From Octopus vulgaris (taxonomy: Eukaryota), in assembly GCA_951406725.2 (NCBI GenBank), contig OX597814.1, positions 189,720,001 through 189,784,000 of the forward strand: 64,000 bases of DNA, given 5' to 3'. The number at the start of each line of letters is the position of its first letter. Position 1 is the first letter of the stretch. Positions 1-64,000 of the stretch are shown one piece after another. A program made the translations under genes and the position numbers. A model generated the notes under the pieces. It was not told where the DNA came from, ran no database searches, and saw only the letters and a list, made by a program, of their open reading frames with translations.

Positions 1-2
1 AT

Positions 3-683
3 ATAGCAGAAAAAATGCGAGAACTATGGATCAGAGATATCTCAAAAGAAGAAAGCAGATCAAGAAAGTTTTGGCAGCGGAAACAATTATTTCTCGACAA
101 ATATGCTACAAATTACGGTAAAGACACCAGAACTCCGAGAAATAGCATTAAAAGTGGACAACCTCACCAACGCAACATACACCAGAACACGTGGCAACAT
201 GAACACCCGTTTCACCACGAATCGAAGACGAACTACGGTAAGAACTCTTCCCATTTTGTATGCAAACACCCTAATGCACACAACATGAACAAAAAGCACA
301 AACAAAATAGATATTGTTTTGTACAGACCATTAGCAGTAGAAATAACAGGAGATCATTTTCAAGACCTCAACAGAGATTACCCACAAGAAACTGGACAAA
401 AAACCGATCTAGATCTAGAAGTAAACCCAGATCATTTCTCCAGGTGGTTAAAAACAATGCTAACAAGAAATTGAAAAGTAGCATACATAATACCAAAAAC
501 AAGACAGAAAACATAACGAAACCAAGTAAAGTACCACAACCAAAACGCAAAATTCATCAAGCAAACATCAACAGGAATATAAATCATAACCAGAAAAAAA
601 TCCATTTTTTTACGTCAGGACAACAAACACCGGAGAAAGAAAAAATCCAAGAGGAAACATACCCCAAACAACTGAACGTATAG
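3..683 (+). CDS. Upstream basic Asn/Arg/Lys-rich ORF of the Penelope-like element (open at the window edge)
   Basis: 222+ codons open from the window start, with the same A-rich strand bias as the RT ORF. It overlaps the RT frame over 590-683, and the RT frame is -1 relative to it. Confidence 0.6.
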   Translation: MAEKMRELWIRDISKEESRSRKFWQRKQLFLDKYATNYGKDTRTPRNSIKSGQPHQRNIHQNTWQHEHPFHHESKTNYGKNSSHFVCKHPNAHNMNKKHKQNRYCFVQTISSRNNRRSFSRPQQRLPTRNWTKNRSRSRSKPRSFLQVVKNNANKKLKSSIHNTKNKTENITKPSKVPQPKRKIHQANINRNINHNQKKIHFFTSGQQTPEKEKIQEETYPKQLNV

Positions 684-2512
684 ATCCTAAAATAATTAAT
701 TTATCAAAAAGAGATCTTGACAATGATGAAATCCAACTTCTGTCAAAAGGACTGAAATTCACACCTACACCAACAGCCAACCACCAAGAATTAAAGGAGG
801 ATATCCAAAAATTCTGTCGAAAATTACGACTTGTAGAATTCTTCGCTAACAAAAGTAATGAGATTGATGAATCCCTAGTAAGGAATAAATCAAATTTCAC
901 CCCACCAAAAGGAAGAAATAACTACCTTGACCAATACATTGATATCCTGTCTAAATTTCCCCTTAGACGCAATACCAATGTTAGGCCAAACATTAGCAAA
1001 TCAGAGATGTCTGCATGTAAACGTATACAAAACGATCAAACAATAATAATTAAACAAGCAGATAAAGGTGGTGCAATTGTTATTATGGATACCGAATACT
1101 ATAAGGATTTGGTTGAAGACCAACTGAAGGATACAACCTTCTATTGTGAAATACCCGCAAATATAGACCACCACATCATGAAAAAGATCAACAACCTGAT
1201 TTCAACACACCACAACTCACTTACGGATAATGAAAAAGACTACATCACCAATTTTGAACCAAAACCCAGCAACTTCTACGGCTTACCAAAAATACACAAA
1301 TCAAAAAACATTCAACAGGCAGTAAAAGAACAAGAAAGTGAGTACATAAAATTATTACATCCAAAAGACCTAAAACTTAGACCTATTATAGCTGGTCCAG
1401 CATGCCCTACACACCGTCTAAGCAATTTTATTGACATTGTTTTGAAACCACTATGTACTTACATACCAAGTTTCATCAGGGATGACATCGACTTCCTGTC
1501 CCATCTTCCCAAAACAACAGAAACAAATTCAGTTTTGCTAAGTTTTGATGTGGTAAGCCTCTACACCAATATTCCACACGATTTAGGAATAAAGGCGATT
1601 AAATACTGGTTAGAAAAACATAGAGAAGTGATTCCCAGCAGATTCACAGTGCCATTTATATTAGACACAGTCAAACTTATTCTAGAAAATAACACATTCT
1701 TCTTCAATGGAAAGAATTACATCCAAATTAGAGGCACGGCGATGGGAACGAGGTTTGCTCCTGTTTACGCCAACTCTGTAATGGGATACTTAGAAGAACA
1801 ACTCTACCAAGAGGTGGAGGTAAACTATGGCACTGGATTTAGAAAGTATATTGAAAAGGCATGGAAGAGATACCTAGACGACTGTTTCATAATCTGGACA
1901 GAATCTCTAAATACTCTGGAAGAGTTCAATATCCTCCTGAACAATCTACACCCATCTCTCAAATTTACAAAGGAGATGAGTAGTACCAAATTACCATTCC
2001 TGGATATAATGGTAATTAAAAAAGACACCACCATCACCACAGATATATACTATAAACACACAGACACACATCAATACCTAAATTTTAAGTCGTGCCATCC
2101 ACCACATACAAAACGTAACATCCCATACTGCCTAGCCAGAAGAATTTGTACTATTGTAGAAGATGCAAATATCAGGAACAAACGCCTAATAGAACTAAGA
2201 GAATTTTTGCTCAAACAAAAATACCCATCTCTACTTATAGAAAATGGCATACAGCGGGCTATAAAAATACCTATACAACAACTTAGGACGACCCAAGGAA
2301 GAGGAAAACAAGAACAAGTCATACCATTCATAGTGACACACAACCCATGTCACCAGAATATCTTCAACATTGCCAAAGCAAACCTTCCAATCATTGCCCA
2401 AAGTAATGAATTAAAAGACATAATCAAGGATCGAGCTATGGTGCTTAGTAAAAGACAGCCTAAAAACTTGAAAACATTACTAACAAAGGCAAAATTATAC
2501 ACATATATATGA
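590..2512 (+). CDS. Penelope-like element reverse transcriptase (probably Neptune-type), 3'-truncated before the GIY-YIG endonuclease
   Basis: The frame of ORF 1007..2512 is open from 590 (TAA at 587-589). It encodes the PLE N-terminal motif KIINLSKRDL...LLSKGLKFTPTP, then IKQADKGGAIVIMD, FYGLPKIHK, LRPIIAG, SFDVVSLYTNI, GTAMGTRFAPVYAN, RYLDDCF, LPFLD and YLNFKSCHPPHTKRNIPY. It ends at RQPKNLKTLLTKAKL in a TA/CA tract. Confidence 0.93.
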   Translation, partial: PEKNPFFYVRTTNTGERKNPRGNIPQTTERIDPKIINLSKRDLDNDEIQLLSKGLKFTPTPTANHQELKEDIQKFCRKLRLVEFFANKSNEIDESLVRNKSNFTPPKGRNNYLDQYIDILSKFPLRRNTNVRPNISKSEMSACKRIQNDQTIIIKQADKGGAIVIMDTEYYKDLVEDQLKDTTFYCEIPANIDHHIMKKINNLISTHHNSLTDNEKDYITNFEPKPSNFYGLPKIHKSKNIQQAVKEQESEYIKLLHPKDLKLRPIIAGPACPTHRLSNFIDIVLKPLCTYIPSFIRDDIDFLSHLPKTTETNSVLLSFDVVSLYTNIPHDLGIKAIKYWLEKHREVIPSRFTVPFILDTVKLILENNTFFFNGKNYIQIRGTAMGTRFAPVYANSVMGYLEEQLYQEVEVNYGTGFRKYIEKAWKRYLDDCFIIWTESLNTLEEFNILLNNLHPSLKFTKEMSSTKLPFLDIMVIKKDTTITTDIYYKHTDTHQYLNFKSCHPPHTKRNIPYCLARRICTIVEDANIRNKRLIELREFLLKQKYPSLLIENGIQRAIKIPIQQLRTTQGRGKQEQVIPFIVTHNPCHQNIFNIAKANLPIIAQSNELKDIIKDRAMVLSKRQPKNLKTLLTKAKLYTYI

Positions 2513-2607
2513 AATTAAATAAGGGTAGAAATTGGCCTAGCAAATTTTAAAAAATCCGAAGATTAAAATTGTTTTTACATACAAAATTTAGAGAACTGAC
2601 CACTATA
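2513..2607 (-). mobile_element. Short PLE-type terminal fragment between TA tracts
   Basis: TAAGGGTAGAAATT...GACCACTATAT resembles TAAGGGTGAGAGAATT...GGTCACTATAT at 54257-54402 and TAGGGTAAAATT at 30840. Confidence 0.45.
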
Positions 2608-2999
2608 TAAATATATATTCACACACAGATACTCGGACTAAATTTAAGATGTAGCGTAAGAGGAAAAGAAAAATCGAAAAGCATTAACTTCATTATGGCT
2701 GAGAGATAACAGCTAACTGAAAGTAACTGGCCCTATTGCCACTACGGCAGACGCATGCGTCTCCCTACTGTTTCCCTGCGAATAGCTTCGAGCACATTTT
2801 TGATCTTGGTCAGTAATATCTCAGAAACAGCGGTAAGACTTCAGATTAACATTACCCTAATTAAATTTTAATAAATGACTTGAGATACCCGTTCTGCCTC
2901 TGTTTTGAGTCCTGTTCCTCTAAGGTAACCGAAGTTTCGGGCTTTAATAACTATCAATAAATGTGATAAGATATGAAAATTTATATCATTACAAAAGCT

Positions 3000-4188
3000 T
3001 AGAGTGTCTTCTTTCTGTTTCAGATTAAATAGATTCAGATCTATATATTAGACAATGGCTATAGGTGGAAACATAATCAAAATCCTCTACAAAGGAGGTG
3101 AAATATATACAGCTATAGTAAAAATGCTCGAAATTAACCGAGCAACAGTCTGAAAAGTTGTGAAGAATTTTCAAGAGACTGGTTCCACCGTTGATCGACT
3201 TGGAAGTGGCCAAAACAGAAGTGTGCGGACCCCTCATCTTTACAAAAGTACCAGAGAAAAGATACGGTGAAATCTTTGTCGTTCCGTCAGAAAACTGGCT
3301 GCACAGCAAAAATAAACCGAACATCGATGTATCGAGTGCTGAAGGAGGATCTCAAGACCCACCTCTACAAGATGTTCTGCCGTCATGCGCTCACACAAGT
3401 TTGTAGTGTCATGAGACTGGAGAGAAGTCGTCTTATCCTTTGTCAGATTTCTGAAAGCACGCAGGCCAGTCTGATGTTCAATGATGAAAAGGAATTTGAC
3501 ATCGAACAGACAGTAAACCACCAGAATGACCGTCTTTGGAGTGTACCCAGCTTCGTCGAGGTTAGACTCGTAAATCGACGTCAAAATCCACAGTCAATTA
3601 TGCTTTGGGCGGCTGTGACAACCACTGGAAGGTCTCCTCCTTTATGTGCCATTAGGTGTTAAAATTAACACACAGTGATACATGAGCGACATTCTAGAAG
3701 CTGAACTGCTTCCATGCACGAATGAGTACGTTCAAGGCTCACCTTGGAGCCTCCAACATGATTCGACACCATCCCACAGCACAAAACAGACACAACCCTG
3801 GATTCAGAAAAAAAATCCCGTCGTTCACAGGAAAAGTATGTATGATCCCAAGAAGCCCCGATCTCAACTCCTTTGGATTTTTCTATTTGGTCCATTTCGG
3901 AGACGAGGCTCTCGAGCTCTCTTCATTCGTCGATCGACGCTCTGAAGGCAAAACTGTGCCAGGAATGGGCTTCGATTCCGCAAGAAGAGCTCCGTGCTGC
4001 GTGTGAATCATTCGCACTTTCACTTATGGCTGGGATTTGAAACAGAGGTAGTTATATCGAATAAATATGGTAGTGTCATTATTGTGCTTCCTTTGCCATT
4101 GCATTATAACGCTCGGACCCGAAATAAAACAATATTTTGCCTTGGCAAAATTTTAAAAAGTTGATTACCTTAATTTTGGGACATCTTG
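3000..4188 (+). mobile_element. Degenerate Tc1/mariner-superfamily transposon (transposase pseudogene)
   Basis: Frameshifted motifs MFNDEKEFDIEQTVNHQNDRLWS, IMLWAAVTTTGRSPP, SLQHDSTPSH and PRSPDLN. It ends in TIR-like TTTTGGGACATCTTG followed by TA. Confidence 0.85.
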
Positions 4189-4223
4189 TATGTGTGCTTA
4201 TATATATATATATATATATATAT

Positions 4224-4330
4224 AATGGTTGTATACTGTCAACTTAACGTGACAGTAGGGGATTACACCACCACTGTTTAGCCCTAGGAAGCATCGACGC
4301 CTCTTGTCGGCTTCGACACACTTACTGTGT

Positions 4331-4334
<4 letters not shown>
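4224..4334 (+). repeat. Short non-coding insert between two (TA)n tracts with a terminal hairpin (probable retroelement 3' end)
   Basis: Flanked by (TA)n on both sides. The hairpin GACACA-CTTAC-TGTGTC lies immediately before the right TA tract. Confidence 0.35.
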
Positions 4335-4380
<46 letters not shown>

Positions 4381-5208
4381 ATGTATATATATATACCAAA
4401 TTTGTTTAGACTTTGAGTATGCAAATTAACCTTCTGTTCCATTATGTCGGCCACCTTCTAATGATACTGACTAGTGAGTCAGCTTTCCGAGCATCAAGCT
4501 ATATATGTGTATCAAGCTATATACATAAATATTTATATATATTTTCTTTTTTCTTTTTTTCAAAGACGAATGCAGCCTTCCACATTTCCAAAGCCAGTAT
4601 TTGCACAATGCTATTTATGGATTTATCTGTTTCGAGATCCACCTTTCAGCCAAAATATTGTATCGAGGTTTCTAAATTCTTAAAGCGTTAAAAAGATACA
4701 CACATATATACATACACACAGACGCACAAATACATGCACACGCACACGCGCGCGCACACATACATACATATACATATATATATACATACATGCGCATATA
4801 CCCACATACATACTTGTATGTACTTTTAAATTGAGAATAATGATTATATCAGTGGCTAGTGTATGTATGTATGCATAGTAAATAGAAATGACGTACAAAA
4901 CACGTGAACACGTTCATCTCTCATCACAAAAGCATCACAGTTTCGACACTTTATGGATAATATTGTTCAATTTGCTGTAGTCAACTGCAAAAAGCTCTTA
5001 CCCGTACATATGCGTATATATATTTATATGTTTGTGAGTATGTGTGTGTGTGTATACACATACATACATTTATTATATGTATATACATATATGTACGTAT
5101 ATATATATACGTACGTACGTATATGTGCGCGCACAATATATATATATTATTCATATTGACTTATGTATGTTATATTTATTGTACATTATATTATTCTATA
5201 TACGAGCG

Positions 5209-5291
<83 letters not shown>

Positions 5292-5941
5292 AACCGTTCT
5301 CGCAAACTCTGGGAAATAAATTTGCTAGTGGGATGGAATCTTTATATGAAACATATTATATAGAGGATAATGAATTCGAATTTAATGAAGTTTAGTAAAA
5401 AAAAACGTTTATTCTACAATGCGTAAAATCATTATCTACATAATGATGCACTATAGTATAATCATTAGATAGTATACAAGATACTGGGGAGCGCGTTATC
5501 TCAACATTACGATTGGCTCACCATGCCCTACTTGGAGGCGATCGTTAGCTCCATTGGCCCACGATTTTACGATTCATATTAAAGCATGGGATAATCATGG
5601 GATATTGATAAAACGGCTCGTTGAAATACAGGTTCAGAATCAAATAATCTGAGCTATTCTGGATGCTCCGCTATCCATCGCTAAATTAAGAACCCTTTCT
5701 ACTATAGCTGCAACGCCTGAAATTTTGGTAGGTAGGTAAGTCGATTACATTGACACGACTACTCGACTGGTACTTATTTTATCGGCCCCGAAAGGATAAT
5801 GCTAAAAGTCGACATCAGCGAGGTTTGAATTATGAACGTGAAAATGTACAAAATATGAGAACATGCCATCCTCATCAAAGAATCATCACAGTTTCGACGC
5901 TTTTTTGGATAATAATGTCATCTGCATCGTTAAATTGATCC

Positions 5942-6142
5942 ATTCTTCTATAGGCACAAGGTCTGAAATTTTGGTAGAGGGGACTAGTCGATTATATCGA
6001 CTCCAGTACGCAACTGGTACTTATTTTATCAACTGAGAGAAGATGAAAAGCAAAGTCAGCCTCAGAACTCAGAACATAATGACTGACGGAATGCTGCCAA
6101 ACATTTTGTTCGGCGAACTATTGGTTATGCCAGCTCGCCGCC
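5942..6142 (-). mobile_element. tRNA-derived SINE family A (Nin-domain-like), older tail variant
   Basis: Minus strand reads GGCGGCGAGCTGGCA...GTTCTGAG...TTTCATC...GTACCAGTT...GTCGAT. A more decayed partial copy lies at ~5695-5840. Confidence 0.75.
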
Positions 6143-6424
6143 TGCGTCAATACATTAATAATAAGCATGATTTCTAATAAAGTTTTGGAGGAGTGTCAAA
6201 AAAGGCAAATTCATTGAAATATGAGCTCATATATTAAAATGTCACAGCATTTGAAATTATAGATGTGATTATTACAGACGTGAGGAATAGTACAAAACAG
6301 TTCTTTACACAAAATTGAATGCACAAACATACGCATACATTATCACATTCCAACACCATAGTCAAATATCAGACCTTGTTTGACCATACCCTTGCACCAA
6401 TGCAACAATATGCCCCAATATGAT

Positions 6425-6455
<31 letters not shown>

Positions 6456-6650
6456 GGGGGAAGAGAGAGAGAGGGGGAAGAGAGAGAGAGGGGCAGAGAG
6501 AGAGGGAGAGAGAGGGAGAGAGAGATGGATGGATAGTTATAGATGTAGATACATATGTACATACACACATAGATATACACACACTCACATGCATATCAAT
6601 ACATAAACGTGATATGTGTGTGTGTGTTTGTATGTATATATATATATATA

Positions 6651-7349
6651 CACAAGGGTTGGACAAAATAATGGAAACACCTTAAAATTTCAAACAAATT
6701 TATTTTAATATGGAGTAAGACCCCCTCTGGCAGTAATTACAGCTTGAATTCTATGAAGTATGGACTCGTAAGTCTGAATTGTGCCCAAGGGATTTTTGTC
6801 CATTCTTCATCTAAAACAGACACCAGTTCTGGTAGTGATGATGGTGGAGGATATCCGGTTCTGTGCAGCTCCCGGCGAACAGTTTTTGTGGAAACTGGGG
6901 TCTCAAGGTGGTTATTAAGCTCTGCAATAATTTTGAGAGCTGTACTGTTGTAATCCTTTTTAACAATTCGTGTAGGAGTCCGACGGTCCCTATTTGAAAG
7001 TTTTGCTCTTCTTCCGCAGTTTAGTTTCGACGAGGAGGTTTTTACCTCTTTTTCAAACGCTCTCATTACTTTCGAGACGTTTCGGCTGTTTTCGTTATCC
7101 TAGCGCCTACCATACGAGCACCAACAATTTGACCTCTTTGAAAGTCCGATAGATCTGTCATTTTAATAAATTTTAATTAGCTTTTTCTTATGACATCTGA
7201 AAAGAAACAGCAATTTTCGCAAAACATATAAAGCAACACTAATAATAAATCCAAAAACATAAAAATAAACAAGATTTTGGCGGTTTTATAGCTACTTCAA
7301 AATTATAATTCTATGATGCTAGGTGCTTCCATTATTTTGTCCAACACCT
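6651..7349 (-). mobile_element. Internally deleted Tc1-like transposon with TIRs
   Basis: TIRs GGGTTGGACAAAATAATGGAAACACCT / AGGTGCTTCCATTATTTTGTCCAACACC. Minus-strand Tc1 HTH remnant NCGRRAKLSNRDRR...PVSTKTVRRELHRTGY is fused to the C-terminal ELVSVLDEEWTKIP. Confidence 0.88.
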
Positions 7350-7361
7350 CTCTCTCCCCCC

Positions 7362-7393
<32 letters not shown>

Positions 7394-7394
<1 letters not shown>

Positions 7395-7605
7395 CGAGCA
7401 AAACGCCCCCTCCCGTCCAATGAACGATGATGAGTTGTCAAACATTTAAACCAAATCGCATTCTCACCTGGAATCGATTTTTGTAATTTTTTCAAGACTT
7501 ATACACGCCCTGATATTGTCGGTATCTACATATCAAATTTGAGCGCAATCGGATGGAGGATGCCCAAGATTCTAGAAGACACACACACACAGACAGAACG
7601 GATTT

Positions 7606-7612
<7 letters not shown>
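7394..7612 (+). mobile_element. Non-autonomous Helitron/Helentron-like repeat
   Basis: CAAATTTGAGCGCAATCGG...ACACAGACAGA...TTTTATATTATATA resembles the architecture of non-autonomous rolling-circle elements. A similar piece lies at 44590-44750. Confidence 0.45.
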
Positions 7613-7657
<45 letters not shown>

Positions 7658-7678
7658 AGATAGATAGATAGAGATAGT

Positions 7679-7709
<31 letters not shown>

Positions 7710-7769
7710 TTGTTTGTATCTCTGTGGCCTTAAGGCACTCTTCTAACGCCAGCTCAAAACTTTACTCGT

Positions 7770-8164
7770 CCTGTCGAAAAGACGCTTGTCCTTGACGTCC
7801 TGGTTTTGTTGTTATTATTATCATTATTGTATTTATGTATTTTTGTATTCTTATTCGTGCTATCATTATTGTTTTTACGTATTTTTGTATTTTTATTCGT
7901 GTAACATCGTCCGTTTCCGTCCTTGTTTTGTATACATTCGAGGCTTTCTTCCAAGGAATCTAATGCGCTTGGCTTAGATTTTTCTTTGGGGCTGCCCAGG
8001 TCGGAGCAATCTCAAGATTAATCAGCCGAAATTGCGAAGATGAACCGGTTCTTGACTGAAGATTGAAGGCTTCGAATGTCCCGTCCGTGTTTTTTTTTGT
8101 TTTTTTCTGTGTCGTCTCCTAAATGTTTCACGTTCTTGTCCCAGTTTGTATATTTTTTTACTTT

Positions 8165-8165
<1 letters not shown>
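7770..8165 (+). repeat. Dispersed TA-associated repeat family (other copies at 13170-13275 +, 36178-36408 -, ~34700 -)
   Basis: Shared TTCTTCCAAGGAATCTAATGC...GAGCAATCTCAAG...CGAAATTGCGA...CTGAAGA...TTCGAATG between copies. Confidence 0.7.
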
Positions 8166-8203
<38 letters not shown>

Positions 8204-8767
8204 GTGTACACACACACATATATATACATGCACAAGATATACAGTATCGGACTTAGACATACAAACTTTTATTCTTGTCGGTTTCTTCTATATAACTCCC
8301 CCATATGTGTGTTTGTGCGAGTGTGCTAGTGTGTATTCCTGTTCAAAATTTCCGATACCATGATGAAATGATGAAATTTAGTAATTTTTTAAAAACATTT
8401 CGATATGAAAATATAAGCTAATTACCTACTTGATATTTGCGGGTAACAAATTTAATTAACTTGCATTAGGCATGATGATATATAAATAATGAAATATCAT
8501 TTCTAAATTTTCGTCTTTTATATGACATTTACGATAAAGCAAACTACATAAATTTATGAAATAGTCGTTTAAAGAACAGGCACGAATTAGTATTTTAGAT
8601 GGCAATTGACTCAAGGTCAAGAAGATATCAACTTATTTGAACCTGTCTTTTGCTGTGCAGAATACCTTGTCTGGATTTCGTCGGGTATGAGAACAGGTAT
8701 TAGTAGGTACAACAGGCAGTTCTCGTGCCATAAATTTGAAAACTCCTTGTTACATACATACATACCT

Positions 8768-8997
8768 GTTTCTTTATTACCCACAAGGGGCTAAACATAG
8801 GGGGGACAAACAGGGACAGACAAACGGATTAAGTCGATTACATCGACCCCAGTGCGTAACTGGTACTTAATTTATCGATCCCGAAAGGATGAAAGGCAAA
8901 GTTGACCTCGGCGGAATTTGAACTCAGAACGTAACGGCAAACGAAATACGGCTACGCATTTCGCCCGGCGTGCTAACGGTTCTGCCAGCTCGCCGCC
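8768..8997 (-). mobile_element. tRNA-derived SINE family A, full length
   Basis: Head GGCGGCGAGCTGGCAGAACCGTTAGCACGCC, B-box GAGTTCAAATTCC, central CTTTCATCCTTTCGGGATCGATAAATTAAGTACCAG, tail TTTAGCCCCTTGTGGGTAATAAAGAAAC. Confidence 0.9.
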
Positions 8998-9084
8998 TTA
9001 TACGTACATACTTACCTCACACACACACACGTACACACACACACACACACACATACGCACACACATATACACACACACATACAT

Positions 9085-9205
9085 CTTTTATCTTGTTTCA
9101 GTCATTAGACTGCGACTATACTGGAGCACTGCAAAGGGGAATTTTTTAGTCGAACGAATCGACGCCAGCGCTTAATTTTTTAAGCCTGATAACCGAACCG
9201 CTAAG
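9085..9205 (-). mobile_element. SINE family B 3' fragment
   Basis: TTGTTTCAGTCATTAGACTGCG...CTGGAGCAC...GAACCGCTAAG matches the family B tail. Confidence 0.7.
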
Positions 9206-9582
9206 TTTGTCTTCACGATACGTAGTAAATCACAAGGGGTATAGGCAAACTGGTCCGGGCAGAAGTTCTTTCCATTTGGAAAGAATTAGGTCTATACCCT
9301 GCTCAACAGTATGTCTCAGCTTCTTCAGGAACTTCGCCATTGTTAAGCGTCCTCGTCTCGCATTGACTGTCAGAATTTGTCACTTGTGTCCCGTGTGTAC
9401 TCATATACATCCATATACGTACTAACGCTCGGACACGTACACACGCGGGCGCGCACACGCACACATATACCCATATATATATATAACGGGAAAGTTTACG
9501 AAAATAAACAAAAGGCGTAGGCAGGTGGAGTACAAACAAACAAATGTATTAGTATAGCGCTCAGGAATAGTAATAGAAAAAG

Positions 9583-9620
9583 TCTTTTACGTTTCGAGCC
9601 TACGCTCTTCGACAGAAAGA
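9583..9620 (-). ncRNA. Minimal type I hammerhead-like motif (variant core) in a TA-flanked repeat (~9485-9690)
   Basis: Minus strand UCUUU-CUGUCGA-A-GAGC GUAG GCUC-GAAAC-GUA-AAAGA. Stem I is UCUUU/AAAGA and stem II is GAGC/GCUC. Confidence 0.55.
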
Positions 9621-10486
9621 TACACAGAAAAAACTAGGAGAGAAACAAGGATAGAAAATATGCGTGTAGGAGCTAACGATCTATCATGGCGTCCTTATGA
9701 TATATATATATATATATATATGCATACATACACAAATATACATGCATACATACATACATACATACATACAGGTTTATGTCGTTTCGATTTAAGTAGTTTT
9801 CGATTATACGCCGGTATTCAAAAATAATATATGGAAAAATAGTAATCAATTTAAATCATTTTACTCGACTTTACGTCTGTCCGCCACAAATACTGTAATC
9901 GTAAAATCACCAGAAAACCGCTAAAAGCACATAAATGCATGTTACTGTACAATAAATAAAAACATATAAAGTCATATGAAAATACGTACAGTAAATGTTA
10001 AGATACACACCATAAAGTAGGTTAGCTTAGAGAACGAAATCATGAAATCACGAAATCACCAAATTGTATGTACGTATTGGTAAATTTAAAGTAATTAATT
10101 TTTTTACTATTGAGAAATAATATTTATTTAATTTGTATTTTAGCTTGAAAAAGGTTTTTATTTAACCATGTCTTATTCCAAACTGCATTCATAAATAAAG
10201 CGTCCGCATTGCGCGGTAAAACAGCCAAATTATATTCGTAAATTTAGATTAATTTTCTTTTTACTGTACTGTATCTATAAATAAAAATTATTTGTTTGTA
10301 AGCTTAAAATAGATTTTTATTACACATGTGTTATGGAAAATGCATTCAATAAATACAGTACAGAACTGGGAATGGTTATTAGCCTAGAGACAAGTAAATT
10401 CAGCCTAGTCTAGCCTAGAGACAAGTTAATTCGACTTGTCGTGTCTTCGGGAAACAATTAACGACGTAGGGTGGGGTATGCCTGTG

Positions 10487-10543
<57 letters not shown>

Positions 10544-10684
10544 GCACACATACACAGATATGCACTCGCAGTCATATACATACGCACACACAAATATATG
10601 TAAATACATACTTACGCACGTATATACATATACAGATGCGCAAGAGTGCATAAATCTATATACCCATATATATGTATATATAAC

Positions 10685-11090
10685 TTTGATAACTTAGATG
10701 TTTCGACCAAAGATTAGTCCAGGTCATGTCTAACTTAATACCACCACCTGATAGGATTAGCTAAATCCTTTTGAAGTCAAGGTTTGTGGTATTATGGTCC
10801 ATTCGAGTAGGGAGTTCTTGTTGAATGAGTTGTATCCAAGTATATGTATTTTATCCGGTATTCCTTGAAGGTTTAAAGGTGATGGGTTCCTTTTCTCTTT
10901 GATCTGTTTTTGGATAATGTTAAATAGGGCAGAGCCCGCCGAGGAAAAGAAATTGTGTTGCAGTGTATTTATGTTGTGATCCTGAATAGGGTCGGGAATG
11001 TATGACCCGTGGCCCTAGCCTTGGGGAAATTTTGAAGTTAATGTTGAAGTCCTTTGAGAGATGCTGGTGGTGTATTCTCCACATATTATT
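10685..11090 (-). mobile_element. Degenerate LINE (CR1/L2-like) 3' fragment
   Basis: Minus-strand remnants IWRIHHQH, INFKISPRLGPR and FLSSAGSALFNII resemble post-RT C-termini. It ends at a TA tract. Confidence 0.45.
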
Positions 11091-11992
11091 GAAAGATTAA
11101 ATATAAAACATATAACGATGATTAAGTAATGTGCAAAATAATAAATAAAACGTATATATTTGGTAGAATAACGACACGTGTTTCGTAGCTATATTTAAGG
11201 TATGATAATAGTAAAAATAATAGTAGTAGTAGTAAAATCACTTCAATATAAATATAGTCACTCTTCAGGTTAAAGATAACAACAATAATAAAATAATTAA
11301 TTAGATAAATTAATAAACATACGTAAATAATCTTGTAAAATACGAAATATTTTAACAAATATATTCTTGTTTAAAAAATAAGATGCAATTAATTAAAATA
11401 TTTTATATATATATATATGGCGGTGCCCCAGCATGGCCACAGCTCATAAGCTGAAACTGGAATCAATCAATCAATCAATATAAGATACAAAATATACATT
11501 AAGGGAAAACTAAATACAACACTTTAAACTATATACATTAAATCAAATTATTAATATATTTATTTAATAAACATCCAAATAAAGTCTAATACCTATTAAG
11601 CAATTTATACTAAAAACCTTAATGTTAGGTAATATACACAATGCTAGTACAAGCCATAAATTCTGAAATTAAAAATAGGAAATGTTTCAAATATACACAT
11701 ACCCATTATATAAACTAACAATATTATTAATATATATGTAGTATCTATAGATTTAATATTTCACTCAATAATATAAATGACCAAAATATCAATTAATATG
11801 AAACTAATTTACTTAAATGTAATACTACGTAATAAATATACCACCTAATTATTAAATAATGTATTGTCTAACAAACCTAATTTTCAAATTAGATTATATG
11901 TAATACGTTAAATCCCTTTATAAAAATAATAATAAAGCATACTAAATAAATAGATATCATAACTAATAACTATGAAGAAACTATATATAAAA

Positions 11993-12009
11993 ATAATAAT
12001 AACAACAAC

Positions 12010-12072
<63 letters not shown>

Positions 12073-12216
12073 CAAACCCAATATAATTCAAAAGCCAAAT
12101 AATATCGATAAACAAAAAGCGTTACTTAATCAATATTATTTGGTTTTGTGAAATTTGTGAAATTTGATTCAGTAAAATTGAATTTTTCCCTGTAAGTTTG
12201 GAATAATATTCCCTCA

Positions 12217-12270
<54 letters not shown>
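11993..12270. repeat. (AAT)n and (ATT)n tracts flanking a ~145-bp insert
   Basis: (AAT)n at ~11993-12072, unique core, then (ATT)n at ~12217-12270. Confidence 0.85.
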
Positions 12271-12272
<2 letters not shown>

Positions 12273-12320
12273 GCTGTAAGGACTACAGAGAAAGATTGGG
12301 TTTTTAGCCTTATAACCCTA

Positions 12321-28051: not shown

Positions 28052-28260
28052 AAAGGAATTTTGTAGAATCTTCGTTCAGCTCCATTTCTTCCCTTCACTA
28101 AATATATAAAACTTCAATTATCTGCGCTAAGGCACGGTGGCGACACCCCATGGTCGTAACCTCAACCGTGTTTTTTCTGTTGTGATTTTTGCTACCCAGG
28201 TATTGGTTAAATTTTGAATAATCCGTAACAAGATAATTCATTTATCCATTTCAATAAATA
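28050..28260 (+). mobile_element. Older diverged 3' end of the same PLE family, inserted tail-to-tail at the same (TA)n
   Basis: Diverged reverse complement of 28280-28470 (GTTCAGCTCCATTTCTTC, GCACGGT..ACCGTG, GTGATTTTTGCTAC, GGTATTGGTTAAA). Confidence 0.8.
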
Positions 28261-28490
28261 TATATATATATATATATATTATGTGAAATAGAAAGATGAA
28301 TAATCTTGTAGTAGATTAATCAAAAGTTTAACCGATACCTTAGTAGCAAAAATCACAGCAGTAAAACAGCACGGTTGGAGGTACAACCATATGGTGTTGC
28401 AACCGTGCGTTGGTGCGGATAATTGAAATTAGAACATTATTGGTGAATTGAAGAAATGGAGCTGAACGCAGATTGAACAGAAATCGTTTT

Positions 28491-28582
28491 ATTTCATTCT
28501 ACACGTGTTTCGAAAGGCACAAATTACCAAAATCCGATGGAATAATGGGACCATATTGTGTCTTTCTCTTCAGGAAGAAAAT
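28491..28582 (-). ncRNA. Type I hammerhead ribozyme (left arm)
   Basis: Reverse complement of 30645-30736. Confidence 0.8.
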
Positions 28583-29105
28583 AGGAAATCCGTTGGAAAA
28601 ACAAAAACAGAACAGAGGCGGAGCAAAAACAAATCGAACTATGCTCCTAAGAGCCCATGGCGAAACTGTTTATCAGTGTATGTTGAGAACCGGTGGCTGA
28701 AGAATTCAACGGGTCAGGCATCGGTCAATCATGTGGGTGAGGGGGCGTAGATGTTCTTTGTGACCGAGAATAAAGTTCTGACTATTTAAGGAATATTGGA
28801 TGTTTTATAAGGGGCGAGAAAAAATCTACTTAGAGACGTGTGTGTGTGTATACTGTTCTATATACGTGTGTGTTGGCGTAGGGGTAGAAAACATTTTTTG
28901 TGTACGTGTGTGCGTTTGATCGTTCGGCTGTCAGTGGCTACTGCCGTGATGACCGTTGGGTGGCAGAAAAAAAATATACATCATGTTTTATGTGTGTGTG
29001 TGTTCTCATCTAAACCTGCCTTGTCAAGGAAACCCCCCGCTGTGATAAAACCAAGCCCCGTTTGTAATCCCCTTTGGTAAGCAGATTAGAACTAACCTCC
29101 CCCTC

Positions 29106-30059
29106 ATGTTTAGACAAGCCATCGCCAATAACTTCCCCAGAAATTCCAAATATTACTCCACGGTTAACTCGCATAAAGTTAGGATAGCTTTCTCCAACAC
29201 TAAAAACCTCGCCCAGATAATCGCCTCCCATAATAATAGGCTACTTACTAAGACCCTATCACCTTTTTCCGGAGGCACAGCCTCTTCCGCTCCCGGTTTA
29301 ATGCTCAGTAGGAATAATTATAGTAGTAATAATGATATGAGAGCCAGTACAGTGACACATAATCTCAGCTCCAGCCAGGGAGTACCCACTAGGGGTATAG
29401 TTATAAATAGGGGTGTTGTGGTTGACGGTAACAATGGGAGTAGGGTAGAGAGCCCCAATAGCATCCCCAGCATCATTTCCCGCAATAGCAGCACCACGGG
29501 CAGTAGCAATGACAGCACTTTGATAGATAGTGGAGAATCAGGGGTTATTCCTATAGTTAATAGTGACGTAGTGGAAAATAGAGTAGTAAGCGGCTGCAGG
29601 TCTCGGAACGAATATAGTGACAGGAACGCAGTTCTAATTTCAGAAACTAATCCTAGCAGAATTAGATTCACGTCGGCGAACTCCAAGATCAAAAACGCCG
29701 TCTACCAATGCAAGGTTTACACGGACTCAGATGTCTTCACTTATGTAGGGGCCTCATCCTCAAGATTGTCTTTGCGTGTCTCCAACCATTACGCAACTTT
29801 TCGGGACATGAACAAGCGCCAGACCACGGGACTCAGTAAGCTAATATGGCGACTGAAGGATACGAACTTAGGCTACAGGCTGGAATGGTCAATTTTGTCG
29901 GTGGCCCTCCCATTTGATAGGGGCAGAAGGCAGTGCAACCTTTGTGTCTCCGAACTCTTCCATATTTTGTTTGCCAGAGGCCGGATGGTAAACGGGCTTT
30001 TACAGTCGGCTTTTCGATGCCCCCATTGGCGGCGTTACACTTATCTGGCTTTTAAATAG
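29106..30059 (+). CDS. PLE C-terminal part: RT thumb remnant, Ser/Asn-rich linker and GIY-YIG endonuclease
   Basis: FVIPFGKQIRTNLPLMFRQAIANNFP...KVRIAFSNTKNLAQIIASHN (thumb-like; frame open from the arm junction at ~29061). NAVYQC...TYVGASSSRLSLRVSNH...LSKLIW...QCNLCVSE...MVN...CPH is a GIY-YIG with a C-terminal CxxC/CxH. Confidence 0.88.
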   Translation: MFRQAIANNFPRNSKYYSTVNSHKVRIAFSNTKNLAQIIASHNNRLLTKTLSPFSGGTASSAPGLMLSRNNYSSNNDMRASTVTHNLSSSQGVPTRGIVINRGVVVDGNNGSRVESPNSIPSIISRNSSTTGSSNDSTLIDSGESGVIPIVNSDVVENRVVSGCRSRNEYSDRNAVLISETNPSRIRFTSANSKIKNAVYQCKVYTDSDVFTYVGASSSRLSLRVSNHYATFRDMNKRQTTGLSKLIWRLKDTNLGYRLEWSILSVALPFDRGRRQCNLCVSELFHILFARGRMVNGLLQSAFRCPHWRRYTYLAFK

Positions 30060-30644
30060 CGTTTATAAATAATACCGGCACCCATAGCCCTTGGTAACAA
30101 ATTCTGAAATAGCCTTTAAGATATCTACGATTAACCACTGCAAGGGGAATTACTCCTGTAAGACAAACGGGGCTTGGTTTTATCACAGCGGGGGGTTTCC
30201 TTGACAAGGCAGGTTTAGATGAGAACACACACACACATAAAACATGATGTATATTTTTTTTCTGCCACCCAACGGTCATCACGGCAGTAGCCACTGACAG
30301 CCGAACGATCAAACGCACACACGTACACAAAAAATGTTTTCTACCCCTACGCCAACACACACGTATATAGAACAGTATACACACACACACGTCTCTAAGT
30401 AGATTTTTTCTCGCCCCTTATAAAACATCCAATATTCCTTAAATAGTCAGAACTTTATTCTCGGTCACAAAGAACATCTACGCCCCTCACCCACATGATT
30501 GACCGATGCCTGACCCGTTGAATTCTTCAGCCACCGGTTCTCAACATACACTGATAAACAGTTTCGCCATGGGCTCTTAGGAGCATAGTTCGATTTGTTT
30601 TTGCTCCGCCTCTGTTCTGTTTTTGTTTTTCCAACGGATTTCCT

Positions 30645-30736
30645 ATTTTCTTCCTGAAGAGAAAGACACAATATGGTCCCATTATTCCATCGGATTTTGG
30701 TAATTTGTGCCTTTCGAAACACGTGTAGAATGAAAT
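30645..30736 (+). ncRNA. Type I hammerhead ribozyme (right arm)
   Basis: UUC-CUGAAGA-GAAAGACACAA...UUGUGCCUUUC-GAAAC-ACGU-GUA-GAA: canonical core, extended stem II, palindromic stem III loop. Confidence 0.8.
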
Positions 30737-30783
30737 AAAACGATTTCTGTTCAATCTGCGTTCAGCTCCATTTCTTCAATTCA

Positions 30784-30827
<44 letters not shown>

Positions 30828-30831
<4 letters not shown>

Positions 30832-30945
30832 CAACAATTTAGGGTAAAATTAATTAGCTATTAATCAATTTCACCAAGTATTCAGTATGTAAAGGGACCA
30901 TTTAAGGCGAATTCAAAATATTACATTGTATAAAAGCCCTTTTAT

Positions 30946-30950
<5 letters not shown>
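30828..30950 (-). mobile_element. PLE-type terminal fragment between (TA)n tracts
   Basis: AGGGTAAAATTAATT...AATTTCACCAAGTA...ATGTAAA matches the reverse complement of 53660-53722. Confidence 0.6.
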
Positions 30951-31006
<56 letters not shown>

Positions 31007-31051
31007 TAATATTATTTGCAATTGATTCTTGTCCTCATCTTGTTTGTTGTT

Positions 31052-31097
31052 AACACAGTTTTTCGGCTGATATACCCTCCAGCCTTCATCAGGTGTC
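31052..31097 (-). ncRNA. Minimal type I hammerhead motif, stem III degenerate
   Basis: GACAC-CUGAUGA-A-GGCUG GAGGGUAUAU CAGCC-GAAA-AACU-GUGUU. Confidence 0.6.
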
Positions 31098-31324
31098 TTG
31101 GGGGAATTTCGAACCTGGATTCTCATTCCTAAGATTTTTTCGTCGTCGTCGTTGTTGTTGTTGTTGTCCATTTGTATTATGTAGGTAGAGTTAGAGTCCC
31201 AGTTGTATCCTCTTGAAGCACACCTGCTTCTTCTAGTTTACCAGTTCCGCATGTAGATGTGAGGTATGCATAAGAGTTGAAAATTCTGCAAATATTATCT
31301 GCAGCGCAATTTATATATCAAATC

Positions 31325-31549
31325 GGGAGATTGGGAAATAATTTTTCTTCGTATTATTTATTCACCATTACATATGTTTCATTTGCTAATAGGAGTTACG
31401 AAATTGTATATATAGGATAACCATGTTAGGATTCCCCTATTAGAATTTCTCCAGACAAAGAACCAAATAAAACAAATTTACCAAAGCAGGAGATCGGAAG
31501 CATTTTTTCTTCGTATTATTTATTCACCATTACATCTGTTTCATTTGCT
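31325..31549 (+). repeat. Local ~162-bp tandem duplication; the second unit is split by the tRNA-SINE insert and resumes at 32101-32170
   Basis: TTTTTCTTCGTATTATTTATTCACCATTACAT.TGTTTCATTTGCT at ~31342 and ~31504. ATTTGCTA.TAGGA.TTACGAAATTGTA.ATATAGGATAA at 31381 and 32101. Confidence 0.85.
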
Positions 31550-31970
31550 CTTACTCTCTTTTACTCTTGTACTTCTTTCAGTCATTTGACTGTGGCCATG
31601 CTGGAGCACCGACTTTAGTCGAGCAAATCGACCCCAGGACTTATTCTTTGCAAGCCTAGTACTTATTCTATCGGTCTCTTTTGCCGAACCGCTAAGTTAC
31701 GGGGACGTAAACACACCAGCATCGGATGTCAAGCGATGTTGGGGGTGGGGGGACAAACACAAACACACAAACACACACACACATATATATATAATATATA
31801 TATACATATATACAACGGGCTTCTTTCAGTTTCCGTCAACCAAATCCACTCACAAGGCTTTGGTCGACTCGAGGCAATAGTAGAAGACACTTGCCCAAGG
31901 TGTCACGCAGTGGGACTGAACCCGGAACCATGTGGTTCGTAAGTAAACTACTTACCACACAGCCACTCCT
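31550..31970 (-). mobile_element. SINE family B, near full length, fused downstream of tRNA-Ile
   Basis: Minus strand starts AGGAGTGGCTGTGTGGTAAG and ends in the (AGAGTAA)n-like tail at 31550. Confidence 0.9.
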
Positions 31971-31981
31971 AAAAAAATAAA
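31971..31981 (-). terminator. Pol III oligo(T) terminator of the tRNA trailer
   Basis: GTGGTCTTTATTTTTTT follows the discriminator base on the minus strand. Confidence 0.75.
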
Positions 31982-31987
31982 GACCAC

Positions 31988-32100
31988 TGCCCCGGGTGAG
32001 GATCGAACTCACAACCTCCGCATTTCTTCAGACCTGTGAATTAACACAAAGAAGGTACTGTCTATAAGTACGGCGCGCTAACCGATTGTGCTACCGGGGC
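31988..32100 (-). tRNA. tRNA-Ile-TAT: tRNA-Ile(TAT) with a 39-nt intron (32024-32062); probably a retroposed copy
   Basis: GCCCCGG TA GCAC AATCGGTTA GCGC G CCGTA CT TAT A [intron] A TGCGG AGGTT GTGAG TTCGATC CTCAC CCGGGGC A. The mature cloverleaf is 74 nt, the intron sits at the canonical 37/38 position, and there is one D-stem mismatch. Confidence 0.93.
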
Positions 32101-32234
32101 ATTTGCTAGTAGGATTTACGAAATTGTACATATAGGATAAACATGTTAAGGTTGACCCACTTAGAAATTCAATAGTTTCTGCAGAATAGTCTTAATGGCA
32201 AAAATTTCAATTCCTTGACTGACATAATATAGAT

Positions 32235-32638
32235 ACTCTACTCTCTCTCTATTACTTGTTTCAGTCATTTGACTGCGGCCATACTGGAGCACCGCCTTTA
32301 GTCGAGCAAATCGACCCCGGGACTTATTCTTTGTAAGCCCAGTACTTATTCTATCGGTCTCTTTTTGCCGAACCGCTAAGTTACGGGGACGTAAACACAC
32401 CAGCATCGGTTGTCAAGCAATGCTAGGGGGACAAACACAGACACACAAACACACACACACATATATATACATACATATATACGACAGGCTTCTTTCAGTT
32501 TCCGTCTACCAAATCCACTCACAAGGCATTGGTCGGCCCGGGGCTATAGCAGAAGACACTTGCCCAAGATGCCACGCAGTGGGACTGAACCCGGAACCAT
32601 GTGGTTTGTTAGCAAGCTACTTACCACACAGCCACTCC
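32235..32638 (-). mobile_element. SINE family B, full length
   Basis: Same head, internal microsatellite and tail as 27269-27705. Confidence 0.9.
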
Positions 32639-32639
32639 G

Positions 32640-32826
32640 ACACCTTGATAAATTGATAAATTCTTTGCCATTCTGGGAAGAGGGTATTTTCAAGTTAAAG
32701 GAAAGATGGAGACGCATTGTGCAACAAAATGGTTCATATTTGGTTGATTAAAAATGTAATGGCAAGTATTTATTGACCTTTTTCTTTCCTTTAAAAGTCG
32801 GCACGAACTTTCCGGACAACCCAATA
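32640..32826 (+). mobile_element. Mariner 3' end fragment with TIR
   Basis: FWEEGIFKLKERWRRIVQQNGSYLVD* is a typical mariner C-terminus. It is followed by AACTTTCCGGACAACCCAA-TA. Confidence 0.85.
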
Positions 32827-33194
32827 TATTGCTACCGTCCGTAAAGTGAAATGTCATTGTGATTGTGCTTTCAGTCTTCAAATCTTGAAAGTTAATTGTA
32901 AATTCTCTCTGTCTCATCTGCATCGAATTATGGACCATATTAGTTTTTATCAAAAATTACTATTTCTGTCAATTTCTATTATCTTTGTTTCGCAATTATT
33001 ACCAAATATAAACTAATTAATGCTATTCTAGAACACTTTGTTCCGATGAGACCTGAAATGTCAAAACAATTCTGCTTGCAAATAATAAGAGATTAATGAT
33101 TATAGTTCGTACAAAGTTAAATACAAGGAAATAGATGTGGTATCTTCTGTTTAAGTAATGAATGTATGTACTAGAATAAAAAATATATATATCC

Positions 33195-33402
33195 TTTTTT
33201 TTCTACTCTAGGCAGAAGGGTCGAAAATTTCGGGGAAGGGGCCAATTGGTTAGATCAACCCCACTACGGAACTGGTACTTGATTTATCGACCCCGAAAGG
33301 AAAAGTCGACCTCGGCGGAATTTGAACTCGGAACGTAAATACAGACGAAATATCGCGAGGAATTTCGGTCGACGTGCTAACGTTTCTGCCAGCTCGCCGC
33401 CT
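33195..33402 (-). mobile_element. SINE family A (variant tail)
   Basis: AACTGGTAC...TATCGACCCCGAAAGG...GAATTTGAACTC...CCAGCTCGCCGCC. Confidence 0.85.
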
Positions 33403-33452
33403 TGCAAACGATATTATATTGAAGGCTAGACTTCTCACAAATGCGAAAAAGC

Positions 33453-33508
<56 letters not shown>

Positions 33509-33529
33509 ATGTGTGTGTGTGTGTGTGTA

Positions 33530-33772
33530 TATTCTTTTACATGTTTCGGTTATTTCACTGCGGCCATACTGCAGCACCGCCTTTAGTCGAACAAGACAAC
33601 CACAGGACTTATTCTTTGTAAGCCTAGTTCTCATTCTATCGCTCTCTTTTGGCCGAGCCGCTAAGAAACGGGGACGTAAACACACTAACATCGGTTGTCA
33701 AGTGATGGTGAAGGAACAGACACACACACAAATAAAAAAATACGTACACACACACACACACACATATATATA
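33530..33772 (-). mobile_element. SINE family B 3' half
   Basis: CTGCGGCCATACTGCAGCACCGCCTTTAGTCG...GGACGTAAACAC...CATCGGTTGTCAAG. Confidence 0.8.
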
Positions 33773-33850
33773 TAACGTGGAGAACAGAAAGAAAACCGTG
33801 TGTAAAAGGCGGATTACCTTCTCTCACTCCAAGCACTAAAGGTGTTAGAG

Positions 33851-33901
<51 letters not shown>

Positions 33902-35055
33902 CTGATTCCATCTTCCATCCTATCTCTAGAAATACAGCCACCAATTTTCTCTTCCTTGATTACAGATTTTTGCTCAGACATGAAGATCAGCTGCTCATGT
34001 ATCGTTAACATCGTTTGCTACATATACAGTTAACATTGCTAGTCAACATCGCATGCTACAGAAATGTATATATATAACTCGCCTACACAGATCCCAATTG
34101 CAATATCCACCCATTGTGCAATGGAGGATCCTCCTACTTGGTCAAAAGTTGTACTCTTTGGAGTTACTCTCATCACTCGATGGAACCTGAAAAGACTATA
34201 TGGACTTACCAGCCAATAGCTTGAAAGGATGATTTACACGGCACAAACACTCATTCAGGTGTGGAGAGAGGGAAATTTCGATCTCCCTCTTCTAGTTTAT
34301 ATGGAAATTCCAGAACTGATGAAACAATTTCAACAACATATCACAGACCATCCTTAGCATGGTACCTCTAACCTTTCCTCCATGAGAGACATCATATAAT
34401 GCAAGATCGTATAATATCTATTAACAGGAAAACAACCAGCCTTTAATTATGCTGCCATCAAAGAAACTCTCGGTTAATTAACTTCAAAACAACTGGCTAT
34501 TAATACCTCAAAATGATCAGCTAATTCTACTTCACCCATACGAAAATGGAGAAGAGAGAATCTGAGTGTACTCAAGGTGAAAGTATTCCTCTCTACATAT
34601 TTCATCAATGCTACTTACCATTACCAGCATCTAGCAAAATATACTGCTACTAAACACTTAGAAATATACTGCTACTAAACACTTAGAAACACTTAGAAAC
34701 CAAGGACTAGTCATTCGATAGTCTGATTACCTTACTACATGAAACAGCGTCAGGAGTTAAATATTTCCGTATGTCATCGCTGATTTGTGCAATTCTATGA
34801 GAAGTAAGAGTAACTGGCAACGCTAGTCCGTCTGTTCAGGCACATGCAACAAGTAATAAGAGCATCTGTTGCTGCTGTCCTGTCACCTTTACCACCAATT
34901 ATTCTCAACTTTGAACCTGAATTCATTTTCCTCTTCATCACTTTGGTCCCACATCTGACATTTAAAACGCTCAGATTTGTAAATACGCATCTATCAATCT
35001 ATCTATCTATTAATTAATCTATCTATATATACGTGTGTGTTTGTATGTATGTGTG

Positions 35056-35087
<32 letters not shown>

Positions 35088-35122
35088 AGTGTGCGTTGAT
35101 ATTTCGCTTAGACACAGCGTAT

Positions 35123-35237
35123 TAATAACCGGGTGTCGATACAATGCGCTTCAAAATCAGCATGATTCGAGTACATTCTAGCCATGTACTCGAATAACAC
35201 TGTTTTTGAAGCGCATTGTATCGACACCCGGTTATTA
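35123..35237. repeat. Near-perfect 115-bp palindrome (MITE-like foldback)
   Basis: 34-bp perfect arms TAATAACCGGGTGTCGATACAATGCGCTTCAAAA / TTTTGAAGCGCATTGTATCGACACCCGGTTATTA, plus inner ATTCGAGTACAT/ATGTACTCGAAT. Confidence 0.9.
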
Positions 35238-35543
35238 CATTGATTATATTTCTCAAAAGGGAACAGGAAATTAAGTAATGATATTCATTAGATTATAATT
35301 GTTTTTGCTCTGTGATGGAATACACTGACATACAGCTCTGTCGAAGCTATATACAAACACTCAGCTATGAGTGCATTGCATCTTATAGCAGTACCTGCTG
35401 TAGGCTGATGAAGTTCATGACATAATTTCTTCTCCCTTTATTATTTATATCATCTGATGTATGTATGTATGTATGTATGTATGTATGTATGTATGTATGT
35501 ATGTATGTATGTACGTATAAGAGAACAAAGTGTACGTACGTCG

Positions 35544-35604
<61 letters not shown>

Positions 35605-35608
<4 letters not shown>

Positions 35609-36122
35609 CTTGATCACCTTGACCGACCAGTCCGTCAGGCGTCTAGTTGATACCACTGGTCACAGCACGCTGTCCACTCCGCTCTAGATCGCACCTTTCT
35701 CACCCACGTGATCCTGAAATCGTAACTCCACCGTCGTGGAGGTCTTCCGGGTGGTCTTTTCCGCTCGCGCGGGTACCACTCGAAAATTGCGTGGGTCCAC
35801 CGATTATCGGTGAGCCGGGCGACGTGTCCAGCCCATCTATACTTGCTGCGTGTATACTCTGCGATGACATCTCTCACGCCGGACTTCTTTCTGATGATCT
35901 CGCTACTGATGTGCTCTCTCAACGAGATACCAAGCATTGACTTTTCCATGGCTCTTTGAGCCGTTACCAGTCTCTGTTCTTCTCTCTTTGTGGTAGCCCA
36001 TGTTTCACTACCATATAACATTGCAGGTAGAACTGTGTTGTTAATGAGGTTGGCGCGGGTGGTCCTGTCCAACCTTCCCTTGAGCGCATCTCTTATGCCA
36101 TTAAACGCCTTTCATCCGGCCC
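35605..36122 (-). mobile_element. RTE-clade LINE, 5'-truncated 3' end
   Basis: VLPAMLYGSETW...QRAMEKSMLGISL...RWAGHVARLTDNRWT...WYPRERKRPPGRPPRRW. A tandem tail (TCAAGGTGA)2 abuts (TA)n. Confidence 0.92.
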
Positions 36123-36857
36123 TTACTCTATATAGGGCCTTATTCGCCCTATATATATTTATATATATATATACATATAAATGGGACAAGAACGCAAAAC
36201 ATCCAGACAGCTAGGTGATACAAAAGGGGACAACAAAACATCCAGATAGACGATACAAAGAAACCAAGGACTAGTCATTCGAAGTTTCCTATCTTCAGTC
36301 AAGAACGAGATTATCCTCGCAATTTCAGCTGATTATCCTTGAGATTGCTCCAATCTGGCAAGCCCCAAGGAAAAACTAAGCTAAGAGCATTAGATTCCTT
36401 GGAAGAATGTACGTACGTACGTATGTATGTATGTATGTATGTATGTATGTATGTATGTATGTATGTATGTATGTATGTATGTATGTATGTATGTATGTAT
36501 GTGTTGCTAAACCTCAGTTTGTTCGAATTCAGATAATATGAATTTGACTTGGTTCACATTTTTTATGCTACGAAATTTTTTGCCTCATCAATCAATTTTC
36601 TTTTGGATGTCACTGTACATGTTCAAGTAAAATTGGTATTGTTGTTTTCTATAATCTACCGTTAGAAAATATGGAAAAAATTAAAATCGCATGTACCACA
36701 AAGATTCTGTTTCAAAAAAGTGAAGGGACCAAGTCTTACACTAAAGAAGAAATTTGATGCAAAAGCAAACTCTATAACCAACAAAAAATAATTAAAAAAC
36801 AAAGCATTTGTAGCATTGTCTGTACATTTTTTTGTCTTGTTATTATTATGAATTTAT

Positions 36858-37230
36858 TCTTTTACTTTTTTCAGTCATTTCACTGCGGCCATGCTGGAGC
36901 ACCACCTTAAAGGATTTTTAGTCGAACAAATCGACCTCAGGATTTGTTGTTTGTAAACTTAGTACTTATTCTAGCGGTCTCTTTTGCCAAACTGCTAAGT
37001 TACAGGGACGTAAGCACACCAACATCGGTTGTCATGTGATGATGGAAGGGGGCAAACACATACCAGTCATATATAAATATATACATATATATGACGGGCT
37101 TCTTTCAGTTTCTGCCTATCAAACCCATTCACAAGGCTTTGGATGGCCCGAGGTCATAGTAGAAGACACTTGCCCCAGGTGCCATGCAGTGGGACTGAAC
37201 CGAGAACTATATGGTCAGGAAAGCTAGCTT
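36858..37230 (-). mobile_element. SINE family B
   Basis: Tail CAGTCATTTCACTGCGGCCATGCTGGAGCACC through GCAGTGGGACTGAACC. The head is interrupted by the adjacent family A copy. Confidence 0.85.
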
Positions 37231-37232
37231 CT

Positions 37233-37636
37233 TATTTCATTATTGCCCACAAGGGCCTAAACATAGAAGGGGAAAACAAGGACAGACAAACGGATTAAGT
37301 TGATTACATCGACCCCAGTGCGTAACTGGTACTTAATTTATCGACCCCGAAAGGATGAAAGGCAAAGTCGACCTCTGCGGAATTTGAACTCAGAACGTAA
37401 CGGCAGACGAAATACCTATTTCTTTATTACCCACAAGGGGCTAAACACAGAGGAGACAAACAAGGACAGACATAGGTATTAAGTCGATTACATCGACCCC
37501 AGTGCGTAACTGGTACATCCGAAAGGATGAAAGGCAAAGTCGACCTCGGCGGAATTTGAACTCACAACGTAACGGCAGACGAAATACCGCTAAGCATTTC
37601 GCCCGGTGTGCTAACGCTTCTGCCAGCTCGCCGCCT
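37233..37636 (-). mobile_element. SINE family A partial dimer
   Basis: Two body-tail units with junction AAAGAAATAG|GTATTTCGTCTGCC. Confidence 0.9.
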
Positions 37637-39729
37637 TCCTACCACACAGTGCGCCTGCGCCTATTTGCGTGTATTTCACTCTTCGTCTGTGTCGTTATGT
37701 ATTTTTCGTAAATTTTAAACTTTTGATTTGTAGAATAAAATGTACTTTATTGAAATACTTATATTACGTAATAAAAATAAACCAAGAAATATATTTGCTT
37801 CTGTTTCTCTCAAAGCACAGGCCTTTCTCTCTTGCTACCGCTTATCTGACATTTCATTCGCAGGCTCCTTTTGTCTACTTTACACTAGTGCTGATTCTAA
37901 ATAGAAATATACTCAGCCAGGCATAGAGAAAACACAGCTTCAGTTACTGTCATCGCTGTTAAAGACACACCCAATTATTCTTTGTTGCTGAATCATTTTC
38001 TTTAATTGTATGTGACTGGTTCTCAAAATTCTTTTCCAGTAATCAGTGATACAAGCCATGCAGCTGATAAACATTTCAATTTCCTCTGTTGAAAGCTGAG
38101 ATCCAAGTCCTTAAACCTTAAAATAGATATATTTTAAAATGTACCATCCATCTTGCTAATGCGCACAGTCTTAAAGTACACGCTCGAAAATTGCATGTAT
38201 ACAATTAACATAATCTTCCCTCTTGGCTGCTATTTAACCTCTACCGGATTTAATCAAACTTATACCAATGATTGTTACCTTGTTTCTGCATATTTTGATA
38301 ACTATAATTCATATTCTGTTGTGTCTGGGGCAAGTCATTTTCTTTTTGTGCCTTATAATGTAACACACTCACTGGTAAAATTTCATGTGTATGTGCATGT
38401 GTGCGCACATGTATAAATGTTTGCGAGTGTGTTTGTGTGTTTGCTTGTGTGAGTGTGTTTGTTACCGCACTATTTTCATATAACCGTTAACCTTACATCG
38501 GGTTCATTCGTTCTATGGAGAGGTATAGCTTTCGCCCTGTTTGGTTTCTAGCAAACATCTTTACCAAGCATGCCACTTTTGAGAAAGCTATTTAGTCGCT
38601 AACGACCCGACAATGATATTGGTTGTAGCAAAGTACATATTAACAATTGGCACTCTTGGACGATCTGATGTGTGTGTGTGTGTGTGCCTGCTTGTATATG
38701 TTTGTGTGCATATCACAAGTTACAATGATATAGGTGGTAGCGAAGTACATATAAACAAGTGGCACTCTTGAACAACTTAACATGTATGTGTGTGCAAGTG
38801 TGTTTGTGAAGTTTTGGTTGAAATGTGTGAAGACATAAAAATTAGGTCTTATACAATAATTCATGATGGAGACAGGAAGCAAGGAATGGTTTTTATAATA
38901 CTCCAAAAGAATAATCTCAGATAAATTTACATTAGCGCAAACGTATATACAATACATACCTTCGATCAAATTTTTATTGTAATCTCAATTTAACTACCTT
39001 CTCTTTTATATCCAAAATTGACGAAGCATTATATACAGCAATTCTCACTTTTATATAATCCATATATTAATACATTCTCTATACTTAGTAATGTCATATA
39101 TCCAAGCTAGTCTTTTCCGCATTTTGCAGATAACCTGGGTGTATCGTCCCGCAGAAATATTGTGCGATAACTGACATCCATATTAGTAGCAAACCAGGTA
39201 GGTTTTAGATGCGATGGCCACATTTCACGTATTGTACTAACACCAGGTCTTTCTTTTTTGAAATACTATCTTCCACAGCGTAAAATAATAGATGGCATGT
39301 AAATACTTGAGATTGGGTTCCATAGACAATACACGAAAGGATCGTTGGATGCAAATAGTTTAATAGAAATTTCGTCGCTAAACTGACTTTAAATCAAACC
39401 TCTATTGTTCAATTTGTATTATAGCTTCAAAACTGCAGACAGTCTTTCCTGAATTGGTACGCTTTTTATTGACCCTGAAATGTTAAAAAGCGAAATTGAC
39501 CTCGGTAGAATTTCATCTTAGACTGAACAGATTAGGTGCAAATACCACGAGGTATTCAATCCGACATTTGAATGACTCTCTCATATAACAATTAGATACA
39601 TACATATGTACAAACATACATACATGAATACATACATACATGCACACAGACGTACATACACACACGCCTTGTATGCATAGATGCATACACACACACATAC
39701 ATACATACATACATACATACATACATACA

Positions 39730-39760
<31 letters not shown>

Positions 39761-40351
39761 CTATATGTACATAGTTACTGACAGCCGGTGTATTCGAACA
39801 AATATAGCCGGTGGTATTTAAGGCTGTCCAAATTATCTTCGTTTGTATGTCCAGTTTACATTTCATGTGAAATAACGACAAAATAACTATCTGTCAAAGT
39901 CCGGTGTGATTGACTAAACAAAAGCTTGACGAGTAAACCCTAATCAGGCCGTCGTCCAATGACTGACACTAATAAAAGAATTAACAACATATTAAATTTA
40001 TTTTATATGAAGTAAATCATTAAAACCATGTACATTGTAAAAAGCCATGTGAAGTATTCCTGTGGGAGCTTTTATAGTTTCATTGATCAGCTGTTGTTCA
40101 AACTAATGCTCGTTTTATTTTCAATTGAAACAATCCGATATTAACATAGTGAAGATTAGAAAAGCACTGAGATACCCTTCAGAAAACTAGTTCTGTTCTG
40201 TCTCAACAAATCCAGAGAAAGCAAACGTTGCAAGCTTTTATTGTTTAGCTGAAGAACAACTTCATTCACATTGTGACTTTCCACCAGTTATTATTCCTTC
40301 TATTTTTATGCATCCTTTATTTATCCATTCAATGTGATCTACGTATCAAGC

Positions 40352-40625
40352 CAATATATCAAATTTCCAGTTAATGTGTCAATTGGCAAATCAACGTGCC
40401 AAATATCCCGTCATCGCGTCAAATATCCAGTCAACGCGTCAAATATCAACTTTCCAGTTAATGTGTCAATTGGCCAATCAACGTGCCAAATATCCCGTCA
40501 TCGTGTCAAATATCCAGTCAACGCGTCAAATATCAACATTCCAATTAATGTGTCCATTGGCCAATCAACGTGCCAAATATCTCGTAATCGTGTCAAATAT
40601 CCAGTCAACGCGTCAAATATCCAAT
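40352..40625. repeat. 87-bp minisatellite, ~3.2 copies, with internal 20-bp subunits
   Basis: TTAATGTGTC at 40371, 40458 and 40545. Subunit TCAAATATCCAGTCAACGCG. Confidence 0.9.
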
Positions 40626-40952
40626 GAATGTATTAATTATCCGGTTGATATGCAATTAACCGGTCAAAATGTCTTTCCTTTTCTATAATGGTAAGATGTG
40701 ACTTAAGGGAGATTTGGCTGCCATCTCCAACGTTTCCTTTGATTTAGGACAACAAATTGAAGTGCGCTGATGAATGTGAAGGAAATAAAAAAAGGATTTT
40801 TTAAATATCTACTCACAACACACGTTTTCACGTTCTATCGTTTATCAAAACATACCTAATTATTACTCTTTAAATATATTTTGCAGCTTAATAAGTTGCA
40901 TATGAAAGTTTTAGTGTCTTAAGTAAGATTAAAGCAGTACCAATAATTATAT

Positions 40953-41166
40953 ATTTCTTTATTGCCCACAAGGGGCTAAACATGGAGGGGACAAACGGAT
41001 TAAGTCGATTACATCGACCCCAGTGCCAAACTGGAACTTAATTTATCGACCCCGAAAGGATGAAAGGCAAAGTCTACCTCGGCGGAATTTGAACTCAAAA
41101 AACGGCAGATGAAATACCGCTAAGCATTTCGCCCGGCGTGCTAACATTTCTGCCAGCTCACCGCCT
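40953..41166 (-). mobile_element. SINE family A
   Basis: Tail TTTCTTTATTGCCCACAAGGGGCTAAAC to head CCAGCTCACCGCC. Confidence 0.9.
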
Positions 41167-41221
41167 TACTCGTTCGTACCAGCTCGTCGCCTTACAGTAC
41201 CAATAATTATAGTCAAAAAGA

Positions 41222-41686
41222 AGCGGTGAGCCGTGAGAATCGTTAGCATGCCAAGCCGGATGAAATGTTTAGCGGGCTTTCTTCCGGTTCCACCTTCTGA
41301 GTTCAAATGCCAACGAGGTCGATTTTGCCTTTCACCCTTTCGATGTCGATAAAATAAATACACTAATTGAGGACTGTGGAGGCACATGGCCTAGTTGTTA
41401 GAGTTGCGGACTAGCGGTCGAGGGATCGCGGGTTCGAATCTCAGATCGGACGATGTGTGTGTTTATGAGCGAAACACCTAAGCTCCACGCGGCTCCGGTA
41501 GAAGGTAATGGTGAACTTCTGCAGACTCCTTCGCCACAACTTTCTCTCACTCTTTTCTCCTGCATCCTGCAGCTCATCTGCGAGGGACCGGCGTCCCGTC
41601 CAGGTGGGGAACATATACGCCAAGGAAACCGGGACACCGGCCCTTATGAGCTAGGCATGGCTCGAGAAGGAACAACAACAACAACA

Positions 41687-41724
<38 letters not shown>

Positions 41725-41830
41725 TAATAATAATAATAATAACAACAACAACAATAATAATAATAATAATAAATAAATTGAGGATTGGAGTCGATGTAAT
41801 TGCTGACATTGTGCTAAAATTTGAAACCAA
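41222..41830 (+). mobile_element. Old SINE family A copy split by a family C insertion
   Basis: Head and body at 41222-41373. The element resumes at 41776 with TTGGAGTCGATGTAAT...TTGTGCTAAAATTTGAAAC. Confidence 0.7.
41374..41775 (+). mobile_element. tRNA-derived SINE family C (MetaSINE/RUDI-like), full length with (AAC)/(AAT) tail and 9-bp TSD
   Basis: A-box TGGCCTAGTTG, B-box GGTTCGAATCT, Meta-like GGCGTCCCGTCCAGG...CCAAGGAAACCGG. TSD AATTGAGGA at 41365-41373 and 41776-41784. Confidence 0.85.
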
Positions 41831-42539
41831 TAATTATAAACAATCTCAGCACTTTTCAGTGGTGTTTCTGGCACTATATGTCACTATAAATTGCAAAATA
41901 TAATGTAGAATGAACGTGAGGTTTGGAAGCTACGGTTAAACCACAATTGATAGTCTTCTCAGCTTGAAAAGTGGTGAAATACATTAATGTTCATTAATGT
42001 TACGACGAATAAACCTTGGGTAGTTGTATTTAATATGACTTGTGGTTTTGTGAGTGTGTGTGTGTATACACGCGCGTGTTTGTGTCTAACACGAAGTTTC
42101 GAAGTGGAAAGTGTTAATATAATTCTTGTAGAAGCTGACAGCGTAAAATAATTATTTAAAGTCTCACCTCTGTATTTGCACTTTTTTTTAGGTTTGTGTA
42201 ATGTTATTTGAGAGATATTTATAATTTAGCCTCGTGATTCACGAACCGAACGAAACAATCAACAAAGAAGGAATGGACTGGACAAATCCAAGACAAAAAA
42301 AAACTAAACGAAAACAACAACAACAAGACTCAATCTTATATTCGAATCTTTCATCATGTCAGGTAAATTGTTTGTTATGTTTTAATATATTTCAGCTCTG
42401 TTATTCAGAAAGCACTCTTTATAAATAGAGAGGGACCAGAAAATTTTTATATCCGTTCAGTTCAGTTCAATACTAAAAACAGAATATAGTTATGTTATGT
42501 TTTTTGGTGATGGACTTAGAAAAGGAGAGGTGTGTGGAA

Positions 42540-43495
42540 CAATAGAGCGAGTGAGAGAGAGAGGGAGAGGGAGGGAGAGGGTGGGGAGGGAGGGAGAGAG
42601 AGGATGAGGAGGGATGGAGGGAGAGAGAGGGTGGGAGGGAGAGAGAGGGTGGGGATGGAGAGAGAGGGTGGGGATGGAGAGAGAGGGTGGGGAGGGAGAG
42701 AGAGTGACACACACACACACACACATACGCACACACACATACACACACACACACACATAGACAAAATGAATAGAAGGTAAAGCGTGTGAGTGTAAATGAG
42801 AAATCTTATGAAAATATATTAAAAAAGAGGAAGAAGATGAGGAGGTGATGTAGGAGGAGGAGGTGATGTAGGAGGAGGAGGTGGTGTAGGAGGAGGAGGT
42901 GGTGTAGGAGGAGGAGGTGGTGTAGGAGGAGGAGAAGGAGGAGGAGGAGGAGGAGGAGGAGGTGATGTAGGAGGTGGTGGCGGTGCAGGAAGACGGAGAA
43001 GTTTGTTCATAATATGGCCTGGAAGTGAAGAAAGAACTTTACGAAGAGCCATGGCTTAAGTATTGAGGAAGATGAAGAAGCGGCGGACGTCTTCAACGAC
43101 TACTAATAGGAAAAACTGAGAGGTAAAGGATGTGGATGAGGAGGGGAGGAAGAAGAGGAGGAAGAAGAGGAGAAAGCGTGGGAGTGGGAGAAAGAAGAGG
43201 TGAATGAAGATGAAGGGGAAGGAGAAGAAGATTAGGAGGAGCAGGAAGAAGATGAAGAAGAAGATGAGCAGGATGAACAGGAACAGGGAGAAGATAAGCT
43301 GGAGGAGGAGGAGAGGAGGAGGCGGCGGAGGAGGCGGAGGAAGCGGAAGAGGTGGAGGAGGTGGAGGAAGCGGAAGAGGTGGAGGAGGAGGAGGAGGACA
43401 GGAGGAGGAAGGAGGAGGAAGGAGGAGGAGGAGGAGGAAAGAGGAGGAGGAAAGAGGAGGAGAAGAAGTGGTGGAGGAGGAGGAGGAGGGATTGA
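42540..43495. repeat. Polypurine (GGA)n/(GA)n low-complexity region
   Basis: Direct reading. Confidence 0.85.
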
Positions 43496-43726
43496 CGATA
43501 CGGCAGAACAGTTGTTAGAGTCGTAGAGTTAAATAAAGAAATATAGGTTGACGCTAGTTCTGACGGTTGAAATTCCAAGATTTAAGGTAACGAGAAGTTT
43601 TATTAGAACTTGTGCCGGCGCATGAAAATTACGCCAGGGAATTGTTGCCGTTAATCACTCACTGTATTATGCCAGAATAAGATTCTCCCTATTGAATCGA
43701 TATCACACGCGATATCACACGCGATT

Positions 43727-43776
<50 letters not shown>

Positions 43777-44441
43777 ACACACACACATACATACACACAC
43801 ACGGATCGTATTCTTCATTTTATGTTATCGCATAAAGATGCATAAGACCTGACTGCATAATACCAGAAACATGGATAAATATGTTCGGCGTATGTTGATC
43901 GCAACAGAAACATTTAGATATGGCGATATAATCCGGTATACCAACACACAAATGTAGAAGGTATGTGTGTGTATGTGAGTGTGAATGCGTAGTGTAGCAA
44001 AACGGCGGTGCATCAGCATTGCCACAGCTCTGAGTTGAAACTAGAGAAAAATATATATATATATGCACGCACGCACGCACATATGGAATAAGCAAAAATT
44101 TATGTAAGACATTCTATTGTAAAAATTGCTCGACAATGACCGGCTATTCATCTATGGAATAAAATGATAGATATTATCTATAATTTTATTGTTTCAGTAC
44201 GTTCGTACTTTTAATAAATCTTAATACGGTGATTTGAAAACAAATATGAAAGCAGTTTACCTTTAACTTGTTAGTTTTACGTTTGTTGTTGGACATATTG
44301 TAAAAGTTTTGACTGGGCATAAGATAGCTAATTCACTAAAGCGTATGCGTTAAGTGATAGGTGTAAATTAAAGAACAAGGTATTAAAATTCGCTGTTCCC
44401 TTCAGTAACACATTCTCTCCCTCCCGCTCTGTCCCTGTCTC

Positions 44442-44485
<44 letters not shown>

Positions 44486-44749
44486 TCACACACATACATT
44501 CCTGTCTCTCTGTCTCTTCCTGTCTCCTCCTCTTCACTGAAATTAGCCACCACATTTCCCTCAACCTAACACTCTTTGCACCCATATTATTTTAACATAT
44601 AATATCCCAACCCCGGTAGGGTGCCCATTATCGATAATTTAACTGAATGTTAGTTTAACATGTATGCAAAGTTTCGTGAAGATTAGTTTCCTTGTGTAGA
44701 CAGAAATATGGTAACAGACAAACAGAAATTATCATTCATATATAAGATT

Positions 44750-45345
44750 CTTTGAATCCGTCTTCATCTTCGATGACTGCTTCAGTGCAGAACCAGCAGA
44801 GTCGACATACCTGTACCAATTGGGTGTGATCCATTCCGGACATTATCTGGACAATGGCGAACTTCAATGTAGTTACGAGCTGTGATATTTTGAGGATGTC
44901 GATAATTTTCCATTTCAACAACGCTTTGGACGTAATACTCCATTGAGTTTAAATCTGGCGACTCTGGAGAAAAGTTTGGGGTTACATGATCATAAAGATA
45001 GTTGGGCATCCATCATTGGGTTAAATGGATATTGTGAGAAGGTACTGAGTCTTGTGGAAACATTTAAGGCCTTCTACGGCGTATTGCATTCATCCAGGAC
45101 TTAATAACTGTCTCCAGCATCTCAACTTATAACATTAAATCTAAGACCTTCAGAAAGATGTGAAAGATTCATGGCATGACCTTCGTTACTCAACTCTAGT
45201 AAAACCATCACAGTTGCCGGAAATTTAGTATGTGTCACTCTGGAGACATCAGAAGGAGCTGAACTTTGACCATCTGTCAATTCAGCAGTTAGAATTTTGG
45301 TCTTGGTAGAAGACCAAAACACCAAACATACATTAATTTACGAAC
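44750..45345 (-). mobile_element. Degenerate Tc1/mariner transposase relic
   Basis: Minus strand HTKFPATVMVL...SNEGH, QDS.PSH-like, FSPESPDLNSMEYYV and EAVIEDEDG remnants. Confidence 0.8.
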
Positions 45346-45594
45346 ATTGATCAATAGATATACTGTTCTACACTCTCTAACATATTCGAATCACGAAAAC
45401 TCACCAAAAACGAACCGGATCTAGAGTAACAGAACACTATACAATTTAACCATTAGGCTTCGAATACTCTGGACATGGGAATGGATTAGCATAGATTAAT
45501 ATAAGTTAAATATAAATCTAATTAGGGAAAACAAATTAACCGAATAAATTCCCTGTTAAAAACAAAAGTATTCGATAAATAATATAAAATATAT

Positions 45595-45826
45595 ATTTCT
45601 TTATTGCCCACAAGGGGCTAAACACAGAGAGGACAAACAAGGACAGACTAACGGATTAAGTCGATTACATCGACCCCAGTGCGTAACTGGTACTTAATTT
45701 ATCGACCCCGAAAGGATGAAAGGCAAAGTCGACCTCGGCGGAATTTGAGCTCAGAACGTAACGGCAGACGAAATACGGCTACTCATTTCGCCCGGCGTGC
45801 TAATGTTTCTGCCAGCTCGCCGCCTT
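45595..45826 (-). mobile_element. SINE family A, full length, young
   Basis: Near-consensus copy inserted in an AATATAAAAT repeat. Confidence 0.92.
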
Positions 45827-46788
45827 GAATAATATAAAATAATATAAAATATAATATACATATGGCAAAAACCTCCAGAGCTTAAAGAATTACTAGCATA
45901 AATACAACGAGCTAAATTGGTATAACAGATTATATCGCCATTTCGAAAAGTTGTGTAGCGATTGACCGACACCAAACATGTTTATCCGTACGCATGGTAT
46001 TGAGTACTACTCATCTTTCTACGATTACATACAACGTACAAATACTCTCGTGTGTATGTGTATGTATGCGTGTATGTGTGTGTATGTGTGATATTTTGTA
46101 AACGTTTGCGTGCGCACGCGGGGCTTATTAACATATAGACACAGGAAACAACAAATTTTGTTACTTCATGGAAAAGATGCCTCGAGTTCGTTGTAGTACA
46201 ATGTGTTATACTTAACACCTCTTCGTCTGAATCATATATGTAAATATGTACAACCCCCCCCCCCCACACACACACACACACGCACGCACACACTCACGCT
46301 CACACTTACATACTTGTCATTTATGTTATGTACCCACAATAAGATCGTTACCTCAAAATGATATATCACCAAGTCGCCATCCATTTTCGTCCTTTTGCTT
46401 TACGTTCTCATATCTTTTAATCTGGTAGTCAAATCTCCAGCCATATTTGCCTTAAGCTAGTCTACAGCTACGACTAGCTTTCATTTTGACTGAAAAGTCA
46501 GCTGACAAATTGTGCTTCATGCCAGCTTCACAGAGACATGACTGTATACAGGAGGACAAATGTATTGGCATATGTCTGATCTGTGTGATATGTTCCGAGT
46601 CCTCAAACGTTGTTTCATATTTTCTTATAGAAATACATATCACAGTTCTGTAATTAATTTCTTCTAGCTTATTAAATATTTATCAAGCACTTTCAAGTCA
46701 AATGTGCCTCGAGTTTACATTTAACACGTGTACGTCTAGGCCATGTATGTATGTGCAGGTATGTGTAAATGTATTTATATATCTATAC

Positions 46789-46869
<81 letters not shown>

Positions 46870-47077
46870 GATTTATATGTAAATATATAGGTAAGCAGAT
46901 AGATAGCTGTCCATACATGCAGACATGTGTACACACAGACACATACATACATACATACATACATACATACATACATACATACATACACATACACATACAT
47001 ACATACATACATACATACATACATACATACATACATACTTACATACATACATACATACATACACACACATACATACA

Positions 47078-48710
47078 CAGGGTAACCCAAAAGTAGGTTT
47101 ACAGTTATTCAACTATCTCTTTCGCATTCATACATTAACAGTTTTTTTCTTTTCTTTCCTTTTTTCTTTTCTTTCCTTTTTTTCTTTTCTTTCCTTTTTT
47201 TCCTTTCCCTTTTACGATCCCTTTTGATCGAAAACCTACCCCACTTTTTCTTTCTTTTCTCCCCATAAAGAAAAGCTCTACTTTGTAATCTGTCCTGTCT
47301 GTGTTTAGCCCTGTGTGGCTAATAAAGAAACATATATTAACAGTTTAGATTTTAATTATTAAAAAAAAAATGAAACCATTATTCCATTCTAATTTAGTTA
47401 ATTTTGTTAAGCACTCTTTTCAGTTTGTAATTGCTTTTTTGTTTTTTGTTTTTTTTACAGGTACTTTAAAGCGTGAGTCATGCATAAAGGAAGTGGATAC
47501 TAAGGTAGTATTGGAAGTCTGAAAATGCCGAGCATTATGACAAGAAGACTTTCAGATTCCACCTTCACGCCAGACAATTTATCAGATAAGAAATAGATTT
47601 GATGCCACAGGTTCAGTGGCAAAATTAACTAAATTAGGATAGAATAATGGTTTCATACTTTTTTTAATAATTAAGATCTAAACTGTTAATACATGTTTCT
47701 TTATTAGCCACACAGGGCTAAACACAGACAGGACCAAAATCTGGAAGCCCTAAGACTTCTGTTAGTGGCTATGATATTTGTGAAAAGTCCAAAGAAGTCC
47801 ACATGACGTGCTTCTCTAGAACTATCCATACCAAGAACATCATTGCAACGCTTAATGCATAAGCTGAAATCAACACCCTTCCGTCCACGACTAGTACATG
47901 GAGGACGATCCATATCGCCGGCTGCAATTCTGCGAAATGTTGCGTGACCAAATTGCCAATGAACAACAATACTATCTGGATAAGATCATCTGGTCAGATG
48001 AGGCTTGCTTCAAATTATCTGGTCATGTAAACAGGCGTAACTGCGTGTACTGGGCTGATGAAAATCCCCATTTGACCATAGAATCTCAGCTGAACCAGCA
48101 AGATGTTGCAGAGTGGGGGGGGACAACTCTCAAGCGAAGGTATTATCAGACCCGGTTTCTTTGATAGAGCTGTAAATGGGCAGAACTGCTTGGAAATGCT
48201 TCGTGACGTGGTGGTACCCCGACTCAGAACCAAAGCTAACTTTGATGAACTGTTCTTTCAGTAAGATAGAACACATCCACTTCATGTGTTGACAGTAAGA
48301 GACTATCTTAACCAAGCCTTTCCACTGCGTTTAAATGGAAGACAGGCCAACACGTTCACCTGACCCGAAATAAAGGGATTTCGCTTTTTCGAGTGTTATA
48401 ATAAAACAAGGTTCATGAGAAGAATCCCAAAACGGTAAATGGATTAAAAGATTACATTTCTGACGCATTCGCTGAAATTGATGGAGATCAGAATTTGTGC
48501 CCAACTGTGTGTCAGAGTATTCTGAAGAGGTTTGAAGAATGTTGTAATGTTGAAGGAGGACATTTTGAGCATCTGAGAGATTAAACATTGTTTGTTTAAG
48601 ATGCGCATAAACAATATGATTGTAAGATAGAAATTAAAATGTAGTAAAATGTTTTGAAAGGAATTTCAAGTGCCTACGTGTAACTGTAAACCTACTTTTG
48701 GGCCAACCTG
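47078..48710 (+). mobile_element. Full-span degenerate Tc1/mariner-superfamily transposon with TIRs
   Basis: TIRs CAGGGTAACCCAAAAGTAGGTTTACAGTT / AACTGTAAACCTACTTTTGGGCCAACCTG-TA. Transposase remnants EDDPYRRLQFCE, IIWSDEACFKLSGHVNRRNCVYWADENPH, RSPD and GGHFEHL. Confidence 0.9.
47144..47334 (+). mobile_element. Retroelement 3' end (T-rich UTR) inserted in the transposon with a TSD
   Basis: ATTAACAGTTT duplicated at ~47133 and ~47336. Tail TGTGTTTAGCCCTGTGTGGCTAATAAAGAAAC. Confidence 0.7.
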
Positions 48711-48960
48711 TATATCTATCTGTCTATCTATCTATCTACATGTATACATGTATACATATATATACATGTATATATTTTTTAATGAAAAATAGAGTCGAAC
48801 ACTATTCCACCATGTGGTCGGCTTGAAAACTTGTTAAGATATTAAGATATTTTTCTTAACATGAAACCAATGGTAGCCTTAATGCAGAAATAAGAAATGT
48901 TATCCACCAATGCGTTGTTGAGCATTCACTCTCTTTGTTCGACATTGACGTATATATATA

Positions 48961-49026
<66 letters not shown>

Positions 49027-50570
49027 ACATGTATAGCCATGCTAAAGAGATTGTACATCATTAAAGGGTAAAATGTAATGCAAAATCTCTACTGTCATAA
49101 ACTAATAACAAAAAAATAAATACACCAAAGTAAAAAAAAAAAGAGGAAGAAAAATAATGAAGTAGAATGTAGAAGTAAAGTGCAACTCCATTGACAGGAT
49201 TGGAGATAATAGCATAAATTGTTTTCAGGAACTTACAAAATAACAGAGGCGTAATGTAAAAGAAGCGAGGCTAAAGAATACATGAAAGAAATTCCTAAAA
49301 ATACAAAAAAAGAAAAGACGAGATAAATACATGCCCCCAAAAGAAAAGAACATGCACTTCTTATGGAAAATTGTGGACTATTGAAGGAAGAATAATAGAT
49401 TTTAAAGAAAATTAATGAATAATAGTTATTGACGTAGAAATAAGCTAGAAAAAACATAAAACTCATTTGGTTGACTATTAATCATGGAATATATTAAAGA
49501 GAGCTTCAGCAATTAACGGCAGAATATGATTGAGTACTAGCATACGGAGTTAGAGAAGGAGAGAGAGTGGACGTGTTAGAGTGAGAAGAATAACGAGGGT
49601 GAGAAGTGAGAGAGAGAGAGGGGGGGAGGGAGAGATAGAATGTGGCAATGAAAGGTAATTAGAAAGCTACAAAATAACTTAGCTGTACGAGAGTTTTGAT
49701 TACATACAGCAAGATTAGAAAGTTCGTAAATATATGTAGAAATTTCTCCTAAGTTTTTCCTAAACGTTTACTGGAACACGGATTGTTTTTTCCTAAGGAA
49801 AAGAAAATGAGGAAGAAAAGACGGAGGAATAATACTGAATACAGGTAAAATGAAGAACGAAGAGATAAATAGAAAATGAAATAAATATAAAAATGTATTT
49901 AGTTGTAGCAATTCTGTGATTGGGAGAAAATAGAAAGGCAAAAGCGCTGAAGAATTCGTGTACGTATATGCTTAACAACACTGCTTGCTTAAGTTATAAA
50001 ATTAACTTTTCTTTTGGAAGCGTCATTTTCACGGTATGTTATGGTGAGTCAGCTACATCATATTGACAGAAAATGGACAGGTGAGCCAAATGAAATTCCA
50101 GTAACGAATTCTCGTAGAATCAATGCCTATTCTTCGAAGACAAACACCTAAACTGGCTTTGGTGTTTTGGAAATTCTTTGAAGTGATAAAAGAAAGTTGC
50201 TCAATTAGAAATTATTTGGATCAGTTTTATTTTGTAACGGAAACAAAATCGTGTAAGACAACTATAGATGAATACCCATTCTTTGAGAGTGAAACGAGCA
50301 TAAAAGATCGGATCGGAAACGTGGAAAGGAACACATTAAATATTGTCTGTTCTATTCACATGTAAAATCCGTTATTAACGAAAATATAACAGAATGTCTG
50401 CCGTTGTTTTTAAATAGTATAAAGGTGTTTTTCAAAGGAAAACGTAACAACCGAATATTCTTAGAACACAATCTATCAAGAAAATTGTAGTATGTTCAAT
50501 TTATTTCCCTATAGTTTGATGTGAAATTAACAAGGGATTAAACCGGAAATACATAGCAGATACATAGCTA

Positions 50571-50787
50571 AACGTTAGCGCGCCGGGCGAAATGCGTAGC
50601 GGTATTTCGTCTGCTGTTACGTTCTGAGTTCAAATTCTGCCGAGGTCGACTTTGCCTTTCATCCTTTCGGGGTCGAGAAATTAAGTACCAGTTACGCACT
50701 GGGGTCGATGTAATCGACTTAATCCGTTCGTCTGTCCTTGTTTGTCCCCTCTGTGTTTAGCCCCTTGTGGGCAATAAAGAAATAAGA
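50571..50787 (+). mobile_element. SINE family A
   Basis: AACGTTAGCGCGCCGGGCGAAATGC...TTTAGCCCCTTGTGGGCAATAAAGAAATAAG. GATACATAGCT occurs on both sides (probable TSD). Confidence 0.9.
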
Positions 50788-50989
50788 TACATAGCTTATT
50801 CATCTTGGTGGAAACCGTTAAAGGATCGGAGATGATAGGTTTTCGAAATGTATATCGTGATAATTGAAAGGCCAATTTGAAGCTGAAATATCTGTGAAGT
50901 GAATATTTTTGATAATGATTAGTACATATAGATGTATTGTCTTCCTTTGATGCTAAACATTCAACGGAATTGTCGGGAGACTGTAATTA

Positions 50990-51397
50990 TCTCTTTATTG
51001 CCCACTAGGGCCTAAACATAGAGAGGACAAACAAGGACAGACAAACGGATTAAGTCGATTACATAGACCCCAGTGCGTAACTGGTACTTAATCGATCCCG
51101 AAAGGATGAAAGGCAAAGTCGACCTCAGCGGAATTTGAACTCAGAACGTAAGCGGCAGACGAAACACCTATTTCTTTACTACCCATAAGGGGCTAAACAC
51201 AGAGAGGACAATCAAGGACAGACAAACGGATTAAGTCGATTATATCGACCCCAGTGCGTAACTGGTACTTATTTAATCGACACCGAAAGGATGAAAGGCA
51301 AAGTCGACCTCGGCAGAATTTGAACTCAGAACGTAGCGGTAGACGAAATGCCGCTAAGCATTTCGCCCGGCGCGCTAACGTTTCTGCCAGCTCGCCG
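50990..51397 (-). mobile_element. SINE family A partial dimer
   Basis: Two body-tail units. GGGAGACTGTAAT flanks both sides (TSD). Confidence 0.9.
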
Positions 51398-51553
51398 GGA
51401 GACTGTAATGCCATACGTAATGACTCAAACATTTGAAACTTGATAGAAGCCATGTCTCTTCAGGTCTAAACACAGCTGAAACCAATCAAAGACAGCGAAG
51501 TACATTCATCATTAGTGCTGGACTGGTCCTATATTTGTAGAACACAAAAGAAA

Positions 51554-51604
<51 letters not shown>

Positions 51605-64000: not shown

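Follow-up and report, generated by a model that had tools for sequence, protein, structure and literature searches.

In the standard model, SINEs arise when the reverse transcriptase (RT) of a LINE switches template onto a tRNA; the evidence for this event usually comes from families that are already established (PMC5729268, PMC4476161). Chimeras of small RNAs with retroelements have been described in a number of animals. Doucet et al. (2015) reported U6/L2, U6/Mon-1, U6/AnolisSINE2 and U6/RTE chimeras in platypus and anole; target site duplications (TSDs) of 1-9 bp were present in 72.5% of 40, and the chimeras were ascribed to template switching (PMC4476161). Suh et al. (2017) described the passerine PittSINE and TguSINE1, in which a tRNA head is carried on a CR1 tail, and proposed that the CR1 RT had switched from SINE RNA to tRNA (PMC5729268). 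For human U6/L1 chimeras, Moldovan et al. (2019) described joining of a 2′,3′-cyclic phosphate to a 5′-OH by RtcB (PMC6789731). Human tRNA/L1 chimeras, known from 21 loci, consist mostly of antisense tRNA halves (bioRxiv 10.1101/2025.02.02.635956). Tailless or pre-tRNA retropseudogenes were described by Schmitz et al. (2004), as cited in PMC4476161 and PMC2912911, and the crocodilian SINEU-2 gains 5′ extensions by template jump or switch (Kojima 2015; PMC4494074).

Here we describe a chimera of an unspliced pre-tRNA-Ile(TAT) and a SINE in Octopus vulgaris, together with its relatives in the same genome. As in platypus and anole, a Pol III RNA, often 5′-truncated, stands in sense orientation before a short LINE tail or the SINE of a stringent LINE (PMC4476161). 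The vertebrate chimeras, however, contain U6 and number in the tens, whereas those of octopus contain pre-tRNAs of many isotypes, number roughly 200 or more, involve several partner families and retain intron, leader and trailer; U6 chimeras are also present in octopus (PMC4476161). The founding chimera of PittSINE and TguSINE1 was inferred from an amplified family, whereas in octopus the unamplified products are visible and the terminator is retained (PMC5729268). In human U6/L1, a Pol III RNA is likewise joined to a retroelement through its oligo(U) end, but human L1 is poly(A)-primed, unlike the hairpin-tailed system of octopus (PMC6789731). Retrotransposition of tRNA by LINE machinery, with TSDs, is common to the octopus loci, the human tRNA/L1 chimeras (bioRxiv 10.1101/2025.02.02.635956) and the tailless or pre-tRNA retropseudogenes; unlike the octopus chimeras, the tailless copies lack a partner, and most are 3′-truncated (PMC4476161, PMC2912911). 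SINEU-2 also records independent, repeated addition of small RNAs to a SINE 5′ end, but the additions are U1-derived, in 26 copies, and are not tRNA precursors (PMC4494074). Searches of openly available article texts yielded no description of a class of sense chimeras between pre-tRNAs and LINE tails, and the term 'chimer' does not occur in the accessible main text of an O. vulgaris repeat annotation (PMC13282606). The mechanism class is already known from U6.

Structure of the insertion and its target site

The chimera lies in a window of 64,000 nt (G000:C1:189720001-189784000) from a 2.8-Gb assembly of 227 contigs. On the minus strand, the cassette comprises 551 bp: a tRNA-Ile(TAT) including a 39-nt intron, a trailer, T7 and 421 nt of a SINE, here called SINE B (Table 1). 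An initial annotation, made from the letters of the window, had the insert run from tRNA +1 through intron, trailer and oligo(T) to the SINE tail, and its coordinates were confirmed. The trailer including the T-run reads GTGGTCTTTATTTTTTT (31987-31971, minus strand), placing the chimeric junction at 31971/31970. The tRNA portion (31988-32100) matched Rfam RF00005 with 50.9 bits (E 2.6e-9). ARAGORN called no gene at this position with its intron mode off; with introns on and a lowered threshold, it recovered the gene but mislabelled it Ser(TGA). With both promoter boxes, the anticodon, the intron and the terminator kept, the focal copy could be a working tRNA gene.

Table 1. Features of the focal cassette and its surroundings (window coordinates)
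Feature	Position	Strand	Evidence
tRNA-Ile(TAT) 5′ exon, +1 through anticodon and base 37	32063..32100	-	Rfam
tRNA intron, 39 nt; 38/39 identical to resident L002 and L003 (G000:C9:48.02 Mb)	32024..32062	-	
tRNA-Ile(TAT) 3′ exon; one T-loop change relative to nearest resident gene	31988..32023	-	
3′ trailer GTGGTCTTTA (genomic) and T7 Pol III terminator, without CCA	31971..31987	-	
SINE B, 421 nt, begins AGGAGTGG; head 6-8 nt short	31550..31970	-	
SINE 3′ tail: hairpins and GAGTAAAA-type repeats; homologous to 3′ end of resident APE/RT LINE	31550..31616	-	
TSD copy at SINE 3′ end, CATTTGCT; last two bases also match SINE tail repeat	31542..31549	+	
TSD copy at tRNA 5′ end, CATTTGCT; C32100 doubles as tRNA G+1	32100..32107	+	
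Host repeat, left half of interrupted copy	31483..31549	.	
Host repeat, right half of interrupted copy	32108..32170	.	
Host repeat paralogue, uninterrupted; one ATTTGCT at 31381-31387	31321..31449	.	

The direct join to the head of SINE B, as initially annotated, is real, but the head itself is incomplete. The commonest 5′ end among other SINE B copies is ATAGGCGCAGGAG, relative to which the focal copy is either without 8 nt or minus 6 nt between two AGG. The focal SINE diverged by 4.5% from the majority sequence of 54 fetched copies, the median of which was 4.1%; this divergence indicates that the SINE is younger than the duplication of its host repeat. The focal junction is single-copy in the genome. 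Stand-alone copies of SINE B, with 88% and 84% identity to the focal one, are also present in the window at 32239-32638 and 27270-27707, respectively.

The insertion interrupts a dispersed repeat with 46 matches in the genome. The empty paralogous unit that had been recognized upstream, with one ATTTGCT and no insert, aligned to the joined focal flanks with 111 of 130 columns identical and gaplessly at the insertion site. All 20 of the other repeat copies that were fetched are uninterrupted, 17 having exactly one ATTTGCT and three a variant, and the ancestral state of the site was therefore empty. The host repeat is about 280 bp long and MITE-like, with inverted arms (window 31321-31449 and 31483-32170; L195-L213).

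The annotated duplicate, (C)ATTTGCT, is present on both sides of the insert. Its exact length can be defined only as 5-8 bp due to microhomology at both joints, TG at the tRNA end and AG at the tail: C32100 is also G+1 of the tRNA, and the AG also fits the SINE tail. As one TSD bounds the tRNA and the SINE and the site is empty in paralogues, both parts were inserted together at this locus. These data, with the many siblings of the same build described below, uphold the initial reading of a single chimeric retrocopy. Single-step insertion is proven at the focal locus, not for most siblings. The further claim that the pre-tRNA had been 5′-matured is unproven: bases T-1 and G+1 of the 5′ joint are common to tRNA and target, and are thus no proof of RNase P processing, and siblings retain a leader.

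Matches in contigs of other samples (X1, X3, X5, X12) were dominated by SINE contigs. Among the pieces listed from X1, X2, X3 and X5, none crossed 32100/32101, and the unique flank past 32147 was nearly uncovered. In X1, the sequence of the 3′ exon plus trailer was present without any difference, and X3 and X5 contained similar pieces, the visible portion ending before the downstream sequence. Empty-form ends in X2 and X3 represent the dispersed host repeat and were left out as orthologues.

Resident genes and chimeras across the genome

A search with the pre-tRNA-Ile(TAT) yielded 41 matches at 40 loci, all of which were inspected. Fourteen loci are resident-like: they are intact, have no partner, and several form clusters on C9 and on C4. 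Ten of these 14, but not the focal copy, were flagged for a TA-rich motif upstream. Consistent with the initial view that the focal tRNA is not a resident gene, its flank is a split dispersed repeat, resident genes have another 5′ flank and no SINE, and the flank from 32101 onward is absent from all 39 other Ile(TAT) loci. By contrast, the D-stem variant put forward as diagnostic of the focal copy, GCAC, proved to be the normal form, occurring in 13 of the 14 resident-like genes.

Two resident genes, L002 and L003, are identical to the focal pre-tRNA at 111 of 113 nt, the differences from the nearest resident gene being one intron base and one T-loop base, the latter private to the focal copy and at pre-tRNA position 99. 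Their trailer differs from the focal one. No resident gene with that trailer was found in the assembly within one mismatch; the three matches of the trailer search were the focal copy, an unrelated sequence and a fragment of another chimera. Clear source genes were found for sibling chimeras, such as L010/L009 and L017/L011. Inside the resident cluster, a rearranged Ile(TAT) (G000:C9:48022582-48022732; L002:2601-2751) has a duplicated anticodon-intron piece and a SINE B joined without a T-run.

The missing exact source would be compatible with Pol III read-through of a gene that already carried the SINE, the composite transcript then being retrotransposed, and in some chimeras the tRNA part does continue beyond an initial T4 as far as another T-run (L025). 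At the focal locus, however, T7 separates the two parts. Moreover, one source trailer occurs with different partners and junctions, the resident genes examined have no SINE at this position, and in the one multi-copy chimera tested the copies have common flanks, that is, they reflect a segment duplication. We consider read-through hardly probable.

In 21 of the 26 non-resident Ile(TAT) loci, the 3′ end of the tRNA adjoins a retroposon, in nearly every case by way of a T-run; 12 of the 21 were flagged by script and nine by eye, and they include one duplicate pair and the rearranged copy that lacks a T-run. Three of the remaining loci are 3′-truncated and two are without partner. Judged by their introns, the chimeric copies derive from five or more types of resident gene; a leader of 4-5 nt is retained in some. 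An unbiased count was obtained for tRNA-Glu: among the matches listed (100 of 126 exact 3′ ends), a partner was seen by eye in 51 of 61 outside the C10 cluster and in none of the 39 inside it. With about half of the tRNA-Glu 3′ ends among the matches listed being chimeras, tRNA gene counts are inflated in such genomes. The C10 cluster (G000:C10:81.83-81.97 Mb) contains at least 39 tRNA-Glu(TTC) 3′ ends with varied trailers. U6 had a partner in 22 of 30 fetched copies, from 48 matches.

Exact-pattern searches for a T-loop motif followed by a LINE-type tail, a SINE B head or a SINE A head gave 131, 93 and 54 matches, respectively. Only a minority of siblings have a clear TSD. Of the first 30 loci per set, a tRNA reference was matched by 28 (LINE tail) and 24 (SINE B), where the references include the tested loci themselves and two matches (L093, L102) cover the T-arm only. 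A control with reversed patterns gave 0 matches; it was considered too weak, and an antisense control took its place. In this control, the T-loop motif followed by an antisense SINE tail gave 66 matches, by eye almost all due to chance. Of two such loci that were fetched, one has no tRNA; at the other, L174, a SINE in antisense follows a resident tRNA-Ser and represents a true sequential insertion. Overall, we estimate that the genome contains about 200 or more independent chimeras, a lower bound since exact patterns were used. The focal locus, initially treated as a rarity, thus belongs to a large class.

The chimeras have the features of precursors. Neither a spliced Ile(TAT) copy nor a CCA-ended tRNA-Glu copy was found in the genome, indicating that the template was the precursor. 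Partners are in sense orientation, lie 3′ of the small RNA and supply the 3′ tail. The tRNA is 5′-truncated in at least 11 of 28 tail chimeras, as expected for retrocopies, and the length of the T-run at the junction varies widely. A non-repetitive TSD of at least 8 nt was present in 4 of 44 chimeras (null 1.7%), and one of at least 6 nt in 13 of 44 (null 13%). Many chimeras are located in microsatellites, and stand-alone SINEs, inspected by eye, are mostly without a clear TSD too.

Such frequent absence of a clear TSD from elements of this system, and the SINE behind a resident tRNA terminator at L174, are points in favour of an origin in two steps, whereby a lone pre-tRNA retrocopy made the TSD and a SINE later landed exactly between T-run and TSD. 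Few copies stand alone with an intact 3′ end, however (2 of 23 non-resident Ile(TAT) loci), and none of the 39 Glu cluster genes among the matches listed has an element inserted behind it. TTTT occurs within 12 nt upstream of only 3 of 31 stand-alone SINE B heads, and the SINE of L174 is antisense, whereas those of the chimeras are sense. Two separate insertions are very unlikely to have produced the focal cassette.

Partner elements and formation of the chimeras

The hairpin tail belongs to a LINE encoding Exo_endo_phos and RVT_1 domains. The feature set of this LINE is that of the CR1 group, with an APE endonuclease, an RT and a 3′ tail of hairpin plus microsatellite; its RT motifs are presumably also of the CR1 group, to which the element would then belong. 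A homologue search named no clade, one match being a crane protein with 34% identity. Assignment of the partner to RTE or Dong-R4 was dropped once the sequence of the hairpin-tailed LINE had been read, and a ribozyme reading of the 60-nt tail was dropped after inspection by eye. The analogy to L1 that had been drawn at the outset does not apply: the partner system, an APE/RT LINE whose tail forms a hairpin, is not L1-like.

SINE B is homologous to the LINE only over its final ~55 nt. Among the 6,125 LINE tail matches, the first 100, classified by eye, comprised 44 with LINE body, 17 with the body of another SINE, one short LINE stub, 33 bare tails and 3-5 preceded by a Pol III RNA. The bare tails, about a third among the matches listed, are inserts of ~60 nt that start just before the hairpin and often lie in (TA)n; one is at window position 11418. 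In bare tails, chimeras and SINE families alike, LINE homology starts a few bases before the same hairpin; for SINE B and a second SINE family, the transition to the LINE tail coincides with the joint of tail-only chimeras. The partner ends of chimeras fall mostly at two places, the SINE 5′ end and a point 3-5 nt ahead of the LINE hairpin; at the latter, about a third of stand-alone LINE tails among the matches listed also stop. At least two further partner families occur among the chimeras. The SINE may resemble the octopus element OR2; a CORE-SINE carries a CORE domain behind its tRNA head. OR2 has been listed as a CORE-SINE of octopus (PMC4758252).

From these sequence features, the chimera was probably made by template jumping of the LINE RT, with the oligo(U) 3′ terminus of a nascent pre-tRNA as acceptor. 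Target-primed reverse transcription would begin on the SINE or LINE tail, with the SINE tail repeat priming via the AG microhomology. Having reached the 5′ end of the SINE RNA, or a point slightly beyond the hairpin, the RT would stop there and continue on a nuclear pre-tRNA or U6, entering at its free oligo(U) end; the transfer may be helped by pairing of untemplated A's with the U's. The 5′ joint would close on the TG microhomology. The scarcity of clear TSDs among the chimeras, the missing exact source gene and the sequential insertion at L174 weigh against this account. Pol III SINE RNAs begin with a triphosphate and pre-tRNAs end in U-OH. For the R2 RT, untemplated addition is mostly of A's and jumping is best with a +1/+2 overhang, an overhang of three or more A's being described as non-productive for jumping in vitro (PMC8857657).

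The initial annotation had offered template switching or RNA ligation, on the model of U6/L1; template jumping fits, and RtcB ligation fits worse. Ligation of the pre-tRNA to SINE or LINE RNA by RtcB or another ligase, followed by retrotransposition, has a precedent demonstrated in human U6/L1 (PMC6789731), and U6 chimeras are common in the octopus genome too. The constant position of the junction, 3-5 nt ahead of the LINE hairpin, might reflect cleavage that leaves a 5′-OH. Since the focal SINE head is 6-8 nt short, its 5′ end could be a cleaved 5′-OH end, which argues against jumping. RtcB, however, fails on a 3′-OH donor or a 5′-triphosphate acceptor (PMC6789731). In addition, the joint lies at the complete 5′ end of many partners, the length of the junction T-run is highly variable, and no splice-site-half junction was evident in the 41 Ile(TAT) matches, one rearranged copy aside. 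On balance, ligation at the RNA level is unlikely.

Template jumping was also weighed against DNA repair, in which an unfinished SINE 5′ end would have captured a separately made pre-tRNA cDNA. The microhomology at the 5′ joint and the 5′ truncation of many tRNA parts are consistent with such capture, and twin priming has been invoked for the human tRNA/L1 chimeras (bioRxiv 2025.02.02.635956). Twin priming yields antisense pieces, however, while those of octopus are sense and end at the natural 3′ end of the RNA. Capture during repair is the least probable of the explanations considered.

Two unusual configurations were observed. At G000:C10:71093237-71093443 (L179; also L097 and L098), two tRNA-Asp/SINE B chimeras are arranged head to head and share an inverted tRNA centre, an arrangement for which fold-back or double priming is possible. 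Further, a tRNA-like RNA ending in GCCAACAC and a T-run forms chimeras with all three partner types (L104, L176-L178).

Fate of the chimeric copies

The raw products of the proposed step of SINE birth are present in numbers, and the substrate is the unspliced precursor with its trailer, not the mature tRNA. As intron and trailer link many copies to their source gene, the capture rate, the junction chemistry and the role of the terminator are measurable. We tentatively suggest, as a possibility that is open to considerable doubt, that proto-SINEs and mobile tRNA genes are continually being generated in this genome. LINE RTs would routinely capture nascent pre-tRNAs, and the same hairpin junction might be where SINE families acquired their tail. 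The terminator carried along could act as a filter on which chimeras become founders of a family, and intact copies, the focal one included, may constitute new, expressed intron-bearing tRNA genes.

A dimeric SINE family, with one junction in different flanks, was evident neither for the single-copy focal junction nor for the eight fetched Glu/SINE B repeats. The latter, from C28, C31 and C16, had been considered as an amplified composite family, which was rejected: all eight share more than 1.2 kb of flank and thus represent a duplicated segment. In this segment, one tRNA-Glu/SINE B chimera occurs at least eight times (L166-L173), with flanks 96-99.8% identical.

Introns were also seen outside Ile(TAT). 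Loci L100/L131 (G000:C8:23304052), L132 (C17:75138770), L130 (C21:10400303) and L102 (C9:95037215) comprise tRNA-Met(CAT) copies with an intron of ~21 nt and an intron-bearing tRNA-Lys(TTT)-like copy. Intron-bearing Met(CAT) and Lys(TTT)-like tRNAs fall outside the usual set of intron-bearing isotypes in vertebrates.
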